Assembly (NCBI GenBank): GCA_964626665.1
Contig: CAZVGK010000005.1
Location: 1-59,968 of the forward strand
DNA: 59,968 nt
Direction of reading: 5' to 3'
From: an uncultured Gemmatimonadota bacterium
Lineage (GTDB): Bacteria > SM23-81 > DAOVCL01
Position 1 is the first letter of the stretch, and every line of letters begins with the position of its first letter. The notes below the pieces were generated by a model, which was given only the letters and a program-made list of their open reading frames with translations, did no database searches and was not told the origin of the DNA. A program made the translations under genes and the position numbers. Below are positions 1-59,968 of the stretch, piece by piece.

Positions 1-9
1 TCTTTGAAA

Positions 10-153
10 TTATACAGTTAACTCAAATTCAGAGGCAATTTTTAAACAGCCTCTTTTAGATACCCTTTTGTTTAGGAGGAAATCGATAAAGTCCTCGACC
101 TCCTTCTGTAAACTCTGGGGAAGTTGCCTCAATTTTGTTTCCACTGATCTCAT
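10..153 (-). CDS. DUF2281-like small protein (putative antitoxin), C-terminus possibly disrupted
   Basis: Hand translation MRSVETKLRQLPQSLQKEVEDFIDFLLNKRVSK...; LP..LQKEV.DFIDFL motif; GGAGA RBS upstream; too short for the ORF track. Confidence 0.6.
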   Translation of the reverse strand: MRSVETKLRQLPQSLQKEVEDFIDFLLNKRVSKRGCLKIASEFELTV

Positions 154-171
154 AGTTTTCTCCCATAGCTT

Positions 172-3100
172 TTACTGTTCTATCAGCACGCCCTTGCTGG
201 TTAGGTTCTTAAACGACACGACATACCTCACTACTTCGACCTTTTCCTCTGGCTCTAAATTCTCTGCCGGATTCTGGATGATATAGAGTTGTGGGACTTT
301 GGTGGCATTCATCACCGCATACAGGAAATAGTCTTCTTTAAACCTCCTTGCCTTAAACCACTCGTTGGGAGTTAAAGCCACCGGAGCCCTTTCGGCCCTT
401 GCTTTAACCTCGATGTAGCGGACATTGCCCTGCTTATCCCTTGAGCGGATTTCGAATCCCAGTTTTTCGGGGGATATATCTTCTGGTTCTCTTCCCTGTT
501 TTGTCTCATATACCATCGCCACCTGCATACCGATACGCTCTATCTCTTCGCTACTCTGCATCGCCTCCTCTATAGTCTCCTTCGGCTTAACCCTAATAAT
601 GCCAATAAAGCGGGGCATACTCATCGTGAGGCTTCCCTCCTTTTGTATCCCCTCTTTCAGTTCCTGCAATGCCCTTTCATACTCCACTTTTCTTGCTTCT
701 TTGTTTCTGATGGCCAGGTCAACATTCTCTCCCTGATCTTTTCGGCCATAGAGTGAAATGAGCTCACCGTCCAGTTTTATTATGAGATATTCCAGCGATT
801 TGACGCCATACTTACGCTTAATCTCGGCCTGTCGGTTACGCTCTTTTATAAGTTCTCTCCTGTATTCTTCAAGTTCTGAAATGACGCTATTAGATGTCCT
901 TTTTTTGAGTGACTCCACATCTGGCAGGATGTCTATCCCGCTTGTTGGGTGCAAGTGGGAAGCTTGCACTGGTTCTCCCTCTGCCAAATCCCAGATAATG
1001 TCAGGGGGAATTAGCCTTATCTCTTTACCATCTGTGTAAAAGCCAAAAAGCCTCTTTCCGGCAACATTACCCGTGCCATCTCTAACCTCGCCCTCGTAAA
1101 AAAGGATGTATCCATCCAGCATTCCATCGGGATCGGTAAAGCAAGCCCCATTTAGAAGGGAATCTGAAAAGTTGCTCTCTATCCAGCGCATTACAGCCTC
1201 GAAGAGGGGATGCCCAAAGGAGACGAATTCGACATCAGGGTTCTTAAAGGCGATTTCCTTATCAAAAGTCGCCTTTGGATACCTTTTTAGCAATTGGCCA
1301 TAAGATTTCTTGAAGTCATCCTGTTCAGCGATTTTTCGTATATCAAATGGAAGGGATTCTATAGATAGGAATCCATCTTTACGCTCTTTGAATTTTCCTC
1401 CTGCTTTAGTAAAGGCCTTTTTAAAAAAGCTTTCCGTATACTCTGGAATGAGTCGGTGTTCCCTGGCCTGTTGATCCATCTCCTTTATACGGGTGTAATC
1501 AATGTAACGGGTAGCGAGGCTCTCGCCCAGGTTTTCTTTAACTTTGGCAATATAATCTTCATCTACCTCGATATCAATGTCCTGGAGAATCTCATCGATG
1601 TTTCTGGCGTTGGCAGCAGCCTCCATTAGAAGCTGAGAGAGACTTTTGTTATATAACACTTCGCTTAACACATCAAAGACCTTGTCGCTTCCCAGTGCCT
1701 GCCTTATCTCCTCCAGTTTCTGGAACAATTTATTAAGGACTCTCCCTTCGCGGGTATCCTCTGCTACGAGGTTAAAAACATAGACCTCTTTCTGTTGACC
1801 ATAGCGGTGAATCCTCCCCATTCTCTGCTCAAGCCGGTTGGGATTCCAGGGGATGTCATAATTGACCATCAGATGGCAGAATTGCAGGTTGATACCCTCC
1901 CCGGCTGCTTCCGTGGCCACTAAGACCTGGGTCTCATTTTTGAATATTCCTTCTGCCTTTACTCTGTCTTCTAATCGCATTCCGCCGTGGATAGTATTGG
2001 TTATGTATCCCCAACCTCTGATCTTTTTCTCCAGATATTCCAGGGTATCTCTTGATTCGGTAAAGATGAGGATCTTCTTGTCTTTCTCCTCTGGGTATTT
2101 CTGCGTTAGCTCTTTCAAGGATTTCCTGAGTTCATTTAGTTTAATCTCCCTTTCTTCTCGAATGACGCTTTTTGCGCGGTCAATAAGCCCATCAATGGTC
2201 TTAATCTCCTTCTCCAGTTCCTCTCTGTTTTCAGCGACGCTCAGGGTCTCCCAGATCTCCTCCTCCCTCCATCTTTCTTCCTCGCTCAGGTCCTCAACTG
2301 CATCAAAATCAAAGGTGCCTTCTCCCACCTTACCCTTTTCCTGGACTCCTTTAAGCAAATCCTCGAGCCGCTTTTTCCTTCTTTCCAATGACCTAAGCAA
2401 AGCATAAGTGCTTGACGCTAAACGGCGCTGCAGAATCACTAAAGCAAAGGCAACATTTCGTCTCCTGTCTTTTGTCAGGGCCTTGTTATACTGTAGGTTA
2501 ACATATCTGGACAAGTCATTGTAAAGCTCTTTTTCCCTTGGTGAATCAGCTCCTAAATTGAAGGCAATCGTTTTTACATATCTGGGCAAAAATAACGGTT
2601 TACCCTGGAAATCCCTTAAATCCTCTTTGACTCGCCTGATAAATAAAGGATTATCCTTGCTTCGGATAGACTCTTGAAGCATCTCATTTGTGGCAAAGAA
2701 GCCCGGTTCAAGGAGATCCAGGAAGAGTCTGAAGTTTTCGGGGTCACCCTTATGTGGAGTTGCCGTGAGGAATAATAGATGTTCGGTTTTACGAGAGAGC
2801 ATTTCCCCCAACTTATAACGACCTGTTTTTTGGGTTTTGTCCCCGTAACGGTAGGCACTCATCTTGTGTGCCTCATCGACGATAATTAGATCAAAGTGTG
2901 TGGCAGAGAGAGATGGTAGAACATCATCTCTCTTGGCAAAATCAATGGAGGTGATGATTTGTTTTTCCCGTAGCCACACATTCTCACCATACAGGGCATC
3001 TAAAAGCCCTCTATCAATTAACATAAATTTTTCTTCAAATCTCTCGGCTAATTCCCTCCGCCACTGGTCCTTGAGGTGTCCAGGGGCCACAATCAAGATC

Positions 3101-3546
3101 CTCCTTGCCAGATTGCGGAGCTTCAACTCTTTGATGATCAACCCGGCCATAATCGTCTTTCCAGCCCCTGGGTCATCGGCAATCAAGAAACGGATTCTGG
3201 GAAGCTGTAAAATATAACCATAAACACCCTCAATCTGGTGAGGAAGTGGATCCACTTTTGAGGTATTCATTGCCAGTAAAGAGTCATAAAGAGAGGCAAA
3301 GCGATAACGCCTTGTCTCCAGCGCAAGGAACGCTTTCCAGGGCTCTTCCGAAAAGGTAGGTTCCACTTCTGCAACGGAAAGCTGGGTAAACTCCCTGCGA
3401 GGAATAATCTGGTCAATATGCTCTCTGGAGATGGTGGTAGCCCCAACGATGTGCACATAATCCCCCATATCCTCGATGAGTTTGATTTCAACCGGCTCTG
3501 GCCAGTTGAAGCCTTTGATGATGTTTCCTGGTCTGATACTTTCCGT
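172..3546 (-). CDS. SNF2-family helicase with C-terminal DUF3883-like (PD-(D/E)xK) domain
   Basis: LIADDPGAGKT, DEAH, LTATPH, TEAAGEGINLQ and QRMGRIHRYGQ motifs; C-terminal IEVKAR...LTPNEW. Frame is open 26 codons upstream of the track start (3468) to an ACG at 3546. Confidence 0.88.
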   Translation of the reverse strand, partial: TESIRPGNIIKGFNWPEPVEIKLIEDMGDYVHIVGATTISREHIDQIIPRREFTQLSVAEVEPTFSEEPWKAFLALETRRYRFASLYDSLLAMNTSKVDPLPHQIEGVYGYILQLPRIRFLIADDPGAGKTIMAGLIIKELKLRNLARRILIVAPGHLKDQWRRELAERFEEKFMLIDRGLLDALYGENVWLREKQIITSIDFAKRDDVLPSLSATHFDLIIVDEAHKMSAYRYGDKTQKTGRYKLGEMLSRKTEHLLFLTATPHKGDPENFRLFLDLLEPGFFATNEMLQESIRSKDNPLFIRRVKEDLRDFQGKPLFLPRYVKTIAFNLGADSPREKELYNDLSRYVNLQYNKALTKDRRRNVAFALVILQRRLASSTYALLRSLERRKKRLEDLLKGVQEKGKVGEGTFDFDAVEDLSEEERWREEEIWETLSVAENREELEKEIKTIDGLIDRAKSVIREEREIKLNELRKSLKELTQKYPEEKDKKILIFTESRDTLEYLEKKIRGWGYITNTIHGGMRLEDRVKAEGIFKNETQVLVATEAAGEGINLQFCHLMVNYDIPWNPNRLEQRMGRIHRYGQQKEVYVFNLVAEDTREGRVLNKLFQKLEEIRQALGSDKVFDVLSEVLYNKSLSQLLMEAAANARNIDEILQDIDIEVDEDYIAKVKENLGESLATRYIDYTRIKEMDQQAREHRLIPEYTESFFKKAFTKAGGKFKERKDGFLSIESLPFDIRKIAEQDDFKKSYGQLLKRYPKATFDKEIAFKNPDVEFVSFGHPLFEAVMRWIESNFSDSLLNGACFTDPDGMLDGYILFYEGEVRDGTGNVAGKRLFGFYTDGKEIRLIPPDIIWDLAEGEPVQASHLHPTSGIDILPDVESLKKRTSNSVISELEEYRRELIKERNRQAEIKRKYGVKSLEYLIIKLDGELISLYGRKDQGENVDLAIRNKEARKVEYERALQELKEGIQKEGSLTMSMPRFIGIIRVKPKETIEEAMQSSEEIERIGMQVAMVYETKQGREPEDISPEKLGFEIRSRDKQGNVRYIEVKARAERAPVALTPNEWFKARRFKEDYFLYAVMNATKVPQLYIIQNPAENLEPEEKVEVVRYVVSFKNLTSKGVLIEQ

Positions 3547-3796
3547 TTTAAAGCCTTATCTACGGTTTTGGTCTAACGAGGCAATGGTCAACAGAGTTCA
3601 CTTTTGTCTAAAAGTCACTTTCCTGGTAAGTAATTCTAAGATGCAGTGCCTACAAGGACATCGAAATGAATATAAATAAATTTCTTACCAAAACAAGCTT
3701 AATTGATAGATCAATGGATTGACCCATCTGAGAAATAGGTCAATCGGAGGAGGTCGTTTGGTGCATATAGCAAGAATACACATAGAAGACCAAAAA

Positions 3797-4237
3797 TCAA
3801 GACCTGTTCATAGCAGTGGGTAGGCCATTTATGGTTATTCTCCTTTTGCCTGGGGCCAGTCTTTTAAGCTGAATCTCAATGCTGGTAGAAGGGAGAAGCT
3901 CTCTGATTTTCTCCGCCCATTCTATGAGGGCAATGCCCCGGCCATAGAGGTAATCCTCATAGCCAATTCCCTCCAGATTCTGTCCCCCCCTTATCCGGAA
4001 GAGATCGAGATGATAAACCGGAACTCTCCCCTGATAGATGTTTACTAATACAAAGGTGGGAGAGGTTACATATCTTTTTACCCCCAATCCCTTGCAGATC
4101 CCCTGGATAAGGGTTGTCTTGCCACTTCCCAACTCTCCTATGAGGGAGATGACATCCCCCTCCTTCAAGCTCCCGCTTATCTTTTTCCCTAAGCTGATTG
4201 TCTCCTCGGGAGATTTGGTGATGATGGTTGCTCTCAT
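3797..4237 (-). CDS. tsaE: tRNA threonylcarbamoyladenosine biosynthesis ATPase
   Basis: GELGSGKTT, VTSPTF, HLDLFR, IEWAE. Confidence 0.95.
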   Translation of the reverse strand: MRATIITKSPEETISLGKKISGSLKEGDVISLIGELGSGKTTLIQGICKGLGVKRYVTSPTFVLVNIYQGRVPVYHLDLFRIRGGQNLEGIGYEDYLYGRGIALIEWAEKIRELLPSTSIEIQLKRLAPGKRRITINGLPTAMNRS

Positions 4238-4246
4238 TGGAGGAAA

Positions 4247-5122
4247 TCAGGAGAGGATAAGCTTGAGGTAGTAGTATTCCAGGGGGGCGATAAAGAGGAG
4301 GCTGTCAAACCTGTCCAACACCCCTCCATGCCCGGGGACGAGCGATGAGGCATCCTTTATCCTGGAATCCCTTTTCATAAGTGACTCGAGCACATCCCCT
4401 ACCTGGCCTCCCACTCCGGCGATTCCCCCGACAACTAGGTAGTGGTTCAAGGGAAGGGAAGGGAGAAAAGGATGGAGGGGAGAGGAGAGAAACCACAAAA
4501 GCAGAGAGGCAAAAATCCCTCCCAGAAGCCCTCCAATTGTTCCCTCCCAGGTTTTGTTCGGGCTAATATGAGGGGTGATCTTGTGGCTTCCCCAGGCCAG
4601 GCCGGAGAAGTAGGCCCCGGTATCCACGCTCCAGATCACCAGGAAGATGAGGATAAGAGCACTCCCTCCCCAATGGTGAACCTCGGGATTTAACTCCCCT
4701 ATGGAGAGAAGGTAGGTTGCCAACCATCCTAAATAGAATATACCCAAAAGTGAAGCGGAGATCCTATATAGGGCTCCCTTCACCCCGCGGAAGAGCTCGA
4801 ATACCAGCAAAGCCAAGAAAAGAATGGTGAAAAGTGAGGATGAGCTTATGCCGGGGCCCAAAAAGGAGTTCCATCCGAAGGAGAGGGAGAGGATGACCAC
4901 TAGAGCTCTATTGATCCCAATTCCCTTGGCCTCCCACATCCGGCGAAACTCTAAAAGGCCAAAGAGGATGATCAGGTCAACAAGGATGAGAAGCCAAATT
5001 CCCCCTAAATAGCAGAGGAGAAGCAGAAAGGGGCCAAGGGTAAAGGCTACCCCCACCCTTTGCTCAATCTTTGTAAATCTCAGCTTGGCCTTGAGGGTAG
5101 TCCTATTGGCTGACGGCTCCAA
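4247..5122 (-). CDS. cdsA: Phosphatidate cytidylyltransferase
   Basis: SPNKTWEG, GDVLESLMKR, PGHGGVLDRFDS; follows uppS. Confidence 0.95.
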   Translation of the reverse strand: MEPSANRTTLKAKLRFTKIEQRVGVAFTLGPFLLLLCYLGGIWLLILVDLIILFGLLEFRRMWEAKGIGINRALVVILSLSFGWNSFLGPGISSSSLFTILFLALLVFELFRGVKGALYRISASLLGIFYLGWLATYLLSIGELNPEVHHWGGSALILIFLVIWSVDTGAYFSGLAWGSHKITPHISPNKTWEGTIGGLLGGIFASLLLWFLSSPLHPFLPSLPLNHYLVVGGIAGVGGQVGDVLESLMKRDSRIKDASSLVPGHGGVLDRFDSLLFIAPLEYYYLKLILS

Positions 5123-5846
5123 ATCTCCTCTCCCTTTCCTGATAGTTCAAGATGGCCTCGTAAAGTTCCCTTCTCCCGAAATCGGGCCAGAGCATCTCGG
5201 TAATGTAAAGCTCGGCATAGGCTATCTGCCAGAGAAGGAAATTACTTAGCCTCTGTTCTCCGCTGGTTCTGATCAAAAGATCGGGGTCGGGATAGGGAGC
5301 GGTATAGAGATACTGGGAGAGCAGTTCTGGCTGGATCCGCTCAATGGTTAGCCTGCCATCCTTGACCTCTTGGGCGATCATCTTCACCCCATCTGTTATC
5401 TCAATACGGGAACCGTAGTTAAGGGCTAAAATAAGGGTTAAGCCACTGTTTTTTGCTGTGAGGTCAATCCCCTCCCGCAGGACTCTTTGGGCCGGCTCGG
5501 GGAGCTCCGCGAACCTCCCAATGGTGGTCAACCGCACATTATTCTTATGCAAATCCGCGATCTCCTTCCTCGCCGTTTCCGCAAGAAGACCCATCAGGAA
5601 TCCAACCTCCTCCTTGGGACGGCGCCAGTTCTCGGAGGAGAAGACATAGAGGGTGAGATACTTGATTCCAATTTCTCCAGCAGCCTCTACTACCCTCCTT
5701 ACCGCCCTGACCCCCTCCCGGTGGCCGGCCCTGCGGGGGAGGCTTCTCCTTTTGGCCCAGCGGCCATTTCCGTCCATAATTATGGCTATATGCCGGGGAA
5801 GGTTGCCTGCGGCTAATATCTTCTCCTTTAACTCTTCGACTTCCAT
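5103..5846 (-). CDS. uppS: Undecaprenyl diphosphate synthase
   Basis: HIAIIMDGNGRWA, FSSENWRRP, DLLIRTSGEQRLSNFLLWQ. Confidence 0.97.
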   Translation of the reverse strand: MEVEELKEKILAAGNLPRHIAIIMDGNGRWAKRRSLPRRAGHREGVRAVRRVVEAAGEIGIKYLTLYVFSSENWRRPKEEVGFLMGLLAETARKEIADLHKNNVRLTTIGRFAELPEPAQRVLREGIDLTAKNSGLTLILALNYGSRIEITDGVKMIAQEVKDGRLTIERIQPELLSQYLYTAPYPDPDLLIRTSGEQRLSNFLLWQIAYAELYITEMLWPDFGRRELYEAILNYQERERRFGAVSQ

Positions 5847-5890
5847 CTATTTTCCTGGCTGAGCAGAGTGAGTTACTACGGGGCCACTAA

Positions 5891-6005
5891 CATGTCATTG
5901 CGAGTGCAGCGAAGCAATCTCCAAGGGATTGCTTCATCCCGATTTCATCGGGATTCGCAACGACTTCGTCGGTTTGCTTCGTCGCTTCCGCTCCTCGCAA
6001 TAACA
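5891..6005. repeat. REP-like nested palindromic element
   Basis: gtcattgcgag...gaagcaatc...gattgcttc...ctcgcaataac with inner atcccgat/atcgggat inverted repeat. Confidence 0.7.
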
Positions 6006-6118
6006 CTTAAAAGGCCAATGTGCAAACTATAATATGGTTTGAGTAATAATTGGGCTTTGTAAAATCGTACTTGCTACAGTTGTCACTGACCAATACGTTC
6101 CTGGGGCTCCCACAGTTT

Positions 6119-6697
6119 TTATTTGATGATGCTTTTCAGTTCTCGGTTGATCTTATTCAGATCAAATGCCTCTGGAACAAAATCATCACCAAGCCATTCC
6201 CTGAGCTCATCATGTTCTTTATCGTTGGGGTTCTGAACGGCCTCCAGCACATCGTAATAACCCCAGATTCCACCACAATCCTCGGGAGGACAAGCGTTTT
6301 TCCCTTTAATACAGACTGGGTAGTGAACGCCAACTTCCGGTGGCAGGATCTTTTCAATAAGAACCTCGTGCCTCCAATCATCACCAAAATCATAAACATA
6401 GGTGAACTTGGTCTTCTCCCCAGCAACAACCTGGCTCAACTTTACCCTTTTGGCGTCCTTCACCTCCAGCCCAAACCCCAAATCGTCCTCAAGCTCACCA
6501 TAATGGGTTTCACCGATGACAAACTCATAGAGATGGTCACTCTCCCAGCCCATAACCACCTGCAGGATTTGGTGGAGTTTATAAAGCGTAGTATTGCCTT
6601 TAACCTGAAATCTCCTCCAGATCCGCGGCTCACTATCCTTGAGGGTCACCTTGATCTGATAGATCGGGTCCTTTGTGGCCTGCTTTGACGATGTCAT
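6119..6697 (-). CDS. Plasmid pRiA4b ORF-3 family protein
   Basis: IYQIKVTL..PRIWRR, GWESDHLYEF, YVYDFGDDWRH, ACPPEDCGGIWGY. Confidence 0.9.
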   Translation of the reverse strand: MTSSKQATKDPIYQIKVTLKDSEPRIWRRFQVKGNTTLYKLHQILQVVMGWESDHLYEFVIGETHYGELEDDLGFGLEVKDAKRVKLSQVVAGEKTKFTYVYDFGDDWRHEVLIEKILPPEVGVHYPVCIKGKNACPPEDCGGIWGYYDVLEAVQNPNDKEHDELREWLGDDFVPEAFDLNKINRELKSIIK

Positions 6698-7313
6698 TGC
6701 GTATCCTCCTTGTTTTCATCTCCAAATTTCCCCTTCCACCCTTTGTGTGGATTATCATCCACGGTGAGCCGGGATGTGGGAGACATCTCCTGATGTCGAT
6801 AGTCGAGGTCTGGAGACCTCTCCCACAATTTCTACAAAAAGACTTCCTCCATCAGGGCAGAATCTCCGACAGCACATTACAACAAATGGCGGAATCATTC
6901 GGTCAATTCTCTCTTTTAATAGGAGTAAGAGCTGTCAATCTGCCCCTTCAGGCTCAACCCGATGAAAGGTTCCACTTGTCTTCCCAAAGGCATTACCCCA
7001 AGGGAGCCCACCCAGAGGAACGCATACAATGCTGTCCCCCGGGGAATAGCCAAGAGGAGCATAAGATAATTTCAGTGAATCACTCCAGATCTCAAACATG
7101 TATTGCTGATAAAGGCTAAATTTTCATTTTAGATTTCTTCCATATAGATTCTGGGGGTGGTATATCTCAGTTTTTTGGGGATCTGACGATGCGTCAGAAT
7201 ATACTGGAATAAGGGTTGTTGAAGGATGTTGCTTACATATTTGTAGGGAATTGGGGAAGTTCCAAAATGTTTCAAGTTTGAAGTTCTTCTGCAGATCAGG
7301 GGAGGTTAAATCA

Positions 7314-7871
7314 TTATTCCTCCATTATCTCCTTTTCCTTCAGCCTAATAAGCTCATCTATCCGCTCAACATATTTATCGGTGAGTTCCTGCACTTTCTC
7401 CTGCTTTCTGCGGCTGTCATCCTCCGGTAGCTCCCCCTCCTTCTCCGCCTTCTTTAGGGATTCATTGGCTTCCCGGCGGGCATTTCTGATTGCTATCTTT
7501 CCTTCTTCGGCCAATCTCTTGACCACCTTCACTAAATTTACCCTTCTCTCCTCGGTCAAGGAGGGGATGGGCAGCCAGATTACCGTCCCATCGTTTGAGG
7601 GGGTGAGCCCCAAGTCGGACTTGAGGATGGCCTTCTCTATAACCGGTATGATGCTCTTGTCCCAGGGCTGAATGGCAATGCTGCGGGGGTCGGGGACGCT
7701 TAGGCTAGCCACTTGAGTGAGGGGGACTGTAGATTGGTAGTATTCAACGGTTATTCCATCTAAGAGGTTGGTGGTGGCCTTGCCAGTCCTGATGTGGGCT
7801 AGTTCCCTTTGCGTGGCCTCTACCGCATTCTTCATCTTCACTTCAGTCTGAGCTAAAACCTCATCCTCCAT
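7314..7871 (-). CDS. frr: Ribosome recycling factor
   Basis: IRTGKA, IQPWDKS, SDLGLTP, IRNARR; follows pyrH. Confidence 0.97.
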   Translation of the reverse strand: MEDEVLAQTEVKMKNAVEATQRELAHIRTGKATTNLLDGITVEYYQSTVPLTQVASLSVPDPRSIAIQPWDKSIIPVIEKAILKSDLGLTPSNDGTVIWLPIPSLTEERRVNLVKVVKRLAEEGKIAIRNARREANESLKKAEKEGELPEDDSRRKQEKVQELTDKYVERIDELIRLKEKEIMEE

Positions 7872-8609
7872 TTAATCCTCCTTTCCCTCGTGGTTTACCT
7901 TGGTCCCTACGCCTTTCCCCCATACTATTCTCTTAAAATCCCCCTTTTGGTTCAGGTTAAAGACGATTATGGGTAGATGATTATCCATACAGAGGGAAAC
8001 GGCAGTGCTATCCATAACCTTTATCCCCTCTTTGAGGAAGTCGATATAGGAAAGCGATTTGTACCTGGAGGCGTCCTTGTTTTGGTGGGGGTCTGAAGTG
8101 TAGATACCGTCCACCTTTGTCCCTTTGAGGAGTACTTCAGCCTGTATTTCAATGGCCCTCAAAGCAGCGGCGGTATCTGTAGTAAAGTAAGGGTTTCCCG
8201 TTCCCCCGGAGAAGATAACTACTCTCCCCTTCTCCAAGTGACGTAAGGCCCTTCTTCTTATGTAGGGTTCGGCCACCTGTTCGATCCTTATGGCGGTCAT
8301 TACCCTCGTGGGAAGGCCTTCTTTCTCTAAGGAATCTTGGAGGGCCAAGGCATTTACCACGGTGGCTAACATACCCATATAATCGGCTGAGACTCTGTCT
8401 ATGCCCTTATCGCTGGCTGAGACCCCCCGAAATATGTTGCCCCCCCCAATTACCACTCCGATGCTTACTCCAAGTTCCGTTACTTCCTTTATCTGCTTGG
8501 CTATTTGAGAGGTGGCCGCCAGGTCAATCCCATACCTCCTCTTTCCCTTTAGTACCTCTCCACTGACCTTTAAAAGGACCCTTTTGTAGACCGGAGCGTG
8601 GGGGGGCAT
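7872..8609 (-). CDS. pyrH: UMP kinase
   Basis: [32 protein letters not shown]. Confidence 0.97.
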
Positions 8610-8611
8610 TT

Positions 8612-9205
8612 CTATTCGCCCAACCTAAAGCGAGCGAACCTCCCTATAGAGATGTTTTCCCCTAACTTGGCAATAGATTCATCAAGCAAGTCTTGCACCT
8701 TTTTATCCTCATCCTTGATATAGGGCTGTTCTAAGAGGCAAACTTCTTGGTGAAATTTCTCTAGCTTGCCATTAACTATCCTCTCGATAATCTCCTCTTT
8801 CTTTCCCTCGTTCAGGGCTTGATTCCGATAAATCTCCTTCTCCTTGTCCACGGCTTCCGGCGCAAGATCCTCCCTTTTGAGGACCAGGGGATTGGAGGCG
8901 GCAATCTGCATAGCCAACTCCTTGACCAGGTTCTGGAACTCCTGAGTTCTGGCCACGAAATCGGTCTCACAGTTCACCTCCACCAAGACCCCCAATTTGC
9001 TACCCGGATGGATATAGGCCCCCACCATCCCATCTTTTGTCGCCCTTCCCGCTTTCTGAGCTGCCTTGGCCTTCCCCTTTTCCCGCAAATAGGAAATGGC
9101 CTTTTCCATATCCCCTTCCGCCTTGGTCAGGGCTTCCTTGCAGTCCATAACCCCTGCCGATGTTCTTTCCCGCAGGGTTCTTACCATATCCGCTGTGATG
9201 TTCAT
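8612..9205 (-). CDS. tsf: Elongation factor Ts (short form)
   Basis: [26 protein letters not shown]. Confidence 0.97.
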
Positions 9206-9939
9206 CCGGCCTCCTTCTGTTGGGAGGCAACTTTCTCTGGTTCAATCATTGAGGAGGCCCTGTCCTTGGCCTCTATTACGGTGTCAGCGATCATTTTCGT
9301 GATCAACTGGATGGACTTTAGGGCGTCGTCATTTCCGGGGATGGGATAGTTGACCGGATCGGGGTCCGTGTTTGTATCTACTATGGCGACAACTGGTAGG
9401 CCCAACTTGTTTGCCTCCGCCACAGCGATCCTCTCTTTCTTAGCATCGACCACATACAAAAGGCTGGGTAGCTTATACATCCCCTTGATTCCCCCTAAGT
9501 ACCGTTCCAACTTCTCCTTTTTTCTCTCCAGCCTGAGGACCTCCTTTTTAGTCAACTTATCGTAGGTCCCATCCTCACTCATCTTCTCCAGATTTAGCAA
9601 CCTGTCAATGCTTTTCTTTATGGTCTCGAAGTTGGTCAAAGTTCCGCCCAACCACCTCTCCACCATATAGAACATCCCACACCTCTGGGTCTCCCGGCTG
9701 ACGATCTCCTGGGCCTGCTTTTTGGTTCCCACAAAGAGAACTGAATCCCCTTCAGTTACCGTTTCATATACCTTCTGGCGGGCATCCTTTAGGCATTGCA
9801 GGGTCTTCAAAAGGTCGATTATGTAAATGCCGTTCTTGGAAGTGAAGATGTACTTCCTCATCTTTGGATTCCATCTCTGCGTTTGATGGCCAAAATGGAC
9901 TCCGGCAATGAGAAGCTCTCTTATTTCCGGTTCAACCAT
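9202..9939 (-). CDS. rpsB: 30S ribosomal protein S2
   Basis: AGVHFGHQ..RWNPKM, RWLGGTLTN, PIPGNDDA. Confidence 0.98.
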   Translation of the reverse strand: MVEPEIRELLIAGVHFGHQTQRWNPKMRKYIFTSKNGIYIIDLLKTLQCLKDARQKVYETVTEGDSVLFVGTKKQAQEIVSRETQRCGMFYMVERWLGGTLTNFETIKKSIDRLLNLEKMSEDGTYDKLTKKEVLRLERKKEKLERYLGGIKGMYKLPSLLYVVDAKKERIAVAEANKLGLPVVAIVDTNTDPDPVNYPIPGNDDALKSIQLITKMIADTVIEAKDRASSMIEPEKVASQQKEAG

Positions 9940-10048
9940 TTACTCCTCCATTCTACTTGGGTTTACCCTTTGCCCTCATCATCTCCAAAACAGACTGGAG
10001 GAGCTCCTCCAGACCCCTGTTTGGATCAGAGGACATGCGAATTTGATC

Positions 10049-10444
10049 TTACCTCTTGGAGAATTGGTATCTCTTCCTGGCTTTGGCCAGCCCGTATTTT
10101 TTCCGCTCTTTTATCCGGGGATCCCTGGTTAATAGCCCTTCCCGCCGCAAGATGTGTCTGTACTCCTCATTTGCCTTGACCAAGGCCCGGGCGATGGCCA
10201 ACTTTAGGGCACCAGCCTGGCCAGATGTACCTCCTCCCTTAACCTTTCCTTGGAAGTCAAACGCTCGTATGGTGTTAGTAACCTCTAAGGGGCGCTGAAT
10301 TTGCCCCACCAGAGTGTCCCTGCCAAAGTACTCTAAGGGGGATTTATCGTTTACTACAATCTCGCCCTTGCCTGGTTGCATCCAGAGCTTGGCCTGGCTC
10401 TCCTTCCTTTTTCCCGTCGCGTATATCCGCTCTTTAACTACCAA
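10049..10444 (-). CDS. rpsI: 30S ribosomal protein S9
   Basis: TGKRK, GGGTSGQAGA, LTRDPRIKERKKYGL...QFSKR. Confidence 0.98.
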   Translation of the reverse strand: MVVKERIYATGKRKESQAKLWMQPGKGEIVVNDKSPLEYFGRDTLVGQIQRPLEVTNTIRAFDFQGKVKGGGTSGQAGALKLAIARALVKANEEYRHILRREGLLTRDPRIKERKKYGLAKARKRYQFSKR

Positions 10445-10607
10445 TTTCCCTCCCTCTAAGTTTGAGTTAACTTACCCTCCACAACCGTGAGAATTGTCCT
10501 AAATTATGAATGGGAAAATCCCAAATTCCCATGATTGAATCTCTAATTCCTCGGCCAAGAGCTTGCTGCTCAAGGCAACTTTGCCCCAGGCCCTTTTGCA
10601 CATCCGG

Positions 10608-11039
10608 TTAATTTAGCTCTAAGGGCTTTGGTTTCTGTGCCTGATGCGGGTGGCGGGTTCCCGGGTAGACATTTAGATGTCTGAAGAGCTTTCTGCCCAA
10701 CCTGTTGTGAGGAAGCATTCCCCATACGGCTTTCTCCAGCACCCTCTCCGGCCTTCTTCTCAGCAACCGCGCAAAAGGCATAACCTTTAACCCTCCAGGA
10801 TAGCCGCTATAATGATAGTAAACCTTTTGGGAGGATTTCTTCCCGGTTACCTTGATCTTTTGGGCGTTTATAACCACTATGAAATCCCCCATATCAAGGT
10901 GCGGTGAGAAATTGGGTTTGTGTTTCCCGCGTAAAATAGTGGCTATCTGGGAGGAGAGCCGGCCTAAGATCTTGTCCTGGGCATCAACGAGATACCACTT
11001 TCTCTCGATTTCGTCTTTTTTCACTGTGTGTGTTTTCAT
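10608..11039 (-). CDS. rplM: 50S ribosomal protein L13
   Basis: WYLVDA...[26 protein letters not shown] at 11039 preferred over TTG at 11051. Confidence 0.98.
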
Positions 11040-11071
11040 TTTCCCACCCAATTTTTAATTTGTTAGCCTTT

Positions 11072-11100
11072 AAAATAATTACATCAATCCCCTCTGTCAA
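11072..11100 (-). promoter_or_regulatory. Sigma70-type promoter for the rplM operon
   Basis: TTGACA-17 nt-TATTTT on the minus strand. Confidence 0.65.
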
Positions 11101-12124
11101 GGAAATTCTTCCCCAGCAGGTTTGGTTTGAAAAGGCCCTGGTCGGTAATTATCCCATCTACATACTGATGGGGGGTTATATCGAAGACCGGATTGTAAAC
11201 AGTTACCCCATTTAAGGTAATCCTCTGGCCAGCGATGTGAGTCACCTCTCTCGCCTCTCTCTCCTCTATCTGAATATCACTTCCTGAGTTAAGGGCCGGA
11301 TCAATCGTTGAGTATGGGGCAGCTACATAAAAAGGGACACCGTGCTCCTTGGCCAGAATAGCCAGGTTGTAGGTTCCGATCTTATTGGCAAAATCGCCAT
11401 TGGCGGCGATTCTGTCTGCGCCTACCAACACGATATCGATCATTTTCCCTCTCATCAGGATACCTGCCGTTGAATCACAGACTAAGGTAACATCTACCCC
11501 GGCCTGAATGAGTTCCCATACAGTTAGTCTGGCTCCCTGCAGGGCAGGTCTGGTCTCATCGGCATAGACTTTAACCTTTTTGCCCTCACCCAAGGCTGTG
11601 TAGATGATCCCCAAGGCGGTTCCAATTCCTGCTGTAGCCAAACTTCCGGCGTTGCAGTGGGTAAGGATTCTGTCTCCATCTTTTATCAGGATTGCTCCAT
11701 TCTTACCGATTTTTCGGCAGAGATCTTCATCTTCCCTGTAGATGTCCTGGGCTTCCTTTAAGAGGAGCCTCTTTAATTTTTCAGGGAGTTCATTCCGATT
11801 GTCCTGCAAGATATTTTTCATCCTCTCCAAGGCCCAGAAGAGATTCCTGGCTGTAGGACGGGTCTGGAGAAGTTCCCTTTCTACCGAGGTGAACTCCCTG
11901 AGGAACTCATCGTAAGTTTTGGCTTTTGAGTCGACTATCCCCAAATAAAGGCCAAAGGCTGCTGCCACGCCAATGGCCGGTGCCCCTCTTACCCTCATCT
12001 TACTTATGGCTTCGGCCACATCCCGATGATCACTGCATTCAATATAGGTAACCTTATGGGGTAACTTTGTCTGGTCCAGTATCCTCAGCAGATTGGCTTT
12101 CCATTCCAGGGTTTTGGGCAACAT
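11084..12124 (-). CDS. mtnA: S-methyl-5-thioribose-1-phosphate isomerase
   Basis: MRVRGAPAIG, RPTA.NL, THCNAGSLAT, ETRP.LQGARLT, GADRIAANGD.ANKIGT. Confidence 0.96.
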   Translation of the reverse strand: MLPKTLEWKANLLRILDQTKLPHKVTYIECSDHRDVAEAISKMRVRGAPAIGVAAAFGLYLGIVDSKAKTYDEFLREFTSVERELLQTRPTARNLFWALERMKNILQDNRNELPEKLKRLLLKEAQDIYREDEDLCRKIGKNGAILIKDGDRILTHCNAGSLATAGIGTALGIIYTALGEGKKVKVYADETRPALQGARLTVWELIQAGVDVTLVCDSTAGILMRGKMIDIVLVGADRIAANGDFANKIGTYNLAILAKEHGVPFYVAAPYSTIDPALNSGSDIQIEEREAREVTHIAGQRITLNGVTVYNPVFDITPHQYVDGIITDQGLFKPNLLGKNFLDRGD

Positions 12125-12254
12125 CTTTTATCTCCTGACCTTAATTCCCGCGATGATTTCTAAAAATCTGCGATCCTCTGTTCTAACAAACAGCGAAGAA
12201 TACAGCTTCCAATCTAATCTTTTCTTTGGTTTCAGTCAAACGCTTTTTTAATGG

Positions 12255-12492
12255 TGGTCTCTACCGCACTTCAGTGCAGGGTAAATCACACTTTTTCTAA
12301 CTATTTTCAATCTGGTAGTCGCAGACTTCAGTCTGCGTATTGCTGCAGCCGTTGCGCCTACCCTCCTGCAGGAGGGAGGTCTAAATCTCCTTTAGATTTT
12401 GAACCTATGGGAAGTTGCTTTGTTTACTGCCGAGCCGTCAGGTGTCCTCACCTGACGGCAAGAGGTGGCAGAACAGGGTTCTGCCACCTCCC
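12255..12492. repeat. Cluster of REP-like palindromes
   Basis: ctaccgcacttcagtgc, cgcagacttcagtctgcg, gccgtcagg..cctgacggc and ggtggcagaa..ttctgccacc; the same families recur across the window. Confidence 0.75.
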
Positions 12493-12547
12493 CTTCGGAA
12501 TTTAGTGGGGCTATCCTCTGCAATTCTTGCCTGCAGAGAAAAAAGTC

Positions 12548-12576
12548 TTGACAGAACAAGCTTGAGCTTCTATCTT
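12548..12576 (+). promoter_or_regulatory. Sigma70-type promoter at the head of the integron region
   Basis: TTGACA-17 nt-TATCTT. Confidence 0.7.
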
Positions 12577-12759
12577 CAAGTAAAAGCCCCGATGATGGAA
12601 AATCTTGCCTTCCTCGCAAAGCGAAGTGGGGTAGGGGAGAATCGGGAGGTACATAGCGAAGGTTCCTCAGCATCTATTTCAAAGCTGGGGTCTGGAACGA
12701 CTCCGGTGCGGTCACAAGGCTTTGAAACGGAACAGCTTGGCGGAATTTCCTTGTGACGT

Positions 12760-12820
12760 CTTATACGGAAGGAAAACCGGAAAGCGGTATTACCTGGAAA
12801 CCATATAAACAGAACTTAGC
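12760..12820 (+). other. attI-like site 1 (core GTT changed to CTT)
   Basis: cttatac...ggaaaccatataa-6 nt-cttagc; same layout as the site at 14758-14821. Confidence 0.55.
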
Positions 12821-13011
12821 TCCCTTCGGTCGCTAACTTCTCCATAGGGTCTCTCGCCCCTCTGGCGCTCCGCAATTCTCCGCTCGCTCGGATCGCTCCG
12901 CTGTCACCCTTGAAGGGGGCCTACCCCCTTCAAACAACCCCCAACATTTCGGAATTTTAAGAAATTCCGAAATGTATAGTTAGGCAATCGAAGAAGGATG
13001 AGGATATAGAG

Positions 13012-13242
13012 ATGAAATTGAAAGAGGTAGAAGAAAAATACAGAGATGAATGGGTGTTAGCCGAAGTATTGAAAGAGGATGAGTCAGGGGAACCAACAGA
13101 GCTAAAGGTAATAGCCCATTCCAAAAATAGAGATGACACCTATGACGCAATGAAAAAGGTAAAAGGTAAATACTCCTACCATTTCTATACAGGAAAGATC
13201 CCCAAAGAAGGATATGCGGTTGCATTCTATGTCAAAATTTAG
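13012..13242 (+). CDS. Small DUF5678-like protein (cassette)
   Basis: KYRDEWVL...KVIAHS..RDD.Y; overlaps the downstream aspartyl protease; cassette ends gttaggc 12979 / gcctaac 13628. Confidence 0.65.
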   Translation: MKLKEVEEKYRDEWVLAEVLKEDESGEPTELKVIAHSKNRDDTYDAMKKVKGKYSYHFYTGKIPKEGYAVAFYVKI

Positions 13243-13615
13243 ATTTAACACCAAAGCTCCAGTAATTATGCTAACTATCCTATTGGAGGGTGAAGGTAAC
13301 TCCAAGCAAAAGATAAGGATGGCTCTTGATACAGGGGCAACCTATACCATGATTCCTTGGAAAACTGCTGAAATTTTAGGGTTAGAACCAGAGCTATCCA
13401 AAGAGAGAATAGAAATAATTACTGCCAGTGGAGTGGAGAAGGCTCCTTTGGTCACTTTGAAGTCTATAGTTGTTTTGGGGAAGAGGACAGAAGGGGTTGA
13501 GGCTGTTGTCCATGACCTTCCGCCAAAAAGCTATGTGGATGGGTTACTCGGAGTAAAATCGTTGGTTGAGCTTAAATTAAAAATAGACTTTAGTGAGGGT
13601 ATATTGGAGGTATGA
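13229..13615 (+). CDS. Retropepsin-like (clan AA) aspartyl protease (cassette)
   Basis: MALDTGATYT, TASG, DGLLG. Confidence 0.88.
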   Translation: MSKFRFNTKAPVIMLTILLEGEGNSKQKIRMALDTGATYTMIPWKTAEILGLEPELSKERIEIITASGVEKAPLVTLKSIVVLGKRTEGVEAVVHDLPPKSYVDGLLGVKSLVELKLKIDFSEGILEV

Positions 13616-13685
13616 GCAAAACATCTTGCCTAACAACGGTTTGCAGCCGACCGCAGGGGCTCTGGCGAAAACAAAAGAGGTAATG

Positions 13686-13975
13686 GGGGTCAAACCTCTA
13701 AATACTAATTGACAATGCCGTTGTCAATTCATTCTATGCAAAACACGCATTGATGCGGGAAGCACTCACGAATAGTGCAGGTTCTGGGTTATTATGCTAT
13801 TGGACGGTGAGGGAGCTTGGGGTGAGTGTAGCAGCTCTTGTTAAGAAACTAAGGTTTTCCCAGCTTGCGGTAAGCATTCCTGTGAAGTGAAGAGGAGGAG
13901 AAAATAGCCAAAGGAAAAGGATTTGAACGTTGGATAAATAGTTTTTTATAATTTTTATGGACGTCTCCCATTTCC
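13686..13975 (+). pseudogene. Internally deleted REP-associated (Y1/RAYT-type) transposase remnant
   Basis: 5' fragment resembling ..RIDA.. and 3' fragment LCYWTVRELGVSVAALVKKLRFSQLAVSIPVK*; followed by ttttttataattttatggacgtc, which also occurs near 45250. Confidence 0.5.
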
Positions 13976-14081
13976 TTTGGCGGTGACGCCAAACGATCTC
14001 ATCTGCTAATCTCTACGACCGAAGACGGGTTTTCGCCGCCACAGTCCGGCGCAAGTCATTTTTAAGCAAGGAGAAATAGAT

Positions 14082-14189
14082 ATGGGTGATAAGGGTAAAA
14101 AAGATAAAGGCAAAAGGGAACAACAGAAAAAGGCCCAGCTTACTCCAAAGGAAAAACGAAAATTGAAAAAAGAAAAGAAGAATAAATAA
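14082..14189 (+). CDS. 35-aa lysine-rich peptide (cassette)
   Basis: MGDKGKKDKGKREQQKKAQLTPKEKRKLKKEKKNK*; AAGGAG RBS; followed by an attC left half at about 14245. Confidence 0.7.
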   Translation: MGDKGKKDKGKREQQKKAQLTPKEKRKLKKEKKNK

Positions 14190-14286
14190 TTGCCCAGTGG
14201 TGTCCGGTGACCTTAAATCAAGCAAGGAAATTGTGCGCCAGTTACTAACCAGTCGTTCAACCGGACGCATCTAAAGCCGCGCCCGG

Positions 14287-14644
14287 CTGCCAGACGCCCT
14301 GGACCGCAAGTATCCTAACGCGCCGAAGGACTGGCGGTGGCAATGGGTGTTCCCTCAGGAGAAACGGTGGAAGAATACAAAGACCGGCGAGGAAGGCCGC
14401 CACCATGTCGATGAATCCATTCTGCGGAAGGCCTTCAAGCAGGCCGTAAAGAAGGCGGGTATCGTCAAGCGCGCGAGCTACAATAATTTCCGCCATTCAT
14501 TTGCTCGAAGGCGGATATGATGTTCGGACCGTTCAGGAACTTCTCGGGCACAAGGACATTAATACAACGATGATCTATACCCATGTTTTGAACCGCGGAG
14601 GGAAGGGGGTATGCAGTCCTGTTGACTCCCTGTTATCCAGTTGA
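14287..14644 (+). pseudogene. intI: Integron integrase, 3' half only and frameshifted
   Basis: LPDALDRKYPNA..WRWQWVFP..GRHH..FRHSFA, frameshift near 14503, then [37 protein letters not shown]; contains the IntI-specific insert. Confidence 0.93.
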
Positions 14645-14654
14645 GAGCGGAGGT

Positions 14655-14821
14655 GTTATACGGAAACCATATAAGACCCGTAGATAAATCCATATCTCAT
14701 TACACCGTTCTGAAACGCAAGGACTTCCGATGCACAAGGCCAGAAATGACACGGGTTCTTATACTGCCAAATCGCCAGATATAAGGTTCATATATGGAAA
14801 CCATATAAGCGGTAGTTCGCC
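14655..14821 (+). other. attI-like site 2, downstream of intI
   Basis: ggaaaccatataa at 14662 and 14796; GTTCGCC at 14815 matches GGCGAAC (15797) at the end of the first cassette. Confidence 0.75.
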
Positions 14822-14895
14822 AGATCTGGTTGCCCGGTCCGAGTGTCAACCAAGCTGCTCTGTGACCAGGGGAACCTCAATACAAGGAGGTTGAG

Positions 14896-15768
14896 GTGAT
14901 GGCTGATGAAATTCTTTCCGCCGTGTCGGATCTATCCATCTCACCTACCGGCACCTCTACTGCTATTATCGATAGCATCAAAGTTACAGAGACACTTAGG
15001 GAGTTTGCACCGCCTGCTGCCATCAGCACGATACTGGCCGACGCCCTCGCAGTAATGCTGATTGCCTGCGCTGTGCTACTTCTTCATCGCACTGCCTCGG
15101 CCACGATGCATTCCCGATTTCTCAGACACATCGAGTACTCCTTTCTTGTGATGATTCTCTTCCGGCTGGGTAGAGTTGTGGTTACTGGTCTGAAATCGCT
15201 TCTTGCTTTCCAGTACCTTGGACTAGATCCCTCCAAGACTCTCTCTAGTCACGACGCGGCGATCGTCTGGGTCATGCTCACCAACATCACGAACAACTGG
15301 CACGCGATCTCCATGATGGTATCATTCTTGGCCTCTTTCTGGCTCTTCCTGGCCTGGTGGCTTCTCAGGCGATACCCGGCCGAGGGCATACCTCGGGCCC
15401 TTTATAGCACGGCCGTAGGTGTTCTCGGTGGACTTGTCGCTCTGGTTGCAGGTATCGCCACGACGACAGGAGCCGACACTCTGTTCCTCCTCGACTTCTT
15501 CGACATCGCAGCAAGCGTGACCGTGATTACCCTCGTTGGGTGGGAGCTGAGGAAGCTTGAGCCAAAGCGTGGTCACCCGGCTTTGTCGACAATTGTGTTC
15601 CTGTTTTTCATGAGCTGGGCTATTCTCCAGGTCCCTATCCCTTACTTCAGAGACAAGGCAGGGGATGCGTTCTTCCTACTACTTATGTTTGCGAGTTTCG
15701 GCTCAATGCTGATGACGGCACTATATACGTCTATTGTCCTAAAGGACCGACCGGAGTACGAGGCTTAG
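14896..15768 (+). CDS. Multi-pass membrane protein (cassette)
   Basis: About 7 hydrophobic segments; AAGGAGG RBS; fills the cassette. Confidence 0.75.
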   Translation: MMADEILSAVSDLSISPTGTSTAIIDSIKVTETLREFAPPAAISTILADALAVMLIACAVLLLHRTASATMHSRFLRHIEYSFLVMILFRLGRVVVTGLKSLLAFQYLGLDPSKTLSSHDAAIVWVMLTNITNNWHAISMMVSFLASFWLFLAWWLLRRYPAEGIPRALYSTAVGVLGGLVALVAGIATTTGADTLFLLDFFDIAASVTVITLVGWELRKLEPKRGHPALSTIVFLFFMSWAILQVPIPYFRDKAGDAFFLLLMFASFGSMLMTALYTSIVLKDRPEYEA

Positions 15769-15796
15769 ATGGAATAGAGCTTGCTTTGCAGTAACT

Positions 15797-15898
15797 GGCG
15801 AACAAACGGTTGAAGCCGGCGGTCAGCGATGGCCCACTTCGCAGTTTACCCAGCTCTTCAGTCAGCGCCGACCGCGGCTTAACCGCAGAGCGTTGGCT
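15797..15898 (+). other. attC site
   Basis: ggcgaac...cggttgaagccg..gcggtc/gaccgc..cggcttaaccg...gttggct. Confidence 0.85.
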
Positions 15899-15920
15899 TT
15901 AATCAAAAGGGGAATGTAAG

Positions 15921-17090
15921 ATGAAAGAGGGCTCATCAGGAATGGTCACACGATTACTCGACAATAGGAAACTTCTGCTTGAATTGATCATTGCCGCTGT
16001 TCTCCTATCCCTGTCAATAAATCTTATTTCGAGTTCTATTCTAGATCTCAAGTGGATATCCCCGCTGTGCGCATTTGTCTTGGCTTCAATACTTGCCGTG
16101 ATATGCACTACATATTTTGTTGCTCGGCTATTATGGTTTCGCACTCATACGTACACTTTTCGGGGCTTCATAATTTTTCATTCAAAAAAGAATGAAGTAG
16201 CAGATACTCCACGGTATGACTATGGGCATGACCTACACAACTATATGCAAGCTGCATTTGCAGAGAATGCGGCCATCAAAAGGATGTGGGACAAGGAACC
16301 CGTTGATAAAGGGTTTCACCATGACAAGGAAACTGGGAAGGTATCACACAGGATAGGCAAGGGGCATCAGCTTGTCATTGAAGCGACCGAGTATTACATA
16401 TTGGAAAATTTGTCGACACATCTAACGGACTATTTCAATCGCCCCGACTTCGACAAGCAAAATCTACATACATTCGCACGCAATGATATCCCAGATGTTC
16501 TGTTGTCGAATCGATTCCTCGAACTCTTCTCCAAACCGATGGAAGAGCGTACGTTGTTTTCCGCCGAAGATGGTGCTCCCTCCCACGGAGGTGAAGTTGT
16601 TATGGCTATGGGCAATGGCGGTGCTTTCTATAGCCGCTTCGATCTCACACTACCGAAAGGGGCACGCATCTGGAGAAGTAAGTCAAATGCCATAGTCATC
16701 GATACAGATAGATTTGCACTGACGATTGATGTAGATTTCGGCGGATTTGGAACGGTAATTCCATACAAGTACCAACGACACATCCTGGGTCTCGATCCTC
16801 ATGAGTGTCATGATTTCCAGATCAGTGTTAGATTCACTGTGGCATTCAAATTCGCCTCCCTGTTCCTACCGAGTGGATGGGGATATTACCGCTGGATTGA
16901 GTCATTTATGGAGTCATTCGAATCGAAGTTCTCGGAAGATAGGCATTTCATGGACATAGGGTGGGAATCTGCTCTGACCCTTATCGAATACCACGAGAAA
17001 CAAAAGAGCTTGGCAGATGCTAAACGAAGCCAACCAGACGCTGCACTGGACGGGGAATCCGCTGCCGCTTCTTCCCCGCCAGTGAGCTGA
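15921..17090 (+). CDS. Hypothetical protein with two N-terminal TM helices (cassette)
   Basis: 389-aa ORF filling the cassette and reading into the attC. Confidence 0.78.
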   Translation: MKEGSSGMVTRLLDNRKLLLELIIAAVLLSLSINLISSSILDLKWISPLCAFVLASILAVICTTYFVARLLWFRTHTYTFRGFIIFHSKKNEVADTPRYDYGHDLHNYMQAAFAENAAIKRMWDKEPVDKGFHHDKETGKVSHRIGKGHQLVIEATEYYILENLSTHLTDYFNRPDFDKQNLHTFARNDIPDVLLSNRFLELFSKPMEERTLFSAEDGAPSHGGEVVMAMGNGGAFYSRFDLTLPKGARIWRSKSNAIVIDTDRFALTIDVDFGGFGTVIPYKYQRHILGLDPHECHDFQISVRFTVAFKFASLFLPSGWGYYRWIESFMESFESKFSEDRHFMDIGWESALTLIEYHEKQKSLADAKRSQPDAALDGESAAASSPPVS

Positions 17091-17099
17091 TCGTTGGAT
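17028..17099 (+). other. attC site
   Basis: agccaac...gctgcactggacggggaa/ttccccgccagtgagc...gttggat. Confidence 0.88.
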
Positions 17100-17170
17100 G
17101 AACAAGGTGATATCACATACAGATGGCACATCGCTCCTCACGCAGGAACTGATAACCGAGAGGTGATCCA

Positions 17171-17368
17171 ATGGCTGGTCGTCACAAGGGAGATACGAAG
17201 GAGTTCAGAGAGCTCACTTTCGCAGAGCAGGCGAAGTCGATCACCGCTTCGATTAACAACCTACAGGCGGCGATCGTGCACCACGTCCATCACTCACCGC
17301 GGCGTGAGGCTACGAAAGCCAAGTGCTTGGGACAGGTCCGCCGACTGTTAGATAGGCTTGAACGCTGA
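17171..17368 (+). CDS. Small hypothetical protein (cassette)
   Basis: 65 aa; GAGGTG RBS. Confidence 0.6.
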   Translation: MAGRHKGDTKEFRELTFAEQAKSITASINNLQAAIVHHVHHSPRREATKAKCLGQVRRLLDRLER

Positions 17369-17423
17369 ATGGCGAGATCGTCCCCGCCACCGTAACATAA
17401 CGACGATTCGCGGAGGAAGACTA

Positions 17424-17846
17424 TTGGCATCGAAACAGCAGATGACTGGAATGCAAGGTGTCTATCTCGTCGCTGCCCAGCTGTCAAAGCTCGGATTCAT
17501 TGCATCGCCTACGTCGCGCAGTGCCATCGGAGCAGACATCCTGGCGACGGATCAATCTTGCCGCAGGGCCTATTCGATCCAGGTCAAGACGAACACCGGA
17601 GCCCCGACTTTCTGGTTGCTCAACGGTAAGGCCAAGGAGATCGTGTCAGACACGCATGTTTATGTGCTGGTCAACCTCCGATCCGGCCGTGAGGATGATC
17701 CCCCAGACTTCTATGTGGTTCCAAGCAGGGTCATAGCGAAGAAACTCGTATATAGTGAGAGCCCGAAGTCCAAGTGGTATTCGTTCAATCTCATAGATGC
17801 GGCCCGATACAAGGATATGTGGTCTATTCTCGGGCCGGCGAATTAG
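17424..17846 (+). CDS. PD-(D/E)xK nuclease-fold protein (cassette)
   Basis: G.YLVAAQLS..G...GADIL...IQVKT; GGAGG RBS before a TTG at 17424. Confidence 0.72.
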   Translation: MASKQQMTGMQGVYLVAAQLSKLGFIASPTSRSAIGADILATDQSCRRAYSIQVKTNTGAPTFWLLNGKAKEIVSDTHVYVLVNLRSGREDDPPDFYVVPSRVIAKKLVYSESPKSKWYSFNLIDAARYKDMWSILGPAN

Positions 17847-17862
17847 GTCTGCGAAGTGTGTC

Positions 17863-17922
17863 ATCCAACTTGGCGTGAACCTGACGGCCCCGCTGGGGCC
17901 GCCGGTTACGCTCACGTTAGCC
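17863..17922 (+). other. attC site (60 bp)
   Basis: atccaac..gcgtgaacc..cggcccc/ggggccg..ggttacgc..gttagcc. Confidence 0.88.
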
Positions 17923-17952
17923 TTTTCCAGCAATAATGGGTGGATTTATATT

Positions 17953-18426
17953 ATGAGAAAACCGCGAATATATGTGGACACTTTAGTGATCGGCGGTTGT
18001 TTCGACCCAGAATTCGAAGTATGGTCTAATGGACTAATAGATGACTTCCGAAAGGAAAGATTTCGTTTAGTGCTCTCGGATGTAACGGCAGCGGAGATCG
18101 AACGTTCTCCAGAACCTGTTCGAGAACTTCATCAGGAATTGATATCCATTGCAGAACTGTTGCCGGTTACGGAGGAGGCACTCGACGTTTTGGCAGCCTA
18201 CGAATGCCATGGCATATTGAGCCCTCGTTTCCGCAATGATATGCTTCATATTGCATTGGCTACTGTTGCTGAAGTTGATGTCCTTGTGATCTGGAACTTC
18301 AGGCATGTCGTCAGGCTGGATAAAATTCAGAAGTTCAATGGAGTTAATTTTGAACTTGGTTACAAGACTTTGGCGATTTATTCGCCCCGAGAGGTAACTA
18401 CCTATGAAAGAGAAGATACAGATTAA
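17953..18426 (+). CDS. PIN-domain protein (toxin-like, cassette)
   Basis: RIYVDT.VIGGCFD.EF, D.LHIALAT..VD.LV.WNFRH, IYSPREV. Confidence 0.88.
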   Translation: MRKPRIYVDTLVIGGCFDPEFEVWSNGLIDDFRKERFRLVLSDVTAAEIERSPEPVRELHQELISIAELLPVTEEALDVLAAYECHGILSPRFRNDMLHIALATVAEVDVLVIWNFRHVVRLDKIQKFNGVNFELGYKTLAIYSPREVTTYEREDTD

Positions 18427-18589
18427 GGCAGTTGATATGGTACGACGCATCCGTGATGAGCAGGCACAGATGCTCGCAGGAAAATCCAAATCGGAAATCA
18501 TGGCTTTTTTTAAGAAGGCCGGAGGTGCTGCCCGTCAAGAGGCAAAAATTAGGCAGACCACACAGCTACAATCGCAACAGAAAGGCTAA
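18404..18589 (+). CDS. Small partner of the PIN protein (putative antitoxin)
   Basis: AVDMVRRIRD; overlaps the PIN gene; stop codon lies in the attC (ggctaac). Confidence 0.7.
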   Translation: MKEKIQIKAVDMVRRIRDEQAQMLAGKSKSEIMAFFKKAGGAARQEAKIRQTTQLQSQQKG

Positions 18590-18714
18590 CAACAGGCCGG
18601 GTGGCCCACAGCCGTGCTGTGGGATAGTTGCTTGGAGCAATCATTTTTCATGACCAGACTAAAACACCACGATGACTGAGGGACAGCGCGGTCTGTCACG
18701 TTCAACTGTTAGTA
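18584..18714 (+). other. attC site (left arm partly deleted)
   Basis: ggctaac...gtggcccacagccgtgct/agcgcggtctgtcac...gttagta. Confidence 0.65.
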
Positions 18715-18974
18715 TCGGCTACCGAGTCCGAACCATCCGGGGGCAAAGGAAATCGTCATAAGGGTAGAAAAGATGCACCTTTAATGGTGGACGCGATTGC
18801 TCTATGAGTCTCAAGACCCGTGGATGCGTTCCCACAGCAGAGCTGTGGGGCACTGCGGCTCGAGCCGTATGATGGGGAACTATCACGTACGATTCTTAGG
18901 GAGGAAGGGAGCCGCAAGGCTCCCACCCTACCTGGCGTTGAAATGAGACTGAACAGACCGAGGAACATAACGTA

Positions 18975-19202
18975 GTGGAAGGACTGATAGGAGTTGGTTT
19001 CCTTATAGGCCTAATAGTTTTGGTCATCCTAGTTGTCGTTGTGGCAATCGTTGGCTGGTTTGTCCTCGCGCACGTCGGTGGACCAGCGCTGATCATTCTA
19101 GGTATCTATCTGATCGCCACAGGCGGCATTCTAGGTGGCTTCTTTGGCGGGATCATAGTCATCATCGGATGCGTATGGTGTTTCCTGCTTTGGAAAGGAT
19201 AG
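18975..19202 (+). CDS. Small hydrophobic membrane protein (cassette)
   Basis: 75 aa, almost entirely hydrophobic; GAGGA RBS. Confidence 0.6.
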   Translation: MEGLIGVGFLIGLIVLVILVVVVAIVGWFVLAHVGGPALIILGIYLIATGGILGGFFGGIIVIIGCVWCFLLWKG

Positions 19203-19207
19203 GCCTA

Positions 19208-19363
19208 CCGACTAAACGAGGCTATGAGGCTTACGATTGAACTGGGCCGGGTGGCACACCGCCGTGCTGGGGATAGTTGATTGGAGCAATCACGTTTCAT
19301 GGCCAGGCTGACACACTACGATGATTTAAGAGTAGCGCGGTGTGTCACGTTCAACTGTTAGTA
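19208..19363 (+). other. attC site, paralogue of 18584-18714
   Basis: ttgaac..gtggcacaccgc/gcggtgtgtcac..gttcaa..gttagta. Confidence 0.65.
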
Positions 19364-19522
19364 TCGGCTACCGAGTCTGAACCATCCGGGAGCAAAGGAA
19401 ACCGTCATAAGGGTAGAAAAGATGCACCTTTAATGGTGGACGCGATTGCTCTTTCAGACTCAAGACCGCGTGGCCGCGTTCCAAAAGAAGTTCCACGAGC
19501 TTCGGGAGGAGCTCTATGGAGC

Positions 19523-19596
19523 CGCCCAACAACGGCGTGCACTGGACGCTTCGCGCCGCTGAGCGCGGCCGTCCTGATGCCTCCTTGGGCGTTGGT
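19523..19596 (+). other. Degenerate terminal attC
   Basis: gcccaac aacggcgtgcactggacgcttcgcgccgctgagcgc...gttggt. Confidence 0.5.
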
Positions 19597-19664
19597 CGGA
19601 TGAATCCGCCCCCTACGAAAATCCAATTCGTTGGATTTTTCAGAACTGGAGCGACGGCAGTGGC

Positions 19665-19830
19665 TTAAGGTAACCTCCCGCAGATTCGGAATCTGCGGGA
19701 GGTTTGCGTTGTGGGAAACATCTCCCCTGGGCGGAGCCTCGGGCAAGCCTGATGCCGTTAAAGAGTGTGCTGTCAGGAGTTACCTCCTGACAGCTCTCGA
19801 AAGGTCTGGGGCCTCTCCCACAATTCAAGG
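19665..19830. repeat. Cluster of REP-like palindromes
   Basis: aacctcccgcagatt..aatctgcgggaggtt; gctgtcaggag..ctcctgacagc. Confidence 0.72.
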
Positions 19831-19944
19831 GAGCTGTTGGTGGCTGATTTATAAATCCTGAGGATCTGCGTCCCCTTGACTGTCCAAAAGTGGAGGCCGA
19901 ACTTTTGGCTTGACTTTTGGCCTTTGGGTGGTAACTTTGGGTAA

Positions 19945-20625
19945 ATGAAGATACTGGGTTTGGAGACATCCTCCGATCTGGAAGGGGTAGCCATACTTTC
20001 CGATGGGAGGATTCTGGTTAATTGTCAGCTAAGGGTGCAAACAGGCCACTCCCAGAGGCTCCTCTCCCTGATAGACCGGTCCCTCTCCCAGGCTGGGTTG
20101 GGGCTTAAAGACATCGATTGTCTGGCAGTCTCCCTGGGTCCCGGTTCCTTTACTGGCCTACGCATCGGCCTAGCCACAGCAAAGGGAATCTGTCTGGCCC
20201 AGGAGGTTCCTCTGGTGGGGATTCCCACCCTCGATGGTTTGGCTCATAGCGGATCTTTGAGCTCTTTCCCCATCTGTCCTCTCTTGGATGCCCGCCGGGG
20301 GGAGGTCTACGCCGCCCTTTACCGCCAGGGAAAGGAGAGCCTGGAGAGGAAATCTCCCTGGTTGGTTTTAGGGATAGGGGAATTGGCTGCCCACATCGAG
20401 GAAAGGACGATCTTTTTTGGTGGAGGGGCCAGGGTCTATAAAGAGGAGATAATCGGGGAATTAGGGGAGAAGGCAGTTTTTGCCCCGGAAGGGTGGGATG
20501 AACCCTCACCGGTAAATATAGCCCTGCTGGCCAAGGATAGATTTGAGGTGGGGGGGGAAGCTGATTTGGATAGTATCGAACCGCTATATTTAAGGAGGCC
20601 TCCGGCCAAGCCCCGTAAGGGATAA
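19945..20625 (+). CDS. tsaB: t6A biosynthesis protein TsaB
   Basis: ILGLETS, GPGSFTGLRIG, DARRGEVY, PLYLR. Confidence 0.95.
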   Translation: MKILGLETSSDLEGVAILSDGRILVNCQLRVQTGHSQRLLSLIDRSLSQAGLGLKDIDCLAVSLGPGSFTGLRIGLATAKGICLAQEVPLVGIPTLDGLAHSGSLSSFPICPLLDARRGEVYAALYRQGKESLERKSPWLVLGIGELAAHIEERTIFFGGGARVYKEEIIGELGEKAVFAPEGWDEPSPVNIALLAKDRFEVGGEADLDSIEPLYLRRPPAKPRKG

Positions 20626-20627
20626 GA

Positions 20628-21077
20628 GTGGAAGTCAGGTTGGTTCAGGAGAAGGATTTGCTGGCGGTGGAGGAGATTGAGAGAAGGTCCTTCACCGGAC
20701 CCTGGTCCAAGCTTAGCTTTCAACAGTCCTTCTTTGACCCAGCCTGTCTTTTCCTTGTGGCTGAGGAGAGGGGGGAAATCATTGGTTATGCCATCGGTTG
20801 GGTGGTATTAGAGGAGCTGCATATTGGGAATTTGGCCGTGCACCCTCAAAAAAGGGGAGAGGGAGTAGGGAAAAGGCTTTTAGCGGAGATCGTCAGCCTA
20901 GGGATGGAGAAGGGATGTAAGTTGGTTAGCTTGGAGTTGCGGGGATCCAACCAGGTAGCCTTTAACCTGTATACTCAGGAGGGCTTTAAACCCGTTGGGA
21001 TAAGGAGAGATTACTATCGGCATCCCAAGGAAGATGCCATAGTAATGATTAAGGAGCTGGGGAATGGAATGGTTTAA
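20628..21077 (+). CDS. rimI: Ribosomal protein alanine N-acetyltransferase
   Basis: IERRSF..PWS, NLAVHP..RG.GVG, RRDYY..P.EDA. Confidence 0.9.
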   Translation: MEVRLVQEKDLLAVEEIERRSFTGPWSKLSFQQSFFDPACLFLVAEERGEIIGYAIGWVVLEELHIGNLAVHPQKRGEGVGKRLLAEIVSLGMEKGCKLVSLELRGSNQVAFNLYTQEGFKPVGIRRDYYRHPKEDAIVMIKELGNGMV

Positions 21078-21900
21078 GAAGGTCAGGTTGGGCCTGAAGC
21101 CCCAAAAGAAGAGGGAGATCCCAGATGGGCTCTGGACGAAGTGTAAATCCTGTGGGGAGATTATCTATAAAAAGGAATTGGAGAAGGACTTCTGGGTCTG
21201 TCCCCAATGTGGCTACCACTTCCGCATCTCCAGCCAGAATTATGTCAAGATCCTCTTGGATGAGGGAAGGTTGGAAGAACATGATGCAGATCTCCAACCC
21301 AAGGACCCTCTCAACTTTAAGGACTCGAAGAGGTATCCGGATAGGGTAGAGGCAGCTCAGAAGAAGACAAATCTGAAAGAAGCAGCAGTTACCGGCCTGG
21401 CCCAGATCGAGCGGATTCAGGTGAGCTTTACCATATTGGAGTTTGGCTTCATCGGGGGGAGTATGGGCTCTGTAGTTGGGGAGAAGGTGGCCAGATCCAT
21501 TGAGAGAGCGATCCATCGGAAGCTTCCTCTGGTTATCGTCTCTGCCTCTGGAGGGGCAAGGATGCAGGAGGGCATACTCTCTTTGATGCAGATGGCCAAA
21601 ACCTCTGCCCTTCTCGCCGAGCTGGGTGACCATTCCCTCCCTTACATATCCATTCTTACCAATCCAACCACTGCTGGGGTGATGGCCAGCTTTGCCTCCT
21701 TGGGGGACATCATCATTGCTGAGCCCAAGGCCCTCCTTGGTTTCGCTGGCCCCCGGGTGATCAAACAGACCATCGGTGAGGACCTCCCCCCTGGTTTTCA
21801 GACCTCCGAGTTCTTCTTAGAGCATGGCTTTGTGGATATAGTTGTCCCTCGCCCGCAACTGAAACGGACCATCGCCCTCTGCCTAAAACATCTCCTCTAA
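21064..21900 (+). CDS. accD: Acetyl-CoA carboxylase carboxyltransferase beta subunit
   Basis: GLWTKC..C, GGSMGSVVGEK, SGGARMQEG, GFAGPRVI. Confidence 0.97.
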   Translation: MEWFKKVRLGLKPQKKREIPDGLWTKCKSCGEIIYKKELEKDFWVCPQCGYHFRISSQNYVKILLDEGRLEEHDADLQPKDPLNFKDSKRYPDRVEAAQKKTNLKEAAVTGLAQIERIQVSFTILEFGFIGGSMGSVVGEKVARSIERAIHRKLPLVIVSASGGARMQEGILSLMQMAKTSALLAELGDHSLPYISILTNPTTAGVMASFASLGDIIIAEPKALLGFAGPRVIKQTIGEDLPPGFQTSEFFLEHGFVDIVVPRPQLKRTIALCLKHLL

Positions 21901-22019
21901 GTTCAAAACATAGGAACTTCCTTTTTTAGACAGGATTGACAGGATGATCGGGATGAATAAAAATCATGTAAATCCCGTTCATTCAGTCAAAAATAGTTCC
22001 GTTTAAATGGCTGACGTCA

Positions 22020-23297
22020 TTGGATGATTATCAAACAGCCCTCGATTGGCTTTATGGCCTGCACAGGTTTGGCATCAAGCTGGGCCTCTCCCAAATCTCT
22101 GTCTTCTTAAGAAGGTTAGCCAATCCCCACCACAGGTTCAAATCCATTCATATAGCAGGAACAAATGGCAAGGGCTCCACTGCGGCCATAATTGAGTCCA
22201 TTCTGAGGAAGTCTGGCTATAAGACAGGCCTTTTCACCTCCCCCCATCTGGTGGGCTTTCGGGAGAGGATTAAGGTAGATGGGGAGCTAATTCCCAGGGG
22301 AAGGGTGGCCGAATTCGTTAGGGACCAGAGGGGTTACATTGCGGAGAAGGGGGTAACCTTTTTTGAAGCAGCCACCGCACTGGCCTTTCAGCACTTTGCC
22401 AGGGAACGGGTGAGTATAGCCGTGGTGGAGACGGGGATGGGAGGGAGGCTTGATGCCACAAATGTTCTCTTTCCTGAGGTTTCGGTAATTACTAACATTT
22501 CCCTTGATCATACCCAATACCTTGGTTCTACTCTGGCAAAAATTGCCGGAGAAAAAGCAGCAATTATCAAACGGGGAATTCCCACAATTTGTGGGGTAGG
22601 GAAAGGGGAACCACTGGAAGTGATAGAGAAGAGGTGCAAAGGGCAGAATTGTCCCCTTTCGCTTTTGGGAAGGGAAGCAAGGTGGCAAGCTCAGGAGGTA
22701 TCCTCCCAAGGGAATAAGTTCTCCTTAGAGACCAGGAATCACCGCTATGAGGCTCTGTGGCTCAACCTCTTAGGTAGACACCAGATTATAAATGGGGTCC
22801 TGGCCATTATGACCATAGAGGAGCTGGTCAAGAGGGGTTGGGTGGTTAGCGAGTCCGCAATAAGGGAGGGGATAAAAGGGGTAGATTGGCCAGGGAGGTT
22901 ACAGGTCTGGGAGCAGAATCCCCTTCTCATCCTGGATGTGGCCCATAACCCGGGGGGGACAGAGGTCTTGGTTCAGGCGTTGAGGGAAATATTTCCCGAG
23001 AAGCGGAAGAACATCCTTTTGGGGGTGATGGGGGACAAAGACTATCCACAGATGATTGGGAAATTGGAGGAGGTAGCCGATTTTTTTGTCTTCACCCGAC
23101 CATCAACGGAAAGGGCTGCCTTGCCTCATACCTTGGCCCAGAAGGTGAGGAAAGTAAATTTTCAGATAAGGGAGAATCTACCTCAAGCCATAGGCTGGGC
23201 CTTAAACTCCCTTCCATCAGATGGGCTCCTCTGTGTGACCGGTTCCCACTACACGGTGGGGGAGGCGCTTGTTTATCTGATGGCTGGTAATTTCTAA
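22020..23297 (+). CDS. folC: Folylpolyglutamate/dihydrofolate synthase
   Basis: HIAGTNGKGS, FTSPHL, GGRLDATNV, WPGR, DVAHNP. Confidence 0.95.
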   Translation: MDDYQTALDWLYGLHRFGIKLGLSQISVFLRRLANPHHRFKSIHIAGTNGKGSTAAIIESILRKSGYKTGLFTSPHLVGFRERIKVDGELIPRGRVAEFVRDQRGYIAEKGVTFFEAATALAFQHFARERVSIAVVETGMGGRLDATNVLFPEVSVITNISLDHTQYLGSTLAKIAGEKAAIIKRGIPTICGVGKGEPLEVIEKRCKGQNCPLSLLGREARWQAQEVSSQGNKFSLETRNHRYEALWLNLLGRHQIINGVLAIMTIEELVKRGWVVSESAIREGIKGVDWPGRLQVWEQNPLLILDVAHNPGGTEVLVQALREIFPEKRKNILLGVMGDKDYPQMIGKLEEVADFFVFTRPSTERAALPHTLAQKVRKVNFQIRENLPQAIGWALNSLPSDGLLCVTGSHYTVGEALVYLMAGNF

Positions 23298-23591
23298 AAA
23301 ATTCGAGACCCAGAGGTAGTGAGGGTTTTGAAAATTGTTCTGAAACAAGTATGAAACTTCGGGTTCGATAAATCGAACCCCTACAAAGGCTTGAGATGTA
23401 AGGGTCGGATTTATCCGACTCGAACAGAGCGAAAATTGGGGGGGAAAGCAAAAATTGTAGGCTGGAATCCGTTGTGACACTGTTTGAAGAGGATAAACCC
23501 CCTTCAAGGGTGACAGCGGAGCAATCCAAGTCCCGATGCACATCGGGAAGGGTCGGTGAGGCCCTGGGAGAACTTTGCGAGTGAAAGCGAG

Positions 23592-24455
23592 CTAAGTTCG
23601 GAGGGGATATTCATAGACAAGGACATATTTAAACCCAGATTCGGGTTTGAACCCCCCTTCAGCGAAGTTTTCCTCCTTATAGCTTTCGGGGAGGAAACAG
23701 GAGAGCTCCTTGAATCCTCCCTGGAAAGCGACAAGGTTTATCTCCTCCAATAGAATGAGAACCTTCCCTTTGGAGGGGGAGAAGAAGATGATCTCGGAGC
23801 TATTTTGCGGATCATAGCGATGGGGCTGGAGGATAAATACCCCACCCTTCCCTTTCCATACCCTCCCTGAGGAGGCAAACTCTCGTATCTTCTCCTCCCT
23901 TGCCTGGTAGAATACCCAATTGCCGGGGAGAAGCCCGTGGGAGAAGCGGAGGAACTCAGATGTTTTGACCAAATCCCAAACTTCTCGGACAGAGGTAAGG
24001 GTTTTGGGGAAAGGGAGTCCCTCTGGTTTTCTCACCTTGGTTAGTAAACGGGCATAGGTGGAAAGCAAGCGGAAACCCATTCGTTCAATTATTTTGATGC
24101 TGGTCCGGTTAATCTCCCCTGTGGAAAGTCCCAAGGAATAAGGCCTTCGGGAGAGGGCTTCCTCCAACTGGAACTTGGCCAATCTCTCGCCAATCCCTTG
24201 ATGGCGATATTCCTCCCCAACCCGCAATCCCTCTAACCAGAGTTCCCCGGAGGAGAGGGTTGTTGTTTTGGTCATTCCCACGATCCTTCCCGCGGCCTCG
24301 GCTACAAAAAGCCCCCCCTCTTTTAGCCAATTGTCTAAGAGCAGGGGGACATAGTCCCATCCTTCCCAGGTGTGGGAGGCAATCCTCAGTATCTCCTCCT
24401 TGTCTTGCTGGTGGGCCTCCCGGAATCTCACCATCACAGGCTCTTTCTTTTCCAT
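23592..24455 (-). CDS. GNAT-family acetyltransferase
   Basis: WEGWDY, WLEGLRV..YRHQGIG. Confidence 0.8.
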   Translation of the reverse strand: MEKKEPVMVRFREAHQQDKEEILRIASHTWEGWDYVPLLLDNWLKEGGLFVAEAAGRIVGMTKTTTLSSGELWLEGLRVGEEYRHQGIGERLAKFQLEEALSRRPYSLGLSTGEINRTSIKIIERMGFRLLSTYARLLTKVRKPEGLPFPKTLTSVREVWDLVKTSEFLRFSHGLLPGNWVFYQAREEKIREFASSGRVWKGKGGVFILQPHRYDPQNSSEIIFFSPSKGKVLILLEEINLVAFQGGFKELSCFLPESYKEENFAEGGFKPESGFKYVLVYEYPLRT

Positions 24456-25777
24456 TTTCCTCCTCGATAAAATGCCCCTAAGCTAATGGCCTCCACCAGG
24501 ACAGAGAAGCCAATGGCTAACCAAACCCCTTCTATTCCCCAATTCAATTGCTTAGCCGCCAGGAAGGCAAGGGGAATCTTTATCGCCCAGTTGGAGACCA
24601 GAGCAGCAATCATTGGCGGGGCGGTTTTCCCTGCCCCTCGCTGGGCCCCACCCCAGGCAATAGTATAGGGCATAGCTAAAAGGGAGAGGGAAATTATCCG
24701 CAGATATGAGGTCCCCATTCGTACCACATCCGGGTTGGAGTTAAAGGCATACATCATCTGTGGTGCTCCCAGGAAGTAGAGGGTGGTAACCAATGCCTGC
24801 AGCAGCAGGCTGATGCCCACAACCTTCTTGACGACATCTTCGGCCCTATCCGGCCTTTCCGCCCCTAAGTTCTGACCCACCAAGGTCTGCACCGCAGTTC
24901 CTAAGCCCAAGAGGTAGATGAAGGGGATGCCTATTACCCTCACGCCAATGCCTAAAGCAGCTATTTCGGCCGTGCCAAAGAAGGCAGCTATCCGAAACAT
25001 CACCATTCCAGTCAGGGGCCTGGTCACTGCAGCGATGCTGGCCGGAAATCCTATACCCAGTATCTTGCCCAAGAGGGAAAAATGCAAATGGGGAAATCTC
25101 AGAAGAAGAACCTGCTTCTTGATTAGAAACCTCAGGTTGAGGGCCGCGCTTAAGATTAAGGAGAGGAGAGTAGCTACCCCTGCCCCGGAGACCCCCCAGC
25201 GGGGAAAACCTAACCAGCCAAAGATGAAAAGGGGATCAAGGGCCATATTCGTCAGGCCGGTGAGGAGGTTTATCTTCATCGGTGTCTTTGTATTTCCTAA
25301 GCCATAGAGAGTGGTGGAAGCCACAAGCCCCAAATAGAGGAAGGGAACGGCCACCAGGAGCAGCCTGAGATAGGGGAGGCCGAACCCCACCACTATCTCC
25401 CCGGCCCCCAACCCTGCAAGGAGGGAGGAACTCCAGCCAAGGCCCGCTGCCAGGATAGGCAAAGCCACCAGCAAGGCCAAAATTAGGGAGTGATCAAGGG
25501 CAATGCTTATCTTCTCCCTCTTGCCCGCTCCCGCATACCTGGCGATTATGGCTAAGGTCCCCGCAGAGATGACTTGGCCAAAGGAAGTAATCACGGCGAA
25601 TAGGGCGCTGGAGAGCGCTGCTCCGGCCACCTGAGAAGCTCCCAACTTACCGATCCAGAAGATATCCACCAGGGTGAGAATAGTAGTGGAGATGGTGCTA
25701 ATCATTACCGGCCAGCCTACCCCCCAGATGTTTAAGATGGTTGGCCTCTCCAGGTCTATGTAACCTACCCTTTCCAT
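24434..25777 (-). CDS. MATE-family efflux transporter
   Basis: VD..WIGKLG, G.T.TPM, LDPLFIFG..GFP.WGVSGAGVAT, VGQNLGA. Confidence 0.92.
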   Translation of the reverse strand: MERVGYIDLERPTILNIWGVGWPVMISTISTTILTLVDIFWIGKLGASQVAGAALSSALFAVITSFGQVISAGTLAIIARYAGAGKREKISIALDHSLILALLVALPILAAGLGWSSSLLAGLGAGEIVVGFGLPYLRLLLVAVPFLYLGLVASTTLYGLGNTKTPMKINLLTGLTNMALDPLFIFGWLGFPRWGVSGAGVATLLSLILSAALNLRFLIKKQVLLLRFPHLHFSLLGKILGIGFPASIAAVTRPLTGMVMFRIAAFFGTAEIAALGIGVRVIGIPFIYLLGLGTAVQTLVGQNLGAERPDRAEDVVKKVVGISLLLQALVTTLYFLGAPQMMYAFNSNPDVVRMGTSYLRIISLSLLAMPYTIAWGGAQRGAGKTAPPMIAALVSNWAIKIPLAFLAAKQLNWGIEGVWLAIGFSVLVEAISLGAFYRGGKWKRKSL

Positions 25778-25859
25778 CTCCGCAAGATAACCCCCTTTCC
25801 CCTCTCAGTCAAGTGGGGAAGTGGGCTTTAGGAAAGCGGGTCGGGAAAGCCGAGTGGAA

Positions 25860-26092
25860 ACCGCAGATTCACGCAGATGGACGCGGATTTCTACCGCACT
25901 TTAGTGCGGGTTAAGGGCCTTTTGCCCCCTTGGATTGGTTGCCCCATCCAGCAAGCCGTCAGAACTCCGTGCTGACGGCGGAGGGTAAAGTGGTAGATAG
26001 TATAAACCTCCCGCAGGTTCGGAACCTGCGGGAGGTTACAGGAGCCGGAAAGCGGAATAGAAAAGGTGGCAGAATCGGGATTTTGCTACCTC
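25860..26092. repeat. Cluster of REP-like palindromes
   Basis: ccgcactttagtgcgg, gccgtcag..ctgacggc, aacctcccgcagg..cctgcgggaggtt, ggtggcagaatc. Confidence 0.72.
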
Positions 26093-29000
26093 AGGGTTGT
26101 GGTTTCCCCAATTTTTGCCCTGTATTGCCCCTACTCCTTGTGGATGTTATCATCCACAAGGGATGGATCTGGACGCTCCGTTTTTGCCCTGTATTCCCAT
26201 ATCCCATCCTTCTTATCCTCTGGGCAACAAGGGTGATGGTGCCCCACTCCTCCTTTACCCTTCCCTCCACTATGTAAGGCCCCGCATCGATGATGGAAGG
26301 GGCATAGAGCTGATACTGGTTGGGAAAGAGGACAACCTCGAAGCAACCACTGGTGTCCTCCATAGAGAGGTATTTCATCGGCCTTCCCCTCTTGGTGGTG
26401 ATCCGCTTGGCCGAGATGACCCACCCTACCATCCTCACCATTTGATTTACCCTCTTCCCCAACTGGGAGGCGCTGGTTAATCCTGGAGGGTGTTCCCTTA
26501 GAAGTTCGAGGGGGTGGGCGCTGACCATATAGCCGAAGGTCTCCAGCTCAATCTGACACAGCCTGGTCAAGGGGTATTCGGGGAGATGGGGGAGCCTTTC
26601 CCTTATTCGTTGAGGGGGTGCCTTCCCTGCCCTCAGTCTGGAGAAGGAGAGGAGGAGCTCCCAGAGGAGCTCTGGCTTGGTGGAGCCGAACCCATTCAGA
26701 GCCCCACATTTGATCAAGGTCTCCAGCTCTGTTAGGCCAAGCGTAGTCCTCCCTATCAGGTCGCTAAGGGAGGAGAATGGCCTGACTTCCCTGGCCTCCA
26801 GTAGGGATTTAGCCGACCCTTGGCTCAGGCCCTTTATGGCCCTCAGGCCTATCCTGAGCCAGTCTCCCCTTCCGGTATAGTCTATTTCGCTGCGGTTTAC
26901 ATCCGGAAGCAGGACATTTAATCCCATTCGCTTGGCCTCCTGGATGTAGGCCCCCGGGGAGTAGAAACCACCCCCATTGGAGAGGACGGCGGCTATAAAC
27001 TGGGCGGGATAATGGGCCTTGAGCCAGGCCACCCGAAAGGAGAGCTGGGCAAAGGAGGCGCTGTGTGCCTTGCAGAAGGCATAGCCGGCAAAGCTCTTTA
27101 TCTGTTCCCAGATCCTTTCGGCTACCTGCGGGTCTAAACCCTGATGCTGACAACTGCGCAAGAACTTCCCTTTAACCTCCTTCATCGCCTCTGGGGAGCG
27201 GAGTTTCCCGCTTATCGCCCGCCGCAGGAGGTCCGCTTCCCCTAAGCTCATCCCTGCAAGCTCGTGGGCCACCTTAAGCACATCCTCCTGATAGACCATC
27301 ACCCCATAGGTCTCCCCCAGGAGCTCCTTTAGCTTGGGATGGAGGTAGGTGATTTGTTCCGGGTTGTGGTGCCTGCGGATATACTCGGCCATCATCCCAC
27401 TCTCGGCCACCCCAGGGCGAATGATGGAACTGGCTGCGGTGAGTCCCTCGAAGCTCTCTACCCTGAGCTTCTGCAAAAGCTGGCGCATCCCCGGAGATTC
27501 TATATAGAAGCAGCCCATAGTCTTGCCTTCCCTGATTAACCTCCGGGTGGGCTCATCCTTGAGGACTACTTTTAGATCATTGACCGGGGGTGGGCTCCCC
27601 TCCTGCCCCTTTACCTCCTCCACCGTGTCCTTAAACACCCCCAAGGAACGTTGGCTCAAGAGGTCGAGCTTCAAAAGGCCCATATCCTCCACGGAGAACA
27701 TATCGTATTGGGTGATCACCAAACCCTTGGGGGCCCTTTCCAGGGGAAGGTAGTCGGTGAGGGGGGAGGGGGAGATGACTATTCCCCCACAATGGATGGA
27801 GAGATGGCGGGGGAACCCCCTTATCCTCTCCGCCAGGGAAGCTATGCGGCGAAATCCCCCGCTCTCCCAGGGGAGATTTTTGCATTCAGGGGATTTCTCC
27901 TTCAAGTGGGAGAGCCTTTCCTCCCCCCAGGAGGGGATACGGGAGGAGAAGGGGGTTATCTCCCCATCGCTTAGGCCAAATGCCTTGGCCACCTCCCTAA
28001 AGGCGGCCTTTGGCTTTAGCCGGGAGAAGGTGGAGATCATCGCCACTCGAGAGGCACTGTATTTAGCATATACATAGGCCAGCATCTGATCCCGCTCCTT
28101 CCAACTGAAGTCCAAGTCTATATCCGGAGGGGAACTCCTCTGGGGGTTGAGGAACCTCTCAAAGTAGAGGTTGTGCTTCAGGGGGCAGACATCGGTCAAC
28201 TCCAGGCAGTAGGAGACCAAGCTGTCTGCCGCAGAGCCTCGGCCAAGGTAACGGATACCCCGCCTTTTGGCCTCCTGGGTTATATCCCAGGTAATGAGAA
28301 AATAGGGGCTCAGGTTCAGCCTTCTGATAATCTTTAGCTCATATCTTAACCTCTCCTCGGCCTCTGGTGATGGAGGATGGTATCTTCTCCTTAGCCCTTC
28401 CCAGGCCAGCATAGAGAGGTAGTTGGGGGGATCCTCGCCCGAGGGAAGGGGGAAGGTGGGGTATTTCCACTCCCCTAACTTGAGGTCAACTTGGCAGCCC
28501 TCTGCTATGCGCTCCGCATTCTTCAATGCTTGGGGGACCTCCCGGAAGAGCTCCCTCATCTGGTGAGCGGATTTCAGGTAACATTCAGGGCTGACCAGAT
28601 GGTCTACGGTGGCTATGGTCTTCCTCTCCCCAATGGCCCTGACTAGCCGGTGGATGAGGTGGTCTTGGGGGGAGAGGAAGTGGACATCGTTGGTGGCCAC
28701 TAAGGGGATGCCCAATCGGGTAGCCAGGTTATAGACCCTCTGGGAGTGCGCCCTGCTTTTGGTCTCCCCGGTGATGATTAGCTCGGCAAAGAGGTTCTCC
28801 CTGTGCCGCGGGGAGAGTTCCTGCAGAAGGTTTAGGGAGGAAGTGAGGATGATTATCCCCTCAAGGGCTTCCCCCAAGGCCTGGGGGAGGGAGAACTTTG
28901 GATCCAGTCTCCTTTTGCTAATCAGCCCACAGATTTGGGTATATCCCTCCCTGTCCCTGGCTAAGAGCACCACCCGCTGTCCATCTGGGTCAGCAAGCTC

Positions 29001-29192
29001 CGTCCCCAGGATGGGCTTTATCCCCATGCGGGTGGCCAGTTTGTAGAACTCCACCAGTCCATAGCCACCGTTTCTATCGGTGAGGGCCAGGGCCTTCATC
29101 CCTAACTTCTTTGCCCCTTCCAAGAGCTGGGGGATGGTTGCTGCCCCTTGTAGGAAGGAGTAGCCGCTATGGGTGTGCAGATGAACGAACAT
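26091..29192 (-). CDS. dnaE2: DNA polymerase III alpha subunit, error-prone DnaE2 type
   Basis: HLHTHS.YSFL, GRGSAA, PPDIDLDF, PRHLSIHCGG, YAFCKAHSASF; downstream of lexA and a Y-family polymerase. Confidence 0.88.
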   Translation of the reverse strand: MFVHLHTHSGYSFLQGAATIPQLLEGAKKLGMKALALTDRNGGYGLVEFYKLATRMGIKPILGTELADPDGQRVVLLARDREGYTQICGLISKRRLDPKFSLPQALGEALEGIIILTSSLNLLQELSPRHRENLFAELIITGETKSRAHSQRVYNLATRLGIPLVATNDVHFLSPQDHLIHRLVRAIGERKTIATVDHLVSPECYLKSAHQMRELFREVPQALKNAERIAEGCQVDLKLGEWKYPTFPLPSGEDPPNYLSMLAWEGLRRRYHPPSPEAEERLRYELKIIRRLNLSPYFLITWDITQEAKRRGIRYLGRGSAADSLVSYCLELTDVCPLKHNLYFERFLNPQRSSPPDIDLDFSWKERDQMLAYVYAKYSASRVAMISTFSRLKPKAAFREVAKAFGLSDGEITPFSSRIPSWGEERLSHLKEKSPECKNLPWESGGFRRIASLAERIRGFPRHLSIHCGGIVISPSPLTDYLPLERAPKGLVITQYDMFSVEDMGLLKLDLLSQRSLGVFKDTVEEVKGQEGSPPPVNDLKVVLKDEPTRRLIREGKTMGCFYIESPGMRQLLQKLRVESFEGLTAASSIIRPGVAESGMMAEYIRRHHNPEQITYLHPKLKELLGETYGVMVYQEDVLKVAHELAGMSLGEADLLRRAISGKLRSPEAMKEVKGKFLRSCQHQGLDPQVAERIWEQIKSFAGYAFCKAHSASFAQLSFRVAWLKAHYPAQFIAAVLSNGGGFYSPGAYIQEAKRMGLNVLLPDVNRSEIDYTGRGDWLRIGLRAIKGLSQGSAKSLLEAREVRPFSSLSDLIGRTTLGLTELETLIKCGALNGFGSTKPELLWELLLSFSRLRAGKAPPQRIRERLPHLPEYPLTRLCQIELETFGYMVSAHPLELLREHPPGLTSASQLGKRVNQMVRMVGWVISAKRITTKRGRPMKYLSMEDTSGCFEVVLFPNQYQLYAPSIIDAGPYIVEGRVKEEWGTITLVAQRIRRMGYGNTGQKRSVQIHPLWMITSTRSRGNTGQKLGKPQP

Positions 29193-29279
29193 AGCCTTTA
29201 AGTTGACAGCTGTCAGGGATCTGTTTTCAGAGGCCAGGATGAAATTAAGGTAGGGCTCTGGCCTCTACAGTCCATCCTG

Positions 29280-29462
29280 ACTGGGAGGTCCCAAAAATCT
29301 CCTTCCCCTTGATGGGGGAGGACTAAGGAGAGGGTGAAAATTAAGTTCCCCAGTGGGTAACCTCCCGCAGGTTGTGAACCTGCGGGAGGTTCTTCTCCAT
29401 AAGGTGGCAGAATCGGGGTTCTGCCACCTTGCTGACAACCGACAACTGACCTCTGACAACTG
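29280..29462. repeat. REP-like palindromes plus a 7-nt periodic tract
   Basis: aacctcccgcagg..cctgcgggaggtt; ggtggcagaa..ttctgccacc; ctgacaa-ccgacaa-ctgacct-ctgacaa. Confidence 0.68.
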
Positions 29463-29465
29463 TTA

Positions 29466-30593
29466 TCATCTAAGCAATAGGTTACTGGCCCGCAAGAGGG
29501 CGGAGTAACCAAACCTGCGCCGTATCCGATCGATGCTTTGATAGAGTCTGACCTTTCTCCCCGGAAAGAGCTCTGGCTGTTTGGGGAGGGCTTCTACCCT
29601 TATCTCCAGCTCCCTGATCCTCACCCGCCGGACCCATAGTCTCTGGAGGAGCCCTTTGGCCAGTGGATAGAGCTGGTTCTCTTGGTCCGTGGGGGCAAGC
29701 TTGCTGGAGGAGGAAACAGATTGGTTATCGGCATAGACCAAGGTCAAGGTTAAGGCCCTGGCCCAGAGTCCCCTCTGTCTCAGCCGATAAGAGGCCCTTT
29801 CCAAGAGGGCACTCAGGTGGGCCTGAGAGAGAAGAGGAGATGTTGGCTTATCCTCCAAAGTAGCCATTTCGCGCAAGATTTCCCTTTTAAAATGAGGCCT
29901 CAAAGGCTCCGCATCCCTTCCCTGAGCTTCCCCCTTGATAGCTTCGGCCTTCCTCTCCCCCAATACCTGGGCCAGAAATGGGGTGGGGATGATGTTTATC
30001 TCCCCAATGCGGTTTACCCCCAGCTCCTCAAGCCTTTTTATCGCCCCTATTCCTATTTCCCCGAGGTAACCTAAGGGGAGAGGGGAAAGGAACTGGGCCT
30101 CCCCGCCGGGGAGAACCTCCAGCATCCCGCCCCTCTTGGCCAGGAGGGTGGCGGCCCTGGCCACAGGCCTGCTTGTGGCCAACCCTAAGGAGAGGGGGAG
30201 GGAAGTCTCCCCCTCCACCATTCTCTTCAGTTTCCCTGCCCACCCAAAGGGCTCCCCAAAGAGCCTCTCACATCCGCTGAGATCTAAGAAAAAGTCGTCC
30301 ACCGAGGCCTGTTCCACGGCCGGGGCCAAGGAGGAGAGAAGCCCATAAAGCTTCTCCGACTCCCCTTGATAAAGGGGGTAGTTGCCAGGGAGAAAAACGG
30401 CCCGGGGACAGAGCCTCCTGGCCAGCCAGAGGGGTTGACCAGGCCTTACCCCTGATCTCTGGGTCTCCAATGAGGTGGCCACGACAAACTTTCCCCCAAT
30501 AACCACAGGCTTGTCCTTCAGGGAGGGATCTTCCCTCTTCTCTACCGAAGCGTAGAAGGAGTCCACATCTAAATGGATGATTCGTCGTGTCAT
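29466..30593 (-). CDS. Y-family DNA polymerase (DinB/ImuB-like)
   Basis: IHLDVDSFYASVE, SVDDFFLDL, ID.IR.RFG; ATGA-coupled to lexA. Confidence 0.85.
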   Translation of the reverse strand: MTRRIIHLDVDSFYASVEKREDPSLKDKPVVIGGKFVVATSLETQRSGVRPGQPLWLARRLCPRAVFLPGNYPLYQGESEKLYGLLSSLAPAVEQASVDDFFLDLSGCERLFGEPFGWAGKLKRMVEGETSLPLSLGLATSRPVARAATLLAKRGGMLEVLPGGEAQFLSPLPLGYLGEIGIGAIKRLEELGVNRIGEINIIPTPFLAQVLGERKAEAIKGEAQGRDAEPLRPHFKREILREMATLEDKPTSPLLSQAHLSALLERASYRLRQRGLWARALTLTLVYADNQSVSSSSKLAPTDQENQLYPLAKGLLQRLWVRRVRIRELEIRVEALPKQPELFPGRKVRLYQSIDRIRRRFGYSALLRASNLLLR

Positions 30594-31195
30594 ACTTTCC
30601 TCACCACTCCGATCACCTTTCCCCCAATCCTCAGCCGGGGGTCATCCCTGGGCAGGAGGATGGGCTGGTAGACCTCATTTTCTGGTTGTAGTCTTATCCT
30701 CCTCCCCTCCATGAATATGCGCTTCACCGTGGCCTCCCCATTCAGACTGATCACCCCTATCTCCCCGTTCTCCACCCGGGGTTGGTTTTTCACAATCACC
30801 AGGTCGCCATTCAGGATCCCCGCCCCCTTCATACTATCCCCCTTTACCCGGAGGGCGAATATCTCCCCCTTTTCCTGGAAGAGATCGTTCAGGTTGAGGA
30901 ACTCCTGGAAGTTTTCCTCTGCATAGAGGGTTGAACCCGCGGCTATGGCCCCTAAGAGAGGGATCTGGCTGGAGCCGGGGAATCCCTTGGTTATCTCCAT
31001 CGCCCTCGATTGGTCCGCTCTCCTCCTTAGATAGCCCTTTCTGCTCAGGGCCTTCAGGTGATCGCTGACCGCATTGGTGGAGGAGATACCGAAATGGGCC
31101 CCAATCTCCTTCAGGGTAGGGGGGAAACCCTGCCGGCTTATATATTCGGCGATATACTCCAGGATCTCCGCCTGTCTCTTGGTCAACTTATCCAT
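30590..31195 (-). CDS. lexA: SOS repressor LexA
   Basis: LTKRQ.EIL, GFPPTLKEI, IAAG cleavage site, GDSM and TVKR catalytic motifs; ATG at 31195 has an RBS. Confidence 0.95.
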   Translation of the reverse strand: MDKLTKRQAEILEYIAEYISRQGFPPTLKEIGAHFGISSTNAVSDHLKALSRKGYLRRRADQSRAMEITKGFPGSSQIPLLGAIAAGSTLYAEENFQEFLNLNDLFQEKGEIFALRVKGDSMKGAGILNGDLVIVKNQPRVENGEIGVISLNGEATVKRIFMEGRRIRLQPENEVYQPILLPRDDPRLRIGGKVIGVVRKV

Positions 31196-31361
31196 GGTCA
31201 CCCCCTTCAAATGTTCAGCACGCAACCTCATCTGACGGCAAGCCCCATCCTTTTGCGCTGATAGGGCTCTGCCCTAAAAAGATTGAAAATCGAAATTGGA
31301 AATTCCTGAGCCGTCAGAACCCCGATTCTGACGGCAAAAGGGTTCCTGCTTCCTTTCCCCT

Positions 31362-31390
31362 AATATACTGAAATAATTTTCAGTAGTCAA
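31362..31390 (-). promoter_or_regulatory. lexA promoter with overlapping palindromic operator
   Basis: TTGACT-17 nt-TATATT on the minus strand; TACTGAAA-taat-TTTCAGTA at 31366-31385. Confidence 0.8.
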
Positions 31391-31488
31391 GGGGAAAATG
31401 TCCCCTTTAATTTTTTTCTTGCTTTTTTGCTCAGAGGGGGTTATGCTTGCGAGAAGAGCGAAGAAGCAAACCCATCAAAGGAGGAGTG

Positions 31489-32130
31489 ATGAGAATTCAA
31501 GTGAAGCTTATGCTCACCCTTTTCTCCCTTTTCTTGGCCTTGAATATGGCTTGTGGCAAGGGGGAGAAGAAGGAAGCGGGGAAGAGTGGGGAGGTCGCTA
31601 AGAAGCCCGTGGCGGTCGCTGATACAACCAATCCCATTGTGCTGATGAAAACCTCTATGGGGGATATTAAGCTTGAGCTCAATACCCAGAAGGCCCCCAA
31701 GACTGTGGCCAATTTCCTTGCCTATGTGCAGGATAGCTTCTATAATGGGACCATATTCCATCGGGTAATTAGCAATTTTATGATTCAGGGGGGTGGCTTT
31801 ACCCTGGATATGAAGGAGAAGGAGACCAAACCTCCTATTGTTAATGAGGCGGGTAATGGGTTAAAAAACCTGAGAGGCACCATAGCTATGGCCCGCACCT
31901 CAGATGTAAACAGTGCCACCTCACAGTTCTTCATCAATGTGGTGGATAATGCCTTTCTTGATCATAAGGATGAGACACCAAGGGGGTTTGGCTACGCCGT
32001 CTTTGGCAAGGTGATTGAGGAGATGGATGTGGTGGACAAGATTAAGGCCGTGAAGACAACCACGAAGGGCCATTATAAGGATGTGCCAGTTAAACCCGTG
32101 ATTATCCAATCAGCGGAAGTTGTTAAGTAG
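31489..32130 (+). CDS. Cyclophilin-type peptidyl-prolyl isomerase, lipoprotein
   Basis: [37 protein letters not shown]; lipobox-like NMAC. Confidence 0.93.
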
Positions 32131-32157
32131 GGGATTGTTGATAATGGTTTAAGAAGA

Positions 32158-32187
32158 GAAATGGCCCAGCCATCGGCTGGGCCATTC
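32158..32187. terminator. Intrinsic terminator-like hairpin between convergent genes
   Basis: aatggcccagcc-atc-ggctgggccatt. Confidence 0.7.
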
Positions 32188-32263
32188 TTGATTTTGAGGA
32201 GAGAGGAACGAAATTTTGATCGTCACACTCTGATAGTCATAGTGGAAAGGAGTTCATTTAGCC

Positions 32264-33743
32264 TTATTTCAGAAGAATCGTCTTCATTGTCTTACTATAT
32301 TCCCCTGCCTTCAGCCGGCAGAGGTAGATGCCGCTGCCCAATTCCTGGGCATTCCAACGAACCGACCTTATGCCCGCCTTTTGCTTCCCATCAACCAGTG
32401 TGGCTACCTTCCGGCCTAAGATGTTGTAAATCTCAATCTTTGCCTGAGAATCTTTGGGTAAGGTATAGCTAATCTCAGTGCTGGAGTTGAAGGGATTGGG
32501 ATAGTTTTGGGAGAGGATGAATGTCCTCGGGAGGATGTAATTATCCGGTTCCCTAACTCCGCTAACATTGCCCAAGGAATCTGTCTTGATGAGATAGACA
32601 TCCGCGTGTCCTGCACCATAGGATTCTGTATATCCTGTGATGATGAATCCTCCATCTGAAGTCGGAGATAAGAACCAGCCTTCATCCCCCTCACCGCCGC
32701 CATAGGTTTTGGTCCATAAAGTATTGCCTAACGAATCAATCTTCAAGAGGTAAACATCCCAAGAACCTGCACCATAGGACAAAGTTGCTCCCGTGATGAT
32801 ATATCCACCATCAGGAGTCCGGATTACGGAAAGACCGTAATCCGGATAGTTGCCTCCATAAGTTTTTGTCCATAAGGTATCCCCCAGAGAATCTGTCTTG
32901 ACGAGGTAAACATCACCAGAACCTACACCAGTAGGAATATGTAAACCCTGTGATGATGTATCCCTCATCAGGAGTCCGGATTACGGAAAGACCGTAATCC
33001 GGATAGTTGCCTCCATGAGTCTTTGTCCATAAGGTATCCCCCAGAGAATCTGTCTTGACGAGGTAAACATCACCAGAACCTGCACCATAGGAATAAGTGT
33101 ATCCCGAAACTATGTATCCTCCATCAGAGGTTTGGGCAACAGAGATGCCACAATCTTCATCAGCACCTCCGTAAGTTCTTGTCCAAAGTGTGTCGCCCAA
33201 AGGATCCGTCTTCATAAGGTAAACATCACAAGAACCTGCACCATAGGAATAAGTGTATCCTGAAACTATGTATCCTCCATCAGATGTTTGGGCAACAGAG
33301 TAGCCACAATCTCCATCAGCACCTCCGTAAGTCCTTACCCAAAGGGTATCCCCCAGAGAATCGGTCTTGATGAGGTAAACATCATAAGAACCTGCACCAT
33401 AGGACATTGTTCCTCCCGCAATAATGTATCCCCCATCAGAGGTCTGAGCGATGGAGTGGCCAAAATCACGATAAAGATTCCCATAGGTTTTTGTCCAGAG
33501 AATATCCCCCAGAGAATCGGTCTTAATGAGATAAACATCAGCAGAGCCTGCACCATAGGAATAAGTGTATCCAGTGACTATATATCCCCCATCTAAGGTT
33601 TGAATTGCCGAGTAGCTCTGATCCTCACCAATTCCTCCGTAAGTACGTTCGAAAGTTATCTGAGCAGAGGCTGAAATTAGCGGAAATTGAACAATCACAA
33701 AACAGACGGCGAGCAGTTCAGTAATCCTCTTTATTGTGTTCAT
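32264..33743 (-). pseudogene. Secreted beta-propeller-repeat protein with T9SS/FlgD-like CTD, split by a 1-nt insertion
   Basis: About 50-aa repeats (QTSDGGYI..G.T.SYGAG..DVYL.KTDSLGDTLWT.TYGG) continue across ORFs 32913-33743 and 32264-32968; C-terminal LSQNYPNPFN. Confidence 0.85.
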
Positions 33744-33785
33744 CTCCCCTCCTTTTCTTAGGCCAAATACAGAATATTGTTCAAC

Positions 33786-36700
33786 TTATTTCAAAAGAAT
33801 CATCTTTATGGTTTTGCTGTATTCCCCTGCCTTCAGGCGGCAGAGGTAGATGCCACTGCTTAGTCCTTTAGCATCCCAGCGGACCGATCTTGTGCCTGTC
33901 TTCTGGTTCCCATCTATTAGAGTAGCCACCTTCTGCCCTAAGATGTTGTAAATGGTTAAGTTGACCTTACTTGCTTTGGGCAAGGAATAGGTGATTTCGG
34001 TCAACGGATTGAAAGGGTTGGGGTAATTAGGATACAGCTCATAAGAGGTGGGAAGTTTTGTCTCTCCTCTCTCCTCTATGCCGCTTGTTAGGCTGTCATA
34101 AAGCGCCTGGGCCTGATCGGCATTGAACTCCAAATCACTGAGATTCCATCCTCCCAATACGGCAAAGGCTACTCTCTGACCTCCTCCTGGGGAGAGATTG
34201 AAGGGTCCTGCCGAGGCCACTACCGACCAGTCGTAGGTCCGGTCGCTAGAGGATTGATACAAGGTTCCATTGAGAAATTGATATTTCACCTCTTCTCTTG
34301 TTCCCACATAAACATAGAGAGCGTGGTCGAGGAGACTTAAGTTAGCGGCCACCTTGGGGTAGAGAAGCTTTAATCCCACAATGGGGGTCTCTGGATCATA
34401 ATACATATAGGCCAGTCTGCGCGTCTCATCTGTTCTTCCATTATTAAACCGTGGTTCAACTAAATCGTAGTCCATAAATTGGCCCACATAAAGACCCTCT
34501 ATATCACCTGATCCCTGATTGAGGAAGGTATAATCCATAATCACAAAGTCATTGTAAGGAGAGTCGGCCCAGGCCCAACTGTTTTGCATTACAGTCAATC
34601 CCTTAGGAAGGGGATGGCCAGAATCATCATACTGCGCCCATCCATCCTGGTTTGAATAGGCCACATCTCCCAGCTTCAACCTTCCATCGGGATCATCAGT
34701 GGTGACCCAATCCATATGGGTTGCCCCACCAGATTCGTCATAAAACCTATCCACCAAGTAGTTGGAATCGGTCCCCGCGGCCAAGGCACCATAGAAGAGG
34801 TAATTCTCCCCTTCTTTTGGATAGATGAATCCATGCCCACGGTTGAAATTGGAAGTAAAACCAACAGATCCATATCCCGTAACCGTAAAGATGAGGTTGC
34901 CCACATTGTGATCTGCACACTCAAATCTGGGCAGGCCTATCCTCAAGGGGAGGACAATGGTATCTCTCATCCCATCTGCGGTCTGAAGATAGAGGGAGAT
35001 GTTGATCTCGACATCCTCCGGCTGTTGGGCATCGGCCTGGAGGACAAAGGGATGGGATGAATTGTCACCCTTCCTCCAGATGGGGATATTGCCAAAGGAG
35101 GAGATAGAGTCCAATATGGTTATATGAGGAGCATCGGCATGGAGGATAGCGGCAACATCTACCGCTTCCTGGGAACCTCTATTCTCCAATGTCAAGTAAA
35201 GATTGACAGTTTCTTCTGGTTCAAAGGCCCCATTCCCATTTCCACAAGTGTCCTCAATTGCTGTTCCCTTAACGAAAAGAGAGGGGGAGAAGATCTTGAA
35301 ATTTAACTCCTCCTCCCAGACATGAGCGTCCTGATCACTAAACTCCAAGGTGAAATTCAAAACCTGTCGGTTGATGCAGACAGGAGCCACCTGAAAGCGG
35401 AAGGGATTTTGTCCTGCCAATAGGCTCCCTGCAGGGATGTCTCCAAATGCAGTTAGAGAATCCAAGATCGTAACCATTGGATCATCAGTCAAAAGCTTGC
35501 CCCAGACGTCAGTGGCTTCCTCATTTCCTGGATTCTTGGCCATAATCCCCAGTTCAATCCTCTCCCCAGGGTTCACCGTTCCATCTCCATTGCCCCAGCT
35601 TCCCCCTAAGGTGTCATCATCAATCTTGTAGTCCTGGCAATAGACAAAAGGGCCCGCAGGAATTACGGTTATTTCTCCTCGGTATGGGAGACGGTTACGG
35701 GCCACAACAGTTATCTCCAAAGGATCCGTGGAGAGAGGGGAGAAGATAAGGGAAAGATTACCGGAGGGGTTGGTGTACCCTACCTGGATGAGATTTCCTC
35801 CTTGTAGTAGGGTGACCGAGGCGTTGGCTACAGGGCTCTCAGCAGAACTGACCTCCACACTTAAAGTGCAGGGCCTTAGGGGGATAGCCTGTGGATAAGC
35901 CACTGTGAGGCTCTCTGGGGTATCTGTCCATACAGGCATTTCCGGGTCCCCTAAGAGGTTGAGCTCATACTGGCACCACCTCATATAGGAATCAGTCTGG
36001 GAGATGGGCACCAGCCGACTCTTAGATTCCGCATTTGTCACCCCCAAATTGTAGTGGCCAGTAAAAAGGGAGGCGAAGAATTCAAAGTCATACTGGTCTG
36101 AGGGGCCAGCACCTGGGTCACCCGGTATGCCGAAACCGTACCTGGAGTTGCCGATATAGCCTACCCCACCACCTTGGGAGTTGTTGATGAAATGTTCGCC
36201 TATGCAATCACTGGAGTCGAAGGCCCCTGAGATGCAACCACCTGAATAGAATATGGACCAGCGGTGTAGGTTGGAAAGTGTATCCATATCCTGATTGACG
36301 ATTCCCCCTTGACTTCCCATTCTTAAGACATTCCAGTTAGCATGATCGTTGTGGTTTATGATGTTATACCCCTCGTTCATTGCCGCGAGGGCAGTTGCCG
36401 GGCTGAGATCGTCATGGTCGTGATCGTCATAAAGTTTAGTTATGATGAAGCGGGAGGGAACCAGGTAACCAATCATATCTTTAGCCTCCCCTCCAGGTGT
36501 ATAGGGGTTCGGATCATCCCAGAGGGTGCCAGCCAAAAAGAGCATCTTCAACTGGTAATCGATGGGTGGGTCTTTTTCATATTCTAAAACTTTTTTTACA
36601 AATGTCTCTGCCTCCTGGAAACTGCTCACTGAGGCCCTACCCACAAAAACATCCGGATACATATCCACTTCATCATCTGGTTCACCATAAATTAGATTTT

Positions 36701-37682
36701 CATTTTCATCCCAACTACCATCCAGATCGGAATAATACTGGTCGCAGGGTAGGGTATCAGCATACGCCCCGGTGTTTACCCAGGCCTTACGGCAGGGAAC
36801 AACCTCCACATCACCTCCTAAGAGAACCCAGACCAGCCCCGAATCCTGATAGGCTATGCGCAGATAGTTACGCAATTTCTCCGCAGTGTCATTTCCCCAG
36901 TAGTTATCCTTTATCCAGGAGATTGACCTGATAGCTGCTGGTATCCCCTTTTGGGTCTTCCAATCGGCCAATGGTTGAAAAGCAGACCCGAGAGAAGAGG
37001 AGGTTACGATCAGATATTCAAAACTCTGAGAAGAAGGAAGGATCTGGGTTGGAGGAGGAGGAAGCTCAGCCGGGTTTATCACCAGACCCCTTACTATTTG
37101 GTCATAAAGCTCTTGGACTCTCTCTCCTCTGGTCTTAACCGGAAGGGTAGGCCGAGCCGGGGCAAGCTCTAAAGAGAGTTCTACCTTGGTGTAGAGGATC
37201 AAAGAACCTTTGACAGGCTGGTACTGTAAAGGGTAAACAAGCAGGTTGGCCAGCTTATACCCACCCAGGGAGCCACATCCGGTAAGCTCGGCTATCTTCC
37301 CCGGGTAAGGTTGAGAGGAGGAGTAAACCGCTGAGTCAGGCTTCACGAACCCTATTGGTCCATGGGAGATTGGTTGGGGAGGCTGCGCGGGATAAATTTT
37401 GTATTTGCCAGGAATTGTTTCCTTCTCTGTAGAGATCACTTTAACCGATACTGCCTCCATCTCAGCGGGTATGGAGACGACAATACTGGCCACAGGGAGC
37501 TCCGGACATCCTGCTTTATTGATTGCCGGTAGTCCCTTCATCTTCACTTGATCATAACCCAGCTGCTTCTTAAAGGATGTATCTTGGGGAGAAAAGGTTA
37601 TCGTTTCCCTCAACTCCCCACCGATGGTGGCAGAAGCACACGATAAGACAGCTACTAATACTGCCAGAGTTAACTTTTTCAT
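33786..37682 (-). CDS. C25 (gingipain-like) cysteine peptidase with propeptide and T9SS/FlgD-like CTD
   Basis: LADWKTQKG, WVLLGGD, D.YYSDLDG, VGR, NHNDH, LLGDP, NYPNPFNP; signal peptide MKKL with AGGAGG RBS. Confidence 0.9.
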   Translation of the reverse strand: MKKLTLAVLVAVLSCASATIGGELRETITFSPQDTSFKKQLGYDQVKMKGLPAINKAGCPELPVASIVVSIPAEMEAVSVKVISTEKETIPGKYKIYPAQPPQPISHGPIGFVKPDSAVYSSSQPYPGKIAELTGCGSLGGYKLANLLVYPLQYQPVKGSLILYTKVELSLELAPARPTLPVKTRGERVQELYDQIVRGLVINPAELPPPPTQILPSSQSFEYLIVTSSSLGSAFQPLADWKTQKGIPAAIRSISWIKDNYWGNDTAEKLRNYLRIAYQDSGLVWVLLGGDVEVVPCRKAWVNTGAYADTLPCDQYYSDLDGSWDENENLIYGEPDDEVDMYPDVFVGRASVSSFQEAETFVKKVLEYEKDPPIDYQLKMLFLAGTLWDDPNPYTPGGEAKDMIGYLVPSRFIITKLYDDHDHDDLSPATALAAMNEGYNIINHNDHANWNVLRMGSQGGIVNQDMDTLSNLHRWSIFYSGGCISGAFDSSDCIGEHFINNSQGGGVGYIGNSRYGFGIPGDPGAGPSDQYDFEFFASLFTGHYNLGVTNAESKSRLVPISQTDSYMRWCQYELNLLGDPEMPVWTDTPESLTVAYPQAIPLRPCTLSVEVSSAESPVANASVTLLQGGNLIQVGYTNPSGNLSLIFSPLSTDPLEITVVARNRLPYRGEITVIPAGPFVYCQDYKIDDDTLGGSWGNGDGTVNPGERIELGIMAKNPGNEEATDVWGKLLTDDPMVTILDSLTAFGDIPAGSLLAGQNPFRFQVAPVCINRQVLNFTLEFSDQDAHVWEEELNFKIFSPSLFVKGTAIEDTCGNGNGAFEPEETVNLYLTLENRGSQEAVDVAAILHADAPHITILDSISSFGNIPIWRKGDNSSHPFVLQADAQQPEDVEINISLYLQTADGMRDTIVLPLRIGLPRFECADHNVGNLIFTVTGYGSVGFTSNFNRGHGFIYPKEGENYLFYGALAAGTDSNYLVDRFYDESGGATHMDWVTTDDPDGRLKLGDVAYSNQDGWAQYDDSGHPLPKGLTVMQNSWAWADSPYNDFVIMDYTFLNQGSGDIEGLYVGQFMDYDLVEPRFNNGRTDETRRLAYMYYDPETPIVGLKLLYPKVAANLSLLDHALYVYVGTREEVKYQFLNGTLYQSSSDRTYDWSVVASAGPFNLSPGGGQRVAFAVLGGWNLSDLEFNADQAQALYDSLTSGIEERGETKLPTSYELYPNYPNPFNPLTEITYSLPKASKVNLTIYNILGQKVATLIDGNQKTGTRSVRWDAKGLSSGIYLCRLKAGEYSKTIKMILLK

Positions 37683-37924
37683 TTCATCCTCCTTTTGTAG
37701 GCAAGATAACCCTTTTATTCCTTCTGTCAAGCCTTTTCATGGGGGATTACGGGCAAGGTCTTCCTCGTATTCGCCTTTCCTCCTGGAAAGAGCTTAAAAG
37801 ATAGTGCGGTAAATTACACAACCATCGGTAAAATCCGTAGCTCTGGTTTAATTGCCACCCCCCTCGCGCTCCTCTGCGATTATATGTTGAAGGGGCGTTT
37901 AGTCACTTGATTTGGTGATTTCCT

Positions 37925-37953
37925 TTGACAACCCCCGGTTTTATCTCTATAAT
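37925..37953 (+). promoter_or_regulatory. Consensus sigma70 promoter
   Basis: TTGACA-17 nt-TATAAT; ATG 6 nt downstream. Confidence 0.85.
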
Positions 37954-37959
37954 TGGGGT

Positions 37960-39324
37960 ATGTCGATAAAGAAGAGAGAAGATGTCATCCTCGATTCCAT
38001 TGCTGATGGGGTTTTCACCGTAGATCTGCAGTGGAGGGTGACCTCATTTAACTTAGCTGCAGAGAGGATAACGGGTATACCTCGTCAGGAGGCCATTGGC
38101 AGGCTCTGTAGCGATGTCTTCCGAGCCAACATCTGTGAGGCCGATTGTGCCCTGCGGAGGACGATGGAGACCGGCAAACTAACCTTGGTCAACAAGGCGG
38201 TTTATATCGTCAATGCGCGTGGTGAGCGAATCCCTGTGGGGATTTCTACGGCCTTGCTCCGGGACGAGAAGGGGGAAATCATCGGTGGAGTGGAGACCTT
38301 CCGTGATCTCAGCTTGGTAGAGGAGTTGCGCAAAGAGTTGGAGGGTCGCCACAGCTTTGCCGATATCCTCAGCCAAAGCCATGAGATGCATGAACTGTTT
38401 GACATCCTCCCTGAGGTGGCTCAGAGTGAGAGCACAGTGCTCATCGAAGGGGAAAGTGGCACGGGGAAGGAGCTTGTGGCCAGGGCTATTCATAGTCTAA
38501 GTCCCCGCTGCAAAAAACCCTTGATAGTCGTCAACTGTGGGGCCCTTCCCGATACCCTGTTAGAATCAGAGCTTTTTGGCTACAAAGCTGGGGCATTTAC
38601 CGATGCACGCAGGGACAAACCAGGACGGTTTACCTTGGCTGAAGAAGGCACCATCTTCTTGGATGAGATTGGGGATATATCCGCTGCCCTACAGGTTCGC
38701 CTACTCCGCGTGTTGCAAGAGAAGATCTATGAACCCTTAGGGGGCACCCAGCCAGTTAAAGCCAATGTGAGGATTGTCACAGCCACCAACAAAGATCTCT
38801 CCGCATTAGTGAAAAAGGGGGAGTTTAGGCAGGACCTCTATTATCGGGTGAATGTGGTTAAACTATCCCTTCCGCCTTTGCGTCAACGTATGGAGGATAT
38901 CCCTCTTTTAATTGATCACTTCATTACCAGGTTCAATCGCCTCCGCGGCAAAGACATCACTGGAGTTTCCCCTGAGGTGCTGAATATCCTGATGAAGCAC
39001 GATTTCCCAGGCAATGTAAGGGAACTGGAGAATATCATAGAGCACTCTTTCGTCCTCTGTAGGGGTGGGCTCATTCTCCCCAAACATCTTCCAGATTACC
39101 TCCGTCCCCTTCCAGCTAAAACCTCCCCGCAAATGACCCTGAAGGAGCTTGAAGCCCAATTTATTACAGATGCTTTGAGACGGCACGGCTGGAACCGGAC
39201 GGCCACTGCGGAGGAATTGGGAATGCATAAAACAACCCTCTGGCGGAAGATCAAGCGTCTGGGCATTGAGCTCCCAGAGCAGGTTAAGCCCCAGGCAAGG
39301 GGTCAGAGTGAAAGGCCAATGTAA
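37960..39324 (+). CDS. PAS-domain sigma54-dependent transcriptional activator
   Basis: PAS domain; GESGTGKE, ESELFG, GAFTDA, FLDEIGD; Fis-type HTH. Confidence 0.95.
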   Translation: MSIKKREDVILDSIADGVFTVDLQWRVTSFNLAAERITGIPRQEAIGRLCSDVFRANICEADCALRRTMETGKLTLVNKAVYIVNARGERIPVGISTALLRDEKGEIIGGVETFRDLSLVEELRKELEGRHSFADILSQSHEMHELFDILPEVAQSESTVLIEGESGTGKELVARAIHSLSPRCKKPLIVVNCGALPDTLLESELFGYKAGAFTDARRDKPGRFTLAEEGTIFLDEIGDISAALQVRLLRVLQEKIYEPLGGTQPVKANVRIVTATNKDLSALVKKGEFRQDLYYRVNVVKLSLPPLRQRMEDIPLLIDHFITRFNRLRGKDITGVSPEVLNILMKHDFPGNVRELENIIEHSFVLCRGGLILPKHLPDYLRPLPAKTSPQMTLKELEAQFITDALRRHGWNRTATAEELGMHKTTLWRKIKRLGIELPEQVKPQARGQSERPM

Positions 39325-39471
39325 GGATAATTGCAATTACGCATTCTTTTCCCTGCTAAGGTTGCAACTTTGAAACTAAAACCCATAATTCCGAGATGGC
39401 CGATCTTCCCTTTCCTTCTGTAATCCTTTGTTTCCTTGGATGTTATGAAATAAGCCTCTCTGCCTTCCGTT

Positions 39472-39487
39472 TGGCACACTATTTGCA
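39472..39487 (+). promoter_or_regulatory. Sigma54 (-24/-12) promoter
   Basis: TGGCAC-actat-TTGCA directly after the activator gene. Confidence 0.88.
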
Positions 39488-39498
39488 TTAATACTTAA

Positions 39499-39906
39499 AT
39501 GATGAAGGTAGCGATACCAATCTGGAATTTGAGGATTTCCCCCCTCTTTGACACTGCCCACCAGCTTCTAATTGTGGAGATAGAGAATGGCCAGGAGCTT
39601 TCCCGCTCTCAAGTGGAATTAGAGGGCTATTTCCCCCCTTGGCGGGCAAGAAAACTGAGTGAACTGAGGGTTCAGACGCTCATCTGTGGAGGGATCTCCC
39701 GGCAATTGGCCGCTATGCTCATTGGCGCGGGGATTACTATAGTGCCCTGGTTGAGCGGCTTTGTCGAGGATGTGTTACAGGCTTATTTGAAGGGGAAACT
39801 TCCCGATCCGCGGTTCCTTATGCCCGGATGCCATCCGCGCGGGCGAGGGGGTAGGTTTCGTGGCAGAGAGGGACGATCCTGGTGGTCAGGGGGAGGGAAC
39901 TTGTGA
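39499..39906 (+). CDS. NifB/NifX-family protein
   Basis: KVAIP...RISPLFD.A, LICGGIS, MPGC. Confidence 0.82.
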   Translation: MMKVAIPIWNLRISPLFDTAHQLLIVEIENGQELSRSQVELEGYFPPWRARKLSELRVQTLICGGISRQLAAMLIGAGITIVPWLSGFVEDVLQAYLKGKLPDPRFLMPGCHPRGRGGRFRGREGRSWWSGGGNL

Positions 39907-40769
39907 AGACCTATCTTGACTGTGTCCCCTGTTTCCTTCGTCAGACCTTGGAGGCGGTGCGTATGGTTACCCCTGACCCCCAATTAGGGGAGGATGTCCT
40001 CAGGAAGGTTTTAATTTTGATCTCAGAGATGGACTTTAACCAGTCACCTCCCTATATGGGTTGGCAGATTCACAGGCTGGTTCGTCAGGTAAGCAATAAC
40101 TCCGACCCCTATCGAGAGGTAAAAAACAGGTTTAACAAGTTTGCCCTTGAGCTTTACCCCCAACTGAAGGAAAAGGTTGCAAGCTCGTCTGACCCATTCC
40201 AGATAGCGGTGAGATTAGCCATTGCCGGAAACATAATTGACTTTGGGGTCACCGGGGATATCGATTGGCAGGTGGTGAAGGACACCATCGCCGACGCCAT
40301 TAACGAACCGATTAACCAAGGGGCTTTAAGAAGGCTGCAAGCTAAGGCATTTAGCTCGGAAAACATCCTTTATCTTGCTGATAATGCCGGGGAGATAGTC
40401 TTCGATAGGTTGCTTTTGGAGGAGTTGCCTTTAGAGAAGGTCACTTTGGTCCTCAAGGGAAGCCCGGTGATTAATGATGCCACCTTAGAGGATGCTGAGT
40501 ATGCGGAACTTGATGGTTTAGTGAAGGTTGTGGATAATGGCTCCGATGTGCCGGGGACGATTTTGGCCGATTGTTCTGCGGGTTTTCGCCGCCTCTTTGA
40601 GCAAGCCGATTTAGTTATTGCCAAAGGCCAGGGAAACTATGAAACTTTAAGCGAGGAGGCCAGGGAGATATTCTTCCTGCTGAAAGTTAAATGTCCGGTT
40701 ATCGCCAGAGATATAGGTTGTCAGCCAGGCAGCTTCGTTGTCCTAAAGAAAGGGGCCCGGCCCCATTGA
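39903..40769 (+). CDS. DUF89/ARMT1-like damage-control phosphatase
   Basis: DCVPCF, AIAGNIIDFG, DNAGE, INDAT, AKGQGNYETL. Confidence 0.9.
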   Translation: MKTYLDCVPCFLRQTLEAVRMVTPDPQLGEDVLRKVLILISEMDFNQSPPYMGWQIHRLVRQVSNNSDPYREVKNRFNKFALELYPQLKEKVASSSDPFQIAVRLAIAGNIIDFGVTGDIDWQVVKDTIADAINEPINQGALRRLQAKAFSSENILYLADNAGEIVFDRLLLEELPLEKVTLVLKGSPVINDATLEDAEYAELDGLVKVVDNGSDVPGTILADCSAGFRRLFEQADLVIAKGQGNYETLSEEAREIFFLLKVKCPVIARDIGCQPGSFVVLKKGARPH

Positions 40770-40863
40770 GGATGAAAGATGCCAGGTAGATGAATAGGTT
40801 GGACATATATACATGGAACAATGACTATAAGTCGAGGTTTAAACCTTAAGAAAGGAGGTTAAA

Positions 40864-41292
40864 ATGCCAGGTGGAGATAGAACTGGGCCGGCAGGATTTG
40901 GCCCAATGACTGGTAGAGCCGCTGGATATTGTGCTGGCTATGGCATGCCCGGTTATACGAACCCCATCTTTGGGCAGGGTTATGGGGGAGGGGCACGAGG
41001 TTATGGTGGATGGGGAAGAGGCTATGGCGGATGGGGTGGTGGTGGTTGGGGGCATCGGAACTTGTATTATGCCACTGGGCTTCCTGGGTGGGCCAGGACA
41101 GGTTGGGGTTACCCAGCTGGGCAGACAGTTCCCGCCCCAGGGTACGCGCCAGCATACCCTTCCTATGGAGCCCCCCTCAGCCATGAGCAAGAAATCGATA
41201 CGCTCAAAGGGCAAGCTGAATATTTTGAGGATGCCCTTGATGGGATCAAAAAACGTATCGAGGAGTTGGGAAAGAAGAGGGAAGAGAAGTGA
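40864..41292 (+). CDS. DUF5320-family protein
   Basis: MPGGDRTGPAGFGPMTGRAAGYCAG; Gly-rich; C-terminal coiled coil. Confidence 0.88.
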   Translation: MPGGDRTGPAGFGPMTGRAAGYCAGYGMPGYTNPIFGQGYGGGARGYGGWGRGYGGWGGGGWGHRNLYYATGLPGWARTGWGYPAGQTVPAPGYAPAYPSYGAPLSHEQEIDTLKGQAEYFEDALDGIKKRIEELGKKREEK

Positions 41293-41298
41293 GGTAAC

Positions 41299-41335
41299 TC
41301 AGGTGAGGGAGGAGGTTTATCCTCCCTCACCTGAC
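41299..41335. repeat. Intergenic hairpin
   Basis: tcaggtgagggagga-ggttta-tcctccctcacctga. Confidence 0.6.
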
Positions 41336-41360
41336 GGCTCTATTCAGGGAGGATAATTAG

Positions 41361-42173
41361 ATGAAAGTTGCAGTGACAGCAGCAGGAACTGACTTAGAAG
41401 CCAAAGTTGACCCCAGATTCGGTCGCAGTCCCTATTTTCTCTTTGTGGAGACGGAGACGATGGATTTTGAGGCGGTGGAGAACCCTAATCTTGCACTTGG
41501 TGGGGGAGCGGGAATTCAATCTGCTCAGTTTGTGGTTGAAAAGGGAGCCAAGGCGGTGCTTACTGGTAACTGTGGGCCTAACGCCTATCAAACTTTAACT
41601 GCCGCCGGGGTTCAGGTGGCAGTGGGAGCCAACAGCTCGGTGCGGGAGGCGGTAGAGAAGTTTAAATCTGGCGGGTTTGAGACTACCTCTGGGCCCAATG
41701 TGGAGGACCATTTTGGTGCCGGGGGGGGGTCCTATTCCGGCCATCCTGGGGGAGGATTTGGTCGTGGTATGGGGAGAGGTATGGGGAGAGGTATGGGAAG
41801 AGGTATGGGGAGAGGTATGGGGAGAGGTATGGGTTTGGGGGTGATGGCATCAGGGTCTTGGACAGGGGAGGCGCCCACTCAGCCGAGCCAAGGAGATGAG
41901 TTGGAAGTGCTGCGCCAAGAGGCCCGGGCTATGGAGGAGGAGAAGAATCGGTTGATGGACCGTATTCACCAATTGGAGACCGGGGAAAAGGTTACCCGTG
42001 CCATCGCCAGGATTGACCAAAAAAAGTGCGTGGGCTGTAGGATTTGCGTACCTGCTTGTCCTACTCAGGCCATCCGCATGGAAGGTGAAAAGGCTGTAGT
42101 GAATGATGATGGCTGTATATCCTGTGGTCGTTGCGTTGAGGTGTGTCCCACTGCGGCCATAAGTATGAGCTGA
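41361..42173 (+). CDS. NifB/NifX domain + GRGM repeats + coiled coil + 2x[4Fe-4S] ferredoxin fusion
   Basis: VDPRFGR, GAGIQSAQ, TGNCGPNA; two CxxCxxCxxxCP motifs. Confidence 0.88.
   Translation: MKVAVTAAGTDLEAKVDPRFGRSPYFLFVETETMDFEAVENPNLALGGGAGIQSAQFVVEKGAKAVLTGNCGPNAYQTLTAAGVQVAVGANSSVREAVEKFKSGGFETTSGPNVEDHFGAGGGSYSGHPGGGFGRGMGRGMGRGMGRGMGRGMGRGMGLGVMASGSWTGEAPTQPSQGDELEVLRQEARAMEEEKNRLMDRIHQLETGEKVTRAIARIDQKKCVGCRICVPACPTQAIRMEGEKAVVNDDGCISCGRCVEVCPTAAISMS
41759..41833 (+). repeat. 12-bp in-frame tandem repeat, (GRGM)x6
   Basis: gggagaggtatg units. Confidence 0.9.
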
Positions 42174-42208
42174 TCTCAAGCTACTAAAAGAGGAAAGTGA
42201 GGTAAAAA

Positions 42209-42436
42209 ATGCCCAGAGGAGATGGAACAGGTCCTTCTGGAGGGGGACCAGGAACTGGTAGGGGGATGGGAATGGGACGTGGGGGGGGACGAGGGAGAAT
42301 GGGAGGTTATGGATTGGGGCCGAGTGGCACCTGTGTTTGCCCGCAATGTGGGAAGAGGGTGACCCATTCCCAAGGGGTCTCTTGCACCCAGATGAAATGC
42401 CCCGCCTGCGGGGCGACGATGACTAGGGCCAGATAG
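42209..42436 (+). CDS. Small Gly-rich protein with Cys motifs (DUF5320-like)
   Basis: MPRGDGTGP...CVCPQCG...C...KCPACG. Confidence 0.8.
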   Translation: MPRGDGTGPSGGGPGTGRGMGMGRGGGRGRMGGYGLGPSGTCVCPQCGKRVTHSQGVSCTQMKCPACGATMTRAR

Positions 42437-42751
42437 ACTGAGATTTGCGTCCCATAGACTCCGCCCGCAGGGCGCTAAGTTCAAAGTATAGGAATTTCCA
42501 TTTTTAGACAGGATGATCAGGATAAATTAAACTCGTCCACTAATGTTACATCTAAGCGAGTTAGGGGGTGGGAGACATCTCCTGATGCCGATCAAAAGTG
42601 TGCTGTCAGGAGTTACCTCTTCCGCCAGGAATCCCGTCGGAACGGGGCTGACAGCTCTTACAATAATAGAGGGGATGAATAAAAATCCGGTAAATCCCGT
42701 TATCCTGTCAAAAAAGCCCCGCCGCAGGACGTTAAGTCCCGCACAAAACCT

Positions 42752-43630
42752 ATGCAGATAACTGTTGCCAGTGGCAAAGGGGGGACGGGGAAGACCACCG
42801 TGGCCACAAATTTGGCCCTGACTATGGTCAGATCCGGCCAAAAGGCCACCTACATCGATTGTGATGTGGAGGAGCCGAACGGGCACATCTTCCTCAAGCC
42901 AAAGATCGACAAAAGTTTTCCTGCCGGGATACCCATTCCGCAGGTTGATATGGAGAAGTGCACTGGTTGTGGGCTCTGTGGTCAAATCTGTCAATACAGC
43001 GCGATTGTGGTCATCAAAGAGAAGGTGTTGACCTTTCCGGAACTCTGTAACGGTTGTGGCGGATGCCTGTTGGTCTGTCCCGTGGGAGCCATTAAAGAGG
43101 TTCCCCGACAGATAGGGGTAGTGGAGGAGGGAACGGCGGATGGGGTGGGTTTTATCCAGGGCCTTTTGGCGGTTGGTGAGGTTAGGTCAACGCCACTTAT
43201 CAAAGAGGTGAGGAACTCCTCCTCTTCCGCTGATGGTATAAAGATAGTTGATGCCCCACCGGGAACCTCCTGCCCAGTGATCGAAGCGGTAAAGGGGGTG
43301 GACTTTGTCCTCTTGGTTACGGAGCCTACCCCTTTTGGCCTCAATGACCTGCAACTTGCTGTGGGGATGATCAGGGAGCTAAAAATTCCCTTTGGCGTGG
43401 TGATCAATCGGGCCGATGTGGGGGATGAGAAGGTAAAGGAGTATTGCCAAACCGAGGGGATTGAGGTCCTCTTAGAGATACCAGATGATCGCCGGGTAGC
43501 TGAGGCCTACTCCCGGGGGGAGCTGGCCATCAATGCGCTTCCCGCATACCGATCCCAATTTCGTGGGTTGGTTAAATCCATTGAGGAGAGCCTAAAACGT
43601 TCCAATTTCCCCAAATCCCTCCGGCCTTAG
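42752..43630 (+). CDS. MinD/ParA-superfamily P-loop ATPase with inserted ferredoxin
   Basis: SGKGGTGKTT, DCDVEEPN, two CxxCxxC motifs, DAPPGTSCP, EPTPFG. Confidence 0.9.
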   Translation: MQITVASGKGGTGKTTVATNLALTMVRSGQKATYIDCDVEEPNGHIFLKPKIDKSFPAGIPIPQVDMEKCTGCGLCGQICQYSAIVVIKEKVLTFPELCNGCGGCLLVCPVGAIKEVPRQIGVVEEGTADGVGFIQGLLAVGEVRSTPLIKEVRNSSSSADGIKIVDAPPGTSCPVIEAVKGVDFVLLVTEPTPFGLNDLQLAVGMIRELKIPFGVVINRADVGDEKVKEYCQTEGIEVLLEIPDDRRVAEAYSRGELAINALPAYRSQFRGLVKSIEESLKRSNFPKSLRP

Positions 43631-43636
43631 TGAGCG

Positions 43637-44185
43637 GTGGAGGATTTTCCCTTGAACTTCTATGACCGGCTCAAACCCTGGTTGTTCAGCCAGATTGCCG
43701 CGGAGCTTAGGTCCGCCTCCCGTATCTTAGATCTGGGCTGTGGGGATTGTAAGCTTGTAGGTTGGCTGGCGGAGACCTATGGGAAGAACACCATCGGGGT
43801 AGATATATCCAACTTGGTGTTTCCCGCAGAGGGGAATGGAACGAGATGCGTGCGGGCTGATGCTCAGTCGCTTAATAATTTTCTGGCCAAGGAGACCATA
43901 GATGCCGTTGTCCTCTTCTGGTCTTTACATGAGATGGCCCACCCCTTGGCTGTGTTGCAAGAGGCCAAAAGGGTTCTTCGCCCCTTAGGGGAAATCCTGA
44001 TCGTCGAGTTCCCGCGCGGTTCTTTGGCCCAGAGGTTGTGGAATGAGGCCTACTATTCTATAGGGGAGTTAGCTGATATGCTGAAAAAAGCGGGCTTTTG
44101 GAGACCAGAGGTGAAGCCAATTGCGCACCGCCAGCTAACCTGGGCAAAGGGCTTTAAACTCTCGCCTCCTGAGAAGGGCAAGTGA
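43637..44185 (+). CDS. Class I SAM-dependent methyltransferase
   Basis: ILDLGCG, GVDIS, RVLRP.G. Confidence 0.85.
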   Translation: MEDFPLNFYDRLKPWLFSQIAAELRSASRILDLGCGDCKLVGWLAETYGKNTIGVDISNLVFPAEGNGTRCVRADAQSLNNFLAKETIDAVVLFWSLHEMAHPLAVLQEAKRVLRPLGEILIVEFPRGSLAQRLWNEAYYSIGELADMLKKAGFWRPEVKPIAHRQLTWAKGFKLSPPEKGK

Positions 44186-45072
44186 AGGAACTTGTGGTGA
44201 TCAGCGGCAAGGGAGGTACGGGGAAGACGAGCATAGTGGCCTCCTTTTCTTCCTTGGCGGAGAGGAAGGTTCTGGCTGATTGTGATGTGGATGCCGCAGA
44301 CCTTTGGCTCATCTTAGAGCCCCATATCCTCCGGCGGGAGCCCTTCTTAGGGGGTAAGAGGGCGCAGGTAATTGAGGAGAAATGCACTTCCTGTGGGAAA
44401 TGCCAGGAGGTTTGCCGCTTTGATGCGATCAGCTCTACTGCATCACTAGGGGACCAAGGGAAGGAGATCTATAGGGTAGATCCCATTGCCTGTGAGGGAT
44501 GCGGTGTCTGTGTTTATTTCTGCCCGGAGGAAGCCATCGATTTTCGGGATCAGGTGAACGGCGAGTGGTTCATATCCGAGACCCGCAATGGGCCAATGGT
44601 GCATGCTAAGTTGGGCATTGCCGAGGAGAACTCGGGGAAGTTGGTTACCTTGGTGCGGAAGGAGGCCAATCGGCTGGCCGAGGAGAGAGGCTTAGATTTG
44701 GTGATCATCGATGGTTCACCAGGCATTGGCTGTCCGGTGATTGCCTCTATTACTGGGGCCAGCCTGGTCTTGGTGGTTACCGAGCCCACCCTCTCTGGTC
44801 AACATGACTTGGAGAGGGTCTCCCAGTTAACCGCCCATTTCGGCATCCAGACCGTGGTCTGTATCAATAAGTATGATCTCAATCCAGGGATGGCCGCGCA
44901 GATGGAGGGAAGGGCCGAGGAGATGGGCCTGAAGGTTGTCGGCAAGGTGAGATATGACCCCGCGGTAACCAAGGCCCAGATTATGAGGACCAGCGTGGTG
45001 GAATACACCGGAGGTAAAGTGGCAGAGGAGATCAAAGCCCTCTGGAGGCATATAGTCTATGCCCTAGGTTGA
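44182..45072 (+). CDS. MinD/ParA-superfamily P-loop ATPase with inserted ferredoxin (second paralogue)
   Basis: SGKGGTGKT, DCDVDAAD, two CxxCxxC motifs, DGSPGIGCP. Confidence 0.9.
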   Translation: MKELVVISGKGGTGKTSIVASFSSLAERKVLADCDVDAADLWLILEPHILRREPFLGGKRAQVIEEKCTSCGKCQEVCRFDAISSTASLGDQGKEIYRVDPIACEGCGVCVYFCPEEAIDFRDQVNGEWFISETRNGPMVHAKLGIAEENSGKLVTLVRKEANRLAEERGLDLVIIDGSPGIGCPVIASITGASLVLVVTEPTLSGQHDLERVSQLTAHFGIQTVVCINKYDLNPGMAAQMEGRAEEMGLKVVGKVRYDPAVTKAQIMRTSVVEYTGGKVAEEIKALWRHIVYALG

Positions 45073-45287
45073 ACTTTTTTAGATAGAGACAAAGCCCACC
45101 TCACATTACCTTTTTGTTTGGGGGCGGAAAGGGTCGCAGGAGAGAATTATTTGATAGGCAGAAAAATGAGATGGGAGAACAGGGTGTTGAGGAAAATCAA
45201 AGAGGGGGACAGATAGCCAAAGAAAAGTGTGAGCGCTCTGTTGGACGATGTTTTTTATAATTTTATGGACGTCCCCCATTTTCCAAA

Positions 45288-45501
45288 GAGGGAGTTGAAG
45301 TAGAAGTTATCTTTCATGATGAGAAGGAGAGAAACCAATCTTACATTGCCGCCATGAAACAGGAGTCGGAACGGATGGATCGAGGCTTTCAACTTGGCGG
45401 TGGGTCATACTACCGTTCACGGGATGAACTCCATAAGAGATAGTGCCTTTATTGATACTAATATTCTCCTCTATGCTTATGACCGTGATGCCGGTGTTAA
45501 A
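45288..45501 (+). pseudogene. Truncated antitoxin/PIN-toxin pair
   Basis: Antitoxin C-terminus ..GGGSYYRSRDELHKR* (stop 45443); PIN N-terminus MNSIRDSAFIDTNILLYAYDRDAG from 45424, cut off by a palindrome. Confidence 0.7.
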
Positions 45502-45935
45502 GTGCCGTCAGGGCTCTGCCCTGACGGGGAAAGGTTCTACCGCACTTTAGTGCGGGTTGAGGGCCTTCAGGCCCTAAAAAACGGGCTAAAGCTCCAAAGT
45601 GGTTACCTCAGTAAAGCCTGGTGGAAACGGACCGAGCCGTCAGAACCCCGATTCTGACGGCAGATAAAGAGGTGGCTAAAAGGAGACAGGGAACCGCAAA
45701 TTAACGCAGAATTACGCGGATATGTACCGTCAGGGCTCTGCCCCGACGGGCAAGGGTTCTACCGCACTTTAGCGCGGGTTGGGCCCCTTTAGGGCCACTA
45801 TGGAGTGTGTCAACTCCTGTTGACGCATGCTGTGACAGGAGTCACAGCACTCCAAACGGGCTAAAGCCCAGGAGAGGTTGCCCCAGCTAAAGCCGGGTAG
45901 AAGTTGTGGGAGGTATTTCTTGATGCCGATGATTG
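45500..45935. repeat. Cluster of REP-like palindromes
   Basis: ccgtcagggc..gccc(t/c)gacgg x2, ccgcactttag(t/c)gcgg x2, cgggctaaagc x2. Confidence 0.75.
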
Positions 45936-46087
45936 AGGTCGTAGGCACTCTGACAAATCAGAGGTCGAAGGGGAAGCTCCTAAAAATGGCTTGACGCTTC
46001 TGATAAATATGGCTAATTTTGATAAAGAAATGCTCAAAATGAGGATAGCTATTGACTTGAATTTTGTGGACGGTCAATACTTAAATT

Positions 46088-46405
46088 ATGCCAGAGCTTG
46101 TGATAGAGAGAATTAGGAAAGCTGTTCTTGAAGGAGAGATAAATATCAGACGTCATGCTCATCGCCGAATGTTTAAGAGGGGGATCCTTTTCGAGGAAGT
46201 ACGGGAGGTTATTCTTCACGGTGATCTGATAGAGGCTTATCCTAAAGCCAACCCTTTTCCCGCTTATCTTTTTATGGGCCTTGTGAAAGAAGAAGAACCT
46301 TTGTATGTTCTCTGCGGTTTTGATGGTGAGACTGTTTATATTATCACTGTCCATTGGTTAGATCCTCAGAAATGGATTGACCCTTGGACAAGGAGGAGGA
46401 GATAA
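46088..46405 (+). CDS. DUF4258-family protein (putative toxin)
   Basis: HA..RM..RGI, G.LIE.YP, IITV..LDP..W. Confidence 0.85.
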   Translation: MPELVIERIRKAVLEGEINIRRHAHRRMFKRGILFEEVREVILHGDLIEAYPKANPFPAYLFMGLVKEEEPLYVLCGFDGETVYIITVHWLDPQKWIDPWTRRRR

Positions 46406-46407
46406 AA

Positions 46408-46656
46408 ATGAGATGTTCTTTGTGTGGAGGAGAACTCAAGGAGAAGATCATTAGCTATGAAGTTCACTTCAAAGAAGAACTTTATAGTTTTGAGGATGTG
46501 CCAGCTTTAGTTTGTGAGAGCTGTGGTGATATTTCTTTTTCTTCAGCGGTGGCTCAAGAGATGGATCGGATCATCAAAGAGAAAGGGAAGCCTGAGAAGT
46601 ACCAAAAGGTGCCTGTTTTTTCCCTGCGGAATCTATGTCCTCAGCAAGTAACCTGA
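46408..46656 (+). CDS. YgiT/MqsA-type zinc-finger protein (putative antitoxin)
   Basis: CSLCGG...DVPALVCESCG. Confidence 0.85.
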   Translation: MRCSLCGGELKEKIISYEVHFKEELYSFEDVPALVCESCGDISFSSAVAQEMDRIIKEKGKPEKYQKVPVFSLRNLCPQQVT

Positions 46657-46790
46657 AATTTGTGCAAATTGAAGGCCTGACACTAATTAACCTGATGGGG
46701 ACAGGACTCCAGCCCTGTCCAAGCATGGCTGAACTCCAGCAGGTTCCAAACCTGGGAGCATTCCATCGGCAGGAAAAGAGGAGAAAATCC

Positions 46791-46819
46791 TTGACAAGTG
46801 AGGTGTGACTCACTATTTT
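46791..46819 (+). promoter_or_regulatory. Sigma70-type promoter
   Basis: TTGACA-17 nt-TATTTT. Confidence 0.6.
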
Positions 46820-46913
46820 TAAGTGTTCTCAAGAAGGGCTTCTAATGACGAAAATACCTTACCATTTAGATAATACAGGATTGGGTGAGGGAGAGTCGGG
46901 AAACGAGAACAAG

Positions 46914-47496
46914 AGCTCTTCAGCATTTATTTCAAAGCTAGAGACCAATAGAAAGGAACAACCGATCTGCTAAGGTGTCCGCTTGAAGGCAGGTCGGTTT
47001 TCGTTTTGGGTTACATCTGGAGGTTCAGTGCCGTCAGGGTTCTGCCCGGAACTTTTCTACCGCACTTTAGTGCAGGGTAAATATCCCTTTTCGGACTTTC
47101 TCCGATTTGGTAGCCGCAGACTTCAGTCTGCGTATTCCCGCCTCCCAGAAACGAGGTGGCAGAACCCTGATCCACCGAGCCGTCGGAACCCCGATTCTGA
47201 CGGCAAAGAGGTAAATCAGGTGGCAGAAGAGAGCTTCTGTCACCTTTCAGTTTAAGGAGAGTTACCCCCAGCTAAGGCCGGATAGAAGGGTGGAGTGTGG
47301 GAGGCATCTCCCCTGGGCGGAGCCTCGGGCAAGCCCGATGCCGATAAAAAGTGTGCTGTCAGGAGTTACCTCTTCCGCCAGGAATCCCGTCGGAACGGGG
47401 CTGACAGCTCTTGAATGAACTTATAGGAACAGGGGTTAGCTCTGTCCGTAAAGGCTCCATTTGGAGCCATAGAAAATGGGAAGTGTCCCTATTTTC
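46914..47496 (+). repeat. 583-bp direct repeat, copy 1
   Basis: Near-identical to 50289-50871 (offset 3375); identical ORF-track entries at 46983 and 50358. Confidence 0.95.
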
Positions 47497-47772
47497 CCAA
47501 GAAGCGAGGTGGCAGAATCCCGATTCTGCCACCTCATTTCATCCAGCTCAGCACAGGGAAGGGTCCGATAAACTGGTTTCCCCTCAAGATTATAAAATGC
47601 TGTAAAAAAAAATTTACAGTTCATATCCCCCTACGAAACAACGAATTACCAACCCAACCCTCTAAAATTGTCGAAGCAACTTACATTTTGAGACCTCACC
47701 ACAGTTTCACAAGAAGGGACATTTCTCTAAATTTCCTTAAATCTCAACAGCTTACATTTTTTCAGATCAGGT

Positions 47773-47787
47773 TGGCACAAAAATTGC
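47773..47787 (+). promoter_or_regulatory. Sigma54 promoter upstream of the S8 peptidase
   Basis: TGGCAC-aaaaa-TTGC. Confidence 0.72.
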
Positions 47788-47984
47788 CCTCATTAAATAA
47801 TGAAAGGCATCCTTTTAAAAGAAGCCATCACAAGGATGATAGGCACTATTGTAACAGATCAATCTGAAAATCGCCGGTTTTCGTGAGGCCGAAAAGCCCC
47901 ACCGCTTGCGGTGGGGATAAGTCTCACGAGGCGATTTTCTTTATAATCAAAATTGAAACAGACCTTTAAAAAAGGAAGGAAAGA

Positions 47985-50189
47985 ATGGTCAAAAGATTGA
48001 TTTTTTTCTTTATCTTGGTTCTTTTCTTAGTATCGTCGGTATCAGCCGAGAGAGTTTTGGTTTCTCAGAGTGCCAAGAAAAGGATTTCTAAGGAAACGAT
48101 AACTGATTTTAAAATTTCTACGGAATCTTTTGTTAATAAGGCAGAGAAAGATCTCCAAATTAAAGTTGAGCCTCTCTGGATTATCAATGGTTTTGCGGCT
48201 GATTTGACAGAAACCCAGATTCAATTTCTCGAAGAGAACTATGCCGTTCAAATTGAAGAAGATGAAGTAGTCCACTTGCTCAAAGAAGATACAAATAAAG
48301 CAATTTATTTGTCGACTTCAGAAAAAATTGTATCTGACCCTATTCCTCAATGGAATATCCGGATGGTTCGCGCTCCGAAATGTTGGGAAATGGGATATAA
48401 AGGGCAAGGAATCGTTGTTGGAAATATTGATACAGGAGTATATCCTTGGCATGAAGTATTTGGGGACCGTTTTACTGGTGTTTGGTACGATGCAGTAAAT
48501 CATCGCACAGACCCATATGACGACCATGGGCATGGAACCCATACAATGGGAATTCTTTGTGGAACTCTTGGATTTGGGGTTGCTCCGGAAGCCACATTTA
48601 TTGCTTTAAAGGCTTTTGATGCTTATGGTGCCGGCTATAGTTCAGATATTCTGGAGTGTTACCAAGTTATTGTTGACCTTTATGGAACTGCGAATTTCCC
48701 GGATGTAATTAATAATTCTTGGGGATGTGTAAATCAAGTAGAAACTTGTTATTGGGACGCTTTAGAACTTCTAAGAGAACTTGGATGCATTAATGTCTTT
48801 GCAATTGGGAATACTGGACCAGGTAGACAATCAACAAATTCTCCTGGAAATTATCCTCAGGTGATCGCGGCAGGCGCGGTAACTTCGGATACGCTTATTT
48901 GCAACTTTTCTTCAAGAGGACCAGCTCCCTGTGTTGATCCCTGGAATATTCCGGAACTCTGGCCTGATCCAGAATGGTATTTATACAAACCTGACCTTTC
49001 GGCCCCGGGATTTGAAGTGTGGTCAGCCTTACCTGATAATAATTTTCGATCTTGGTCTGGAACATCAATGGCTTGTCCTCATGTGGCTGGGGCGGCGGCG
49101 ATTTTGCTATCACAATGCGATACATTATCTTTCTATACCGTCTGGAAAAAACTGACAGATGCAGCGATTCCACAAGGGGAAAAGCCGAATCATAATTATG
49201 GATGGGGATTCTTGGATATTTATGCCGCTTTAGACGATACGACTGGACCAGAACAAGATCTTGAAATCAAATCAATTGTCGACGTTCCTAACGATTCTGG
49301 AAAACAGGTCGAAATCACCTGGTATGCTTCTAAGCGGGACCCCGGGAAAGTTATTGATTATTCGATTTATCGGAAAATAGACGCCCGGGGTAGCGGAATA
49401 AAGGATTGGCCTCCTGGAGAGTGGGAGTTCATTGAAACAGTTCCTGCCTGGGGCGAATCAAGTTATGTGGCTATTGCCCCGACTATTGAGGATTCCTTGA
49501 TGACCTATTTCTTTATTCGAGCTGGAACAGACAGTACTATAGTCTACTATGATTCCGAAGTTGATAGTGGATTTTCCTGTATAGGACCACCTGAACAGGA
49601 CCTTGAGATTAAGTCAATTACTGACGTTCCCAATGACTACGGAAAGCAAGTCAAAATTGTCTGGTATGCTTCTAAATGGGATATAGGAAGAGTTATTAAT
49701 TATTCGATTTATCGGAAAATAGACGCTCGGGGTAGCGGAATAAAAGATTGGCCTCCTGGAGAGTGGGAGTTCATTGAAACAGTTCCTGCCTGGGGCGAAT
49801 CAAGTTATGTGGCTATTGCCCCGACTATTGAGGATTCCTTGATGACCTATTTCTTTATTCGAGCTGGAACAAGAGATACTGTGGTTTACTATGATTCCGA
49901 AGTCGATAGTGGATTCTCTGTTTGTAATCGTATAAAAATAGCCTTTTCTGTCTATAATCGTACAGGAATAGAATCTCAGGAAGAAAAGCTAAAATTCGCA
50001 GCTTATCCAAATCCTTTTAACGCAGAAGTGAAATTTACCCTTGAAAAGGGCCTGATAGAGATTTTTGACATCAGCGGACGGAAAGTTGACACTGTTACAA
50101 AATCTGTCTGGAATGCTTCAAGATTCGCCAGCGGAATATACTTTGCGCGATACAGAAACCAGGTAATTAGGTTGCTTCTGATTAAGTAG
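47985..50189 (+). CDS. Secreted subtilisin-like S8 peptidase with a duplicated domain and T9SS-like CTD
   Basis: IDTG, HGTHTMG and GTSMACPHVAG triad; signal peptide; YPNPFN; low GC. Confidence 0.93.
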   Translation: MVKRLIFFFILVLFLVSSVSAERVLVSQSAKKRISKETITDFKISTESFVNKAEKDLQIKVEPLWIINGFAADLTETQIQFLEENYAVQIEEDEVVHLLKEDTNKAIYLSTSEKIVSDPIPQWNIRMVRAPKCWEMGYKGQGIVVGNIDTGVYPWHEVFGDRFTGVWYDAVNHRTDPYDDHGHGTHTMGILCGTLGFGVAPEATFIALKAFDAYGAGYSSDILECYQVIVDLYGTANFPDVINNSWGCVNQVETCYWDALELLRELGCINVFAIGNTGPGRQSTNSPGNYPQVIAAGAVTSDTLICNFSSRGPAPCVDPWNIPELWPDPEWYLYKPDLSAPGFEVWSALPDNNFRSWSGTSMACPHVAGAAAILLSQCDTLSFYTVWKKLTDAAIPQGEKPNHNYGWGFLDIYAALDDTTGPEQDLEIKSIVDVPNDSGKQVEITWYASKRDPGKVIDYSIYRKIDARGSGIKDWPPGEWEFIETVPAWGESSYVAIAPTIEDSLMTYFFIRAGTDSTIVYYDSEVDSGFSCIGPPEQDLEIKSITDVPNDYGKQVKIVWYASKWDIGRVINYSIYRKIDARGSGIKDWPPGEWEFIETVPAWGESSYVAIAPTIEDSLMTYFFIRAGTRDTVVYYDSEVDSGFSVCNRIKIAFSVYNRTGIESQEEKLKFAAYPNPFNAEVKFTLEKGLIEIFDISGRKVDTVTKSVWNASRFASGIYFARYRNQVIRLLLIK

Positions 50190-50288
50190 GAGGTCTGACC
50201 TCCGTAATCAAAGCTTCTAATGACGAAAAACCTTGCCTTTCTAAAAAAACAAGATAGGGTGGGCGAGAATCGGGAGGCAAAAAGCGAT

Positions 50289-50871
50289 AGCTCTTCAGCA
50301 TTTATTTCAAAGCTGGAGACCAATAGAAAGGAACAACCGATCTGCTAAGGTGTCCGCTTGAAGGCAGGTCGGTTTTCGTTTTGGGTTACATCTGGAGGTT
50401 CAGTGCCGTCAGGGTTCTGCCCGGAACTTTTCTACCGCACTTTAGTGCAGGGTAAATATCCCTTTTCGGACTTTCTCCGATTTGGTAGCCGCAGACTTCA
50501 GTCTGCGTATTCCCGCCTCCCAGAAACGAGGTGGCAGAACCCTGATCCACCGAGCCGTCGGAACCCCGATTCTGACGGCAAAGAGGTAAATCAGGTGGCA
50601 GAAGAGAGCTTCTGTCACCTTTCAGTTTAAGGAGAGTTACCCCCAGCTAAGGCCGGATAGAAGGGTGGAGTGTGGGAGGCATCTCCCCTGGGCGGAGCCT
50701 CGGGCAAGCCCGATGCCGATAAAAAGTGTGCTGTCAGGAGTTACCTCTTCCGCCAGGAATCCCGTCGGAACGGGGCTGACAGCTCTTGAATGAACTTATA
50801 GGAACAGGGGTTAGCTCTGTCCGTAAAGGCTCCATTTGGAGCCATAGAAAATGGGAAGTGTCCCTATTTTC
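50289..50871 (+). repeat. 583-bp direct repeat, copy 2
   Basis: Near-identical to 46914-47496. Confidence 0.95.
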
Positions 50872-51020
50872 TATTTTCCAAGGGAGTCTGAAAGCCTGTC
50901 CCTACGAGCTATCATAAGATTCCAAATTCAACGAGTTGTGTGAACTCCTTATGTGAAAATTCGGATTAACGGACCTCTGGTAGTTCCGTGAGATTCCGTG
51001 GTGAACTGTTACTTAATGGG

Positions 51021-52721
51021 TCAGAAGTTGTTGACCAGTCTGAGGTGGAGCTTGGCCTGGCCTAAGCTGGCTTCCCTTCCCCAACCTATGTCCAGTCCGA
51101 TAACCCCTCGTTGGGAGCCAATGAAGAGGCCGAAGCCATAGCCCCACATCCTTCCTGTGTGATTTCCCTCCCCTTGCGGAAAGCTGAAGTATCCGTAGTC
51201 AAAGAAGGGGTAGAATCGCGATAGCCTTCCCAAAAGAAACCTATATTCTAAGTTCAACCAAGCAACCAAAGATCCATAACCTGCTTCCTCTGTATAGCTC
51301 CTGATCGAGTTCCCCCCTCCAATGGGGAACTGGTCGGAGAGGGGAATTGTGGCTTGATCCCCCTTTATTTGGGCGAGATGGAGCCTTAAATTTAAGGCCT
51401 GCTCCGAAAAGAGGGGAAGGGATGGTTCCATGTCTGTTATTATCCTGGTGTTCCACCCCTTGTGCAGGCCTGCTCCCCCAGATCGGTAATCCCTCCTCCA
51501 TCCATACTCGAGGGAGGTGCGGTAGAGTACCCCCTTGCGGGGGTTGAGGGGATGGTCCCTGGTATCTATAGAGAGCTGAGTTCCCAGGCTATATCTGCGC
51601 ATACTTCCAGATGAATCATCCCAGATTACCCTCTCCCAACGGGTCTCCCCCCCCAATCCCACCTTTCCCCCTATTGGGGTAGTCAGTTTTAGGGAGGCGG
51701 AAAATTGGTTGAACTGACCCCTCTTCTCCCTCTCTTTTACCTCTCCCCCTAAGGAGAAGGGGAGGTTGCGAAAAAATGGCTCCTGGTAGCCGAATTCTAT
51801 CATCGAATCCCCTAAATTTAACCTCTGCCATCTGAGCTTTGCCTTTCTCCCCATTCCGCTGATATTCCCCAGGGAGAGGAGAAGATAACCGCTCAATCCC
51901 CCCTGGGGGGATGCCGCATATCCGATGACGCCCTCTGCCTGGTTGTTCGGTTTCTCCTCCACCTGCAGGATAACCTCTCCCCTCTGGGGTTCGTCTAAGA
52001 CCCTAAGCTGGGGTCTCCCCACCTTCGTGAATAGCTCGGTTCTCTCCAGCCTGGCCTGGGCCAGGTTGAGCCTTCTCTGATCGAAGTATCCCTTGGGCCT
52101 TATTCCGCTTAACCTTTTGATAAATGAACCCCTCGTTTTGCTGTTGCCCTCGACTTCCAACCCCTCTATTCTTACCCTTGGTCCCTCCATTATGTGCAGC
52201 CAAAGGTTGACCTTGTTCTTCTCCATATCCCAGTTGGAGAGGCTTACCTCGCAGAAGGGGAATCCGCTGTTCTCATAAAGTTCTATTATCCTCTCTATAT
52301 CGCTGCTGATCATCCCTTGATTGAACCCCCTTCCCGGCCTGGCCTCGAGCAGAGGGGAGAGGTCTCGCGCGGTGAAGAAACCATTCCCTATGAATTGGAC
52401 CCTGCCCACGAGGGCAGGGTTCCCCTCAGCAATGTTTAGGCTAAGAATCCCGTCGGCTTCCACCCTTAGGTTGACCTGCGCCGAAAGGTAACCCCTTAAC
52501 TTATACTGGGCCATGACCCTCTCCACCCCAGCAGCTATCTCCTCAGGGCTGTAGTTTCCCCCCTTCCTCAGGGAGAGTGCTCTTTTAACCTCTTTGGGGG
52601 AGATGGCCCTTTCACCCTTCACCTGGACCCCCCTTATCTCCATCCCCCCTAAGGGGTAGGAGAGGAAAAGGGAGATGAGCAAGGGAAGGGGGAGATTACC
52701 GATAAGGCGAGCTAATTTCAT
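51021..52721 (-). CDS. BamA/TamA (Omp85) family protein with POTRA domains
   Basis: POTRA-like repeats (V.F.GN, Y...GY/F), DTRD..LNP.KG, GG.NSIRSY, C-terminal Phe. Confidence 0.85.
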   Translation of the reverse strand: MKLARLIGNLPLPLLISLFLSYPLGGMEIRGVQVKGERAISPKEVKRALSLRKGGNYSPEEIAAGVERVMAQYKLRGYLSAQVNLRVEADGILSLNIAEGNPALVGRVQFIGNGFFTARDLSPLLEARPGRGFNQGMISSDIERIIELYENSGFPFCEVSLSNWDMEKNKVNLWLHIMEGPRVRIEGLEVEGNSKTRGSFIKRLSGIRPKGYFDQRRLNLAQARLERTELFTKVGRPQLRVLDEPQRGEVILQVEEKPNNQAEGVIGYAASPQGGLSGYLLLSLGNISGMGRKAKLRWQRLNLGDSMIEFGYQEPFFRNLPFSLGGEVKEREKRGQFNQFSASLKLTTPIGGKVGLGGETRWERVIWDDSSGSMRRYSLGTQLSIDTRDHPLNPRKGVLYRTSLEYGWRRDYRSGGAGLHKGWNTRIITDMEPSLPLFSEQALNLRLHLAQIKGDQATIPLSDQFPIGGGNSIRSYTEEAGYGSLVAWLNLEYRFLLGRLSRFYPFFDYGYFSFPQGEGNHTGRMWGYGFGLFIGSQRGVIGLDIGWGREASLGQAKLHLRLVNNF

Positions 52722-52874
52722 AGTCTTGGCGGTTTTTTTAAACCTGGGAAATCACTGATATGCATTGTAATTTATTTTGTTTCGGTGTTTCCCTGCATAA
52801 TATAAAAGCCAGAGACAAAAGTCTGCGGTCCCTCGCCACCTGAAGGTTGCGGTTACCATTGCGCTATGTAGTTT

Positions 52875-53005
52875 AATTCCCTCTCCCCTTGGGGGAGAGG
52901 GTTAGAGTGAGGGGGAAGATAAGTATAATTTCACCCTCTCCTTAGTCCTCCCCCATCAAGGGGGAGGGAAGTGATCCTGCTTATCTGCGTTCATCTGCGT
53001 CCCAT
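52875..53005. repeat. REP-like palindromes
   Basis: ccctctcccc-tt-gggggagaggg; ccctctccttagtcctcccccatcaagggg, whose reverse complement is at about 29305. Confidence 0.65.
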
Positions 53006-53031
53006 GAAGTGGCACCGAAGGTGCGTTGGAT

Positions 53032-56000
53032 TCAAAATAGGGCCCTTACCTCCATTCTTCCCTGGCGCCTCCATCCCCAGAGGGGATCATATTTGGTCCG
53101 GTAGTTTAACTCAGCAGTGAGTAGGTTGCTTAGCTTGTAGCTGAAGGTGGCAGTCCAATGTATGGTGTCCCCAGGCTTTTCCCCGGCAGCCATTGCCCAG
53201 CTCAGGGTTGCCCCTGGGGGCGATGGAGTAACCTGCTCCCAGCCGAACTCCAGCGCGATCTTTCCCCTTTGGCGAAAGGACCTGGTGACCTTAGGAGAGA
53301 GGGAGAGCATCCTGGCCTTTACCTGGGAGGTGGAGTTGTAATCCCACTCATACCCTCCGCTCAGGGAGATTATCAGAGCCTGATTCAACCGCAGGGAACT
53401 TTCGCTCCCCAACCGGTATAGGTGGACATTATACTGGCTAAGCCCCCCCATCTCTCTTCTCTTCCTGCCAGCGGAGAAACTCAATTTGAGGCTTAAATCA
53501 GGCGATAGTTTATAGAGCAGGGTTACCCTTTTATCCTCCTCAGATTCTTCCTCCATTCCCCCGCCGAATCTCCCATCCAGGAGCTTGTGGAGGGAGTATC
53601 TCAGAGTCAGGGACCCCTGAGGGGAGTAAGGGAAAAGGCTTACCTCCTCCTGTAGGGAGATCTTTCCATACTCCCCTTGACAACCGCTGGAGGGAAGAAC
53701 TCTCCTCCCCTCCTTTACCTCCTCCTCCCACCTAAGCTGGGTTTGAGATCTGAGGTAGGGTTTGGGTTCGGCAGTTAGCGCCAGATCCCCCTCTAAACGG
53801 GAGGAGGGGTGTGCTTCCCCTATCTCCTCGGTGACCATCAGGTAATCCCCCTCCTCATCAGGTATCCAGTTCTCTCCCTCTTTTCTATAATCCCCTTCTC
53901 CCTCTCCCACCTGGAGATAGGTCTTCACCAGATTGGAGGAGTAAATGCTATTGGCCTGGTAGTGAATTTTCCCCTCCCATCCTGGTCGGTGATACCCCAG
54001 CTCTATTCTGGCCAGATCCTGGCTGGTCCCCGGGCCTCTTCTGCGGGAATAAGTGAGGTGGCCATCCCAGTCTCTCCATTCCGTAAGTCCTATCTGGGTT
54101 TGCCAGGTGTGGGAGATCCCCGGGATCTCGCTGGGATACTGGGAGGTATAAACAGCCCTCTCCACCAGATTAGCGGAGAGGAAGAGGAGGCCCCAACCTT
54201 GACAGGAGAGGGAGGCCCTTTTCTCTTCGGTGTGGAAATCTTTATCTTCCCTTTTCCCCCGATCCCGCATGTAACCCAGTCCCACAGTGGCCTTCCCCAG
54301 GGAGAGGTTTCCCTGGGTCTCGTCCCTGGTTGCCTTGCCCCCCTGTAGGGAATGGGGGCCCGTGGTGTGGGCCTGACGTAGGTGATAACTAAGCGAGAGG
54401 ACCTTAAAACCCTGGAACTTTCCCCCATAGCTTTTTCTCAGGGAGCTTAACCCCTGCTTGGTGTAAAGCTTGCCAGTCCCCGAGAAGAGGGTCAAGCCAC
54501 GCAGGGGGGAGAGGTTAGCGGATAGATTCCAGGTTCTCAGCAGGCGGTCTTGGGGGTGTGGATCCAGTCCCCAGCCGCTTCGATAGTCCCTCTCCTCTCC
54601 CCCTCTCAGGGGAGAGAAGTTCGGTTGCCGATCCTCGTAGTCTCCCTTCAGGCTTAACCAGGGAAGCGTAAACCTTCCCAGGGATTGGTGGTGTAGCCCC
54701 AATCTCCCGGAGAGTGCTAGGGCCCTTCCCAGGTTATCTTCGTCATTGGTAGGGGAGAAGAGGTTACGGTCCTCCCTGCTGAGGGCAACCTCCCCGCTTA
54801 GGTTGATCAGGGAATCTGGTTGCGCCGTAAAGCCCCAATTGGAGTAAAGATGGGATTGGGGGAGGGGGAGGAAGATCCTCGGGGAGTAGTTACCATCTCC
54901 GGGATAGACATAGCGATAATGCCCTTCCTCAGTCCTGATGTAGCTTCCCTTGCCCGGGCCCACCCAGGAAAAGCTAACCTGATGGGACCCAGAATCTGCC
55001 CCTACCCAGAGGAAGTAGCGGTTGCTCAGGGAGTCAAATAGTTGGGTATAGTCTCCCTTTCCCTCCCCTAAAAATTTGGCCCCATCAATCCAAGCGGAGT
55101 CCGGGTTGTCACCGGCCTTCCTCAGGACCTCCTTCTCCCTTTCTCCCAGGGAGAAGCTCAGGGGGTCTTGCCGATCATCCGCTTCCTTTAGCAGGGAGGA
55201 GAAGAGCCTTAACTTCTTCTCCCAGTTCCAACTGCCCTGGCCGATGTAGAAACTCCTCTGATAATCCCTGAGGGCGTATTGGAATTCCACGACGATTACC
55301 GATGTGGAGCCGATTATCCTCTGGGGGGTAAAGCTGAGGGATGCCTCCTGATAGTCTATGGTGTAGTCCCGATCGTCTCCCCTTTTGAGGGGAATTCCAT
55401 TTAGCCAGACCCTCTCTGTCCCAGCTAAAACGGAGATCTGTCCCTCTTTGCTCTGGCCATGTAGTTTATAGGGGCCCTGTTTTCCCTCTTCCCCCAAGAA
55501 GCGGTTGACCGTGAATTTCCCCCTGGATATGGCCCCGGCCAGGAGAAAATGGCCTGAGGTCAGGTTGGCGCTTGCCTTTATCCCCTGCAGTTTCCTTTCA
55601 GGAGAGGAGAATCTTCCCTTGTCCCCCGGAAGGTCGAAGTCACCTAAGGAGGCGGAGAGAGAGGGGCCCCGCACCTCCACAAGAAGACGATCAAGAGCGG
55701 ACAGGTTCTGGGTTGTTCCGGAAGATTGGAAAGGGAGGCTCTCATCGGAGAGAATGGCCGTTACGGTCACATCTGGGGTAAGTTGGCCGGTAATGTTTAA
55801 CCTAAGTGATTGGTTGAAGGTTAGATCCCGCTCGGTTCCCATACTTACCCGGAGGGATTTGCTTCCCCTTACCTGTAAGGAGAGGGGAGAGGGGAGAGGC
55901 TCATCAACCCTGAGCTCTTTTATCTTGGGCGGTGAGGAACCCTTTCTCACCAACTCCCTATGGAAATAACGATGTTTTAAGGTAAGGGGGAGCCTTTCAT

Positions 56001-56289
56001 ACTCCACCCTGATGATTTCCCCTTGAGGGATAGGGCTAAAAAATTGAATTTCCCCTCTCCCATAGTCAATGGTGTAATCCTTCTTTCTTAGCTTTGGTTC
56101 ACCGCCCACAGAGATATGTTCCGTTCCCTTGAGGAGGAATCCATCCGGAAGCCGATAGGGGCCCTTTGTCCCGTCCCCTTTGAGCCAGACTGACCTATAC
56201 CTTAAGGAGAAGGTTTGGGTATAAGGTTGGGCCTTTGCTGCAATGCAGAGAATTACGGAAAGGAAGGAAATAAGGATTGACCTTCTCAA
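53032..56289 (-). CDS. Large hypothetical outer-membrane/secreted protein
   Basis: 1085-aa ORF; signal peptide; repeated GPY.L / DYTIDY; C-terminal Phe. Confidence 0.78.
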   Translation of the reverse strand: MRRSILISFLSVILCIAAKAQPYTQTFSLRYRSVWLKGDGTKGPYRLPDGFLLKGTEHISVGGEPKLRKKDYTIDYGRGEIQFFSPIPQGEIIRVEYERLPLTLKHRYFHRELVRKGSSPPKIKELRVDEPLPSPLSLQVRGSKSLRVSMGTERDLTFNQSLRLNITGQLTPDVTVTAILSDESLPFQSSGTTQNLSALDRLLVEVRGPSLSASLGDFDLPGDKGRFSSPERKLQGIKASANLTSGHFLLAGAISRGKFTVNRFLGEEGKQGPYKLHGQSKEGQISVLAGTERVWLNGIPLKRGDDRDYTIDYQEASLSFTPQRIIGSTSVIVVEFQYALRDYQRSFYIGQGSWNWEKKLRLFSSLLKEADDRQDPLSFSLGEREKEVLRKAGDNPDSAWIDGAKFLGEGKGDYTQLFDSLSNRYFLWVGADSGSHQVSFSWVGPGKGSYIRTEEGHYRYVYPGDGNYSPRIFLPLPQSHLYSNWGFTAQPDSLINLSGEVALSREDRNLFSPTNDEDNLGRALALSGRLGLHHQSLGRFTLPWLSLKGDYEDRQPNFSPLRGGEERDYRSGWGLDPHPQDRLLRTWNLSANLSPLRGLTLFSGTGKLYTKQGLSSLRKSYGGKFQGFKVLSLSYHLRQAHTTGPHSLQGGKATRDETQGNLSLGKATVGLGYMRDRGKREDKDFHTEEKRASLSCQGWGLLFLSANLVERAVYTSQYPSEIPGISHTWQTQIGLTEWRDWDGHLTYSRRRGPGTSQDLARIELGYHRPGWEGKIHYQANSIYSSNLVKTYLQVGEGEGDYRKEGENWIPDEEGDYLMVTEEIGEAHPSSRLEGDLALTAEPKPYLRSQTQLRWEEEVKEGRRVLPSSGCQGEYGKISLQEEVSLFPYSPQGSLTLRYSLHKLLDGRFGGGMEEESEEDKRVTLLYKLSPDLSLKLSFSAGRKRREMGGLSQYNVHLYRLGSESSLRLNQALIISLSGGYEWDYNSTSQVKARMLSLSPKVTRSFRQRGKIALEFGWEQVTPSPPGATLSWAMAAGEKPGDTIHWTATFSYKLSNLLTAELNYRTKYDPLWGWRRQGRMEVRALF

Positions 56290-56296
56290 TTTAAGC

Positions 56297-57190
56297 CTAC
56301 TGAGCGATCTGATACACAGCTAACTTGGCCTCAGATTGGTCCACTACCCAGAGCTTTTTGTTGGAGGGGGAAACCTTCAGTTTTCCTGGAGGGAAGGGAA
56401 GGGGGAACCTGTCCATAAGTTCTCCTTGAGGGGAGAAGAGGAAGATGGCCTGGGAGGATCGGTCTGCCACCCAAACATTCCCGGCCTCATCTATGGCCAC
56501 CCCCACGGGCACAATAAGGATTCCCTCTCCACTGGTTCCCAGGAGGGTGCCCGCGAAGTCCCAGGTTAAAAGCTTTCCCGTTCCGTCCGTAACCCAGATT
56601 TTTGCCTGGGGATCAACGGCAATGTCCGTGGGCTTCAGGAGGATGCCGCAGGGTGGATAAAAATGTTTAAATTTACCCTCCGAGGAGAGGAGAAATAACC
56701 CATCCTGGTGGGAGTCTATCACGAATATTCTCCCGCTTCTGTCCAAGGCCAGACCACAGGGGAAGCTCAAAGGGGAATCCCCTTCAGAACCCTTTCCTAT
56801 GGAGAAGAGGAATCCTAAATCCCTGTTAAAAACCTGGACCTCTTGGTTGAGGCCATCGAGGAGATAGAACTTTAAATCCTCGCCAAAGGAGAGATCCACC
56901 GGATGAGATAGCTTTCCCTCGGTGTAGGCTTCCTTCTCGGCCAAAAGCGTCCCTGAGGGACTGAACTCCTTTACCCGATTATCGCCGCCATCGGCAACCC
57001 ATAAGTTGCCCCAGGGATCAAAGGTCAACCCCAAAGGCCGTTTTAAACTTTCCCCTCCGATAAAGTGGATGAACTTTAACCTCCCTGGCTCTTTCTGCTT
57101 GGCTGGAGAACCCCATCTTATATTCGTTCCCGCACAGCCGGAGAGGAGAAGGAGACCCCAGAGGCAAAGATTTAAAATTTTGCAAGGCAT
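56297..57190 (-). CDS. NHL-repeat beta-propeller lipoprotein
   Basis: LSGC lipobox; P.GL..D..G.LWVAD repeats. Confidence 0.85.
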   Translation of the reverse strand: MPCKILNLCLWGLLLLSGCAGTNIRWGSPAKQKEPGRLKFIHFIGGESLKRPLGLTFDPWGNLWVADGGDNRVKEFSPSGTLLAEKEAYTEGKLSHPVDLSFGEDLKFYLLDGLNQEVQVFNRDLGFLFSIGKGSEGDSPLSFPCGLALDRSGRIFVIDSHQDGLFLLSSEGKFKHFYPPCGILLKPTDIAVDPQAKIWVTDGTGKLLTWDFAGTLLGTSGEGILIVPVGVAIDEAGNVWVADRSSQAIFLFSPQGELMDRFPLPFPPGKLKVSPSNKKLWVVDQSEAKLAVYQIAQ

Positions 57191-57533
57191 TGTTTATATG
57201 CCGACCGCCGTCGGCAGGATAAAGGAAAATTGAGAATTATGAATGAAGAATTAAGAATTATACTGATTTTGCATTTAAGATTTTTCCTGTATTTCATTCT
57301 TAATTCTACATTCTCCATTTTACATTTCCCCCTGCAAGCGGGAACGTTTCAATTCTTCTTTGTTTTAAGGGATGGTCTTCCCTTACTAAGGGGTTTCCGC
57401 CCCCTAAGTTTAGTCTCTTAGCAATATTCCAAAGAATTAGGCTAAAACAAGAAAATATAAAATATCAGCAGGGTTTCACACATCCAACTTGAGAATTGTA
57501 AAATTAATTAGTTACAAAGCTTTTTGCTGAAAG

Positions 57534-58937
57534 CTATTGGATACTTTCGTGAGCCAGAACTATCAGTTCATAATCCCATTTATCATAATAGATGTTCCCG
57601 TTTTTCCATGCAACTTCTCCTCGCTGGTTGTCTATGTTGTCTGACCTGTAATATTTTTTGGGTGGAGTGAATTCTGATGAAATTTCTGTGTTTGCGATCA
57701 ATCTGAAATGGTCCATGTTTCCGAAGTAGAACTTGTGGTATTTCTCTATTGATCTTCTGTGTCCGCCGAAGGATGGATCTGCGTGAAGCCATCCGTACGG
57801 TTCTATATAAAACTGACTCCAGTCGTGTGGACTCGGTTTAATTGGGTTTAAGTACCATCCTGATTGCCATCTAGCTGGGACTCCGCTGATTCTGCATAGA
57901 GTTATGAAGAGTAATGCTTGAACTCCGCAATCTCCTCTGAGGTTTCGTGCTGCATAATCACTTATGCAGTCTATTGTTGAGTATTCCGGGACGAGTGCGT
58001 ATCTGATATGTTCTGTTATCCACTTGTAGATGAGCCATGCTTTGAGGTATGGATTGGTTTCATCGTTAACTATCTCTTTTGCGAGTTTTCTTAAGTATGG
58101 TGTGAAGACTATGTGAGGTAACTGTTCTGAAGTATATTTTTCACATAATCCTTTTTGGCTGTATTGTCGGTTTACCTTCGCTGGATTAACTTCCTGATAT
58201 GATGCATACACCGTATATTCATATTCAATTCGGAATTCGAGTTCTCTACCTCTTACAGCCTTATCTTCAAAATAGATTGTGCGTTGAAGGCTGTTTTCAG
58301 GGGCTAAAACGTAATTTTCTGGCATTGTGGAGATAAGCTTAACCTCTGGTTGCAACGGGTCTTTGCGTGGAAGGGGCATCCAAACTTTCAAGTTTTCACC
58401 CTCTGGAATTGCATCGGGTTTTATTTTCAGTTTCATTAGAACCCTGTTTCTAACTGGTTCTATGTATCTTTTTGCAGAATCTTTTCCCTTCTTAATAACG
58501 GTGTCAACATGTTTGTTGACAAGTTTTGTGGTTTCCTCGTGTCTCTTATCTTGTTGCCTAAATCTTTTCTTTGCTTCTTTATTATCCCTCAACAGGTTTG
58601 GCAAGAAATTTTTGAAAATTTTCGTTTCTCCTTCTATTTCTCTGTATTCTATAAAGCCATCTTTCATCCATCTTTCAAAATCTTCTTGAGTTATGTCCGG
58701 AATCTGGGTTTTGAGGGATTCAAAAGTTTCTTCCTGATTTAAAGTGTAATCCTTTTTTATCCTTTCAATTCTCTCAGGTTCCCATTCAAGTCTAGATTTC
58801 AGTAGAGTTGGAAATCTCTTGTTTTCGGTTAATATCTTGTTTACTAAATTGATTGCTTCCTTGAGGTATCCTTTCTCCTCTAAAGATCGAACTTTTTCAG
58901 GCAAACCTGCAACCAAAAACTCAAAGTCTAAGCTCAT
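57534..58937 (-). CDS. Transglutaminase-like protein
   Basis: GDCGVQALLFITLCR..GVPARWQSG, HDW..FY..PYGW..ADPS (Cys-His-Asp); start 58937 or 58958; low GC. Confidence 0.9.
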   Translation of the reverse strand: MSLDFEFLVAGLPEKVRSLEEKGYLKEAINLVNKILTENKRFPTLLKSRLEWEPERIERIKKDYTLNQEETFESLKTQIPDITQEDFERWMKDGFIEYREIEGETKIFKNFLPNLLRDNKEAKKRFRQQDKRHEETTKLVNKHVDTVIKKGKDSAKRYIEPVRNRVLMKLKIKPDAIPEGENLKVWMPLPRKDPLQPEVKLISTMPENYVLAPENSLQRTIYFEDKAVRGRELEFRIEYEYTVYASYQEVNPAKVNRQYSQKGLCEKYTSEQLPHIVFTPYLRKLAKEIVNDETNPYLKAWLIYKWITEHIRYALVPEYSTIDCISDYAARNLRGDCGVQALLFITLCRISGVPARWQSGWYLNPIKPSPHDWSQFYIEPYGWLHADPSFGGHRRSIEKYHKFYFGNMDHFRLIANTEISSEFTPPKKYYRSDNIDNQRGEVAWKNGNIYYDKWDYELIVLAHESIQ

Positions 58938-59072
58938 AGTTCTTGTGTGGTGTAACATTTTCCTCCATTGGTAGTTCATTCTCAATTCTACATTTCCCGC
59001 TGCAAGCGGGACAGCTTCAATCCCTGTTTTAGTGGGAAGGAGAATTGAGAATTATGAATGAAGAATTAAGAA

Positions 59073-59423
59073 TTATGTTGATTTTGAAGTTTTCACTATG
59101 GATGTCAAGATGCTTATCAGTTCTTCTGAATCTTTAAGCAGAGAAGTCATCTCCTCTGCAGGTATCAATTCTGTGTCTCTAATGAGTCTCAGCCAGTAAT
59201 TACTTTCCCTTGCCTCCTTCAAAGCGGTGGTCATTTTATAGGTGAAGTCGCTTTTACTAAAGGCGCCAATGGCCTCCTCAACATTTGCTCCAATAGATGT
59301 TCCCGAGTCAAGGAGTTGTCCACCAACTCTATAACCAACCACTCCTTTGGGTAGTTTCAACACAAACTTAATGATCTTCAGAGCAAACTCATATGATTTT
59401 TGTTTGATAATATTTTCCTTCAT
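59073..59423 (-). CDS. Four helix bundle protein (23S rRNA-IVP/bAvd-like family)
   Basis: KSYEFALKII, QLL.SGTSIGANVEEA..A.S..DF..K...ALKEARES.YWLRL. Confidence 0.93.
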   Translation of the reverse strand: MKENIIKQKSYEFALKIIKFVLKLPKGVVGYRVGGQLLDSGTSIGANVEEAIGAFSKSDFTYKMTTALKEARESNYWLRLIRDTELIPAEEMTSLLKDSEELISILTSIVKTSKST

Positions 59424-59482
59424 TGGCAGTTCATTTTTAATTCTACATTCTCAATTCTTAATTTCCCGCTGCAAGCGGGACA

Positions 59483-59855
59483 GCTTCAATCCTTGTTTTA
59501 ATGGATGTTCCTCTCTCACCTGGAAGAGAATTGAGAATTATGAATTGAGAATTATGAATTGAGAATTAAGAATTATGTTGATTGAGTTTGATGGTTTTTC
59601 CTGTAGTTCATTTTTAATTCTACATTCTCAATTCTTAATTTCCCGCGCAGCGGGATAGCTTCAATCCTTGTTTTAATGGATGTTCCTTACTCACCAGAAA
59701 GAGAATTGAGAATTATGAATTGAGAATTAAGAATTATGTTGATTGAGTTTGATGGTTTTTCCTGTAGTTCATTTTTAATTCTACATTCTCAATTCTTAAT
59801 TTCCCGCGCAGCGGGATAGCTTCAATCCTTGTTTTAATGGATGTTCCTTACTCAC
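59483..59855 (-). CRISPR. Three intact 37-nt CRISPR-type repeats with atypical, near-identical 124-138 nt inter-repeat units
   Basis: gcttcaatccttgttttaatggatgttcct(ta/ct)ctcac; minus strand ends ...ACAAGGATTGAAGC; no cas genes in the window. Confidence 0.5.
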
Positions 59856-59968
59856 CAGAAAGAGAATTGAGAATTATGAATTGAGAATTAAGAATTATGT
59901 TGATTGAGTTTGATGGTTTTTCCTGTAGTTCATTTTTAATTCTACATTCTCAATTCTTAATTTCCCGC

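Follow-up and report, generated by a model that had tools for sequence, protein, structure and literature searches.

The question raised by this locus is what occupies the space between CRISPR repeats where ordinary spacers would be expected. The window, by which the whole analysed stretch of 59,968 nt from an uncultured Gemmatimonadota bacterium is meant, ends in 37-nt repeats that a sequence-only reading had described as delimiting gene-bearing cassettes instead of spacers. All five of the repeat starts listed in that reading (57346, 59014, 59483, 59658 and 59819) were re-found, and comparison of the repeats confirmed the start-to-start periods of 175 and 161 nt. What the right end of the window holds is the trailer, the oldest part of a genuine type I-B CRISPR array whose transcription runs on the minus strand. 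The units between the repeats, as had been read, are hairpin-armed elements with a gene or non-coding cargo. They are a recurring hitch-hiker and not a new kind of CRISPR system: in place of the undescribed repeat-built system that had been suggested, there is a normal array whose old end carries a known type of element, with a PF05635 ORF and heptamer termini.

Extension to the right of the window, advised in the earlier reading, identified ordinary spacers, a leader and cas genes, and so places the repeats at the trailer end of an array as had been supposed. Beyond a 100-N scaffold gap at the right end of the window the same 37-nt repeat leads into a normal array of 22 ordinary spacers, each 34 to 41 nt (contig 5, C5, 60298-62135), then a leader and a type I-B cas operon that is complete. 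This gap falls inside the tandem units, therefore the number of repeat-cassette units is uncertain. There are 28 copies of the repeat at C5 59483-62135, and all 28 of the genome-wide matches are in C5. The leader, of about 174 nt between cas4 and the first repeat, is nearly identical in the same-genus genome G001. On the minus strand the cas genes are in the order cas4, cas2, cas1, cas3, cas5, cas7, cas8b, cas6b; in the profile matches of the locus ORFs cas7 is of the Cst2/DevR type, the match to cas8b1 is weak and Cas6b is present. The locus therefore has adjacent cas1 and cas2, effector genes of one subtype and a leader. As a whole it also has the near-identical repeats of 23-47 nt and unique spacers of similar length by which a CRISPR array is recognised, which is not the case inside the window, where the repeats are separated by 124 nt to 1.6 kb.

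Comparison with a repeat database, also advised, identified 17 matches to Rfam CRISPR-DR7 (RF01320, gathering score 37) of 39.3 to 47.5 bits, every one on the minus strand; the scores for the three full repeats of the window are given in the table. The truncated 21-nt repeat at 59014 has no DR7 match and the degenerate copy at 57346 is outside the stretch searched. Together with the array and the cas operon, these matches bear out the view that these are Cas6-type repeats read on the minus strand. No spacer of the array matches the rest of the genome over more than 17 nt. The GC-hairpin motif that accompanies the repeats has seven matches genome-wide, all at C5 58994-60532, and the genome-wide repeat and hairpin searches found no repeat-plus-cassette unit elsewhere, so that the suggestion of a mobile element carrying the CRISPR repeat with it is not borne out. 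No terminator-like site was found on the minus strand within 57200-59968, thus read-through of the array into the cassettes is possible.

Table. Repeats, cassettes and genes at the right end of the window, in window coordinates.
Feature	Coordinates	Strand	Remarks
Terminal ORF-less cassette	57224..57327	-	inverted heptamer-periodic arms 57224-57262 and 57293-57327 around a non-coding loop of ~30 nt; 35-nt arms, 77% complementary; fold z -3.66
GC hairpin, degenerate variant	57328..57342	-	
Degenerate terminal CRISPR repeat	57346..57386	-	41 nt, internal insertion; minus-strand end ATTGAAAC
Transglutaminase-like gene	57534..58937	-	likely start ATG at 58937; mechanical ORF reaches 58985
Cassette 5' arm remnant and first ~15 nt of four-helix-bundle ORF	58938..58995	-	fused upstream of transglutaminase gene; compared with G002
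GC hairpin	58996..59010	-	
Truncated CRISPR repeat	59014..59034	-	keeps only the 3' 21 nt (minus-strand sense); G002 has the identical truncation junction
Four-helix-bundle cassette, 3' heptamer arm	59035..59072	-	
Four-helix-bundle gene	59073..59423	-	116 aa; PF05635; closest solved structure 2RLD
Four-helix-bundle cassette, 5' heptamer arm	59424..59464	-	
GC hairpin	59465..59479	-	3 nt after the 3' end of the repeat
CRISPR repeat	59483..59519	-	DR7 43.5 bits; variant ending ATTGAAGC
ORF-less cassette unit, 138 nt (hairpin and arms), in the place of a spacer	59520..59657	-	fold z -6.12
CRISPR repeat	59658..59694	-	DR7 39.3 bits
ORF-less cassette unit, 124 nt	59695..59818	-	fold z -7.01
CRISPR repeat	59819..59855	-	DR7 39.3 bits
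ORF-less cassette unit, cut by window end and scaffold gap	59856..59968	-	
Further GC hairpins	59642-59654 and 59803-59815		

The cassettes are genes for four-helix-bundle proteins (PF05635, the 23S rRNA IVS protein) flanked by inverted arms of tandem heptamers. The heptamer arms and GC hairpins that had been noted around the units were all located. Tandem Repeats Finder identified period-7 tracts at 57228-57260, 57295-57326, 59041-59075, 59527-59575, 59702-59736 and 59863-59897, which form pairs of inverted arms, 26-35 nt long and 77-88% complementary. The minus-strand RNA of the units folds into the hairpin and a long A/U-rich stem (z scores of -7.0, -3.7, -2.7 and -6.1), a fold matched by none of 200 shuffles in each case. 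The ORF at 59073-59423 matches PF05635 at 1.4e-21 and the solved structure 2RLD at 1.9e-24, in agreement with the cargo type first assigned to it. Tandem heptamers are directly upstream of its start codon, and the arms of this array cassette have a local-alignment score of 26, reached by 1 of 500 random intervals. Purifying selection on the array ORF is seen in all ten pairs compared (dN/dS of 0.05-0.20); the ORF is therefore not merely decaying junk, which counts against the explanation favoured below. The short units of 124 to 138 nt are ORF-less derivatives of the cassette.

Cassettes of this type are not confined to the array. Four of the 16 PF05635 matches of the genome are inside this CRISPR-cas locus, in a stretch of 7.6 kb, including cassettes between neighbouring cas genes (cas1-cas2 and cas2-cas4 in G000, the source genome). 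Inverted flanks whose local-alignment score is at least 17 are present at 11 of the 14 PF05635 loci tested, the 99th percentile of 500 random intervals being 16, so that there are ten armed cassettes besides that of the array. The heptamer unit differs at each locus; the arms vary in sequence from cassette to cassette, yet they stay complementary and heptamer-periodic. The design recurs, with a further heptamer of its own, in a 50% identical relative on a viral contig. Nine of the 11 armed cassettes run in the same direction as the ORFs on either side, across gaps of about 45 to 990 nt, and the other two have the array on one side or an opposite orientation. Their neighbours include sucC/sucD-like genes and methylmalonyl-CoA mutase. 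In this genome cassettes of this type live generally between co-directional operon genes, and the CRISPR-cas locus is one of several preferred sites. The genome also has an RNase III gene (C18 58963-59583, 223.7 bits).

By inspection, no target duplication or defined ends are present at the array cassettes. There is no tnsA, tnsB, tnsC or tnsD between their ends, the cargo being the 116-aa PF05635 ORF or non-coding DNA, and among the locus ORFs scanned no recombinase or transposase linked to the cassettes, integrase family or reverse-transcriptase family was found. An rRNA IVS in the sense of location, within helix 45 of the 23S rRNA, is ruled out, the element being in a CRISPR array and its other copies between protein genes. 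A different family of four-helix-bundle elements in this genome, with GTAAC...GTTAC ends, 8-bp target duplications and three complete copies, has clearly transposed; one of its duplications, AATTGAAA, resembles the end of the CRISPR repeat.

All of the units have the same flanks and the same orientation, and the cassettes and the repeat variant ATTGAAGC occur in linkage. At 60535 there is a hybrid repeat, which joins the 5' part of the array-type copies to a 3' end with the G variant, and two tandem copies of one ordinary spacer lie at 60798 and 60873. Together, the shared flanks, linked variant, hybrid repeat and duplicated spacer indicate repeat-mediated recombination. The 161-nt units are 100% identical (59542-59968, 2.7 copies with 100% matches in Tandem Repeats Finder). 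One ordinary spacer is on the trailer side of the mid-array unit.

The second gene at this end of the window has a different history. The ORF at 57534-58985 on the minus strand matches the transglutaminase core (PF01841, 2.1e-20), as had been proposed; it had also been taken for cargo enclosed by arms, but a full pair is not present. Upstream there is the 5' arm remnant with the first ~15 nt of a four-helix-bundle ORF, and downstream only a weak arm-like 17-mer with an 82% match (57486-57502). The GC content of the gene is 38.7%, against 49.6% for the window. It was found in G000 alone among the genomes compared. At this position an HDAC-family gene is present in the same-genus genomes G001 and G002 and in L026, and no HDAC gene was found in G000, which is 99.65% complete. 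Judged from these gene contents and from the upstream ORF remnant, the transglutaminase gene appears to have replaced the HDAC gene that the relatives carry.

On balance it is probable that a selfish IVS-type cassette colonised the old end of the array, multiplied by way of the repeats and lost its ORFs, and that a neighbouring gene was replaced. A cassette of the 23S rRNA IVS type, with a PF05635/TIGR02436 ORF and heptamer arms, would have taken its place immediately behind an old repeat at a time before the diversification of the genus. The unit of repeat, hairpin and cassette would then have been multiplied by homologous recombination, both from one flanking CRISPR repeat to another and from cassette copy to cassette copy, and one copy would have moved deeper into the array. 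Internal deletions may have taken the ORF from most copies, leaving the hairpin units of 124-138 nt, and the AT-rich, presumably foreign transglutaminase gene would have come later into the place of the HDAC gene. The leader promoter is predicted to read through the cassettes as part of the pre-crRNA, in which the arms would fold into a stem of roughly 25 bp that RNase III could cut, by analogy with the IVS of Coxiella, while Cas6b would still cut the flanking repeats. An ectopic conversion event is needed for the mid-array copy, which counts against this explanation.

Comparison with relatives, a further check that had been advised, supports the linkage and also provides evidence that the colonisation of the array by a selfish cassette accommodates less easily. 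The junction of repeat, hairpin, arm and ORF is common to both same-genus genomes (G001 and G002) and two metagenome contigs, with synonymous divergence between the array ORFs of up to 0.62, which speaks for an old insertion. In L026 the first 20 nt of the repeat differ from those of the genus repeat at six positions and the 3' 17 nt at none; there is no cas gene or leader within 950 nt upstream of this solitary repeat, and a dispersed promoter-like repeat is in the place of the leader. Repeats before an intact four-helix-bundle gene (G000, G001, G002, L023, L026 and G013) keep their last 17-21 nt in six cases out of six, except for A/G at position -2. Those before the far-end ORF-less remnants are degraded, with an insertion in G000 (57346), three changes in R2 of G001 and none left in G002. 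The L026 repeat indicates that the part adjoining the cassette is better kept than under neutrality, which counts against the colonisation explanation. So does the GC hairpin: across relatives 95% of cells pair, one of the pairs is U-A instead of C-G in four rows out of the 12 distinct ones, and the covariation score is reached by none of 500 shuffles, so that the hairpin is kept as a structure, which would be unexpected for a chance remnant of a spacer.

In the distant genome G013, with a Cas1 57% identical, an unrelated four-helix-bundle cassette (28% identical) lies 5 nt behind the same end of the repeat. It has the look of an independent second arrival at this position, and this too counts against the favoured explanation. 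The cas1-cas2 cassettes of G000 and of G001/G002 are non-orthologous (28-29% identity), and in G127, with an unrelated CRISPR system, a cassette is also between cas1 and cas2; both observations likewise count against it. A PF05635 match is within about 500 nt of cas2 in at least 5 of the 23 genomes having both (at least 3 of 21 genera), out of 151 genomes searched. The CRISPR-linked PF05635 proteins at different positions are 16-43% identical and do not form one clade, suggesting repeated colonisation rather than a dedicated Cas accessory.

It is unlikely, though worth some weight, that the cassettes are targeted to their sites, with a preference for the 3' end of this repeat and for the cas1-cas2-cas4 intergenic gaps such as is seen in Tn7-like elements that attach at repeats. 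The presence of two unrelated cassettes at 3-5 nt from one and the same repeat end, in genomes of the G000 type and in G013, would be explained in this way, as would the different occupants of the cas1-cas2 gap in G000, G001/G002, G013 and G127 and the proximity of PF05635 matches to cas2; in addition Altae-Tran et al. (2023, PMC10910872) list '23S rRNA IVP' as one of the new associations of adaptation modules, and the transposed GTAAC...GTTAC family has a duplication resembling the repeat end. However, inspection of the array cassette showed no such duplication or defined ends, no recombinase or transposase is linked to the cassettes among the ORFs scanned, the units within G000 resemble copies of one another and not separate insertions, and most cassettes of the genome are in unrelated housekeeping operons. 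Somewhat less probable is a co-opted expression platform, in which Cas6b would cut 8 nt before the 3' end of the repeat and release an mRNA with an 8-nt handle and a protective GC hairpin, encoding the four-helix-bundle protein together with the product of the next gene, an HDAC or transglutaminase; the trailer would thereby serve as a natural RNA-processing signal. The kept 3' ends before intact genes against degraded repeats before remnants, the hairpin with its compensatory pair, purifying selection on the ORF, the presence of cas6b, the lack of a terminator-like site between array and genes and the promoter-like substitute for the leader in L026 are all in keeping with this. The kept 3' half of the repeat and the kept hairpin also lend some indirect support to the earlier suggestion that cleavage by Cas6 would free gene-sized RNAs. 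Yet gene conversion can keep array-near repeats uniform, the ten other armed cassettes of the genome work without any repeat, and the G013 cassette is without a GC hairpin. The two may be combined, with the repeat and hairpin as a selected Cas6b-processing module and the cassettes homing to repeat ends and cas1-cas2-cas4 gaps; this joint reading is tentative, a minority possibility. If it is true, CRISPR loci would be both landing pad and expression platform for widespread, unstudied operon-dwelling cassettes whose arms co-vary as heptamer repeats.

Acquisition of the units as giant spacers, over-long sequences integrated at the leader end by Cas1-Cas2(-Cas4) and later moved down the array, is very improbable. 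It would account for units that fill the exact space between two repeats with no spacer remnant visible, and the ordinary spacer on the trailer side of the mid-array unit fits leader-end acquisition. The units, though, all point the same way and end alike, and they are linked to a change in the upstream repeat that integration would not create, the hybrid repeat at 60535 points to recombination, and lengths of 124-480 nt are far outside the 34-41-nt range of spacers in this array. That the tandem units are an artefact of collapsed or mis-joined repeats has scarcely any probability, despite the gap inside them and the fact that Logan contigs break at every repeat with none spanning the stretch. 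An ungapped metagenome contig has four short units (138, 124, 124 and 126 nt) whose copies can be told apart by a single-base difference; pieces of contigs from two independent runs, X1 and X11, extend over 57297-59021 and agree with it throughout; in 21 of the 23 listed sequencing runs half or more of the words sampled from 56900-59560 are present; and separately assembled relatives share the junctions.

The closest known counterpart of the selfish cassette is the intervening sequence of 23S rRNA. That of Coxiella burnetii is described as having an S23p ORF, a 28-bp terminal stem, excision by RNase III and tandem heptamers before the start codon, with its ORF argued to be decaying and untranslated (PMC4990558); a Leptospira 23S rRNA IVS with an S23p ORF is cited in the same source. 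The cassettes share with the Coxiella element, as so described, the PF05635 ORF, the long-stem terminal inverted repeats and the heptamers directly upstream of the start codon, as well as ORF-less or decaying forms, a varying heptamer copy number and, as is probable here, carriage in a host transcript. Unlike a 23S IVS, the transcript in question would be pre-crRNA, the cas operon or other operons instead of helix 45, and CRISPR repeats have been multiplied along with the unit. Purifying selection acts on the ORF here, unlike on the Coxiella ORF in that account, and cutting by RNase III, shown there for the Coxiella IVS, is for the array cassettes a prediction.

Tn7-like transposons use CRISPR repeats as attachment sites, and a phage integrating into CRISPR repeats is cited in the same source (PMC11837452). 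Such elements resemble the cassettes as mobile DNA inside arrays with a fixed place relative to the repeats and one orientation, often near the last repeats, sparing the newest spacers. As presented in that source, they carry tnsA-D and insert within a spacer, with no tandem multiplication described, whereas the cassettes are 124-480 nt, have no transposase, fill the whole inter-repeat space and have no target duplication that could be found. Like MITEs and other non-autonomous inverted-repeat elements, they are short, with inverted arms and ORF-less derivatives of a longer parent, and the 8-bp target duplications of another four-helix-bundle family in the genome are MITE-like; unlike in MITEs, the arm sequences differ between cassettes, being complementary and heptamer-periodic, and inspection of the array copies showed no target duplication. 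Avd, the accessory protein of diversity-generating retroelements, belongs to a homologous fold family, and the G000 cas2-cas4 cassette and both G013 cassettes have weak NF033474 matches below the cut-off (1.9e-10, 5.5e-9 and 1.4e-5). The setting differs from that of Avd, with no reverse-transcriptase family among the locus ORFs scanned. Altae-Tran et al. (2023, PMC10910872) associate '23S rRNA IVP' statistically with CRISPR adaptation modules, which is matched by PF05635 genes adjoining cas1 and cas2 in G000, G001, G002, G013 and G127; the arms, heptamers and array-embedded copies described here are not in the legend of their Fig. 6B or the text near it.

The finding links the S23p/four-helix-bundle ORFs of rRNA intervening sequences with the unexplained association of the family with CRISPR adaptation genes, which have so far been treated apart. 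Cassettes have entered the CRISPR-cas locus repeatedly and, inside the array, CRISPR repeats probably served as recombination handles, which gives a concrete model for how non-spacer content reaches arrays. It is also a caution for array-finding software that inter-repeat stretches may not be spacers. The locus offers a testable case of host RNases (RNase III and Cas6b) acting on a selfish element in pre-crRNA and, if the conserved half of the repeat and the hairpin are functional, it would show a CRISPR repeat put to natural use as a signal for mRNA processing.

The window covers positions 1 to 59,968 of a scaffold 120,674 nt long and ends at a run of 100 N, past which the 37-nt repeat resumes. 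A total of 28 copies were identified, including three full copies in the window, and the intervals among them hold 22 ordinary spacers of 34 to 41 nt and five cassettes. A leader of approximately 174 nt follows the last repeat, and beyond it, on the minus strand, is the cas operon of a type I-B CRISPR system, with cas4, cas2, cas1, cas3, cas5, cas7, a weak match to cas8b1, and cas6b. The sequence-only reading had proposed extending the contig rightwards, and ordinary spacers, leader, and cas genes are indeed all found there. It had also proposed comparison with known CRISPR repeats, and 17 copies, among them the three full window copies, match Rfam CRISPR-DR7 above its gathering score (39.3 to 47.5 bits against 37). 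All of these matches are on the minus strand, therefore the array is read right to left, and with the leader and cas genes on the right this bears out the earlier view of the window as the trailer end.

None of the 22 spacers targets the G000 genome, the only matches being chance ones of 13 to 17 nt, and an exact search of IMG/VR with three of the 22 returned no protospacers. Other sequencing runs carry different spacers of 36 to 40 nt between the same repeats (window 59481-59855), thus strains in the populations sampled differ in the array. One spacer of ordinary length adjoins the repeat of the mid-array cassette and, on the plus strand, its first 8 nt (TTTCCCGC) are those of the cassette hairpin region, a match that reflects either coincidence or what is left of a cassette.

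Re-examination of the window gave the same repeat starts as before (57346, 59014, 59483, 59658, and 59819) and the same spacings of 175 and 161 nt, the 161 nt unit repeating in tandem from 59542 to the window end with 100% identity. Every unit in G000 has identical orientation and flanks, with a repeat end followed by 3 variable nt, a GC hairpin, the two arms, a short T/C-rich tail, and the next repeat. The inverted arms are period-7 tracts of 26 to 35 nt with 77 to 88% complementarity, and the GC hairpin of 13 to 15 nt is between every arm and the next repeat. Four units folded as minus-strand RNA form the hairpin and a long A/U-rich stem (z-scores of -7.0, -3.7, -2.7, and -6.1), each of them better than all of its 200 shuffles. 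IS200/IS605-type ends were rejected, there being a single GC hairpin per unit and not one per end. Neither promoter-like sites (10 against 7.2 +/- 3.1 in shuffles) nor terminator-like sites (5 against 4.3 +/- 1.8) exceed the shuffled counts, and the terminator scan found no such sites on the minus strand between the array and the genes.

The 116-aa product of the array cassette ORF is a member of PF05635 (1.4e-21), the family of 23S rRNA-intervening-sequence proteins, with 2RLD as the closest solved structure. There are 16 PF05635 matches in the G000 genome, as a rule flanked by inverted arms of tandem heptamers, with a separate heptamer for each cassette. By local alignment, the arms of 11 of 14 PF05635 loci score 17 to 26, above the value of 16 that marks the 99th percentile among 500 random intervals; one intact gene, one fragment, and one truncated copy fail the test. 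In RNA duplex energy across 120-nt flanks, random intervals (mean -51.6 kcal/mol) are as low as the cassettes. A relative on a viral contig, 50% identical, has the same cassette design with yet another heptamer. Across the family the arms covary, staying complementary although free in sequence, which argues for a role of the stem itself.

This architecture has already been published for the 23S rRNA intervening sequence (IVS) of Coxiella, for which the sections of the paper dealing with the element describe an S23p ORF, a terminal stem of 28 bp, RNase III as the enzyme that excises the element, and two or three tandem heptamers ahead of the start codon (PMC4990558). In the literature found, those sections are the only place where the heptamers and the ORF are linked (PMC4990558). 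No heptamer-armed PF05635 cassettes outside rRNA or in CRISPR arrays were found in the literature; the supplementary loci of Altae-Tran et al. may include some.

Nine of the 11 armed cassettes in G000 run in the same direction as the ORFs on both sides; of the other two, one borders on the array and one is oriented the opposite way. Among the genes next to the cassettes are a sucC/sucD-like pair, a biotin-carrier gene beside methylmalonyl-CoA mutase, a carboxyltransferase, and TrmO beside a ROK-family gene. This orientation and variety suggest that the cassettes are general residents of operon gaps. Four of the 16 PF05635 matches are within 7.6 kb of the CRISPR-cas locus, where approximately 0.04 would be expected by size: the array copy, one in the cas2-cas4 gap, one in the cas1-cas2 gap, and a broken copy further upstream.

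A separate family of four-helix-bundle elements, approximately 510 nt long with heptamer arms and GTAAC...GTTAC ends, is represented by three or more complete copies, with target duplications of 8 bp (TTTAATTC, AATTGAAA, and AATTCTGG). This family has clearly transposed, and the cassette type is able to move as DNA. The heptamer of the array cassette, AAGAATT, and its variants are present in approximately 90 further tracts across the genome, within at least two dispersed-repeat families. In one family the tract occurs together with a palindrome (CGAAGCTTCG) and a TTGACA...TATGAA box that resembles a promoter, and in the other with ACGGAA-type short repeats. At three sites the heptamer tract of a dispersed repeat contains an element of approximately 100 nt with inverted ends (TCACCCCGTTAAAT...ATTTAACGGGGTGA), a nested small mobile element.

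Features and gene orders of the cassette-bearing loci (C, contig; L, extracted locus; G000, genome under study; G001 and G002, same-genus genomes; G013, distant genome)
Feature	Location	Detail
Array cassette gene	window 59073-59423	minus strand
Transglutaminase gene	window 57534-58937	minus strand
cas6b	L001 13118-13969	G000
Spacer beginning TTTCCCGC (plus strand)	C5 60572-60612 (L001 604-644)	
cas2-cas4 cassette ORF	L001 3032-3448; L033 897-1352	G000; G002
cas1-cas2 cassette	L001 3873-4307; L033 1700-2095; L036 355-672	G000; G002; G001
Further PF05635 matches	C146 (L036 2609-2782, 6391-6687)	G001; one with internal stop
HDAC-family gene	C109 546-1462	G002; one internal TGA and one TAG, match in two parts
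Terminal ORF-less cassette with insertion	L015 1620-2030	G002
~510-nt elements	C7 75679-76189; C11 ~79,900 (minus strand); C60 end and C59 end; C61 end	G000
AAGAATT-type tracts (examples)	C3 25850; C21 50822; C2 167582; C18 45438; C27 24971	G000
~100-nt elements	C4 ~92,000; C25 ~13,400; C49 ~10,200	G000
Array, leader to trailer	G001	leader, one repeat, hairpin, cassette, HDAC-family gene, degenerate second repeat with hairpin and arm remnant
Array, leader to trailer	G002	cassette, truncated repeat, cassette, broken HDAC, hairpin-arm remnant
Array, leader to trailer	L023 (metagenome contig)	ordinary spacers, last repeat, cassette
Array, leader to trailer	L026 (metagenome contig)	dispersed promoter-like repeat, solitary repeat, cassette, HDAC
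cas locus order	G013	cas1, four-helix-bundle gene, cas2, cas4, leader, partial repeat, unrelated cassette

Cassettes are also found at the cas genes of other genomes. In G013, with a Cas1 57% identical to that of G000, the last 25 nt of the partial repeat are identical, and the cassette after it encodes a 28% identical protein, with different arms and without the GC hairpin. The cas1-cas2 gap of G127, another genome, also bears a cassette; its Cas1 is only 27% identical and its repeat is different. The cas1-cas2 cassette protein of G000 is non-orthologous to that of G001 or G002, with 28 to 29% identity against 96% between the latter two, and the cassette in this gap has been swapped. Between G000 and G002, the ORF of the cas2-cas4 cassette has a pS of 0.255, lower than that of each flanking gene (cas4 0.60, cas2 0.65, and cas1 0.49). 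In G001, the cas2-cas4 cassette has no ORF or 3' arm, and its five-heptamer 5' arm is fused to the start of cas4. Two more PF05635 matches appear to be inside the G001 cas operon, thus species differ in how many cassettes the locus has and in where these are.

Both cas2 and PF05635 are present in 23 of 151 genomes, and among the matches listed PF05635 is within approximately 500 nt of cas2 in at least 5 of the 23 (at least 3 of 21 genera). In its part on adaptation modules, the paper by Altae-Tran et al. includes the PF05635 family among the new associations (PMC10910872). The CRISPR-linked four-helix-bundle proteins share only 16 to 43% identity between positions and are not one clade. A dedicated clade of Cas accessory proteins was therefore rejected, and this divergence speaks for probable repeated colonisation of CRISPR loci rather than a dedicated Cas partner.

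Of 61 genomes searched, eight have a match, G000 included, and the repeat-cassette junction itself is in two same-genus genomes only, G001 and G002, so that the linkage that was to be looked for in related genomes does exist. The junction pattern has four matches in genome contigs, the two same-genus junctions and two that look like chance (Maribacter and Acetobacteraceae). In metagenome contigs it has 11, of which two are from a contig matching C5, three are informative relatives (L023, L025, and L026), and six look like chance (L017, L018, L019, L021, L022, and L024). G002 shares with G000 the junction at which the repeat at 59014 is truncated. Neither a cas gene nor a leader was found in the 950 nt upstream in L026. 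Behind the cassette, G001 and L026 have an intact HDAC-family gene and G002 a broken one. An insertion of approximately 400 nt with 11-nt inverted ends (AGAGATCACGG...CCGTGATCTCT) splits the ORF-less cassette at the terminal position in G002.

In the position of this HDAC gene, G000 has the transglutaminase gene, which the sequence-only reading took for cargo enclosed by the arms. The gene has a GC content of 38.7% against 49.6% for the window, is found in G000 only among the sources compared, and is preceded by what is left of a 5' cassette arm and of the start of a four-helix-bundle gene, and no HDAC gene was found in G000 (99.65% complete). It is therefore a replacement behind these remnants and no cargo caught between two arms.

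Several features bear on how the units arose. Cassettes go together with the repeat variant that ends in ATTGAAGC. At 60535 the repeat is a hybrid, array-type in its 5' part and with the G variant, and that at 60298 is wholly array-type despite the cassette after it. One ordinary spacer in the array is duplicated in tandem. The sequence-only reading had proposed a genome search for the repeat and the hairpin, and neither is present outside the CRISPR locus. Together these observations point to local recombination between repeats, by unequal crossing-over and conversion, as the probable source; repeated transposition was rejected, the repeat patterns being marks of crossing-over or conversion. 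The loops of the short units keep both ends of the ORF-bearing cassette, and the mid-array and tandem units retain different bases, which suggests that the ORF was lost more than once. An assembly artefact was rejected for the unit structure, given an ungapped metagenome contig with four short units (138, 124, 124, and 126 nt, with a single-base difference between copies) and contig pieces from independent runs covering 57297-59021 and 59047-59457. Logan contigs from four runs are broken at each repeat and none crosses the stretch, thus they confirm the pieces and do not give the unit count.

The array cassette protein is under purifying selection, each of the 10 pairs having a dN/dS of 0.05 to 0.20 at dS values that reach 0.62. 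In the GC hairpin, 95% of cells pair, one pair being C-G in 8 and U-A in 4 of the 12 distinct rows, and its covariation score is reached by none of 500 shuffles, the sequences compared being related to one another. Such comparisons indicate that the hairpin is conserved as a structure. All six repeats ahead of an intact four-helix-bundle gene keep their last 17 to 21 nt, and the L026 repeat has six differences in its first 20 nt and none in its last 17.

We are highly confident that the stretch forms the trailer of a genuine type I-B array invaded by IVS-type four-helix-bundle cassettes and moderately confident that the units multiplied through repeat-mediated recombination and lost ORFs by deletion. 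The architecture, which had not been recognised as a described system, is no new system; it is a variant that joins a known array type to a known cassette type. Since the IVS provides a precedent, rnc and cas6b are present, and the minus strand is without terminator-like sites, we infer that the cassettes are transcribed by read-through of the array, with RNase III cutting the cassette arms and Cas6b the flanking repeats.

Invasion and recombination alone leave unexplained the purifying selection, the hairpin, the kept repeat ends, the cassettes of G013, G127, and the cas1-cas2 gap, the proximity to cas2, the association listed by Altae-Tran et al., and the spread of the CRISPR-linked proteins beyond one clade. 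A reading in which cassettes home to the ends of repeats and to the gaps between cas genes is compatible with array invasion and recombination, and we regard it as unlikely. Slightly less probable again, and equally compatible, is that the repeat serves as a Cas6b processing signal for cassette mRNA.

For the invaded array, the closest published parallel is the Tn7-like elements of cyanobacteria, described in the relevant part of that report as mobile DNA lodged at CRISPR repeats and, unlike the G000 cassettes, as carrying their own transposition genes (PMC11837452). The interest of the finding is in the recurrent and barely described link of a heptamer-armed cassette class with CRISPR loci.
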